From the human T2T-CHM13v2.0 reference genome, Homo sapiens: 64,000 nt of DNA. Below, in pieces: positions 1 through 64,000 of this stretch; position 1 is the stretch's first letter; the number at the start of each line of letters is the position of its first letter. The position numbers and the translations under genes are program-made. The stretch is from assembly GCF_009914755.1 (NCBI RefSeq), contig NC_060933.1, one strand, 5' to 3'. Under the pieces are notes generated by a model. The model worked only from the letters and a program-made list of their open reading frames with translations. It ran no database searches and had not been told where the DNA came from.

Positions 1-332
1 GAAAATAAGACCAGAACAAAAATGATCATAACGCAAAATATGACAGAAGTAGTTTCAGAAGAATGATGCATTGCAAAAAAAAAAAAAAAAGGCTCAGCAA
101 ACACTTCATGGAAGAAGTGGCATTTAACATGTTCATTAAAAGAAGAAAAGATGTTTTCTGGATACAGTAGGGGAGTTACCTTCTGTTATGGTATTAGCAT
201 AGGTTAAGAAATAGAGACAGGAAAGCACTAGAGTGAATGGGATATCCAAGTGTAGGCAAGAGGGAGGAGTCCCATTCAGCAAGATCTTCTGGGACTTGAG
301 GTATTTGTGAGAGAATAGAGAAAGGCAAGATT

Positions 333-726
333 GTCTTACTTGATTCATGCTGCCACAAAAAAATACCCAAGACTGGGTAATTTATAAACAACAGAAATTT
401 ATTTCTTACAGTTCTGGAAGCTGAAAAGTCCAAGATCAAGATGCTGGCACACCTGGTGGCTGGTGAGGGCCGTCTCTGCCTGCAAGTTGGCCCCTTGAAA
501 ACTACTTCTTCTGGAGGGGACAAACACTGTGTCCTCACATGAAGAAAGGATCCGAAGGAGTGAACTCATCCCCTCAAGCCTTTTAATAAGGCATTAATCT
601 CATCCATAAGGGTAGAGCCCTCATGGGCCAATTACTTTCTAGAAGGTCCACATCTCAGTACTGTTGCATTAGGGATTTAGTTTCAACGTGATTTTTGGAG
701 GGAATGCAAACACTCAAACCATAGCA
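333..726 (-). mobile_element. MaLR solo LTR (MLT1A/MST-like)
   Basis: Typical MaLR LTR text (aaatacccaagactgggtaatttataaacaacagaaatttatt ... aagtccaagatcaag) ending in aaaccatagca, the reverse complement of the TGCTATGG LTR start. Confidence 0.85.
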
Positions 727-1341
727 AGGATGGAGAGAGATTCAGGGCAGATTGTGAAGCACCTTGGAATGTGGTCTCCAGTGAATCTCCTCCTGGTTCC
801 ATGTGTGAGTCCTGGGAGCAGTTTGTTTCCCTCCTTACTGTATCTTCTCCTTTTCCTGTACTCCCTGCTTTTCTTGCTCTTTTCTCTTGATATATAGAGA
901 CATTTTCAACAGAGTTCTTTGCCAGGTAGGACAGACTTTCCTACACTCTTGCTTCCCACACACTCAGCTCTAACCCACTTTGTTAAAATACAAACTTTTC
1001 CATGTTTCTAAGTTGTCACAAAACCACCAGCATGAGGGACACTAACACACACACAAGGCTGAGAGGAGTCATGTGGGTCATGTGAGGAATAGGCCGTGCA
1101 TCAGCTTTGGTCTGTCGTCTCCCAACAATGCATCTTGATGAGATAAGTATATGAAGCTCCGATTAGGTTCAATATTTTAGTCAAATGAGCTGTTTACCTC
1201 CACTCCCCAATGTGTCAGTGTAGACGCAAGATGACTTGGATGAATATGTTAGAAACTTTGAGTTTGCAGGGGTGCTTTCTTCCTGAGAATGGCAAATTAG
1301 GGCTGCTCTGAAAAGTTACCCTAGTTTTGTTTTCTTGTTAG

Positions 1342-1385
1342 GAACATTCAAATGAGCATGAAGAAAGAGCAAATACTTACCAGTG
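1342..1385 (+). other. Candidate 44-nt exon
   Basis: ttttgttttcttgttAG|...cagtg|GTAATT. Confidence 0.3.
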
Positions 1386-2084
1386 GTAATTTAAAAATGT
1401 ATATATATATATATAAATTAGCTTTATTGCCATATTTCCTTGACTCTAAGATGTACATTTTCATATATTTTTACATTTCTGGAATGGAAGTAAGGCTACA
1501 TGCATGTTTAATGTGGCATCTCTGTGTTTTCCTTCTGTTCTACCTCCCTCCCTCATTCTGCAAATCAAACAAACAACTCAAAGCTCTCATTAAATTGCTG
1601 TCTTACAATCAAGGGAATAAGATGATATTTTCTAGTTCCTCACTCCTGTCCCCCAGAGACACCTTTTCTGCTTATTAGCTGGGTGAGAAGAAATCATCTA
1701 CTTTAAAATGTCCTACTGAGGGTTAAGCATCCTTCCCAAGAGGATGGTACCAACTCTGGAATCACCCATATATAAGACATGTCTAGACTATTTCCATCAG
1801 CTGAGGCCCTTTCTTCTCCTGAAAATTGAGATTCATCTGAGTAATTCTCACATGTGCATGTCCTCTGCCATCCAACTGTCCTCCTCAGAGGCTTCATGAC
1901 AGAAAGCAGCGAGGGATTAATTTTTAACAACCCAGCCTGGTTTTATGACGGTCAACATTATTATTTTTTAATGTACAAATAGTCCTATGATGATTCCATT
2001 ACAAGTAGAAGTGCAGGCACTTTGGTAGATTGGTATATTTATCCTTAACAAAACTAAATATGGATACAAAAATACAGTGAATGA

Positions 2085-2375
2085 AATCTAGTATTGAATA
2101 AGATCTAGTATTCAGTAGCACAACAGAGTGACCATCGTTTGCAATAATTTATTGTTTATTTTAAGATAACTAAAAGAATGGAATTGAAATGTTCCTAACA
2201 CAAAGAAATGGTACATGATTAAGGTGATGGAAATCCCAATTATTCTGATTTGATGGTTACACATTGTGTGCCTGTATCAAAACATCACATGCACCCCATA
2301 AATAATAACTATTTATTACCCATACAACTATTATTTACCCATAATAATTCAAAATAAAAAATTAAGAATAAATAA
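2085..2375 (+). mobile_element. L1MA-type 3' UTR end with degenerate A-tail
   Basis: gaataagatctagtattcagtagcacaacag...aataatttattg...catcacatgcaccccataaat followed by an A-rich tail. Confidence 0.8.
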
Positions 2376-3481
2376 AACAAACCAAAAGAACCTGAATATG
2401 AATTAAATATTTTTAAAAACAGGAAATGAGTTTCTGTTCTCAGTACGCTGTGAGTAAATTCATTAATGAGAGGGGTTCATATCTAGGTTCACATTGGGAC
2501 TGGGCAAATCATATCCTGTTCCTGCCCTTACTCTCCCCACCCCCAACGACCTCGAGTTTTAAAACTGGATAAAATCTGGTGGCAGTGCACAGATTGGACA
2601 GCTGCAAGGAATTACAAAAAGTGAACAGGTGTCACAAAATAACACATTGCTTGAGGGGGTGGGTAAGTGGAGGGGAGGAGATGTTGGCAAGTCATCCAGC
2701 ATCAGCTGCTTTGCTGAAGTTGTGTGTGGGATTAGCAGAGGGGAGGGTCTGCTTGCTGCTCAGGCTCAGAGAAGCCTTGGCTCCATCCCAACATCCTATT
2801 TGCAATCTAGGTGGGGCTATTTTAACAAGTTCAGCAAATCTCCCTCCAGATCCCTAATGGACACCCTGCAGCCCTCTCCTCTACTGCCTACTAATTCCCA
2901 GACCGACTGGCTTCCTCTCTCATACTTTTACCCACCCTTCCTTTTCATCTTTAACCCTTTGCTCGAACTCCTTTTGGTCTCTACACAAGAAATCTAACTT
3001 TCCTTATCAAATTCCCATCATGGAGACAATACCTTCTTCATGTACCTGAAACTCACGGGGTATGAGGGTTTGCATAGCTCTTGTTTCTCTGTGTCACTTT
3101 TCTTGCTACCTCTGCCCTCTCTTTCAAGACTCTTTCTATGAAGTCCATAGGGTGCACTTGCAATGGCCATATGAAGGGGCACAGAGAGCAGTTTGGAGCA
3201 CCAGTGTGGTTGATATAGCTTCCCCCACTCAGAGGTGATAAGACCTAAGAGCACATTGGGTGGTTGAGAAGACTAAATGATTTGCTATTGAAGAGCATCT
3301 GACAGAGGACCTGGCATGTTGCAAGCACTCAATGAATGATTTGAAAGGCATTGACATGGTTTGGCCAATGCCTTTTAAGTAGAAAATGGAACCTAAAAAG
3401 CTCTTTAATTTTTCCCACCTTACCGCAGCTGTTAGAAAGCTCAGGAAATTTCTTTCTTTTTTCCCCTTAAAAAAAAACTAT

Positions 3482-3631
3482 AAGCTGGGCATCGTGACTT
3501 GTGCCTGTAATATCAGCTATTCAGGAGGCTGTGGTGGGAAGATCACTTGAGCCCAAGAGTTAGAGGCTGCAGTGAGCTATGTTTGTACCACTGTTCCAGG
3601 CTGGATGACAGAATGAGACATTGCCTCTAAA
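3482..3631 (+). mobile_element. Alu monomer (FRAM/FLAM or AluJ arm)
   Basis: gctgggcatcgtg...cctgtaat..cagcta..caggaggctg...gaggctgcagtgagctat. Confidence 0.8.
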
Positions 3632-3647
3632 ATATAGATATATACTT

Positions 3648-3654
3648 AAAGTTT

Positions 3655-3736
<82 letters not shown>

Positions 3737-3741
3737 ACTTT
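3648..3741. repeat. Compound microsatellite (TA)n(TG)16(TA)n(CA)12(TA)n, self-complementary
   Basis: Read directly from the sequence. Confidence 0.95.
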
Positions 3742-4141
3742 TTTAAACTTCAATTCTTCTGGTGTAATTATTCATTTCCTTCCTTTCTCTTTTTATTAAA
3801 GTTTGAGATTTTATTTTATTTGGATTCTCCAGTTTCAATCTTTCTTTCTTTCTTTTTTGATATAAGAGGAAGAGTAAATAAATACAACCTGAAACAATAT
3901 CAGCCTACTTGGCTCCCTTGGCCACCCAAGGGCAAGGGCAGATGGGTGATGAGGGAGCCAGTCCACGGTGGATGAGTTTTTCTTGTAGTTTTCCAGCAGC
4001 GTTCCAAGTTATCTCTCCAGGGCTGCCATGCAGGCCTTGAGGCCACTTTGAGTAGAGCCCACTGACATCACCTATCTGAGATACTGGGTTTTATGGCTAA
4101 AAGAAATTGCTAGACACTTTGTTTTGTTTCACATATGTCAG

Positions 4142-4162
4142 GATATCCTTGCCCCAAGGAAA
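4142..4162 (+). other. Candidate 21-nt microexon
   Basis: ctttgttttgtttcacatatgtcAG|gatatccttgccccaaggaaa|GTAAGT. Confidence 0.35.
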
Positions 4163-4696
4163 GTAAGTTCTTTCCAAAAACTCCTCAGGAATCTGGGGCC
4201 TTTTTAATCAATTAATATATTTTTTACATTAACACATTTGATATATTTATTTGCCATGAGGCATTATGTCAGATTTTGACATGCATTAATTTGTTAGATT
4301 CTCACCATACCACTGTGAGATAAGAATTAGTAGTAGCTACATTTTACAAATCAGGAAGCTGACTCTTAGAAAGGTTATATAACTTATCCCAAATGACACA
4401 GCTACGAGTTGGACCAACAATCATTCATTCGAAACCTCAATCCACAATAACACTGGTATATTTCAGGGTAGAATGAAATTGACTGAATCTTCCAGGAGTC
4501 TTCCATTCTATGAACCAGCAAGGCCACAAAAAGTTCATCTGAGCAGCTCTGCAGTGTGGCAGATCATCTAGACCCGGCAGACTCCAGACTCCTGCCTTTC
4601 CCTAACTGGACATTGCAGGGACTCTGAAGATTTCAGCATTGATGCATGAGCCAAAGAGCCAAGCAGAGGACACTGAATGAATGGTGTATGCCTGAC

Positions 4697-5109
4697 TGTC
4701 TTAGTCTGTTAGTCCTGCTATAACAAAATACCTAAGACTGGGTAATTTATAAGCAATAGAAATATATGTCTCACAGTTCTGGGGGCTGTAAAGTTCCAGA
4801 CCAAGGCATCAGCAGGGTTGATACCTATTTGGTGAAGGGTATTCTCTGCTTCCAAGAGGGTGCAGTGTTGCGACATCCTCCAGAGGGGAGGAGCACTGTG
4901 TCCTCACTTGGTGGAAGGAAAGGAAAGGAAAGGCAAAAGAATGCCTCCTTTAACCTTGAACCCTTTTATAAGGGTACTAATCCCATTCATGGGGGTTCTG
5001 CCCTCATGACTTAATCATCTCCCAGAGGCCACATCTCTTGATACTATTGCATTGGGGATTAAGTTTCAACATGAGTTTTAGAGGGGACATCATCATTCCA
5101 AGCATAGCA
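4697..5109 (-). mobile_element. MaLR solo LTR (MLT1A/MST-like)
   Basis: tgtcttagtc...taacaaaatacctaagactgggtaatttataag... ending in catagca. Confidence 0.85.
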
Positions 5110-6359
5110 CTGACTGTAAGAAATTCTGGTCACTAGCTAGATTAAGTACCTTATGCATTGTAGTCTGGCTGCCAGGGGAGAGTGCCCATTCAAGACCTTC
5201 TTGTGTTTTTCTTCTCCTGAAAGTCTGTATGAAAATAAAGTCCACTGTTTTTTATAGCTCTTTTAAAATTCCCCCACCACTCTCACTCTTTAACTATCCT
5301 TTCCACATGAAATACCTCCTTCCTGCTGGCAGATAAAATAAGGCCACTTATAAGCCATATTGAAACTTGAAGAAAAAAATAAGCATGCATTTTTAAAGCA
5401 TGTCCCTAAATAAATTTGAAATCAAATCAGTTCAAACAACTGTAGTGCTACAAATATCATAAGATTCTCGATGACACTGCTTCATAGGTTTTTTATTTCC
5501 CCAACAGAATTTTTAAAATGATTTCTAATTAGGAAGACAACATTGTCTTTAAAATTATTCAGTGATTCAGAGACAAAGAATACAAAAGGACAAAGACTTC
5601 TGGTAGTGAGAAAAAAATCTCAAGCCTTCACCATGCCAAATATTTATTTTCCTTCTGAAACAATGTTATTGCTTTCCAAATAAAGAAACCATTTAGAGCC
5701 AAGATATGCCATTCAAATCATAATTGCATTTCCTTGCTAAACTTAGAATAGAAGAATGTATTCAATAAAAATGTTAGTAACTCTAGAAGTAAACATTTTG
5801 CTCATGATACATATCAAATTAAAAATACTCTAGCATAATGAAAAAGATAGCATTGCTGATCCAGCATTAGTTGGACATTGTTTTTTGTCTGTTTGTTTTG
5901 TTGTTTGTTATGAAGTCTGTAGTAGTGCAATAGATTTAGATCACATCTTTGCCTGTCTGTACTCTCTCACCCAGGCATTTCCAGAGCCATGAAATGCCAA
6001 GGCATGGTCAGAGAGGCCAGTTTCAGAATAGGCAGAATCTAATTGCCTCAGAAAGAGAAGAAATCCCAGATTTTGGTCTGGTGAGCAGAGCATTCCAACT
6101 GTAACCCAAACACCAGTACCATTTAGAAGTTAAAGAAACCCATAATATATGTCTTCAAAGTAATTTGGCTGATTTTAAATGACTAACTACTTCAAGTTGT
6201 ATCAGTGAATGTTATGGTTCTATATACAAACCTACTTAATTAAACATGTTGTAAGCCAGATATGAGTCATTTAAACAAGTGATTAGTAACGGATTCTGTC
6301 AAAATGATCAACCAAGTCATGTTGTGTAGACTAGAAATTTCAAAAGTAAGTTCAGGGAC

Positions 6360-6976
<617 letters not shown>

Positions 6977-6982
6977 GATATT

Positions 6983-8005
6983 GGGAGCCAAGATGGCCGA
7001 ATAGGAACAGCTCCAGTCTACAGCTCCCAGCATGAGCGATGCAGAAAATGGGTGATTTCTGCATTTCCAACTGAGGTACCGGGTTCATCTCACTGGGGAG
7101 TGCCAGACACTGGGTGCAGGACAGTGGGTGCAGTGCACTGTGTGTGAGCCAAAGCAGGGTGAGGCATTACCTCACACGTGACGTGCAAGGGGTCAGGGAA
7201 TTCCCTTTCCTAGTAAAAGAAAGGGGTGACAGACGGCACTTGGAAAATTGGGTCACTCCCACCCTAATACTGCGCTTTTCCAACAGGCTTAACAAACGGC
7301 ACACCAGGAGATTATATCCTGCACCTGGCTCGGAGGGTCCTATGCCCATGGAACCTCGCTCATTGCTAGCACAGCAGTCTGAGATCAAACTGCAAGGTGG
7401 CAGCGAGGCTGGGGGAGGGGCGCCCGCCATTGCGCAGGCTTGAGGAGGTAAACAAAGCAGCAGGGAAGCTTGAACTGGGTGGAGCCCACCACAGCTCAAG
7501 GAGGCCTGTCTGCCTCTGTAGGCTCCACCTCTGGGGGCACAGCACAGACAAACAAAAGACAGCAATAACCTCTGCAGACTTAAATGTCCCTGTGTGACAG
7601 CTTTGAAGAGAGTAGTGGTTCTCCCAGCACGCAGCTTGAGATCTGAGAATAGGCAGACTGCCTCCTCAAGTTGGTCCCTGACCCCCGAGTAGCCTAACTG
7701 GGGGGCACCCCCAACTAGGGGCGGACTGACACTTCACATGTCCGGGTACTCCTCTGAGACAAAACTTCCAGAGGAACAATCAGGCAGCAGCATTTGCGGT
7801 TCACCAATATCCGCTGTTCTGCAGCCACCACTGCTGATACCCAGGCAAACAGGGTCTGGAGTGGACCGCCAGTAAACTCCAACAGACCTGCAGCTGAGGG
7901 TCCTGACTATTAGAAGGAAAACTAACAAACAGAAAGGACCTCCACCCCAAAAACCCATCTGTACGTCACCATCATCAAAGACCAAAGGTAGATAAAACCA
8001 CAAAG
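6983..8005 (+). promoter_or_regulatory. L1 5' UTR internal sense/antisense promoter with YY1 site (CCAAGATGGCCG, about 6988-6999)
   Basis: Recognisable L1PA 5' UTR; YY1 motif seen directly. Confidence 0.8.
7167..7430 (-). CDS. ORF0: L1 ORF0 homologue, open, 87 aa
   Basis: ATG at 7430 (gcaATGG context) gives MAGAPPPASLPPCSLISDCCASNERGSMGIGPSEPG..., matching the primate L1 ORF0 N-terminus. Confidence 0.75.
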   Translation of the reverse strand: MAGAPPPASLPPCSLISDCCASNERGSMGIGPSEPGAGYNLLVCRLLSLLEKRSIRVGVTQFSKCRLSPLSFTRKGNSLTPCTSRVR

Positions 8006-9021
8006 ATAGGGAAAAAACAGAGCAGAAAAACTGGAAACTCTAAAAATCAGAGCGCCTCTCCTCCTCCAAAGGAACGCAGCTCCTCAGTGCAATGGAACAA
8101 AGCTGGATGGAGAATGACTTTGACGAGCTGAGAGAAGAAGGCTTCAGAAGATCAAACTACTCTGAGCTAAAGGAGGAAGTTCGAACCAATGGCAAAGAAG
8201 TTAAAAACTTTGAAAAAAAATTAGACGAATGGATAACTAGAATAACCAATGCAGAGAAGTCCTTAAAGGACCTGATGGAGCTGAAAACCATGGCATGAGA
8301 ACTACATGACGAATGCACAAGCCTCAGTAACCGATGCGATCAACTGGAAGACAGGGTATCAGCGATGGAAGATGAAATGAATGAAATGAAGTGTGAAGAG
8401 AAGTTTAGAGAAAAAAGAATAAAAAGAAATGAACAAAGCCTCCAAGAAATATGGGACTATGTGAAAAGACCAAATCTATGTCTGATTGGTGTACCTGAAA
8501 GTGATGGGGAGAATGGAACCAAGCTGGAAAACATTCTGCAGGATATTATCCAGGAGAACTTCCCCAATCTAGCAAGGCAGGCCAACATTCACATTCAGGA
8601 AATACAGAGAACGCCACAAAGATACTCCTCGAGAAGAGCAACTCCAAGACACATAATCGTCAGATTCACCAAAGTTGAAATGAAGGAAAAAATGTTAAGG
8701 GCAGCCAGAGAGAAAGGTCGGGTTACCCACAAACGGAAGCCCATCAGACTAACAGCGGATCTCTCGGCAGAAACCCTACAAGCCAGAAGAGAGTGGAGAC
8801 CAATATTCAACATTCTTAAAGAAAAGAATTTTCAACCCAGAATTTCATATCCAGCCAAACTAAACTTCATAAGTGAAGGAGAAATAAAATACTTTACAGA
8901 CAAGCAAATGCTGAGAGATTTTGTCACCACCAGGCCTGCCCTAAAAGAGCTCCGGAAGGAAGCACTAAACATGGAAAGGAACAACCAGTACCAGCCACTG
9001 CAAAAACATGCCAAATTGTAA
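8006..9021 (+). pseudogene. L1 ORF1p, disabled
   Basis: Start codon ATG>ATA at 8006; premature TGA at 8296-8298; ORFs 8092 and 8365 are ORF1p pieces ending ...QKHAKL. Confidence 0.93.
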
Positions 9022-9586
9022 AGACCATCAAGGCTAGGAAGAAACTGCATCACCTAATGAGCAAAATAACCAGCTAACATCATAATGACAGGATCAAATT
9101 CACACATAACAATACTAACCTTAAATGTAAATGGGCTAAATGCTCCAATTAAAAGGAAGAGACTGGCAAATTGGATAAAGAGTCAAGACACATCAGTGTG
9201 CTGTATTCAGGAAATCCATCACACATGCAGAGACACACATAGGCTCAAAATAAAGGGATGGAGGAATATCTACCAAGCAAATGGAAAACAAAAAAAAGGC
9301 AGGGGTTCCCATCCTAGTCTTGGATAAAACAGACTTTAAACCAACAAAGATCAAAAGAGACAAAGAAGGCCATTACATAATGGTAAAGGGATCAATTCAA
9401 CAAGAAGACCTAACTATCCTAAATATATATGCATCCAATACAGGAGCACCCAGATTCATAAAGCAAGTCCTTACTGACCTACAAAGAGACTTAGACTCCC
9501 ATACAATAATAATGGGAGACTTTAATACCCCACTGTCAACATTAGACAGATCAACGAGACAGAAAGTTAACAAGGATATCCAATGA

Positions 9587-10165
<579 letters not shown>

Positions 10166-10253
10166 TGAATCCAGGAGCTGGTTTTTTGAATAGATCAACA
10201 AAATTGATAGACCACTAGCAAGACTAATAAAGAAGAAAAGAGAGAAGAATTAA

Positions 10254-10814
<561 letters not shown>

Positions 10815-11058
10815 TGAAAATCAATAAATGTAATTCAGCATATAAACAGAACCAAAGACAAAAACCACACGATTATCTCAATAGATGCAGAAAAGGCCTT
10901 GACAAAATTCAACAACCCTTCATGCTAAAAACTCTCAAAAAATTAGGTATTGATGGGACGTATCTCAAAATAATAAGAGCTATCTATGACAAACCCACAG
11001 CCAATATCATACTGAATGGACATAAACTGGAAGCGTTCCCTTTGAAAACTGGCACAAG

Positions 11059-12676
<1,618 letters not shown>

Positions 12677-12783
12677 CCCTAGACGAAAACCTAGGCATTA
12701 CCCTTCAGGACACAGGCATGGGCAAGGACTTCATGTCTAAAACACCAAAGGCAATGGCAACAAAAGCCGAAATTGACAAATGA

Positions 12784-12909
<126 letters not shown>

Positions 12910-13639
12910 TAGAATGAACTCAAACAAATTTACAAGAAAAAAACAAACAACACCATCAAAAAGGGGGCGAAGTATATGAACAGACACTTCTCAAAAGAAG
13001 ACATTTATGCAGCCAAAAAACACATGAAAAAATGCTCATCATCACTGGCCATCAGAGAAATGCAAATGAAAACCACAATGAGGTACCATCTCACACCAGT
13101 TAGAATGGCGATCATTAAAAAGTCAGGAAACAACAGGTGCTGGAGAGGATGTGGAGAAATAGGAACACTTTTACACTGTTGGTGCGACTGTAAACTAGTT
13201 TAACCATTGTGGAAGTCAGTGTGTCCATTTCCTTGTTGCTATTTCTGTTTCAGCAACATGCTCAGAGATAGGGATGATTTCTATTAGGTGTAATGGCAAA
13301 GTGCTTCTTCCATTCTTGCTGTACCCAGGGAATGCTGTTAGGTACTATAGTCTGGATTATATTTTTCTTTTTTTTTCTGTATTTCTCTATATAGAACCAC
13401 CTGACACATTCTTTTGTGTAGTGGATTGATAATATAATTCATGTAGCAAATATATTCTAAAAACAGAGGAACAATAATTACAATCGTTTGAAGTAAAGGT
13501 CAAAATCTGAATTCGTTTGAAAGTGACGGAGGAAGATCATGAAATTTAGGGACTTTTTACAGTTAATGAAAGTGTTCCCTTCAGGCTCCAAAACACAGCT
13601 GAACTGTAGCAATAATTTCAAGAAATTATAGTAGTAATG

Positions 13640-13953
13640 AGCTGCATAATAATTTTTAGGTCAATGACAGACCACATAAATGAGAGTAGTCCCATAAGAT
13701 TATAATGGAGCTGAAAAATTCACCTAGTGATGTCATAGCCATTGTGTTAACTGCCTACAGTATTAATTACAGTAGCATATACTGTACAGGTTTGTAACCC
13801 AGAAGCAATAGGCTATACCATATACCTTAGGTTTGTGGTAAGCTATATCATCCAGGTTTATGTGAGTACACTCTGTGTTGTTTGAACAATGATGAAATCA
13901 CCTAAGGATGCATTTCTAAGAATGTATACCCATCATTAAGTGATGCATGACTG
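13640..13953. mobile_element. Tigger3a/MER7-like DNA transposon
   Basis: cccataagattataatggagctgaaaaattc...agcaataggctataccatat... ending in the TIR-like taagtgatgcatgactg. Confidence 0.8.
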
Positions 13954-14514
13954 TGTATCATTTTCAGAATGGCAAAATAGAACTCAAAACATAACAAAAT
14001 CATGGGAACTTAAAGGAGAATTGAATTTGTGACTCAAAGACCCTGCATAGATGGTTAATTGTAGTCATTCATAACTCATTTTTAACAGTATTCCTGTACA
14101 TAGACTTTCTTTAAAAGTAATGGAGGTAAACACTACTATTTCCCTAGGTAGCCTCTTTCAACAATTTACGATCCTTATAACTGCGACTCTTTCTAGAATT
14201 AAACCAGTACCCAGGCTTGAACAGCAGTAGTCATAATGAGAAATAACAGGATTAGAAAACCCACACTAAAAATGGAAAGAGGAACTACAGGCCTCTTAAT
14301 TCGAAATGTTTGAGGAGAGACTTAATACTTCCCAATTTCCCTATTCAGCTATACAGGAGCTTTTCCTGGGCCCTTAGCTAATCTCTTTTATGACTTGATT
14401 TCTGGGGAATGACCTTGAATTTTTCTTCTGGTTTAATGAACAGATATTCATCAAATTGGGATTACAGATTGTTTTGTAACTTTATATTTATTTTGCATTT
14501 AAATTGGTATCCAG

Positions 14515-14920
14515 TTTTTCATTGAGGTAAAATTTACATAGGATGAAATGTATTTATTTTAAGTGTGTCATTCAATGAGTTTTGACAAGCGCATATTTCT
14601 GTGTGACCTCCACCCCAATCAAGCATACAACATTTCTATCACCCTAGAAGGTACCCTTGAGCTCCCTTCCCCTCTCTCTGATTTTTATCATCTTAACGTT
14701 AGTTTTACCAGTTACAGAACTTTATAGAAAGGGAGTCATACAGCATTTACCTTTAAACTGGCTTCTTTTGCTCAACATTTTTTTAAAGAATTATCCATGT
14801 TGCTGTGTGTATCAGGAGTTAATTCCTTTTTATTGATGAGTAATTTTCCATTGTACATAAGGGAATATATATCAATCTTCCTGTTGATGAACAGCTGGAT
14901 GGTTTATAGTTTTTTTTTAT
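14515..14920 (-). mobile_element. Old L1M (MB/MC/ME) 3' fragment
   Basis: attgaggtaaaatttacata...ttcaatgagttttgacaa...catttctatcaccctagaa. Confidence 0.7.
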
Positions 14921-14984
14921 GAACCATAGACTTTTCAATCACCATTGGCTTAAATGAACACAAAGAACATCTAAGTTTTCTATA

Positions 14985-15360
14985 ACCACTCAATAAACAC
15001 GTATTTATTAAGAGCTTACTCTGAGCCAGGCATTATTTTAAATGCTGAGGATGCAAAAATGAACAAAAAAGCATCTCTGTTTTTGTGGAGATTGTTTTCT
15101 GGAGAAGAGACTAAAAATAAGTAAGACAGATATAACATTATATGTCAATAAGTGTTATGGAGTAAAATAAGGCAGAGAAGGGGAATAGGGAGTGTGAGGT
15201 GTCCAGGGATGCCATCACTAAGGGGATGGCATTTGGGCAAAGACCTGAAGGAGATGAGGGGCAAGTCATCTGGATATCTGGGAAAGAAGCATCCTTGGTA
15301 AAAGAAGAGCAAGGTGAAACCCTTCAGGCAGACACATACCTGGTCTTTTCAATGTGCATA
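14985..15360 (-). mobile_element. L2 3' fragment
   Basis: tatttattaagagcttactctgagccaggc...aagacctgaaggagatgaggg. Confidence 0.7.
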
Positions 15361-15429
15361 GGTGAAGTGCCCCTCAAAGGGATTGGTAGATGATGGGTTA
15401 GGGGAGGGCATAATGTGCTAGGTAGGATG

Positions 15430-15565
15430 ACATGCCAGTTATCAATTTATTACCTCTCAGCTCTTAATTCACCTTTTTGGCCTGTTCTTTGAAATTGGAT
15501 CTGTGCCCTTTAAATAGTTTTTCCTTGCCAGGTCACACTGAAGCTTTGTCAAGTGAGGACACTGA
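15430..15565. mobile_element. ERVL-class LTR fragment (LTR33-like)
   Basis: aatttattacctctcagctcttaattcacc...ccctttaaata...aagctttgtcaag. Confidence 0.55.
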
Positions 15566-15566
15566 A

Positions 15567-16620
15567 TAGGATTGGAATATTGGTAACAAGGAAGTCTGGG
15601 GAAGAGGTATATGGCTGGATCTCTCTGAATGGACACAGACTGCAGATATTTGTACCCAATATCAATGCTCATCAACAGGCATCCATTGCAGAGGAGACTC
15701 TTAATAATCAGGGGGGCATAATTATTCATTCTGTGGATATCAGTAACACCAGCCACCCTAGTGCTTATTGGGCCCATGAATAAAGTGTCTGTGGTGGCAG
15801 GGATGGAGGCTAAGCATGGGCTTAACAGCATGAACTTCTCCTTATGAAGAATTATCTGTCTAATATTACTGTTGAGTATCCAATCTGCCAACAGCAGATA
15901 CCAAGATGGAATCCTGGATATGCCACCATTCCCTGTGGGAACTGACCAGTCACCTGGTGACAGATTGATTACATTAGACATCTTCTATTATGGAAGTGGC
16001 AGAGATTCATCTTCCTAGGAAGCATACATATTCTAAATAAGAATTTACATTTCCTGCTCATAATGCTTCTGTCAGCACCGCATCCAAGGACCCTCAGAAT
16101 GCCCTAACCATCATCATGGATTTCTGTAAAGTATTGAGTCTGATCAATAAACTAATTGTCTACAAAAGAAATGCAGCACTGGGATCATAACTGTTGAATG
16201 AACTGGTCTTACTACATACTCCATGATCCAGAAGCAGCTAGCTTAACTGAAAGGTAGAATGGCTTACTGAAGACTCAGTTATGATGTAGTTAGGAGACAA
16301 CACTTGAAAAGAATGGGCTCTATTATACAGGAAACGATTTATGCTTTGAATCAGAGGTTATTATATGTTGCTGTCCCCATGGCCAGAATACATGGGTCCA
16401 GAAATCAAGGGATGAAAGTAGGAATGGCTACTCTCACAATTCCAAGTAATATCTCACTCACAGAAATTCTGCTTCTTATCCTGGCAACTTTGAGCTATAC
16501 TGGTTTAGAGACCTTAGTCTCCAAGGGGGGGATGTTCCCACCAATGAACACAATGGTTCCACTAAACTGAAATATGAAACTACAACTTAGAAATTTTGAG
16601 TGCTTTATGCTACTGAACCA
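15567..16620 (+). pseudogene. ERVL internal relic: RNase H end, integrase and start of dUTPase
   Basis: Peptides IFVPNINAHQQASIAEETLNNQ, WAHE, YALNQR...ARIHGSRNQG, LETLVSKGGMFPP resemble HERV-L pol; many stops and frameshifts. Confidence 0.85.
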
Positions 16621-17095
16621 ATAGCTGTATTGTATATATTGTGCTTTTATCTATTCTACACAGTCCTTCTATCTGACAGTCCCCCTCTAAAATTTCTGAT
16701 ATCTCTCCATTCTTCAAACACAGCTCAGATCACTAAGCTTCCACTAAGCTCCCAAGTTCCTGGGGATCTCTCCCTTCTATAATAAATGATTTTATACTTT
16801 ATAATGTTTTTCCTAATGTTGGATTATCACTTAATTATTATGTTTTCAATGTTTAGATTTTATATCCCCCAGCTGATTGTAGGGTCATTTGAAGCCAGAA
16901 CTGTGTCTTTGTACTTCTGTATATATCCCGTGGTAGTGTTTCTCAAGTGCTGGTGCCAGTCCATGAACAATGCTGTCATCTGTTTAGGGCAAAAGGGAAA
17001 AAATAAAGATATGCAGCCAGGTTTTTTTTAAAAAAGCTAATATGTTCTAGTTAGAAGAGTGTCCTTTGTCTTGAAATTGTGCCCTTCATACTTTA

Positions 17096-20588
<3,493 letters not shown>

Positions 20589-20637
20589 TCAGCAATTTTT
20601 ATTTATATTAAGTGTTGGAACAGAAATGCAGATCTGG

Positions 20638-20921
20638 GGCTGGGCACAGTAGCTCATGTCTGTAATCCCAGCACTTTGGGAGGCTGAGGCAGGAGGATTG
20701 CTTGAGCCCAGTAGTTCAGTAACAGCATGAGAAACATAGTGAGACCCCATCTCTGCAAAAATAAAAAAATGAGGCATGGTGGTGCATGCCTGTGGTCCCA
20801 GCTACTCGGGAGGCTGAGGTGGGAGGATCACTTGAACTTGGAATGTCGAGGCTGCAGTAAGCTGTGATCGTGCCATTGCTCTCCAGCCTGGGTGACAGAG
20901 CAAAATCCAGTCTCTTAAAAA
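20638..20921 (+). mobile_element. AluJ with 14-bp TSD AAATGCAGATCTGG
   Basis: aggaggattgcttgagccc (J-type); TSD at 20624-20637 and 20922-20935. Confidence 0.92.
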
Positions 20922-21587
20922 AAATGCAGATCTGGCTTAGGTTCTGTTCATATAATTTTTAGGTAAAAACAGCTTCTCTAATTATTTGACATTATGTAAT
21001 TATTATATGGGACTATTTATAGAGCAAAATGTCTAATGCTATATAAATGCAAGTAAATATGTGGCATAAAAAGATAATCATTCAGAAGGTAACAAAGAGT
21101 ATAAATTTCTGCATTTTTAATAAAACTTCTGTTTATTTGTTAATTTAATATTGCCCATTATTTAAATAGCCCTGAGGGAAGTTTCTCTTGAAATTTTATG
21201 TTGGGAAAAAATTTATGTGTTCCAAAGAATAAATTGCATTATTTATCAGATAATGCAAACCATATAATTATAATGTTTCTCTTTTAGCCTTGGCTACCAA
21301 GAAGTTCAATGGTCAACAAAACTCTCAATTGCATTACCCTATCTTCTCATTGGTTGCTGATATAAATCTCTCCCTCTCTCCTGGGTTATTATTCTCTTTT
21401 AAATGTTAAAGAATAGTGTTTACATATATGGGTTTGTAAGGTAATTTGTCTCAATTACTTATGGAAAGTAGGAAAAATAAAAATAATAAATGCATTACCA
21501 ATAAGTAGATCTCCACACCGGAGAGAAGACTGGGAGCTTACACAGAACGCAAGCATGATATATATTTTGCTACCCGCACTGGAGGTA

Positions 21588-21737
21588 GTTTACCATCCTA
21601 ATCCTTGTGATTTTTGACTATTTTCATTTTTTCTTCAGACCAGTAAACATTGACCCAATTTGTACTTGTTTACCATCCTAATCCTTGTGATTTTGACTAT
21701 TTTCATTTCTTTCTTCAGACCAGTAAACATTGACCCA
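21588..21737 (+). repeat. Direct duplication of 70 bp (period 80) containing a branch point, pyrimidine tract and AG
   Basis: 21588-21657 is nearly identical to 21668-21737, with spacer atttgtactt. Confidence 0.95.
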
Positions 21738-21759
21738 GTTTTCTCAGAACAAATAGACG
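21719..21759 (+). other. Candidate 41-nt internal exon
   Basis: ttgactattttcatttctttcttcAG|...gacg|GTGAGT; open in one frame (PVNIDPVFSEQID). Confidence 0.5.
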
Positions 21760-21892
21760 GTGAGTTCATGGGACCCACAGTCATTGTTGGGTCATTTTAT
21801 GTTTGGATAGACAAGGCTCTCAGCCTCGGATGGCGGCAGAGGTTCATCCCAGCTTTGAATCTTATTGTCAAGGGACTTCTCTTTTTCAACAG

Positions 21893-21954
21893 GAAGCTAC
21901 TGTTCAAATTTGACAACCATCAGCAACTACCTTGTTACCACAATTCTTGTATGA
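21893..21954 (+). other. Candidate terminal coding exon segment
   Basis: cttctctttttcaacAG| after a 133-nt intron; continues the frame as GSYCSNLTTISNYLVTTILV*. Confidence 0.4.
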
Positions 21955-22224
21955 TATCAGACTGTGTCATAATTTCTTGCCTTATTATTTTAACTATTCT
22001 GAACAAGTGGATTTTTCTGAATTTAAACATATTCACTAGACAATACTAAACTTGTATAGAAGAGGGGTTTATTTTGTTTTTAGCTTTCACCAACCAAAAA
22101 TAAGCATTGATTTCTGTTTTGTTTTGTTTTTTAATTTTTACCAACCAAGAGGAAGCACTGATAGAGGAAGAGGTTTAAATTGTAGATTTGCTGAAAATAT
22201 TACGCTAAACATTGGGTGAGAAAA

Positions 22225-22492
22225 TGAGTGGGTTCAAAGTTTGGCTCTGTTATCTCTTAGCTGTGTTATTACCTGTACAAATTATTTATTTTCCTCTTGG
22301 TTCTGTTTCTTCACTTATAAAATAAGCAACAATTTATTATTGGTGTGGAGAATAAATGACACATATAGCAGTGTACGTAACATATTGCATATAAATGATA
22401 TGTATAGTATATGTAAAGTATTGTGTGTAAATGATATATGGTATTGTATGTAAAGCACTTAGGATGGTCCTAGGCAAGAGTTAGCTATTATT
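22225..22492 (+). mobile_element. MIR with an internal degenerate triplication
   Basis: gggttcaaagtttggctctg...tgtttcttcacttataaaata...gtaaagcacttag. Confidence 0.7.
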
Positions 22493-22804
22493 AACATTTT
22501 AGAATTATAGAAATGTAATTATATATAATAAGCATTACAAGTGAATAATTTAAAAATTTGCTTCCTAAATATAAGTTAAATGTAATTTCACATAAAGGGT
22601 AGTAGGTGAGATAAAAAAATGTAAAAACCTTCTAACCACAAAAGATTGTTCTTCATTATTTAAATGGTTTCACACTTCCTTGTGGTCAATGGAATTATAT
22701 CCACTCATTTTTGTGTCACCGACTTGACCTGAGCATTTATTAAATAGAAGATGTTCAATAAATGTTGACCTGAAATAATCTGAATTCTAACCAGCTGCTA
22801 TTCA

Positions 22805-23050
22805 AAGGCTACATTTATTGAGATCCAAGGATGCCCCAGGCACTGGGGATACAAAGATAAATAAAACGTGGATTCTGCATTCAAGGGAAGCACACCCTAG
22901 AGTGGGAGGCAGACATGTAAAGAAACAACTGCATCCCCAGGGAAGTGGCACAAGCGAGAAATGTGTACAGGGCTGGGGGCACTGAGTGGGCAGAGACCCT
23001 GGGGAAGGGTGGCTGTCAGAGGAGGTTTTCCCAGTAGTGTGCCATTGCAT
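22805..23050 (-). mobile_element. L2 3' fragment
   Basis: catttattgag...ccaggcactggggatacaaagataaataaaac. Confidence 0.7.
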
Positions 23051-24342
23051 CTTTACCTTCCCTCTGCTCTGCGTTTGGGGATTAGATAAAGTCAGTGAAT
23101 GAGGCAAGAAAAAAACAAGCACATATAGGGCCAAATTACTCTTAAGAAAACTCTTAATTGCTCACTAAGAATACATAGAATAAATCCTATGAAGATACAC
23201 GTCTGTACACTTGTGAAATGTCTCTGATAATGTAAAGCATATAAGTAATATTTTACAGTATTTTAATTGTTAAAATTATTATTTTTCTGAGACACTATTG
23301 TTCAACTCAATTTAAAAGTGTAAATGATGAGCTTCTCCTGAAAATAGAAGATAGGGCCTATGTTTTAACAATATTGGCTAATGAAAAGACATTGTACTAC
23401 TATTACATTTATGACTAGTTTGTGAATGTTTCAATAGAGAAATAAAGCACACTGGGGAAAGAAAAGACATATCTAATTTTAAAAATGAAATGCATTATTG
23501 TAAAATAGTTATGAATGTGAGTGAAAATAAAATTTACTCACCAACGTGTAGGCTATAGCCTAGAAATGCGTCTATTTTTTATGCTATAGACTTTCTGTCA
23601 TGTATCCAACTAAACGTCTCTGTCCTTCTAAGTCTGGAATGTTATGACTCTGAGAAGACATAAATATAGCTGGCACCAACCTAAAATGCAAAGACCAAAA
23701 CACTGAGATAATATTTTATCAACAATCAAGGATATTTAAAGTGAATGTCTCTGTAATGAATTTAGATATAGAAAGTTCTTTAATGGTCGTTGTGAAATAA
23801 AAAGTAAAAAGAACTGATACATGTGAATAACATTTGAAAGGCAGTTAGCACATTTCCAGCAGGCTATTTTTCCAGAAAAGGGGCCAGAAATCTAAATCAT
23901 AAGAATAAAAACTGCTTTTTTTTTTTTTGTAGGATGAATGTTATGTAGGGCTATGTTTCTGAGTAAAAGCCTGATGCTCAGTTCTTTATAAGAATGCTCT
24001 CCTGAAATTATATAAATGCCTGTACACTTATAAAGACCTTAAAATAATTAAAAATAAATTAAGCAGTCATCATAATAGTTAATAATTTTAAATTACATTT
24101 AATATGATAAAGTAGCATACAGTATTATTCAATGCTCTCATCTTTATAATTTATAGGTTATACTGCAATAAATGTAAAGTTCAAAGAATTTTTCTAATTT
24201 ATATTTTGAACATTTTCAAATGCAAGGAAAAGTTCAGGAGTAGAACATTTGAATTGTGTAGTCACCATCTAGATAACAAACTTTTTAAATGTGCAAAGCA
24301 TATATATATGAGCAATGCTATCTCCTCATAAATATGCATACC

Positions 24343-25199
<857 letters not shown>

Positions 25200-25214
25200 C
25201 AGCATATATATGTA

Positions 25215-28200
25215 TTTTAAATTTGAAGTTCCAAAGTACATGTGCAGGATGTGCAGGTTTATTACATAGGTAAATGTGTGCCATGGTGATTTGTTGCACC
25301 TGTCAACCCATCACCTAGGTATTACTAGTTATTTGTCCTGATGCTCTCCCATCCCCCACACACTGCTGACAGGCCCCAGTGTGTGTTGCTTCCCTCCCTG
25401 TGTCCCTGTGTTCTCATTGTTCAGCTCCCGCTTATAAGTGAGAACCTGTGGTGCTTGGTTTTCTGTTCCTGCATTAGTTTGCTGAGGATAATGGCTTCCA
25501 CCTCCATCCATGTCCCTGCAAAGGACATGATCTCATTCCTTTTTATGGCTGCATAGTATTCCATGGTGTGTATGTACCACATTTTTAAAAAATCCAGTTA
25601 ATCATTGGTGGGCTTTGAGGTTGACTCCATGTCTTTGCTATTGTGAATAGTGTTGCAATGAACATACAAGTGCATGTATCTTTATAATAGAATTATTTAT
25701 ATTCCTTTGGGTATATACCCAGTAATGGAATTGCTGGGTCAAATGATATTTCTGGTTCTAAATCTTTGAGGAATCATCACAGTGTCTTCCACAGTGGTTG
25801 AACTAACTGACATTCCCACCAATGCTATAAAAGCGTTCCTGTTTCTCTGCAGCCTCACCAGCATCTGTGGTTTCTTGACTTTTTAATAATCACCATTCTG
25901 GCTGGCATAAGATAGTATCTCATTGTGGTTTTGATTTGCATTTCTCTAATGATCAGTGACGTTGAGCTTTTTTTCATATGTTTCTTGCCACATAAATGTC
26001 TTCTTTTGAGAAGTGTCTATTCATGTCCTTTGCCCACTTTTTAATGGTGTTTTCTTTTTCTTGTAAATTTGTTTAAGTTCCTTGTAGATTCTGGATATCA
26101 GACCTCTGTCAGATGAATAGATTACAAAAATTTTCTTCCATTCTGTAGGTTCACTCTGATGATAGTTTCTTTTGCTGCGTAGAAGCTCTTTAGTTTAATT
26201 AGATCCCATTTGTCAGTTTTTGCTTTCATTGCAATTGCTTTGGACATTTTTGTCATGAAATCTTTGCCCATGCCTATTTCCTGAATGGCATTGCCTAGAT
26301 TTTCTTCTAGGGTTTTTATACTTTCGGGTTTTATATTTATGTCTTTAATCCATCTTGAGTTATTTTTTATATAAGGTATAAGGAAGGGGTGCACTTTCAA
26401 TTTTCTGCATACAGCTAGCCAGCTCTCCCAGAACCATTTATTAAATAGGAAATCCTTTCCCCATTGCTTGTTTTTGTCAGGTTTGTTGAATATCAGATGA
26501 TTGTAGATGTGTGGTCTTATTTCTGAGTTTTCTATTCTGTTCCATTGGTCTATGTGTCTGTTTTTGTATCAGTACCATGCTGTTTTGGTTACTGTAGCCT
26601 GGTAGTACAATGAGGTGAAGTAAAATGATGTCTCCAGCTTTGTTATTTTTGCTTAAGATTGTCTTGGCTATATGAGCTCTTTTTTGGTTCCATATGAATT
26701 TTAAAATAGTTTTTTTTCTAATTCTGTGAAGAATGTCAATGGTACTTTAATGGAAATAGCATTTAATCTATAAATTTGGGCAGTATGGTCATTTTCATGA
26801 TCTTGATTCTTCCTATCCATGAGCATGGAGCGTTTTTCCATTTGTTTGTGTCCTCTCTTATTTCCTTGAGCAATGGTTTGTAGTTCTCCTTGAAGAGGTC
26901 CTTCACTTCCCTTGTTAGATGTATTGCTGGGTATTTTATTCTCTTTGTAGCAATTGTGAATAAAAATTCATTAATAATTTGGCCCTCTACTTATCTGTTG
27001 TTGGTGTATAGGAATGCTTGTGATTTTTGGTTTTATATCTGAGAACTTGCTGAAGTTGTTTATCAGCTTAAGAAGCTTTTGGGCTGAGATGATGGGGTTT
27101 TCTAGATGTAGGTCATGTCATCTGTAAACAGAGACTATTTGACTTTCTCTCTTCTTATTTGAATACCCTTTATTTTTTTCTCTTGCCTGATTGCCCTGGC
27201 CAGAACTTCCAATACTATGTTGAATAGGAGTGGTGAGACAGAACGTTCTTATCTTGTGCCGGTTTTCAAGGGCAATGCTTCTAGCTTTTGCTCTTTCAGT
27301 ATTACACTGGCTGTGGTTTTGTCAAAAATGGCTTTTATTATTTTGAGGTATGTTCCTTCAATACCTAATTTATTGAGAGTTTTTAACATGAAGGGATGTT
27401 GAATTTTATCGAAGGACCTTTCTGCATCTATTGAGATAATCATGTGGATATTGTCTTTAGTTATGCTTATGTGATAAATTACATTTGTTTATTTGCATAT
27501 GTTGAACCAGCCTTGCATCCCAGGAATGAAGCCAACTTGATCATGGTGGATAAGCTTTTTTTATGTGCTGGTGGATTTGATTTGCCAGTATTTTATAGAA
27601 GATTTTTGCACCGATGTTCATCAGGGATACTGGCCTGAAGTGTTCTTTGTTGTACCTCTGCCAGGTTTTGGTATCAGGATGATGCTGGTCTCATAAAATG
27701 AGTTACGGAGGAGTCTATCCTTTTCAATTGTTTGGAATAGTTTCAGAGGAAATGGTATCAGCTCCTCTTTGTACTTCTTATAGAATTCAGCTGTAAATCC
27801 TTCTGGTCCTGGGCTTTTTCTTGTTGGTAGGCTATGTATTACTGCCTCAATTTCAGAACTCATTGGTTTATTCAGGGATTCAGCTTCTTTCTGTTTCAGT
27901 CTTGGGAGGGTGTATGTGTCCAGGAATTTATCCACTTCTATATTTTCTAGTTTATGTGCATAGAGGTGTTTATAGTATTCTCTGATGGTTGGTTGTATTT
28001 CTGTGGGGTCAGTGGTGATATCCTTTTTTATCATTTATTATTGTGTTGATTTGATTCTTCTCTCTTTTCTTCTTTATCAGTCTAGCTAGCAGTCTATCTA
28101 TTTGATTAATTTTTTCAAAAAACAGGTTCCTGGATTTGTTGATTTTTTTTGAAGGGTTTTTCATGTCTCTATCTCCTTCAGTTCTTCTCTGAGCTTAGTT

Positions 28201-30828
28201 ATTTCTTGTCTTCCTCTAGCTTTAGAGTTTGTTAGTTCTTGGTTCTCTAGTTGTGATGTTAGGATGTCAATTTGAGATCTTTCTGGCTTTTTTTACATGA
28301 GCATTTGGTGCTATAAATTTTCATCTTAACACTGCTTTAGCTATGTCTCAGAGATTCTGGTACATTGTCTCTTTGTTCTCATTAGTTTCAAAGAACTTCT
28401 TGATTTCTGCCTTAATTTCATTATTTACCCAGGAGTCATTCAGGAGCAGATTGTTCAATTTCCATGTAGTTGTGTGGTTTTAAGTGAGTTTCTTAATCTT
28501 GAGTTCTAATTTTATTGTGCTGTGGTCAGAGAGACTGTTATGATTTTAGTTCTTTTGCATTTGCTGAGGAATGTTTTACTTCCAATTATGTGATCAATTT
28601 TAGAGTAAGTGCCATGTGGTGCTGAAAAAATATATATTCTGTCATTTTTGGGTGGAGAGTTCTGTAGATGTCTATCAGGTCCACTTGATCCAGAGCTGAG
28701 CTCAAGTCCTGAATATCTTTGTTAATTTTTTGTCTTAATGATCTGTCTAATATTGACAGTGGGGTGTTAAAGTCTCCCACTATTATTGTGTGTGAGTCTG
28801 AGTCTCTTTGCAGGTCTCTAAGAACTTGTTTTATGAATCTGAGTGCTCCTGTATTGGTGTATATATATTTAGGATAATAAGCTCTTCTTGTTGAATTGAA
28901 CCCTTTACCATTATGTAATGCCCTCCTTTGTCTTTTTTAATCTTTGTTGGTTTAAAGTCTGTTTTGTCAGAAACTAAGATCATGACCTCTGCTTTTTTCT
29001 GCTTTCCATTTGCTTGGCAAATTTCCCTCTATCTCTTTATTTTGAGCCTATGGGTGTCTTTGCACATAAGATGGGTCTCTTGAATACAGCGCACTGATGG
29101 GTCTTGACTCTTTATCCAGCTTGCCATTCTTTATCTTTTAATTGGGGAATTTAGCCCACTTATATTTAAGGTTAATATTTTTATGTGTGAATTTGATCCT
29201 GTCATCATAATGCTAGCTGGTTATTTTGCAGACTTGTTAATGTAGTTGCTTCATAGTGTCATTGGTCTGTGTACTTGAGTGTGTTTTGTGGTGGTTGATA
29301 ATGGTTTTTCCTTTCCATATTTAGTGCTTCCTTCAGGAGCTCTTGCAAGGCAGGCCTGGTTATGACAAATTCCCTCAGCATTTGCTTGTCTGAAAAGGAT
29401 TTTATTTTTCCTTCGCTTATGAAGCTTAGTTTGGCCAGATATGAAATTCTGGGTTGGAAATTCTTTTCTTCAAGAATGTTGAACGTTGGTCCCCAATCTC
29501 TTCTGGCTTGTAGGGTTTCTGCTGAGAGGTCTGCTGTTAGTCTGATGGGCTTCCTTTTGTAGGTGTCCTGCCTTTCTCTCTGGCTGCCCTTAACACTTTT
29601 TCCTTCATTTCAACCATGGAGAATCTGATAATGTGTCTTGGGGTTGATCTTCTCATGGAGTATTTTACCAGGATTCTCTGGAATTCCTGAATTTGAATGT
29701 TAGCCTGTCTTGCTGGGTTGGGGAAGTTCTCCTGGATAATATCTTGAAGTATGTTTTTAAACTTGGTTCCATTCTCCCTGTCTTTTTCAGGTACCCTGAT
29801 CAGTCATAGGTTTGGTCTTTTTACATAATCTCATAGTTCTTGGAGGTTTTGTTTGTTCCTTTTCATTTTTTTTCTCTAGTCTCGTTTGCCTGTTTTATTT
29901 CAGAAAGATAGTCAAGCTCTGAGATTCTTTCCTCTGTTTGGTCTATGTGGCTATCAATACTTGTGGTTGCATTGTGAAGTTCTTGTGTTGTGTTTTTCAG
30001 CTCCATCAGGTCATTTATGTTCCTCTCTAAACTGGTTATTCTGGTTGACAGCTCTTGTAATGTTTTATCATGGTTCTTAGCTTCTTTGCATTGGGTTAAA
30101 ACATATTCCTTTAGCTCAGTGAAGTTCATTATTACCCACCTTCTGAAGCCTACTTCTGTCAGTTCATGCATCTTAACCTCAGCCCAGTTCTGTGCCTTTG
30201 TTGGAGAGGAGTTACGATCATTTGGAGAAGAAGAGGCACTCTGGCTTTTTGAGTTTTTAGCAATTTTGTGTTGATTTTTTTTCTCATCTTCATGAGCTTA
30301 TCTACCTTCGAACTTTGAGGCTGCTGACCTTTGGATGGGGTTTTTGTGGGGTCTTTTTTGTTTATGTTGTTGTTGTTGCTGTTTATCTGTTTTTATTTTA
30401 ACAGGTAAGACCCTCTTCCATAGGGTTTCTGTGGTTTTCTGAGGGTCCACTCCAGACCCTATTCATCTGGGTCCCTCTTGCACTGGGAGGTGTCACCAGT
30501 GGAGGCTGCAGAATAGCAAAGATGACTGCTTGTTCCTTCCTCTGGGAGCTCTGTCCCAGAGGGGCACTGACCTGATGCTGGTGGAAATGCTCCTGTATAA
30601 GGTGTCTGGCAGTGCCTGTTGGAGGGTCCCACCCAGTCATAAGGCACTGGATCCAGGATCTGCTTAACAAAGCGCTCTGGCTGCCCCATGGTGGATCGGT
30701 TGCGCTGCACTGCACTGGGGAGAAATCCCCCTCATCTGGACAAATCCCCCTTATCTGGACTGCTTGGCCTCTTCAGAGCCAGCAGGCAGGAAAGACTAAG
30801 TCCACTGAGCCACAGAGACCACCACCGC
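25215..30828 (-). mobile_element. Near full-length L1PA8-10-like element with TSD CATGTGGGCATAT
   Basis: 3' UTR, ORF2, ORF1 (29863 MHELTEVGFRRWV...) and partial 5' UTR; TSD at 24817-24829 and 30829-30841. Confidence 0.92.
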
Positions 30829-30904
30829 CATGTGGGCATATTTAAACATTTCTTTTAGGGTTGGGGAGTAAAATTGCTGGGTTGTATTTTAACTTTATTG
30901 TTAA

Positions 30905-31342
30905 ACATGGATTTATTATCTTACAGTTGTGGAAGTACAAAGTTGAAAAATCAATCTCACTGGGCTAATGTTAAGGTGGTGGTAGAACTAGTTTCTTCTG
31001 GAGGCTGTCAGGAGAGAATCTATTTCTCCGCCTAGAAGATGAAGCTGAAAATCTTCTAGAGTTTACTTATATTCCTTGGTTTGTGTCCACTTCTTTGCAT
31101 CATTCCCAACTTTGGCTTCCATTATTACATCTCCTATTACTGACTTTGACCCTCCTAACTTTCTCTTCTAAGGACCCTGTGGTTACAGTGGGCCTAGCAA
31201 GGTAATCTAGGACAATCATCTTCCCATCCCCAAATCCTCAATTACATCTACAAAGTTATTTTTATCATGTTAAGTAACAAATCTCCAGGTTCTGCAGATT
31301 AGATATGAACATCTTTTGAGGGCCATTATTCAGTCTATCACA
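30905..31342 (-). mobile_element. MLT1 (C-E type) LTR
   Basis: atttattatcttacagtt...ttcttctggaggct...ggccattattcagtctatcaca. Confidence 0.8.
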
Positions 31343-31786
31343 ACAATATTCAGTCTTCCAATTCATAAACATAGGTTGCATTTGTATGTATTTAAATCTT
31401 CTTTAATTTTTCTCAGCAATATTTTTTAGTTTACAGATACAAATTATGCACATATTTGTTAAATGTATTCATAATTATTTTACTCTTTTTGAAGCTATTA
31501 TAAATGGAAATGATTTATTAATTTAATTTTCAGATTGTTGCTAGTGTATGGAAATGCAATTGGGTTTTAAATATTGATTCTGTATCCTGAAACCTTGCTA
31601 AACTAACATTACTTCAGTAGGTTTTTTTTTTTTTTGGTGTGCAGATTTATCAGAATTTAGGATTTTCTAATTACAGACAGACTCATATCATCTGTGGATA
31701 AAGAGTACTATTTCGTCCTTTGCAGTCTGGGTACTGTTGCTATATTTTTCCTCATTTCACTAGCTAGAACCTCCTGTATAACATTA
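31343..31786 (-). mobile_element. Old L1M ORF2 fragment (continues at about 41105)
   Basis: aacaatattcagtcttccaattcat...gctagaacctcctgtataac. Confidence 0.75.
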
Positions 31787-33390
31787 AAATGGCCATACTG
31801 CCCAAAGGAATGTGCATATTCAATGCTATTCCTATCAAACTACTAATGACATTCTTCTGAGAATTAGAAAAAAATCTGTTTTAAAATTCATGCAGAACCA
31901 AAAAAGAGCCTGAATAGCCAAGGCAATCCTAAGCCAAAGGAGCAAAGCTGGAGATATCATGTTACCTCACTTCCAACTATACTACAAGGCTACAGTAATC
32001 AAAACAGCATGTTACTGGTACAAAAACAGACACGTAGACCAATGGAACAGAATGGAGAGCCCAGAAATAATGCCACACACACACAGCCATCTAATCTTTG
32101 ACAAAGTAGACAAAAGCAAGCAGTGGGGAAAGGACTACATATTCAACAAATGGTGCTGGAATAATTGGCTAGCCATATGAAAGATATTGGAATTGGACTC
32201 CTTTCTTACACCATACACAAAAATTAACTCAAGAAAGATTAAAGACCTAAATATAAAACTTAAAGCTCTAAAAACTCTGGAAGAAACCTAGGAAATACCA
32301 TTGTAGACATAGGAATGGGCAAGATTTCATGACCAAGATGCCAAAAGCAATTGCAACAAAAACAAAATTGGCAAATGGAACCTAATTAAAGAGTTTCTTT
32401 ACAGCAAAATAAACTGTCAACTGAATAAACAGACAACCTACAGAATGGGAGAAAATATCTGCAAAGTATGCATCTGATAAAGGTCTAATATCTAGAAGAT
32501 TCATTTAAGGAACTTAAATGAATTTATAAGCAAAAATCAAACAGCCCCATTAAAGAGCAGGCAAATGACATGAACAGATAATTTTCAAAGAAGACATACA
32601 TGTGGCCAGGAAACCTATGAAAAATGGTCAACAGGACTAATTTTTAGTGAAATGCAAATCAAAACCACAATGAGAGACCATCTCACTAGTCAAAATCAGT
32701 ATTATTAAAAAGTCAAAAAATAGCAGATGCTGGCAAGATTGTGGAGAAAAAGGAATGCTTATGCACTGCTGGTAGGAATTAAAATTAATTCAGCAATTGT
32801 GGATATCAGTGTGGCAATTCCTTAAAGAAATTAAAACAGAACTTCCATTTGACCCAGAAATTTCATTATTGGGTATATACACAAAGGAATATAAATCATT
32901 CTACCATAAAGACACATGCATACATGTTCATTGCAGCACTAGTCATAATAATAAAGACAAGAAATCAACCTAGATGCCCACCAATGGTAGACTGGATAAA
33001 GAAAATGTGGTACATATATGTCATGGAATACTATGCAGCCATATAAAAGAATGAGATCATATTCTTTGCAGAAACATGGATGGAACTGGAGGCCATTATC
33101 TTAAGCAAAATAACACAGGAACAGAAAAATAAATACTGAATGTTCTCACTTTTAAGTAGGACCTAACAATGAGGACACATGGACACAAAGAGGGGAACAA
33201 TAGACACTGGGGATTACTTGAGGGTGGATGATGGGAAAAGGGAGAAGATTAAAAAACTACCTATTGAGCACTATGCTTATTACCTGGGGGACAAAATAAT
33301 CTGTACATCAAACCCCCAAGACATGCAGTTTACCTATGCAACAAACGTGCACGTGTATCCCTGAACCTAAAATAAATGTTAAAAATAAAA
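31787..33390 (+). mobile_element. 5'-truncated L1 (L1PA16/L1PB-like)
   Basis: Starts aaaatggccatactgccc; 3' UTR ends ctgaacctaaaataaa. Confidence 0.9.
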
Positions 33391-33394
33391 GATG

Positions 33395-36300
33395 AGGGGT
33401 AGAGCAAGATGATAAAATAAAAGGCTCTGCCAATTCCCCTTGCCCCCTGCAAGCACACCAAATAAACAACTATCTACATGCACAATAAATCACCTTGTAA
33501 GAACCAAAAATCAGGTGAGCACTCACAATACCTGGTTTTAATTTCATATTACCAAAAGAGACACTGAAGAGGTACAAAAAACAGTCTGAAATCAAGGACA
33601 TCACCCATTTCTCATCCCCTTGCAGTGGCAGCATTGTGAGGAGGGTGTTTCTGTGCTCTGGGGAGTGTGAGAGCCAGCAACTGTAAGACATTAAACTTAG
33701 TGCTGCCCTTGTTATAGCAGGAAGCAAAACCAGACCAAACTCAGCTGATGCCCACATAAGGAGGGTGCATTTAAACCAGCCCTAGCCAGAGAGGAATTGC
33801 TCATCCCAGCATCAGAACTTAAGTTCCTACAAGCCTTGACACCATGGGCTAAAGTGCTCTGGGTTATCAAATAAACTTAAAACATAGTCTAGGACACAAA
33901 GACTACAACTCCTAGGCAGTCCTAGGACTGAACTGAGCCCAGAGACAATGGACTGGGGGAGCATGTGACCTACTGAGACACCAGCCAGGGTGGCTAAGGG
34001 AGTACTGACATCATCCCTCCCCTAACCCTAAGTTGCACAGCTCATGGCTCAAAAAGAGACCCCTTCCTTTGCCTGAGGAGAGGAGATGAAAGAGTGGGGA
34101 GGACTTTATTTTACATCTTGGATACCAGTTCAGCCACAGCAGGATAAGGCAACAGTCACAGTCATGAGACCCTTTTTCCAGGCCCTATCTCCCAGACATT
34201 TCTAGACACACCCTAGACCAGAAGGGAACCTGCTGCCTTGAAGGCAAGAACCCAGTCCTGGCAGGATTAATCACCTAACTGAAGAGCTCTTGGCCTCTGA
34301 CTAACCAGCAGTGATACTCAAGTACGATGTTGAGGGCCTTGGTAAGACACTGAGACTTGATGGGTTCAGGTGAGACTCAGCACATTCCCAGCTGTGGTGG
34401 CTATGGGTCAAGATTCTTTCTGCTTGAGAAAAGTGGAGGGGAAAGTAAATAAAACTTTATCTTGCACCTTAGGAACCAGCTCAGCTACAGGGCGATAGAG
34501 CACCAAGTAGCCATTAGAGTTCTTGATTCCAGGACTTGGCTCTTGCATGGAATTTTTGGACCTGCCCTGGGCCAGAGGGGAGCACAGTCCCCGATGGGTG
34601 AGTCCTAGACCAGGAGGCATTCATGACAAGCTAACTGAAGAGCCCTTGGGCCTTAAGAGAACATTGGCAGTTGTCTGGCAATATTCATCGTGGGCCCGAG
34701 GTGGCAGTGGCCTGAAGGTGAGACTTTTCTGCCTTTGGAAAGGGGAGAGAAGAGTGGGAAGAACCGTGTCTTGTGGTTTGAGTGCCATCTCAGAAGCAGT
34801 ACAATAGAATACCAGGTGGACTTCTAAGGTTTTTGACTCTAGCCTGGATGGCACCTCTGGACCCACCCAGGGCCTAGAGGAACTTGACGCCCTGAAGGGA
34901 AGGAGATAGGCCTGGCTGGCTTTGCCACCTCCTGATTATAGAGCCCCAGGGCTTTTAGCATACATAACTGGTAGCCAGGGAGGGATTACAGCAGGGCTTG
35001 GGTAAGACCCAGTGCTGTGTTGGCTTTATGTGTGATCCAGTACACTCCTAGGGATGGTGGCTACAGGGGGTGCTTGTGTCACTCCACCCTCAGCTCCAGG
35101 TGGCTCAGAGCAGAAAAAGAGATTCCATTTGTTTGGGAAAAAGTAAGAGAAGAAAACAAAAGTCTCTGTCTGGTAATTCAAAGAATTCTTCCAGATCTTG
35201 TATAAGACCATCAAGGCAGTACCTCTACAAGTCTGCAAGAACCACAGCACTACTGGGCTTGGGGTCCACCCTAAATCAGATACAGCTTACATCCTAATGC
35301 CCAAGTCCTTTCAAATATCTAGAAAGCCTTCCCAAGAAGGATGGGCACAAAAAACCTAGACTGTAAAGACTACAATAAATACCTAACACTTCAATCCCCA
35401 GACACAGATGAACATCTACAAAGATGATCCAGGAAAACATGACCTCATTAGATGAACTAAATAATGCACCATGGATCAATCCCAGAGAAAGAGAGATATG
35501 TCACCTTTCAGACAGATAACTCAAAATAGCTTTCTTGAGGAAACTCAAAGAAATTCAAGATAACACAGAGAAGGGATTCAGAATTCTATCAGATACACTT
35601 AACAAAGAAATTGAAATAATTAAAAGGAATCAAACAGAAATTCTGGAGTTGAAAAATGCAGTTGGCATACTGAAGAATGCATCAGAGTCTTTTAATAGCA
35701 GAATTAATCAAGCAGAAGAAAGAACTAGTGAACTTGTTGAAGACAGGCTATTTAAAAATACAGAGTCAGAGGAAACAAAAGAAAAAAAGAATAAAAACCA
35801 ATGAAGCATGTCTACGGGATCTAGAGAATAGCTTCAAAAGGGCAAATTGAAGAGTTATTGGCCTTTGAGAGGAGGTAGAGAAAGAGACAAGGGTAGAAAG
35901 TTTATTCAAAGGGATAATAACAGAACTTCTCAAATCCAGAGAAAGATATCAGTATCCAAGTACAGGAAGGCAACAGAACACCAAGCAGATTTATCCCAAA
36001 GAAGACAATCTCAAGGCATTTAATAATCAAACTCCCAAAGGTCAAGGGTAAAGGATTCTAAAAACAACAAATGAAAATAAACAAATAACAAACAATGGGG
36101 TTCCAATATGTCTGGCAGCAGACTATTCAGTGGAAACCTTACAGGCTAGGAGAGAGTGGTATGACATATTTAAAATACTCAAAGAAAAGAACTTTTACCC
36201 TAGAATAGTATATCTGGAGAAATTACCCTTCAAAAATGGAGAAATAAAGACTTTCCCAGGCAAACAAAAGCTGAGGGATTTCATCAACACTAGACCTGTC

Positions 36301-39300
36301 CTACAAGAATGCTAAAACAGTACTTCAATCAGAAAGGAAAGGATGTTAGTGAGCAATAAGAAATCACCTGAAGGTACAAATCTCACTGGTAATCGTTAAG
36401 TACACAGAAAAACACAGAGTGTTATAACACTGCAACTGTGGTGTATAAACTACTCTTAAGTAGAAAGATGAAATGATGAACCAATAAAAATAATAATAAC
36501 AACTTGTCAAGACATAGTACAATAAGAAGGTATAAACAGTAACAACAAAAAAATTAAAACGTGGAAGGGATGAAGTTATGGGGTACAGTCTTCATTAGTT
36601 TTTTTTGCTTGTTTGTGCAAACGGTGTTAAGTTGTTATCAGCTTAAAATAATGGGCTATCAGATAGTATTTGCAAGCCTCATGGTAATTTACCTCAAACC
36701 AAAAAGCATGCAATGGGTACCCAAAAAATAAAAAGCAAGAAATTAAATCACATCTCCAGAGAAAATCACCTCCACTGAAAGGAATATAGGAAGGAAACAA
36801 AGAAAGAAGGAAGAGAAGGCCACAAATCAACCAGAAAATAAATAACAATATGACAGGAGTAAGTCTTTACTACAAGAAACACACTTCACCTATAAAGACA
36901 CACACTGACTGAAAATAAGGAGATGGAAAATGATATTCCATGCCATTGGAAGCCAAAAAAGAGCAGGAGTTGCTGTACTTATGCAAAATAGATTTCAAGA
37001 CAAAAGCTATAAGAGAGACAAGGTCGCTATAGAATGGTAAAGGGGTCAATTCAGCAAGAATATTTAACAATTTTAAATATATATGCACCCAACACTGGAG
37101 CACCCAGATACATAAAGCAAATATTATCATAGCTAAAGAAAGAGCTAGACCCCAATACGATAATAGCTGAAGACTTCAATACCCCACTTTCAGCATTGAC
37201 AGATCTTCCAGACAGAAAATCAACAAAGAAACATTAGACTTAATCTGTACTCTAGACCAAATGGATCTAATAGTTATTTACAGAACATTTTATCCAAGAA
37301 CTGCAGGATGGATCATTCTCAGAGAGAGACCATATGTTAGGTCACAAATCAAGTCTCAAAACACTCACAAAATTGAAATCATATCAAGCATCCTCTGACC
37401 ATAATGGAATAAAACTAGAAATCAGTAACCAGAGGAATTTTGGAAACTATACAAATACATGGAAATTAAATATTCTTCTGAATGACCAGTGGGTAAATTA
37501 AAAAATTAAGAAGGAAATTGAATTTTTTTTTAAACAAATGCTAACAGAAACACAACTTACCAAAATCTATGGAATACAGTGGAGCCATAAGGGAAGTTTA
37601 TAGCTATAAGTGCCCACATCAAAAAAGAAAAACTTCAAATAAACAACCTGATGGTGTATCTTAAAGAACTAGAAAAGGAAACCCAAAATTAGTAGAATAA
37701 AAGAAATAATAAAGCTCAGAGCAGAAATAAATGAAACAGAAATGAAGAAAATATAAAAGATCAACGAAACAAAAAGTTGTTTTTTTAAAAAGTTAAACAA
37801 AATTGACAGACTTTAGCCAGACTAACAAAAAAAGAGAGAAGATTCAAACAAATAAAACCAGAGATGAAAAAGACATTAAAACTGATACTACAGAAATTCA
37901 AAGGATCGTTAGTGGCTACTATGAGCAACTACATGCCAATAAACTGGAAAATCTAGAAAAAATGGACAAATTCCTGGACACATACAACTTACCAAGATTG
38001 AACCATGAAGAAATCCAAAACCTGAACAGACCAATAACAAGCAATGAGATTGAAGCCATGATAAAAAGTCTTCCAATAAAGAAAAGCCTGACTCAATGGT
38101 TTTACTGCTGAATTCTACCAATATTTAAAGAACTAATACCAATCCTAAAACTATTCCAAAAAATAGAGGAGGCAGAGGGAATACTTCAAACTCATTCTAC
38201 AAGACCAGTATTACCCTGATACCCAAACAAGACAAAGAACCAGAAAAAAAAACAACAACAAAAAACAAAAAACAAACACTACAGGTCAATGTACCTGACG
38301 AATATTGATGCAAACACTCTCAATAGAATATTAGAAAAACAAATTCAAATTTAAATGTCACTTATCATGACCAAGTAGAATTTATCCCTGTAAAGCAAGG
38401 ATGGTTCAACGTATGCAAATCAATTAATGTGATACATGATATCAACAGAATGAAGGACAAAAACCATATGTTCATTTCATTTGATGAAAAGGCATTTGGT
38501 AAAATTCAACATCCCTTCATGATAAAATCTCTCAAAAAACTGGGTATAGAAGGAACATATCTCAGCATAATAAAAGCTACATATGACAGATGAACAGCTA
38601 GTATCATATTGAATGGGGATAAACTGAAAGCCTTTCCTGTAAGATCTAGAACATGACAAGGATGCCCACTTTCATCATTGTTATTCAACATAGTACTGGA
38701 AGTCCTAGCTAGAGTGATCAGATAAGAGAAAGATATAAAGGATATCCAAATTGGAAAGGAAAACATCAAATTATCCTTGTTTGCAGATGATGTGATCTTA
38801 TATTTGGAATAACCTAAAGACTCCACCACAAAATGCCTAGAATTGATAAATTTAATAAAGTTGCAGGATACAAAAATCAACATACAAAGGTCAGTAGCAT
38901 GTCTATATGCCAACTGAACAAAGTGAAAAAGAAAATTTAAAAAGTAGTCCCATTTACAGTAGCGACAAATGAATTAAATACGTAGGAATCGACTTAACCG
39001 AATGAATGAAAAATCTCTATAATGAAAACTATAAATCACTGAGGAAAAAAATTGAAGAGGACACCAGAAAATGGAAAGGTATTCCATGTTCATGCATTGG
39101 AACAATCACTATTTTTAAAATGTCCATACTATCCAAAGTAATCTACAGATACAATGCAATTTCTATAAAAATACCAATAACATTCTTCACAGAAATAGAA
39201 AAAGCAACCCTAAAAATCAATCCCAAATTTATATGGAACCACAAAAGACACAAAAGACCCAGAATCGCCAAAGCTGTCCTAAGCAAAAAGGAAAAAACTG

Positions 39301-41100
39301 TAGGAATCCCAGTACTTGACTTCAAATTATGCTAGAAAGATATGGTAATCAAAACACCATGGTACTGGCATAAAAACAGACACACAATGGAACAGAAGAG
39401 AGAACCCAGAAACAAATCTACATACCTACAGTGAACTCCTTTTTCACAAAGGTGCCAAGAACATACACTGGGGAAAAGATAGTCTCTTGAATAAATGGTG
39501 CTGGGAAAACTGGATATCCATATACAGAAGAATAAAACAAGACCCCTATGTCTTGCCATATACAAAAATCAAATAAAAATGGTTTAGACTTAAATCTAAG
39601 ACCACAAACTGTGAAACTAGTACAGGGAAACATTGGGGAAATTCTCTAGGACTTCAGTCTGGGCAAACATTTTTTGAATAATACCCGATAAGCACAGGCA
39701 ACCAAAGCAAAAATGAACTTATGGGATCACAGCAAGTTAAAAAGCTTCTGCAAAGCAAAGGAAACAATAAACAAATTGAAGAGACAACCCACAGAATGGG
39801 AGACAATATTTGCAAACTAGCCATCTGACAAGGGAATAACGAGAATATGTCAGGAGTGCAAACAGCTCTATTGGGGGGAAAAATCTAATAATCCAATTTA
39901 AAAATGGGCAAAAGATTAGAATGGACCTTTCTCAAAAGAATACATACATATGGCAAACAGACATATGAAAAGGTGCTCAACATCATTAAACATCAGAGAA
40001 ATGAAAATCAAAACTACAATGAGATGTCATCTCACCCAAGTTAAAATGGCTTATAGCCAAAAGACAGGCAATAACAAATCCTGGCAAGGATGTGGAGAAA
40101 AGGGAACCCTCATACACTGTTGGTGCGAATGTAAATTAGTACAGCCACTTTGGAGAACAGTTTGGAGATTCCTCAAAAAACTAAAAATAGAACTAGCATA
40201 AAATCCAGCAATACCACTGCTGAGTATATATCCCAAAGAAAGGAAATCAATATATTGAAGCTATATTTGCACTCCCATGTTTGTTGTAGCACTCTTCACA
40301 ATAGTAAAGATTTGGAAAAAACCTAAGGGTCCATCAACAGATGACTGGATAAAGAGAATGTGGTATTTGTACACAATGGAGTATTATTCAGCCATAAAAT
40401 ATAGCGAGATTCAGTCATTTGCAACAACATGGATGAAAGTGGAGATCATTATGTTAGGTGAAATAAGCCAGGCACAAAAAGACAAACATCACGTTTTCAC
40501 TTTTTTTTTTTTTTTTTTTTTTTTTTTTGAGACGGAGTCTCGCTCTATCGCCCAGGCTGGAGTGCAGTGGCGTGATCTTGGCTTACTGCAAGCTCCGCCT
40601 CCCAGGTTCATGCCATTCTCCTGCCTCAGCCTCCTGAGTAGCTGGGACTACAGGCGCCCGCCACCACGCCTTGCTAATTTTTGTATTTTTAGTAGAGACG
40701 GGGTCACTTATTATTTGTAGTATCTAAAAATCAAAACAATTGAACCCATGGATATAGAGAGTAGAAGGCTGATTATCAGAGGCTGGGAAGGGTACTGGGG
40801 GGGTTGGATGGGAGGTGGGGATGGTTAGTGGGTTAAAAAAATGAATAAATGAATAAGTCCTAGTATTTGATAACACAACAGGGTGACCATGGTCAATAAT
40901 AATAATTTAATTGTACATTTAAAAATAACTAAGAGTATAATTGGATTGTTTGTAATACAAAGGAAAAATTCTTGAGGGTATCTATAATATTCCATCTTTC
41001 ATTATGTGACTATTATGCATTGCATGCCTGTATCAAAAAAATCTCATATGCCCCATAAATATATACACCTGCTGTGTACCCATAAAAATTAAAAATTAGG
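33395..41100 (+). mobile_element. Full-length old L1MA (MA1-3-like), about 7.7 kb with a roughly 2-kb 5' UTR
   Basis: 5' start ggggtagagcaagatg; ORF1 pieces (35535, 36130); ORF2 pieces (37803, 39006, 39950); L1MA-type 3' UTR ending cataaaaattaaaaatt. Confidence 0.88.
40500..40703 (-). mobile_element. 5'-truncated AluY in the L1MA 3' UTR
   Basis: caagctccgcctcccaggttcatgccattctcc; short TSD tcactt. Confidence 0.9.
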
Positions 41101-41501
41101 AAAAAAGAAGTGGCAAGAGCTGATAGTCCATCATTTTTTCTTTAAGTAGCTTATAGAATTCATCAGTGAAACAATCTGAGCCTGGGATTTACTTTGTGGG
41201 AACATTTCAAAATTATGAATTCAATTTACTTAGTTGTTAGAGGATTATTCAGAATTCCCATTGCTTTTTGAATCGATTTCAGTAATTTGTGTCTTTCTAG
41301 GAATTTGTTCCTCTTATTTAAGTTGTCTAATTTGTTAGCATACAATTGTCGTAATATTCCTTTTTAGTTTTTTTTCTCTTTCTAAGATTGCTAGTGCTGT
41401 CTCCTCTTTCATTCCTGATTTTGGTAATTTGGTCCTTCCTCTTATCTTGGTCAGTCTACCCCAGTGTTTGTCAATGTTATTAATCATAAAAACAACTTTC
41501 A

Positions 41502-41855
<354 letters not shown>

Positions 41856-42844
41856 CTACTTCATTTATTTTTATTCTATTACTTATCCTTTACTTCTGCT
41901 TGTTTTGGGTTTATTGTGCTCTTTATTTTACATTTTTAGGTTGAAACTTAAGTTGTTGATTTGAGATATTTCTTCTTTCTGACATAGGTGCTTAAAACAG
42001 TAACTTCTCTCTGATAGTTGCATTCACTAATTATACATTATAGTAAGCATTATGCAACCCATAAATTTTGAAAAAAATTGTTTTCATTAATTCAATGTAT
42101 TTTTGAATTTTTTTCTTGTGATTTATTCTTTGATCTATTAGAGGCTTATTGTTTATTTTCAAATATTCTATTGTGAATCTAATTTAATTTCAACCAAGAT
42201 TTGTGAACATACTTTTTATGATTTTGATATTTGTAAATGTATTGAGATTTGTTTTGTGGCCTAGCATATGGTTTCATATGGTTTATCCTGGAAAATCATC
42301 TTTGTGTGCTTGGAAAGAATTTGCCTTCTGCAGTCACAAGACGGAATATTCTATAAATGTTAGTTAGGTCAATTTGATTAATGATGTTGTGCAAGTCTTT
42401 TATGTCCTTGTTAAATTTCTGTCTAGCTGTTCTTTCCATTTTTTGAGAATGGGATATTATTTTTGTCTATTTCTCTTTTCAGTTCTGCTCATTTTTTTAC
42501 TTAACGTATTTTGAATCTTTGTTGTTAGTCGTGTATATATTTATAATTGCTATATCTTCCTAGTCGTATTCATGCTGGTTTCATTATGAAATGACCCTGT
42601 TTGTCTCTAGCAATTGTTCTTTTTCTGAAGTCTGTATTTTCTTATACTAATTTAGCAACTCTAGCTCTCTTTTGGTTACTCTTTGTATGGTATATCATTT
42701 TCCATTGTTTTACTTTTAACCTATTTGCTTTTTTTAATGAAATATGTGTCACTTTCATTCAAAGTTGAATTTTCTTTTTAAAAAATCTAGTCTGATACTC
42801 TCTGCTTTTTGAGTGGGTGTTTAGTTCATGCACAATTAATGTAG

Positions 42845-43152
<308 letters not shown>

Positions 43153-46100
43153 TCTATTTATGGGACTTATGTCTGCTATTTGGCCTTGTCTTGTTTCGTA
43201 TCTTCTGGCCTCCACTATTTTTGACAATAATTCACCTCTTACTCATATTCTTGTTCTCTTGTACTTGAGCATTCGTTTTTCTCTTGCTCCTTTCAAGATT
43301 TTTTCTTTGTCCTCCAGTAGTCTGACTATGACTACAATAGTTTTTTGTCCTTCTGCTTTCCCTTCACTAACTTTTACAGGTTGCATAAATGTTTTTGGTG
43401 TAACATTTTAATTCCTTTGTTGATTTTTAAAAATTATAATTTCAAAGTTAATTTTTTAGTGGTTTCTGTACATATTACAATGTGTATCTTAATTTATGAT
43501 AATCTATTTCAGAATGATACTGAGTCCTGATAATTAAAAAAGCTGTGTCCTTTTCCTCCCTCTTCCTTTGTGCTATCCTTGTCATATGTATGACAACTCT
43601 ATATGTCATAAATCCAACAACAGTGTAATTATTATAAAGTCATGTCTTCTTAAAAAGTTAAAATAAAAATATCTTTGTGGATCTTTTGTATTTTCCTACA
43701 AATTTATCATATTTAGTGCTTTTCATTTGTTTGTGTGCATTCAAGCTACTGTCTGGTGTCACTTCCTTTCAATCTGAAGGACTTCCTTTAATATTTATGT
43801 AAAGTAAGTCTCCTAGCAAGGAACTTGCTTAGTCTTTCTTCATCTAGGGATTTCTACACTTCATCCTTACTTTAGAAGGAGATAATTTTAAAAAATGAAA
43901 TATAATCACATAATATAACACTCTGTCTTGTAAAATTTACAATTCAGTCTTTTTTTAGTTTATTCATACTGTTCTGCGGCCACCACCCCTATCTAGTTTT
44001 AGAACATTTCACCATCTCACAAAAGAAACCCCGTACCCATTAGTAGTTATTCCTCATTTTTCCCTCCCCTTAGTTTCTGGAAGCTACCAGTCCACTTTCT
44101 TTCTCTATGGATTTGCCTATTCTAGACATTTCATACAAATGGAATCATAGCCTTCTATAACTAGCTTCTTTTACTTAGCATAATGTTTTCAATGCTCATC
44201 CATGTTATAGCATGTAACCACAGTATTCCATTCTTTTGATGGCTGAACAATATTCTGTTGTACAGATATACCACATCTTGTTTATTGATTCATTTAGGTT
44301 ATTTCTACTTTTTAGCTATTATGAATAATGCTGCTATGAACATTTATGTACAAGTTTTTGTAGGGTTATATGTTTTCATTTCTCTTGGGTATATACTTAG
44401 GAGTAGTATTACTGAGTCATATGGTAATCCTGTGTTTAATCTTTTAGAGAACTGTCACACTGTTTTCCACAGTGGCTGTACCATTTTACTATCCCACCAG
44501 CAGTGTATGTGGATTCTAGTTTCTAAACATTCTCACCAGTACTTGTTATTTTCCGTTTTGTGACTATAGCCATCCTATTAGGTATAAAGTTGTGTCTTGT
44601 AGTTTTCATTAATATTTACATCATGGATAATAATGTTGAGCATATTTTCCTGTATTTATTGGCCATTTGTATATCTACTTTGGAGAAATGTCTATTCAGA
44701 TCCTTTGCCTATTTTTAAATTGGGTTATTTTTTCTTTTTATTGTTGAGTTGCAAGAGTTATTTATGTATTCTGGATACAAGTCCTTTATCAGCTTAGATG
44801 ATTTCCAAATATTTTTTCCCATCCTCTGGGTTGTCTTTTGACTTTCTTGATAATGTTTTTTGATGTACAAAACTTTTAATTTTAGTTTCTTTTTTTTTCT
44901 GTTGTTTGTGCTTTTGCTGTCATATCTAAGAAACTAATCCAAGGTCAGAAAGACACCTGTGTTTTTTCCAAAGAGTTTTATAGTTTTGGCTTTTGAATGA
45001 TAGTTTTGCTGAATATAAAATTTTTGGTTGGGAGTTCTTTTCTCCATTCTTTGAACATGTAATTCCACTGCCTTCTGACCTCCATTATTTCTGACAATAA
45101 GTTATCCGTTATTCATATTGTTGTTGACTGAACATAATTCATTTTTTCTTGCTGCTTTCAAGATTTTTTCGTCTTTCAATAATTTGACTATAAATTGTTT
45201 AGATGTGAATTCTTCTTATGTTGATGGTACTTTGGGTTTGTTTAGCTTTATCCAATTTGAAGAACAGAAAGATTGATGTTTTTCCACTGGTAGTTTTTTC
45301 TTTCTGTTCTTCAAATGGGATACATTCTATTGATATACCTTTAAATTCACTGTATCTTTCTGCTGCTATCTCACATCTGCATTTGAACCCCCTCTGGTGA
45401 ATTTGCCATTTCAGTTAATAATGTGTTTTTCAATTTCATAATATCCATTTTATTCATATTTGTATATGTGTGTGTGCATGTGTGTAGATACTATATATTG
45501 CATGAAACAATATACAAGATTAGTTGTTAATTGAAAAAAGGCTAAAACTATGTATAGAAGATGTTTTACTTTGTGTAAAAATAAGGTATTTTTATTATTA
45601 TTTATCTATACTTGTGTTTTCATAGAATGTTTTTGGAATAACAATAGTTTTTCTGGAAGGGGCAAGAGAATTTGGGATATTATCTGGAGAAAGTTACATT
45701 CTATTGTAAGCTCATTTTTACTGGTTATTTTTTAAAAACATATGCAAAATTTTCTTATTTGGTGGTAAAAACTACTTACAGTTAAAGAACATATTTAACA
45801 AACTTGCAATTTTGAAGACTTTTTTTTTGTGGTCTTCTTTGGTTTGGTCCTAGTACATAGTCCTGTGGTTGTTATATATCAGGATTCTCTTGGTGTATGG
45901 ACCAATTAATTTTAGTAACTAGATGGGGCCCAAAGCTGGCATTTGACCAGGTGCACTAGGAGTCAGGTCCAATTGTGGAACCTGGTGGCTAGGATGGTAT
46001 GGTCAAAAAGGATGCTAGAGAGCTCCAATATGTAGTAACAGGAAGGCAGGCAGTAACTATGGGAAATATAGGAACATGCATTGTTTAGAGATTCAGGCAG

Positions 46101-47055
46101 TTACTCAGCTTTGGAGACTCCTGAGATCTCATTCCATAGACTGCTATCCAGGGAGGGGACTCAAAGCCTTGGAAGGAGATGGAGTTCTCAGTATTATGGT
46201 GATTATGCCTAATTCCTCACTTCAAATCATTCCGAAGGATAAAGGAGGAGTTCTCACTCTCACTGGGCAGGTGCCAGCACACAGATACACATTTCTAGTG
46301 ATTGAGGTTGTTGTACCAGTGTATGCATGTGTTACCTTCTTTTCTATTTCCTGCTGTCTGTCTCAGGTCGTTTTCCTCACCTCTCCTCTCATTTTCTGTC
46401 CTTCACTGTACCCACCTTGTCTCATACGGCTCTGAGAGGAGGTTGCTGATGTGTTTTTGTTTGTGATAACTCCCTGCTAAGGCCTTGATCCAGAACTCTG
46501 TGCTCCAATTCAGTTTTAACAGATGTAGACATTTGGGCGGTAGGGCCTAGTACAAGTAGTATAATATTAACCTGTTTCTTATATCTAATAATCCTTGTTG
46601 TATATGGCAGCTCTGTTGGAAACTTCAAGTGGAAGGGATGATTGACAATGCAGGATTTTGGCAGTCCTGGGTCTTCTTGTAAAAATATTCCCTTATACCA
46701 TAGCAATTTCATAGCAAGTCCTAACAGGGGTCAGAGAAGAATCAAGTTTCCAGAGCCCCGGTAATAAAGTCAGTCCTGTAGTGCTGGAGATTAGCTCCTT
46801 AAATCCCTCATGTCTAAATTCAAGATTGTTAAGAGATCTGAACTGGTCAAAGATGTTGGTTAATGGTTAGGTAAGAAGAAGAAGAATGATTCAGGGCATT
46901 ATAGAAATAAGCATAATCATTAAAAATCAAGTTGTTTGTCCCTCTGTGTTTGAACTCAGAAAGTCTGAAGAAGCAGTATGGCTTTAGTGGGAAAGGATTA
47001 TCAAATCAGGTTTAAATTTCTGCCATGCATTAAATAGTTGAATCTAAGTAAGGTG

Positions 47056-47505
47056 TCCCTTCCTCCCTTCCTCCCTTCCTCCCTCCCTCCCTCTCTCCCT
47101 TCCTTCGTCTTCCTCCTCTTTCTCTTTCTTCTTTTTCTTTCTTTTCTCTCTTTCTTTCTTTCTTCTTTTCTTTTCCTTTCTTTCCTTCCGTCCTTCTCTT
47201 TCTTTCTTCTTTTCTTTTCCTTTCTTTCCTTCCTTCTCTTTCTTTCTTTCTTTCTCTTTCTCTCTCTCCTTCCTTCCTTCTCTTTCTTTCTTTCTCTTTC
47301 TCTCTCTCCTTCCTTTCTTTCTCTTTCTTTCTTTCTTTTTCTTTCTCTCTCTCCTTCCTTCCTTCTCTTTCTTTCTTTCTTTTTCTTTCTCTCTCTCCTT
47401 CCTTTCTTTCTCTTTCTTTCTTTCTTTCTCTCTCTCTCTTTCTCTCCTTTCCTTTCCTTCCCTTTCCTTTTCCTTTCTCTTTCCTTTTTCTTTCCTTCTT
47501 TCTCT
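47056..47505. repeat. About 450-bp polypyrimidine (TTTC/TTCC/TC)n tract
   Basis: Almost exclusively C and T on the plus strand. Confidence 0.97.
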
Positions 47506-47911
47506 AGAGACAGGGTCTCATATTCAGAAGAGAAGCTTCACCTCCTAAAAGGAGGGATTAGATTCTACTATGTGTGAATTTTAGAGACAAAACTCAGTTT
47601 TATCATGAGAATTTGGAGCCTACCCATAGTAATGGTGGGGAAGGGGGATAAAGTATATTACACAGCTCTGAAGCTACAAAATGGTCTGACTGAACTCCAT
47701 GTACTTGCCGAATGCCCCAAATCACCAAATCATCACGTCTCAATAGCCATCAAAATCCCAGTTTCTAAAAACAACACTTATTGGCTGCTTTAATGATAAT
47801 TTGTGCAACTTGTTTCTCTAGATCAGCAATTCTTAAAAATTTTGAAGCCATAAATCCCTTTAAACAATGGCTGAAAACTACAGATTTCAATTTAAGGTAA
47901 AAATTCTATAA

Positions 47912-48226
<315 letters not shown>

Positions 48227-50237
48227 TAGAGAAGTGTTGCCCAGAAAAGATAATATCTCCCATTCTTATTTTTCATCTAAATATAATTGAATACTTGCTA
48301 GAAAAGTCCAAAAATTCAAACAAAATTAAAAGTAGAATTTGATTCTGAAGGTTTATGGCAAGATAAGGAGGTTGCTGTTGGCCTGTACAGGAAATTGGAA
48401 ATTGTATAATGATCTTGAATATGCAAATATGCATGCCTTTGACCCAAATACTTTTCAAATTTTCATGTCAATGTCTGAAAATGTTTAGAAAGGTCTGTGG
48501 CATCCACATCTCTCTTTGCCAGACAAGGACAGGCTTATTTCTAGATACTTGAGTTCCCTCAAGATTCTTCAGGTTGAATTTACACTACATCATTTCATTT
48601 GTCCTGATCTCTGAGGTCAGCTTTGTCTGCGTCTGAGTTATTGATGATATCTTAGCAATGGAATGAAGTCTTCTTTATCTGCATTTCCAAATTGTAAGCA
48701 AATAATTTGAGCAGAGGTATTGTTCTTCAATTTTTGTCTTTAAATTTCTGCCTACAATGAAACCTCTAAGGCTTTATTTATTCTCCTCAATTTACAGAAG
48801 CACTTCTAGCTTCAGAGAGTTAGCTTAGTTAATTTTGTTTTCTATGTCTAACTTTATCTTCCAGAATTACAAAAAAAAAAAAAAAAAAAAAGCTCAGCCA
48901 AAAGTTTTTGCCTTATGTATTTGTTTTTAACTAGCATTCATATGGTGACTTGATGCCTTCAATGGAAAGTTTACTCTTGCCTATGGGCAAAAGTATTACT
49001 GAGAAAACCAAATCATAAATGGATACCTTTGTGTCAGATTATACTGAACAAGCTTTCCTTTTCTCTCTCAAAGAACTGAAATTTCCTCCTGATGCTTCAA
49101 TCAACTCTTTCAAGACTTGTGTTAAAAAATACCAGTGTACTTCTGCTTAGTAGATAACATTTTAATTTTGCTCTCATTTCTTCATAAAGTCATTTGAAAA
49201 TGAGGTGGATGAAGCCCTGACTCTGACGAAATTGAGGACTTACTTTTAAGTAGATAATGACAAAACTTAGTTCAAGATGGTTGGCAGAGTCTCTAACTGA
49301 AAAGCATACCGATGAGGACAGCAATGAGTCATTATGACATACGGAGCCTCTTTGTTCATCAAAGCATCAACCCAGATGTGTTACCAAGTCCTGCAAGGGC
49401 TCCATCTGTGAGCGGAATATCAAGATTATCCTTATGGGGAGGTTTTCTTGGCAAAGAAACTTGTCACCATTTTGAAGACAGTGAGGGCCTTTGAGATTTC
49501 AAAATAGGGCTCAAGAAAGAGGAATTCTTTTATGAAGTACAGGCCTGCACCCAGCAGCTGAAAATCAGTTGTGAACTACAGTGAGAAATATAGTGGTTGC
49601 ATCCAGTTGCATATTGAAAGGAATGATGAACAGCTGCCAATTCTTCTACGAATGTGCTTAAAATATGAGAAGAATCTGGGGCTAGATCATGTCACTTGAA
49701 TGACACACTGCTTCAGATTCCTTTCTCTGTTTCAAGTCATACATTCACTCAATCATTTCCAAGGCACATGGATTAACCAAGGCTTCTCCAGTTGTGCATG
49801 GTAATGTGATAAGCAACCTTATCCAATACTTCAAAACAAAGTTTAATGTTTGGGAAAAATGCAAGAGTTAGTAGAATACCAACACTTTCTCCAAAAATAT
49901 CCTCTATCTAATATACTTGCAGCATGTCAAGTCTTCCTTTAGTATTGTTAGGGCCAACAGATTTGATTATTAAAGCCAAATCAAAGAGCATATTAATATT
50001 ATGCTTCTTGAATATTTTTCAATTTAAACCAGACAACACCTAAACATAGAAAGATTTCTGTAATTGTGAATGTGGTTCAGTGGCCACAAGGGCATGTTCA
50101 ATAGGTAATAATAAGACATCATTACATGAATTAAAATCCTGAGGATATACAACAGTATCCCATGCCATCTCACATTTACTTAGAATGAGATAATATCTCA
50201 ACATATGGATTGACATTAAAATGTATGTTTATTGAAG

Positions 50238-50239
<2 letters not shown>

Positions 50240-50277
<38 letters not shown>
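50240..50277. repeat. (GT)n microsatellite
   Basis: Read directly from the sequence. Confidence 0.97.
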
Positions 50278-50279
<2 letters not shown>

Positions 50280-51200
50280 ATGTGTGCCAATTGTGGTAAT
50301 TCATAGAATTCTTGGAAACCATATATAAGGGGCTATGTGAAGACCCTCTGGCTGAATTCTTTACAGCCTTCTTCTGGTTAAGTCAGATCAGCAGCAAATT
50401 GTGTAGTTAACCCATTTTAAATTGGCTTTCCATAGAACTGCTTTTACTGAATGATGATGTCTCCAATTTATAGTGAGGATCATTGTAAGAAATAGTTTTA
50501 TAAAGCTTGTTGCTATGTTAACTAATAGATATTATGAAAGATGTTTTTATTACATTACACAGCTTTCTCTGTCTCGCTCTCTGTCTCTCTCATAGCCATG
50601 GGAAAAGTTAATTTTTGTCTTATGGGACACCTTGAAACACAAAGTGAGTCATGTTTCCTTCCACAAGGGTTGCTAGAAGATTTAGAACCATATTTGTGGT
50701 TCACCAAAAATATTGAGTCAATATTTTTGAAATCTTGATCTAAGTAAGTTCAAGCTGCTATTTTAAAGCTGCCAGCTGTTTTCTGCTTCATTTTTGAGAA
50801 GGACTATTTTCTTCATTAGGAGAAATATTTTCATTTGTCTTTTGCAAAGGTAAAGTCAAAAATTTTATTTCAGAATGGAAAACTTTGGACAATATGGGAG
50901 CTAAATTTCTCTCTATATTAATATGAACCTTTGCCTTTCTTTAGGGGACTCATGTCTGTGCAGATTATTACGCCATTGTCTGAAAGAAGGGCCTGAGACT
51001 GAGGGTGAGGGAAAAGTGATGTTCCTCCCTTTTTATTGGGCCCCAGTGAGGGCTGGGTTTCTTGACTTCCAAAAGGGAGGGAAATCAGAGGAAGAACAAT
51101 TCTTCGGTGGGAAGCAAGCTGGAGACTGCCATTAGACTGAGTTTGAGGAAAAGGAGAGACAGGCTGGGAAGAGAGAGACTATGGAGGTCCATAGTTTGTA

Positions 51201-51299
51201 TATGAAAATGGTCAGTGCCTCTAGAATCTGTAGGCTAAACTATGGAGTTTGGCTCCATAGTTTAGCCTACAGATTCTAGAGGCACTGACCATTTTCATA
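51201..51299. repeat. Perfect inverted repeat, 47-bp arms, 5-nt loop
   Basis: 51201-51247 is the exact reverse complement of 51253-51299; loop TTTGG. Confidence 0.98.
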
Positions 51300-52364
51300 A
51301 CCAATTTAAAATTTTCCTTTTCTTTGTGGCAACTTCTTTGTGATAGTTCCCTTACTTTTAGTAAAGTCATATACATTCCAGAAACCGACCTCAAGTGTGG
51401 AATTCCCTAATGTTTGGAGTGAAGGAGTATGGGAATGTAGTGGCAGTCAGGACAAAGCTGGATCTGAGATGGCCAGAAGTGACTTGCCCAAAGTAAGACA
51501 GCAAGCTGAGGAGGGAAGTAGCCCCCAAGATAGAACTGTGGCAGATGGAAGCTTTCTGCAGAGCTCCAGAAACACTCAGAGACAGGAACCTGGAGGAAGA
51601 CTGGATTGCCTGTGGTCACCTGGAATGGATATTTGGATTCTTGCTTTGGATATTAAAGGGAACAGTGAAACACAAGGGCTGAAGTAACTGGGACTTCTAG
51701 GTTACAAGAGTGTACAACTTTGTGGCGTACACTTAATTTACACCTTCAACCCTGGTTCCATCTTATTTTCTCATCCTTATTTTCTTATTACTTATTCTTA
51801 TAAATTTATGTATGTGCTTATTTAATTTTTTAAAGATGTGAATCTATGAGGCTTGGGGGTAACACCAGAAAGGGAAGATATTTTTGGCCAGAACTCATGG
51901 CCACAAAGGCAGCAGACCTGTTACCACCCTGTGCAGAGGCATTTTGGGCTCGATAGATCCAGAGTGCTCCAGTCAAGGGACAACAACACCTACTGCTCTT
52001 ACTTTTTTTTTGGAATGAGCACAAAAATGCCCTTATCAGCAAGAAGACTTCTTATTGCCAAGCTGCCAGAATTTAGGCGGCTGCAGTTTGCAGCAATCCT
52101 GGGAAAACAGCTCCATAACACCTGGAGACTTTGAGGCCAATAGGAAATTGAAGCCCTTGCTGCTAGGGGAAGGATTGGATGCAGGTTTCCTAGTAGGAGT
52201 AGGAGTGGGGCCAGTTCCATTGGATAATCCAGGATGAGCACTTGGATTTTTAAAAAATTAATCCTGCTTATTACTCCATAACATCTTTAGAAATTATCTT
52301 AAGAAAGCAGAATAGAAATAATTAAAAACAAAATAAGAAATAGCATAATGATCATGACAATCTT

Positions 52365-52738
52365 TTATATGGTTTAGATTCGTGTCCCCACCCAAATTTC
52401 ATGTAGAATTGTAATTCCCACTGTTGGAGGTGGGGCCTGGTGGGAGGTGATTGGATCATGGGGGTGGATTTCCCCCTTTGGTGCTGATAGAGTTCTTACC
52501 AGATCTGGTTGTTAAAAGTGTGTGGCACCTCCTCCTATCTCTCTCTTTCTCTTGCCCTGGCCATGTAAGACCTGCTTGTTTCCCCTTTGCCTTCTGCCAT
52601 GATTGTAAGTTTCCTGAGGCCTCCCCAGCCATGCTTCCTATACAGCCTGTGGAACTGGAAGTCAATTACATCTCTTTTGTTTATAAATTACCCAGTTTCA
52701 GGTATTTCTCTATAGCAGTGCAAGAAGAAACTAATATA
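52365..52738 (+). mobile_element. MSTA/MSTB solo LTR
   Basis: ttatatggtttagattcgtgtccccacccaaat...gattgtaagtttcctgaggcctccccagcc...ctaatata; flanks atctt/atctc (5-bp TSD with one mismatch). Confidence 0.92.
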
Positions 52739-53528
52739 ATCTCCTTCCCCTTCTCCCCCAGAAAACCCCCAATTATGCCACACATAGAATATTGTCTTCA
52801 AAATAATTCTCTCTAGAGCATGAAGACAACACTCCATAATTCAAAACATGTTGGACTTCTCTTTGGAGACCACCTTCAAAACCATGTACCACCACAGGAA
52901 AAAACTCCATCATTACCTTATTGCAATTAGACATTCTGTCTCAGTCTGCTAATCTTTATTCCTCCTTGTCTTTTTTTCTGTTGAATGCATCCCCTCCCAC
53001 CTCTGTCCCTTCCTCATCTTTTACACAAGCAGTAGTAATATCCCCAGAGAGGTCATGCTGAGGCTGCTACTTGCAAAGAGCTAGAGATGCTGAAACACAG
53101 GGCTGTGAGGCCAGACAGGCTGGGAGTCAAGGAAGCAATTTGCAGCAACCCCGAGAGGAGACTGATGGTGGTAAGTTAATTTGTATGCAGTCTGCAAAGA
53201 GCTATTTTATAGCTGAGTGCTGTACGGGTGAATCATGGTAGGTTGGGATTGCTGTGGCCAGTCAAATTGCTTTGAATTTAGGAAAACCTATATAGAGCAT
53301 CATATAAATACCTGGTGTAGTCATTATTACCTATTTAGTTTAAAGGAAATAGCAAGTTATTTTGGGTTACAATGGAACCTTGTTATAAAGACTTGAATGT
53401 TAAAATGTTGTTGGTTTTACATATCTGAATAGTAATTTTTTCATTTGCCTCATAGTAGTAATAGTAGTATCAGAAAATATTCTCCCCAAGCCAAAAATGC
53501 AACAACTGAAAAACATGGAAGAAAAAAG

Positions 53529-53542
53529 CCAGTAGGGGGCAC
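53529..53542 (+). promoter_or_regulatory. Candidate CTCF core motif
   Basis: CCAGTAGGGGGCAC fits CCASYAGRKGGCRS. Confidence 0.5.
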
Positions 53543-54419
53543 GCTGATTAGAACTAAATGCTCTTGAGTCAACTCTATCACTGTTCCCTCCTCCCCCTAA
53601 GAAGTAAGAGTTATTTCAAATATGAATTCAAAAGTCAGCATATGGAATTTTTATTTTCTTGTTTGCTTAGAGGATATAAGTATTTGCAAAGTAGAATGAG
53701 TGAATTTTATAATAAAATTAGCAAGTAAATAATAATGTCTTTTATAATTACCTTGATCCCCTCATTTTTAAATATAAAAATGCCCTTTCTACAGTCCCTC
53801 TTAAACCTGGTTCTTAACATTTTCCTTGACTATCAAAATAAGATATTCTGAAAGGTAGACTAAAACATGAAGAAGTAAAAAAATAACAAAATAAAATGAC
53901 CTATAAGAGGAGTTCCTAGAGTCAAAATCTACTTATGTTTTGATTTATTTTTTCCACTGTTTTCCTGTGTATTTCCCTATGACTATTTAAAAGTGTAAGG
54001 CAGTATTATAATGCAATTACTTTTTTAAAAGAGAATTTATGGCAATGTTGTGATGGCATGAGAGGTAGCATGATATGTGTTCTTCTTAGCCTGGACACAG
54101 CATTCCAATCCTTCCAAGAGTAAACTTACATTAACACATGGAGAACCAGGGAAGTAACTCGGGACTGGTTGGCATGCAACTTTTCATCATATAACTTTCA
54201 AAGTTATCATCTGATTGGGCTGGTGTACATCACCACACATGGAGCATCCTTAGTGGATGAAGGGATTTAACCTTTCTTATGTCCACTTTTACATAATTAC
54301 CATTGGCTTGGACTCTGACCCTTGGGCCAATATGTCATGGCCATGGAAGTGGGGCTGCTTTTTCTTAGCACATAGTACAGTCTCAGCATATGTGGAATTT
54401 AGTTTATAAAGTCAATGTG

Positions 54420-55340
54420 AAAATCTAGGTGAGAGAAGTTGATGTGACTTAGGATAGTAGCTACAGAAAAGGTGAAAAAAGCAGTTGGATTCTTGGTATA
54501 CTTAGAAGCCAAGCTAACATTATTTGCTAATGGGATGAGTGTGGGAAATGAAAGAAAGAGAGAAGTCAGGGATGGCTTGAGCAACTGGCATAGACAGGGG
54601 CCATTTACTGAAGGAGGCTATAGGAGGAAGAGATTGGGGGGATTGGATATGTTAAGTTTGAAATTCATCTTAACGATCAAACCAAAGATTTTCAATGTAC
54701 AAATCTTGACTTCAAAGGAGTCGCAGGATGTAGAGGTATAATTTGGGGGTCATCAAGGAGGTGTGTTGTGTAGTGCTTAAAAGCAGCTACTCTGGAGCCA
54801 GATTGCTTAGGTTCCAGTCTTGGCTCTTTTCTCTACTAGCTGTGGCCCTGGGCAAATAATTTAACTTCTCTATGCCTCCCTTTTCCTTCTGAGTTGAGGA
54901 TCATAATAGAAACAATCTTAGTGCTGTTGTGAAGGATGATTAGTATATGTCATATACTTAGAACTAGGCACAAAGTAGGCATATCAACCATTTGTCCTAT
55001 TATTATCACATAAGTATAGTTCATATTTAAAGCCATTATACTCAGTGAGATCACTTGAGTCTAGCAGGAAACAGAGTTCAAAGACTGAGACCCGAGATCC
55101 TCCAATATTTAGATTGTAGGAGGAGGGGAAGAGACTAGACGAGACTTAAGAGTGAATAGGATAAGAAGAAAGAGCAAATAGTGTCCCCAGAAGTCAACTG
55201 AAAATATCTAGAAGAAAGCAGAGATAAAAGTATCATGTGCTGTTGACAGGTTAAATAAGATGAAGCCTGAGAACCATCTACTGACTTAGGCTACATAGAG
55301 ATTTTAGGGGACCTTTGCAAGAGCTATTCTGATGGGAAAG
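54420..55340 (-). mobile_element. L2 fragment interrupted by a MIR (about 54760-55000)
   Basis: ggattcttggtatacttagaag...tataatttgggggtcatca | MIR | atatttaaagccat...gacaggttaaataagatgaag. Confidence 0.7.
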
Positions 55341-57444
55341 TACGGCACAAAAAAGACATAATATGTAAAGGATAGTGTTACAGACTTGTATCTTTATACA
55401 CTAGAATTCTGATTATTTTGGTAAGGAACCCCCACTATGACAGCGCCTTAGAGATTGAGACTGTCCGAGGGCACAGCAAATTCACAACCCTTATCTCACG
55501 TTAACTTAGGGGTACACACTTATTTAGTGGAATGTTAGGCAACATTGCCAGTACTCTTTTAGTAGTTATTTTTCTCATTTTATTTTTTGCTGTAGACAGA
55601 GTCAAATTTGCACATGTCAAATCATGTAATACCACTGTCTTATTACAAGCTAAGTCAACATTAGACATAAACAACTGCTAAGGGTGGCTTCCTCAAAATG
55701 GAACTTGGGAAGTGGTTGGCAATTTTGGTTTCATGGACTGAGGAGTATATTTGTCCCATCCCCTGCTTTCTTCATACAGTATTAAATAGTGAGCATTTCT
55801 GCATGTTATTAATTTTTTTCACAAATGTCATTTTTAATAACTTTAATAATTCAACCTATGCCTATTCCATAATTCATTTAACTATTCTTTTGCACATTGA
55901 TGGTGTTTATAATTTTTAATCGTTTCAAACACCACCATATTAATCTGTCATACATTAATCTTTGCCATTCTCTCTATTTCCTTGGGGTAGAGGGTAGTTC
56001 TCAAAAATGGGATTAAAGCATGAATATTTTAAAGGCTGCTGTTAAATAGCTTTCTAGAAATATTATACCAATACAAGATATGCCAACAGAGATAAAGTGC
56101 CCACCTCACCACACCGTGGCCAATACCGAACATGCATTTTTAAGTTGTGACAGTTTTTCTCCATGAATAAAGGTATCATACTGGTGTTTTAATTTTCAGT
56201 CCAAAGGTTAGCATCTTTATTTGCTTATTAAGCATTGTATTTTTTTCCTTCTGAAATTTTTATGTTCCAGTTCTTTGCCCTTTTTTGGTTTTTATTACTA
56301 TGGTTCTATGTCATCTTGATATGTGTGGACCTCTTCCTTGTGACTGATAGCTCATAAAACTACTTTTCCCTCCACGCCCCCCACCCACTTTCCTTAGTTC
56401 CCTGAAAAGCAGTAGGCACAAGAAATGGCATGGAAATCACAGTCCTGACTTTAGGCAAATGTTCAGCGCTGCCACTGTCAGCTTTAACTTTCTGGGGATT
56501 TGGTCCCTCTGCAAAAGCTTCCTGAGGATCTACAGGTTAAAAAAAAAAAAAAAATAGAGAATAGGTTTCCACCACCCAGTCATTTACTGGGCAAACACTT
56601 TCTAAAGATATATAAAACTCACCCCACAGGTTAGAGAATTTAGCTCAATGATTCAAATAAAAGCAAGCAGCAAGCAACATTTAAAAATGTCATCTTTTAA
56701 TATCTCCTAAACTGAGCTGTGCCCTGCTGGGTGAAAAGGCCACTCCACCAAGCAGCCGATGCAGGATTCCTTTTAGAGCTCTCAGTGCCTAGCAATATGC
56801 AGGAAGACTGATGAAAATAATTGCACTGTAAGAGAATCTGACTAAACATTTTTTTAGCAGAAATCCCAAATACGGCATAATTTTATGGACGGTAGCCTTC
56901 ATGCTGTGCGTTAGATCTCTATTTATTACAAATATTTGATTAAACATTTGTGACTTAGAATATCAAATGATTAAAAATTACCTAATACAAGAGTTATAGC
57001 AACCAGGATTTTGTCTACTGCCTTAAGAACTGCTAGAACATTAATTAGGAATATCATGTTTGCACCAGGCAAATGTCTCTATTTCTTAGATATTGCGATG
57101 TGCCAATCTAAACCATTTTATCTATCCCAATGGTGACTCATTGAAAAGATGATAAACTTCTAGTATCATAATTGTTATGTCTAGACTGAAATTACATACA
57201 GGTGCAATAAATGCTTTCCTAAATTGTGTACAAATCAGAGTCTTACAAATTTAATAGAGATAAGAAATTTGTATTGTAAGCAATTAAAATAAAAACTAGA
57301 CTGTAGCATTTTGTAGGGCAAATAATTATTTCACAAGTAAAGAATCTATACCTAATTTATCTGCAAACCATGTGCACTTGCTCAAGTCATTTACCATTTT
57401 GGGGGCTCAGTCTCCTCATCTGTAAAATGATGTTTCTGTACATT

Positions 57445-57697
57445 GTTTTTTTTTTGAGATGGAGTCTTGCTCTGTCGCCCAGGCTGAAGTGCAGTGGTGC
57501 TATCTCGGCTCACTGCAAGCTCCGCCTCCTGGGTTCACGCCATTCTCCTGCCTCGGCCTCCTGAGTAGCTGGGACTACAGGTGCCCGCCACCATGCCTGG
57601 CGAATTTTTTGTATTTTTAGTAGAGTCGGGGTTTCACTGTGTTAGCCAGGATGGTCTTGATCTCCTGACCTCGTGATCCGCCCACCTTGGCCTCCCA
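57445..57697 (-). mobile_element. 5'-truncated AluY inside a MIR
   Basis: caagctccgcctcctgggttcacgccattctcc; degenerate TSD tctgtacattgtttt/tctacactgtttt. Confidence 0.9.
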
Positions 57698-58479
57698 ACT
57701 CTACACTGTTTTAGATGTATCTCTAAGGCTCCTCCGACTCTATCACTGTTCTAATATGTACCATATATAGACAGAAATTGGCCTTATTAAAGGTCTACCC
57801 TGTAAAAGGTGCTACTTATTCTGGAAAAAGTCATCTCAGGTCTCAGTCTTTGACCCTTATCTCCTGCTAGACTGAAGTGATCTCATCGAGTACAATGGCT
57901 TTAAATATCAACTATACTCATGTGATAATAATAGGACGAATGGTTGATATGCCTACTTTTTGTGCCTCATTCTAAATATATGACATACACTAATTATCCC
58001 TCACAACAGGGTCAATGCATCCAGTCTAGAAATTCATCTATAATGATCTTTTTACTTAGGATTTTATAACAATGTGTATTAGTTTATAATAGCTAAACCA
58101 AAACTATACAATTAATTTTTAAGAAATTCAGTGTTTATGAGCCCTATTCCTAAAGAAGTTTGTTTCCTCCATCACATCCTACAAAATGCCTGCTAATCAA
58201 TACTGCTGCTTGATGATTACTGGATGACAGCGTCTCATTCTGTGTACACCATCCTGGTTCTATATCTGGGTTTTGTGTTTTCACTCTTCTGAACACTGTT
58301 GTATAGTTGAAAAAGGAAACTATGAGCAAGTTCTCCTACTCTACACATTTTTAAATTTGAAAGTTTTTCATTGTGAAATCTGTATTAGCCAGACACTTAG
58401 TTGGAAGTGAATAAAGTGCAACTCTTATGCTTATGTATATATGTATATATATTCCTAAAATATATTCTTATATATAAAC

Positions 58480-58842
58480 ATATGGTTCCTGGCTTACAAT
58501 GGTTCTATTTATGATTTTTTCAAATTTATAATGATGCAAAAGTGATATGCATTTAGTAAAAACCATGTTTTGAGTATCTATACAACCATTGTTTTCACTT
58601 TCAGTACAGTATTCAATAAATTACATGAGATGTTCAACACTTTAATATAAAATAGGCTTTGTGTTAGATGATTTTGCCCAACAGTAGGCTAATGTAAGTA
58701 CCCTGAGCATGTTTAAGGTAGGTTAGACTAAGCTATGACGTTCAGTAGGTTAGGGGTATTAAATACATTTTTGACTTAGGATTTTTTCAACTTACGATGG
58801 ATTTATTGGGATAAAACCACACGGTAAGTTGAGGAGCATCTG
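58480..58842 (-). mobile_element. MER47A-like (Tigger) DNA transposon
   Basis: Ends gtaagttgaggagcatctg|ta; internal gattttgcccaacagtaggctaatgtaag. Confidence 0.85.
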
Positions 58843-59467
58843 TATTCTTACAGAGTGGACAAGGTTGGATGGGACTGGCCATACAGGAGGACTAGAATTT
58901 TTTCAGGATGCTGTCTCTCAATTCTCATTCCTTCTGCATGTCAGCTTTATCCTTGTGAGTGTCTCCATATGGCAGTGTATGTGGCCAACAGTGTCGCTGG
59001 GGACATATCCTTATAGATCTTGGCAAGAAAAGAAAAAAGTTCCTCAAGAAGAACTCTCACTGGACCCGTTTAACTGTCATGCCCTTCCTGACCCATCACT
59101 GTGGCCAGATGCATGCTAACGTGTTTAGGTGGGGAGGCACTTCCATTATAGTAAGGAAGAACAGTTCTTCAAAGGAAGGGGAGCTATGCTATTACTGGAA
59201 GAAGGTAGGCAGGGGCCTGAGTAGAGAGAAACACTAGATGTTCACATGGAATCATGGTTGTTTCAGGTGGATGATGATGCTTTAATGTATAGAGAACTTA
59301 CAACTTATAAAACATGTTCACATACAATGTCTGTTGGTCCTCACAGAAACTCTATGAAAGTTCGTTCTTATCCTCTCCCCATTTTATAGATGAGGAAACA
59401 AGCTCAGAGTTGTGCAGCTTGTATGTGGTGTAGTGGTAACTAAGCACTTAATTATGATTGAGGATAA

Positions 59468-60279
59468 TTTTTTAAGACTTCTATTTTAGGTTCAGGGGTA
59501 CATGTACAGGGTTGGTTATACAGGTAAACTGTGTGTCATGGGGGTTTGGTGTACAGATAATTTCATCACCCAGGTAGCATAGTACCCGATAGGTATTATT
59601 TCTGTGCCTCTCCCTCCTCCCACCCTGTACTCTCAATTAGGCCCCAGTATGTATTATTCCCCTGTATCTACCCACGTGTTCTCATTGTTTCGGTTCCATT
59701 TATAAGTGAGAACATGTGGTACTTGGTTTTCTGCTCCTGTGTCACTTTGCTAAAGATGATGTCCTGCAGCCCATCCATGTTGCCGTAAAGGACACAATCT
59801 CATTCTTTTTTATGACTGCATAGTATTCTATGGTGTATTTGTACCACATTCTCTTCAGCCAGTCTACCATTGATGGGCATTTAGGTTGATTCCATGTCTT
59901 TACTATTGTGAATAGTGCTGCGAGGAACATATGTGTGCATGTGTCATTATGGTAAAATGATTTATATTCCTTTTGGTATAGACCTAATAATACGATTGCT
60001 GGGTCGAATGGCAATTCTGTTTTAAATTATTTGAGAAGTCGCCACACTGCTTTTCACAATGGCTGAACTAATTTACGCTCCCACCAGCAGTGTATAAGCA
60101 TTCTCTTTTCTCCACAACCTCTCCAGCATCTATGATTTTTTGACTTTTTAATCATAGCCTTTCTGACTAGTGTGAGATGGTATTTCACTGTAGTTTTGAT
60201 TTGCATTTCTCTAATGATTGAGCATTTTTTTATAGGCTTATTGGCTGTGGGTATGTCTTCTTTTGAAAAGTGTCTGTTC
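59468..60279 (-). mobile_element. L1 3' end (L1PA15-16-like), host; resumes at 61085-61265
   Basis: Antisense 3' UTR and ORF2 C-terminus (ORF 59742). Confidence 0.9.
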
Positions 60280-61084
60280 CACTTCTCAAAAGAAGACATT
60301 TATATGGCAAACAAACATATGAAAAAAAGCTCAACACCGCTGATCATTAGAGAAATGCAAATCAAAACCACAACGAGATACCATCTCATGCCAGCTAGAA
60401 TGGCAATTATTAAAAAGTCAAGAAACAACAGATGCTGGTAAGGTTGTAGAGAAATAGGAACGCTTTTACACCATTGGTGGGAATGTAAATTAGTTCACTG
60501 TGGAAGACAGTGTGGTGATTCCTTAAAGATTTAGAACCAGAAATACCATTTGACCCAGCAATCCCATTACTGGGTATATACCCAAAGGAATATAAATCAT
60601 TCTATTATAAAGATGCATGCACATGTATGTTCATTGCAGCACTATTCACAATAGTAAAGACAGGGAATCAACCAAAATGCCAATCAATGATAGACTAGAT
60701 GAATAAAATGTGGTACATATACACCATGGAATACTATGCAGCCATAAAAAGGAATGAGACCATGTCCTTTGCAGGGACATGGATAGAGCTGGCAGCCATT
60801 ATACTCAGCAAACTAACGCAGGAACAGAAAACAAAACACCACATGTTCTCACTTATAAGTGGGAGCTGAACGACGAGAACACATGGACACAGGGAGGAAA
60901 ACAACACACACTAGGGCCTGTAAGGGGACAGGGGAAGGGAGAGAATCAGGAAAAATAGCTGATGCGTGCTGCGCTTAATACCTAGGTGATGAGTTGATAG
61001 GTGCAGCAAATCACTATGGCACACGTTTATCTATATAGCAAACCTGCACATTCTGCACATGTACCCTGGAACTTAAAATTTTTA
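60280..61084 (+). mobile_element. 5'-truncated L1 (older L1PA) with TSD AAAAGTGT(C/T)TGTTC
   Basis: TSD at 60266-60279 and 61085-61098; ends ctggaacttaaaa. Confidence 0.9.
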
Positions 61085-61265
61085 AAAAGTGTTTGTTCAT
61101 GTCCTTTCCCCACTTTTTAATGGGGTTGCCTTTTGCTTGTAAATTTGCTTAAGTTCCTTGTAGATTCTGGATATTAGACCTTTGTTGGATGCATAATTTG
61201 CAGATATTTTCTCCCATTCTGTAGGTGTTCTGTTCACTCTGTTGATAGTGTCTTTTGCTGTACAG

Positions 61266-62001
61266 ATGAATGGGCAATTCTCAAAAGAAGATATGCAAAT
61301 GGACAACAAACATATGAAAAAATGCTCAACATCACTAATGATCATGGAAATGCAAATCAAAACAACAATGCAATACCACTTTACTCCTGCAAGAATGGCT
61401 GTAATAAAAAAATAAAAAAATAATAGATGTGGGTATGGATGCAGTGAAAAGGGAACACTTCTAACACTGCTGGTGGAATGTAAACTAGTGCAACCACTAT
61501 GGAAAACAGTGTGGAGATTCCTCAAAGAACTAAAAGTGGAACTACCATGTGAGCCAGCAATCCCATTGCTGGGTATCTACCCAGAGGAAAAGAAGTCATT
61601 ATACGAAAAATATACTTAAATATGGAACCAGCCCAAATGCCCATCAACAAATGAGTGGATAAAGAAATTACATATATATGATGGGACACCACTCAGCCAT
61701 AAAAGGGAATGAATTAATGACTTTCACAACAACCTAGATGGAACTGGAGACTATTAAGTGAAGTAACTCAGGAATGGAAAACCAAACATTGCATGTTCTC
61801 ACTCATAAGTGGGAGCTAAGGTATGAGGATGCAAATGGACTTTGGGGACTCAGGGGAAAGTGGAGTGAGGGACAAAAGCCTACAAATTGGGTTCAGTGTC
61901 TACTTCTCGTTGATGGGTACACCAAAATCTCACAAATAACCACTAAAGAACTTATTCACGTAACCAAATAGCACCTGTTCCCCCAAAACCTATGGAAATA
62001 A
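61266..62001 (+). mobile_element. 5'-truncated L1PB-like 3' end
   Basis: ggactttggggactcagggg...ccactaaagaacttattcacgtaaccaaa...cctatggaaataa. Confidence 0.85.
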
Positions 62002-62544
62002 TTGGTTTTTAAAAAGTATCCTTTCCAACCTTTTAGTGGGCTGTTCACCTAGTCACCCTGTAAACAAACAACATGCCTCCATTATGTTTTAATTTTTCTG
62101 GAAAATGTTTATATAATAGAATGATGTTTCTTTTAAGTCCATTCCTAAGTAGGTGCAAATGACTTGAACGATCTTCTCATAACTTTCCTTTCATTCCATT
62201 TTCCAAAATTTGCCCTTATTTCTTCTGCCTTTCTCTAATTTTCTGACCCTTTTGTTCATTGATAAAACCTAAAGTGACTGAAGAGTATGCACCAAGCAAC
62301 CCATTTTTTTCTCCTCTTTTATTTATAATAAAACCCCCAACCTCATGTGTAATGTGACTTCCCTATTTAGAGTGATTAAATCTTAGTGGCACATTATTAT
62401 CTGTGGGCTTTTAACTTTTGATTCTGCAGTGTTTCATTAAATATGCCATTTATTTGTAGGCCTAAGAGGGATTCTGGAAGAGTAGAAATGCAAAGGACCT
62501 AATTCCGAGAAATTTTGGTACTGATCTTGGTTTTACCGCTTTCT

Positions 62545-63135
62545 AATGTATGATCCTAGGGGTGTCAGGGAAGCTGAACCACTCTAGGTGATAAAGTACA
62601 GAATCTGCTGCCTCGGTGTCTAGTCGTGGCCTGAAGTTGCTATAGATCAACTGAGAAGGCAGTTGGGAAGAAATGCCAAATGCCCTTTCACATGAAGGGT
62701 AGAATGGGACAGGAAAACAAGGACAACTGGAACCCATGAGGACAATCTGGAATCCACAAGCACAAATTGGAACCTGGTCTGTTTCTCCCTGAATCTAACC
62801 CTGTGACACAGGTATCCTGACAACCTGGTAGCCTTCTCCTGGAGAATCTGGTGGAGCCACACACACCCCTGGCTCACGAGTCAGAGAAGCTAGAGGAGGA
62901 GAGCCCTGGCCCCAGACCATCAGTGTGAGCTAGCACAGTAGAGACACTGAATAAGCAGGTGCCTGGCACCGTGCATCAACCTTCAGAGCACCTTGGCTGC
63001 TGCTTCTCTTCTACCACCCAATCTCTGCACAAAGTTCTCCTGGGAACATCCCCAACCTGGATTTACACTGGGAAGGATATTCTGGGACTTGTAGCTTCAG
63101 CTTAGCTAAACAAACATGGTATAAAGCCAGTACAC
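62545..63135. mobile_element. Probable ancient ERVL-class LTR
   Basis: GC-richer block ending tctgggacttgtagcttcagcttagctaa...gccagtaca, with about 20-nt degenerate internal repeats; family uncertain. Confidence 0.4.
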
Positions 63136-64000
63136 TGGGTGTGTCTATAATCCACCTGAACTCCATTTCCTCATCTGTAGTGCAAGTTTATTATAGGGGC
63201 AAAAGCATCCTTAGCATTTGGTTGGTGTTCCATAAATTGTAATTATTATTATTATTATTATATAGATGTAGCATACTCAGATTGACTTTCTTGATACTCA
63301 TCACCTGAAAGGAAATACAAATTTAATCCTTAGTAGTTCCAAAACAGTCCATAGGCCTCCATTCATGCTTAGCAATCACCAAAACTTCCTCCTGAGAACG
63401 CTTCTTCCCCTATTGTCTTTTCAGGGGTGAGGGATGGGGTCCCCATTGCTGCTTCCAAACCATTTTTCCTCGTTCCTCCTTCAACCCAGGATTCTTAAAT
63501 TATGCCATTAACATTTTATCCCTTCTTGTTTCTATCTCTACCAACTTGCCACTCACACTGAATCATGAATTGATGGCCCTGGCATCTGTCTTACTGTCAG
63601 TTTTACCATGGTGGCTGTCAAAATCCTGGATGACTTCCACACCTATGCCAATGATTCATTCTACACTTTTAGTTTTTTCTTTTGCTCCACGTGGACCATT
63701 TACACTTAGGGTTGTACTGTAGATGTTACTTCATCAATACCGGTTTTGAAATATCTATTTAAAGCATTGTTCTTTCTACCGACTATCTCTTATCTTCCTT
63801 TCTCAGTTATTCTGGTATTCCACCAAGCCTCATCAAATTGCATTTCTAATATTTTGATCCATACTTCTCTTTGCACACAGTTCATATCTTCACTTACCTT
63901 CTTACTTAGTTTAGAGTTTATGGACCACCAATATAACCTCTCCATTACAAACCCCAGTAAGTTGCACACCCGTCTCTTTCTCTATCATAATCGCCTTAAA

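What the first reader, a model, noticed from the sequence alone, without database searches (positions are those of the whole stretch)
51178..51299. Perfect 99-nt hairpin in unique DNA with a template-switch footprint
Seen: arms 51201-51247 and 51253-51299 are exact reverse complements (47/47) around a 5-nt loop, and I recognise no transposon here. Just upstream is a mini-hairpin, ACTATGGA-GG-TCCATAGT (51178-51195), that repeats the apex of the large stem (actatggag / tccatagttt). Inference: a small pre-existing hairpin seeded a fold-back template switch that duplicated 47 bp in inverted orientation. Zero mismatches suggest a recent origin or arm-to-arm conversion. The size suits cruciform extrusion or a de novo pre-miRNA/endo-siRNA hairpin that could be expressed from either strand.
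Basis: partly seen in the sequence, partly recalled or inferred. Interest (0 to 1): 0.8.

Follow-up and report, generated by a model that had tools for sequence, protein, structure and literature searches.

The report
Perfect 47-bp inverted duplication, unique DNA
A flawless 99-base hairpin-forming inverted duplication sits in single-copy human DNA upstream of SLC24A2, most likely a young copying error of a DNA polymerase of a kind already known by the thousand, with no sign so far that it does anything.

Summary
Window 51201-51247 and 51253-51299 are exact reverse complements (47/47) around a 5-nt loop. The 8-bp mini-hairpin at 51178-51195 is real and shares a 9-mer and a 10-mer with the apex of the large stem.

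The structure is far beyond chance (RNA -99 kcal/mol, z about -19 to -21). It is the only long perfect inverted repeat in complex sequence in 264 kb examined.

It is not a multi-copy element. In the whole T2T genome the arm occurs only as these two arms at up to 3 mismatches, and both 900-nt flanks are single-copy. It matches no Rfam family.

The best reading is a lineage-specific inverted duplication made by a polymerase template switch, either at a replication fork or as snap-back repair synthesis. The small hairpin probably took part. This mechanism is documented for tens of thousands of primate loci, so this is a new member of a known kind.

The decisive tests could not be run: no primate orthologues, pangenome or small-RNA data were available.

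Zero mismatches limits the age only loosely: still about 57% likely at human-chimp depth and about 5% at macaque depth. The stem is longer and the loop shorter than canonical pri-miRNAs prefer. No function is shown.

The parts
51201..51247 (.). Left arm of the large inverted repeat (47 nt)
   Evidence: Exact reverse complement of 51253-51299. GC 40%, no CpG.
51248..51252 (.). Spacer / loop TTTGG (5 nt in DNA; 3 nt unpaired in the + strand RNA fold because of a U-G pair)
51253..51299 (.). Right arm of the large inverted repeat (47 nt)
   Evidence: In the whole genome this 47-mer occurs only here and, reverse-complemented, at the left arm, at up to 3 mismatches.
51178..51195 (.). Mini-hairpin: 8-bp arms 51178-85 / 51188-95 with GG between them. 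It is a partial extra copy of the apex of the large hairpin.
51188..51197 (+). 10-nt direct repeat TCCATAGTTT; second copy at 51254-51263 (66 nt apart)
   Evidence: (family D9)
51178..51186 (+). 9-nt direct repeat ACTATGGAG; second copy at 51239-51247 (61 nt apart)
51198..51200 (.). 3-nt junction (GTA) between the mini-hairpin segment and the left arm; no model tried gives it a template

Best explanation
This is a lineage-specific inverted duplication in otherwise single-copy, non-coding DNA inside the annotated span of SLC24A2. A DNA polymerase left its template, copied about 47 nt of adjacent sequence in reverse-complement orientation (from the complementary strand or from the nascent strand folded back on itself), and then returned. 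That produced a perfect hairpin-forming repeat in one event, the 'template-switch mutation' or four-point model. The neighbouring 8-bp hairpin is a paralogue of the apex of the new stem. The most economical full account is that a roughly 20-nt segment holding a small pre-existing hairpin served as the switch site and was copied twice because the return point lay behind the switch point. One of the two copies then differs by a 5-nt change at its centre. Shown here: the structure, its uniqueness, and the non-random link between the mini-hairpin and the apex. Inferred: the event itself, its direction, its age (probably after the split from Old World monkeys) and the seeding role. I take the element to be a neutral by-product. 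At the DNA level it is a cruciform- or hairpin-prone site, and at the RNA level a 47-bp duplex if transcribed, but no function is shown.
For: The repeat is perfect (47/47) with a 5-nt spacer. Fold z-scores are -18 to -21, with 0 of 200 shuffles as stable. It is single-copy: the 181-nt and 99-nt queries hit only themselves. The 47-mer at up to 3 mismatches hits only the two arms, with 0 hits for the reversed control. The flanks 50300-51200 and 51300-52200 are unique apart from one 52-nt match at 85% identity elsewhere on the same chromosome. There were 0 exact matches in the prokaryote and viral collections. The mini-hairpin shares 9- and 10-nt words with the apex, which is rare in shuffles (266 and 65 of 20000). 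In 264 kb (the window plus 200 kb next to it) there were 9 perfect inverted repeats with arms of 12 nt or more and spacer of 8 nt or less. The 47-nt one is the longest; the 29-, 24- and 22-nt ones are TA/TG microsatellites, and the next in complex sequence has 14-nt arms. Literature: PMC10710096 (Results and Methods read) reports 53,666 putative template-switch events in genic regions on the primate-to-human lineage. Of these, 31,007 made new stems and 6,054 had stems of 30-55 bases. The same paper reports loci hit twice and cases needing multiple switches. PMC9435742 (passages) reports 872-1121 such events per individual in unmasked sequence, the longest in complex sequence being 90 bp.
Against: No orthologue, second human haplotype or ancestral reconstruction was available, so the defining evidence for a template-switch mutation is missing. 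The event list of PMC7954356 (supplement s015.tsv) has no entry starting 19876-19881. In the part of the list I read, the only chr9 entries between 19.0 and 20.4 Mb are 19,158,215 and 20,338,781. So the event is not among their human/chimp-lineage calls. This is weak evidence: my GRCh38 position is estimated from recalled gene coordinates, I did not check their assembly, and the list is not strictly sorted. No single switch-and-return explains everything. Models bounded by the 10-nt or the 9-nt direct repeats leave 10 or 4+10 nt without a reverse-complement template, and the zero-residue model leaves the mini-hairpin unexplained (and hand analysis). A 47-nt copy is long for this class, though within its reported range.
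Confidence: 0.6

Rival explanations
1. The same product arose from double-strand-break repair rather than at a replication fork. A resected 3' tail snapped back on a short inverted repeat (the small hairpin), was extended on itself by a repair polymerase such as Pol theta, then unwound and joined to the other end (SD-MMEJ / theta-mediated end joining with templated insertion).
For: PMC5728401 (passages) describes snap-back priming between short inverted 'primer repeats' near a break. [quoted passage not shown] The abstract of PMC4912351 (listing) describes Pol theta alternating between non-templated extension and templated extension in cis and in trans. The untemplated 3-nt junction (51198-51200), the odd centre of the stem and the partial extra copy of the apex fit such iterative, patchy synthesis.
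Against: Snap-back synthesis is described as non-processive, and 47 nt without error is long for it. The sequence alone cannot separate this from a fork-associated switch.
Confidence: 0.2
2. It is a miniature inverted-repeat transposable element (MITE) or another mobile element whose two terminal repeats make up nearly the whole element.
For: The whole unit is palindromic, like some MITEs. The outermost TA...TA could be read as a TA target-site duplication, but any palindrome ending in TA gives that for free.
Against: There is no other copy in the 3.1-Gb genome at up to 3 mismatches in 47 nt, nor by similarity search at E up to 10. Both flanks are unique. No direct repeat flanks the element: TTGTA on the left versus ACCAA on the right. 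Perfect arms would need very recent activity, whereas by recall human DNA transposons have been inactive for tens of millions of years.
Confidence: 0.03
3. It is a functional hairpin RNA gene (a young miRNA, mirtron-like or endo-siRNA precursor, or an ADAR/dsRNA-sensor substrate), whatever its mutational origin.
For: It lies inside the annotated SLC24A2 span (hub table). Both strands fold equally well. The 47-bp stem falls in the 30-55 class that PMC10710096 calls miRNA-like, and 0.9% (57 of 6,054) of that class are annotated miRNAs.
Against: No Rfam family reaches its gathering score. The best match, plant MIR1223, scores 40.7 bits against a threshold of 77, and the whole window gave 0 matches. 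RefSeq annotates no RNA gene here (hub table). The stem is about 12 bp longer and the loop far shorter than the preferred 35-bp stem and loop of 10 nt or more quoted in PMC10710096. A search for SLC24A2 + hairpin + intron found 7 papers, none about this locus by title or abstract. The base rate is about 1%.
Confidence: 0.07
4. It is an old inverted repeat kept perfect by selection or by repeated arm-to-arm correction.
For: Template switching can also homogenise existing near-perfect repeats (the classic model quoted in PMC5453318; title of PMC8794818 seen in the listing).
Against: Without conversion, zero differences in 94 sites is only about 5% likely at macaque depth and under 1% at marmoset depth. 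There is no sign of function that selection could act on. The older inverted duplication in the same window (60040-60520) has decayed to about 80% identity.
Confidence: 0.06
5. It is an assembly artefact of this genome.
For: No call supports this. It is listed only because no second assembly could be compared.
Against: A 99-bp feature lies well inside single long reads of a finished telomere-to-telomere assembly (general knowledge). The flanks are ordinary unique sequence.
Confidence: 0.02

Closest known systems
Template-switch mutations (four-point model of Loytynoja & Goldman 2017, PMC5453318) and the hairpins they create (Monttinen et al. 2023, PMC10710096)
   Same: It is a short-range reverse-complement copy of adjacent unique sequence that creates a perfect stem in one step. 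The stem length of 47 falls inside their 30-55 'miRNA-like' class. It lies within a gene span. There is evidence of more than one switch or of a duplicated switch site, which they also report.
   Different: The ancestral state was not observed here. The stem is still perfect, whereas 105 of their 111 miRNA loci had gained later mutations. The loop is very short. There is an adjacent partial third copy of the apex. It is not an annotated miRNA.
Snap-back SD-MMEJ / polymerase-theta templated insertions (PMC5728401, PMC4912351)
   Same: A short inverted repeat primes self-templated synthesis that lengthens the inverted repeat. Junctions carry a few untemplated bases and there is patchy re-copying.
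   Different: Reported synthesis is short and non-processive, whereas here 47 nt were copied. No break or deletion scar can be seen without an outgroup.
Long perfect inverted repeats and cruciform-prone palindromes of the human genome (catalogue in PMC13155455)
   Same: Perfect arms and a spacer of 8 nt or less, which is exactly their definition.
   Different: Their ten longest human cases have arms of 80-140 bp, and 8 of the 10 have arm GC under 26% (supplementary table 4). This one has 47-bp arms, 40% GC and complex sequence, so it is not one of the AT-rich unstable palindromes.
MADE1-type MITE hairpins that gave rise to miRNA families (recalled, not tested)
   Same: A nearly full-length palindromic unit of about 80-100 nt.
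   Different: Those are present in thousands of diverged copies. This sequence is single-copy.

Membership tests
Template-switch mutation (TSM) hairpin | Reverse-complement copy of nearby sequence (source within a few hundred bases) | tested here: met
   47/47 reverse complement, source and copy 5 nt apart
Template-switch mutation (TSM) hairpin | Parent/outgroup sequence lacks the copy while the source region is conserved | not testable with these tools
   No primate or other mammalian genome, and no second human assembly, is held. The genome search reports no relatives here.
Template-switch mutation (TSM) hairpin | Lies in complex, non-repetitive sequence (low-complexity and repeat loci are excluded in the published screens) | tested here: met
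   Single-copy arms and flanks. Arm GC is 40%, with 33 of 45 possible 3-mers distinct (diversity 0.73).
Template-switch mutation (TSM) hairpin | One switch-and-return explains the whole difference | tested here: inconclusive
   A pure 47-nt inverted insertion leaves 0 nt unexplained but ignores the mini-hairpin. Blocks bounded by the 9- or 10-nt direct repeats leave 14 or 20 nt without a reverse-complement template, 10 of which in each case are a direct re-copy.
miRNA-like TSM hairpin as defined in PMC10710096 Methods | New stem of 30-55 bases with the loop in the central third | tested here: met
   Stem 47-48 bp with a central loop. 'New' was not testable.
Canonical miRNA gene | Membership of a described miRNA family | tested here: not met
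   No Rfam match at gathering score. The best was MIR1223 at 40.7 bits against 77. The whole window gave 0 matches. miRBase and MirGeneDB were not available.
Canonical miRNA gene | About 35-bp stem with an apical loop of 10 nt or more (as quoted in PMC10710096) | tested here: not met
   47-48 bp perfect stem, 3-5-nt loop
Canonical miRNA gene | Discrete ~22-nt read stacks from both arms | not testable with these tools
   No small-RNA data held
MITE / DNA transposon | Multiple dispersed copies | tested here: not met
   Only the locus itself was found in 3.1 Gb
MITE / DNA transposon | Target-site duplication flanking terminal inverted repeats | tested here: inconclusive
   The flanks TTGTA and ACCAA are not a direct repeat. 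A TA/TA reading is possible but trivial for a palindrome ending in TA.
Unstable AT-rich palindrome (PATRR-like) | AT-rich, near-perfect long palindrome with shown polymorphism or rearrangement | tested here: not met
   GC 40% and arms of only 47 bp. Polymorphism was not testable.

The most novel reading that the evidence does not exclude
The hairpin is a very young, hominid- or human-specific and possibly still polymorphic template-switch product. Transcribed within long SLC24A2 isoforms in neurons or retina, it would yield a 47-bp perfect dsRNA that is diced into small RNAs or hyper-edited. This would catch a de novo hairpin RNA gene at its perfect-stem 'day zero', before the mismatches that mature miRNA genes acquire. 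At the DNA level it would also be a replication-stalling, cruciform-prone site whose centre has already been remodelled once.
Probability: 0.06. Interest if true: 0.55.

Novelty: new member of a known kind. Interest (0 to 1): 0.27.

Why it matters
If the ancestral state can be recovered, this locus would be a clean, large example (47 nt, complex sequence, still perfect) of how one polymerase error creates a complete hairpin. The neighbouring seed hairpin is preserved, which could show where the switch and the return happened. That would make it a useful teaching or benchmark case for template-switch callers, and a candidate for checking whether new perfect hairpins in introns are processed or edited. 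It does not open a new question: the mechanism, its frequency and its link to young miRNAs are already published.

Tried and rejected
1. Known RNA family. Rfam with a permissive E-value on 50000-52500 and at gathering score on the whole window gave only sub-threshold hits of generic long hairpins.

2. Repeat family or MITE. Whole-genome searches with 181 nt, 99 nt, the 47-nt arm at up to 3 mismatches, and both 900-nt flanks found nothing but the locus itself, plus one 52-nt match at 85% identity to 50751-50802. These searches score only the best candidates and skip very common words, so very old, diverged copies could be missed. Dfam/RepeatMasker was not available.

3. Foreign origin. There were 0 exact matches of the arm in the prokaryote genome collection and the viral contig collection.

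4. Published event lists. The PNAS 2023 dataset (miRNA loci only) has no 'chr9' or 'SLC24A2' term. The Walker 2021 lists have no event near the estimated position. The supplements of PMC9435742 and PMC5453318 that list events are PDFs or archives I could not read, and they may bear on whether this locus is a known polymorphic or human/chimp event.

5. Literature on the locus. SLC24A2 + hairpin + intron gave 7 papers, none relevant by title or abstract.

6. Base rate. I planned a 2-Mb census, but only 200 kb could be fetched (some searches did not complete), so the census covers 264 kb.

8. Single-event reconstruction. I enumerated all ancestors obtained by removing one block of 30-90 nt. It does not single out one history.

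9. The window file carries no soft-masking (all upper case), so I could not see whether the hairpin lies in one of the shorter masked stretches that the hub table does not list.

Full report
**Observation**

Window 51201-51247 and 51253-51299 are exact reverse complements, 47 of 47, separated by TTTGG. Complementarity stops at the arm ends. Two mismatched positions follow, then three complementary bases (51196-98 with 51302-04), then nothing.

The mini-hairpin is present as described: 8-bp arms at 51178-85 and 51188-95 with GG between them. Folding 51170-51310 gives:
- -99.1 kcal/mol as + strand RNA (z -19.2);
- -98.9 kcal/mol as - strand RNA (z -20.6);
- -61.6 kcal/mol as DNA (z -18.2).

In each case 0 of 200 shuffles folded as well. 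The mini-hairpin appears as a separate small stem in all three folds. The arms have 40% GC and no CpG.

By simple arithmetic, a perfect 47-nt arm pair with a short spacer is expected about 1e-18 times in 3 Gb of random sequence. Chance is therefore not an issue.

**How unusual it is locally**

In the 64-kb window, the repeat finder (seed 12, length 20 or more, arms within 300 nt) returned 41 inverted pairs. Of the 25 longest shown:
- 1 is this hairpin;
- 22 lie in two TA/TG microsatellites (3646-3753 and 24818-24920);
- 2 belong to a diverged palindrome at 60064-60497.

I also counted perfect inverted repeats (arms of 12 nt or more, spacer of 8 nt or less, overlaps removed) over 264,000 bases: the window plus 200 kb immediately to its left. 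There were 9, with arms of 47, 29, 24, 22, 14 and four of 12 nt. The 29-, 24- and 22-nt ones are microsatellites with 3-mer diversity of 0.19-0.30. The next one in complex sequence has 14-nt arms. I had planned a 2-Mb sample, but only 200 kb could be fetched (some searches did not complete).

For scale, a 2026 catalogue of perfect inverted repeats lists the ten largest in Homo sapiens, with arms of 80-140 bp. Eight of those ten have arm GC below 26% (PMC13155455, passages and supplementary table 4). The present case is therefore in the rare upper tail for complex sequence, but it is not a record.

**Not a repeat family, not a known RNA**

- In the whole T2T genome, the 181-nt and 99-nt queries match only themselves and their own reverse strand.
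- The 47-nt arm at up to 3 mismatches occurs once forward and once reverse, which are the two arms. The reversed control pattern gave 0 hits.
- The 900-nt flanks on either side are single-copy, apart from one 52-nt match at 85% identity to 50751-50802.
- Within the window, a short-word BLAST finds no further copy.
- There are no exact matches in the prokaryote or viral collections.
- Rfam gives nothing at gathering score in the whole window. With permissive thresholds the best hits are plant miRNA models far below threshold (MIR1223, 40.7 bits against 77), which is the generic response to any long hairpin.
- The hub's RefSeq table lists no RNA gene or functional element here.

One caveat applies. 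The genome search scores only the best candidates and skips very common words, and Dfam/RepeatMasker was not available. A very old, strongly diverged family cannot be strictly excluded, but such a family could not supply a perfect 47/47 pair.

**Anatomy and what it says about origin**

The mini-hairpin is a relative of the apex of the large stem. ACTATGGAG at 51178-86 recurs at 51239-47, the end of the left arm. TCCATAGTTT at 51188-97 recurs at 51254-63, the start of the right arm. A shared word of 9 nt or more arose in 266 of 20000 shuffles of the 60-nt upstream flank, and 10 nt or more in 65 of 20000. The downstream flank shares no word of 8 nt or more.

The mini-hairpin and the apex differ only at their centres: 1 nt between the two shared words in the mini-hairpin against 6 nt in the apex.

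I enumerated every hypothetical ancestor made by removing one block of 30-90 nt, and asked how much of the removed block is a reverse-complement copy of what remains.
- Removing either whole arm, or any part of one, leaves 0 nt unexplained. This is a pure inverted insertion next to its template, but the ancestor must then already carry three copies of the 8-10-mer.
- Removing the 66-nt block bounded by the 10-nt direct repeat gives 46 templated nt, 10 nt of direct re-copy and 10 nt unexplained. The unexplained bases are the 3-nt junction at 51198-51200 and 7 nt at the centre of the stem.
- Removing the 61-nt block bounded by the 9-nt repeat gives 47 templated nt, 10 nt of direct re-copy and 4 nt unexplained.

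The last two ancestors amount to one idea. A roughly 20-nt segment containing a small hairpin was the place where the polymerase switched. It was copied twice because the return point lay behind the switch point, and one copy later changed by 5 nt at its centre. I consider it the most economical account of the whole pattern, but it is inferred, and the data do not choose between the variants or say which arm is the copy.

**Mechanism in the literature**

- The four-point template-switch model describes exactly such switch-and-return events and notes that they create hairpins (PMC5453318, passages).
- Monttinen et al. [quoted passage not shown] Of these, 31,007 created a new RNA stem and 6,054 had stems of 30-55 bases. 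Only 57 of the 6,054 (0.9%) are annotated miRNAs.
- The same paper reports loci hit twice, cases needing multiple switches, and that 105 of 111 template-switch-derived miRNA loci gained mutations afterwards.
- Loytynoja 2022 (PMC9435742, passages) finds 872-1121 high-quality events per individual in unmasked sequence. The longest in complex sequence was 90 bp.

A 47-nt event is thus large but within the documented range, and the kind of object is well known.

A mechanistic rival gives the same product: snap-back synthesis during alternative end joining. A short inverted repeat near a break primes self-templated synthesis, and the insert becomes part of a longer inverted repeat (PMC5728401, passages; PMC4912351, abstract in listing). 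The untemplated junction bases and the patchy re-copying fit it. The length of error-free synthesis argues against it. Sequence alone cannot separate the two.

**Age**

With 94 CpG-free sites, the probability of no difference between the arms is exp(-94d) for per-lineage divergence d:

| Depth | Probability of zero differences |
|---|---|
| human-chimp | 0.57 |
| gorilla | 0.47 |
| orangutan | 0.20 |
| macaque | 0.05 |
| marmoset | under 0.01 |

The divergence values are recalled round numbers. Perfection therefore points to an origin after the split from Old World monkeys, but it does not show a human-specific or very recent event.

The event lists of Walker et al. 2021 (PMC7954356, human/chimp-lineage events) contain no coordinate starting 19876-19881. 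In the part I read, the only chr9 events between 19.0 and 20.4 Mb are at 19,158,215 and 20,338,781. If anything, this favours an origin before the human-chimp split, or an event their pipeline does not call. It is weak evidence, for three reasons: my GRCh38 position (about 19.878 Mb) rests on recalled gene coordinates, I did not check their assembly, and the list is only roughly sorted. The event supplements of PMC9435742 and PMC5453318 are PDFs that I could not read.

**Function**

None is shown. The locus lies within the annotated span of SLC24A2 (minus strand). The nearest annotated exon of any transcript is at 23542-23680 (hub table). The table does not show whether an intron of the selected transcript covers the hairpin.

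As RNA the structure is the same on both strands. Its geometry, a 47-48-bp perfect stem with a 3-5-nt loop, departs from the preferred 35-bp stem and loop of 10 nt or more (quoted in PMC10710096). The base rate of annotation for such hairpins is about 1%.

As DNA it is a perfect, short-spacer inverted repeat of moderate GC content. It could extrude a hairpin on the lagging-strand template. The odd centre may record an earlier remodelling, but that is speculation.

**Verdict**

It is a new member of a known kind, with no evidence of function. The decisive comparison with outgroups and other human haplotypes could not be done here.

Noticed in passing
window 60040-60520: A second, older fold-back of the same architecture. 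60040-60275 aligns to the reverse complement of 60277-60520 over 248 columns, and the arms meet symmetrically at about 60276. The repeat finder gave 155-nt arms at 81% complementarity plus inner 55-nt arms at 76% with 7 nt between them. Both arms are the same stretch of LINE-1-like sequence (name recalled from the look of the sequence, not tested) and lie inside the hub's masked stretch 59992-60794. The symmetry argues for an old inverted duplication rather than two independent insertions.
   Followed up: partly
window 3646-3753 and 24818-24920: (TA)n/(TG)n microsatellites account for 22 of the 25 longest inverted-repeat pairs shown for the window. They include perfect spacer-less palindromes with arms of 29 and 24 nt.
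   Followed up: no
window 50705-50729: A perfect 12-bp-arm inverted repeat with a 1-nt spacer, AT-rich (GC 17%), lies 0.5 kb upstream of the finding. It also self-matched weakly in the genome search.
   Followed up: no
window 50751-50802: This is the only part of the flanks with a match elsewhere in the genome: 52 nt at 85% identity to C9:90,881,214-90,881,266 on the minus strand. It is possibly a fragment of an old repeat.
   Followed up: no
window 50985-51019 and 51123-51157: A 35-nt direct repeat pair at 71% identity, 138 nt apart, purine-rich, just upstream of the hairpin. It may be chance.
   Followed up: no
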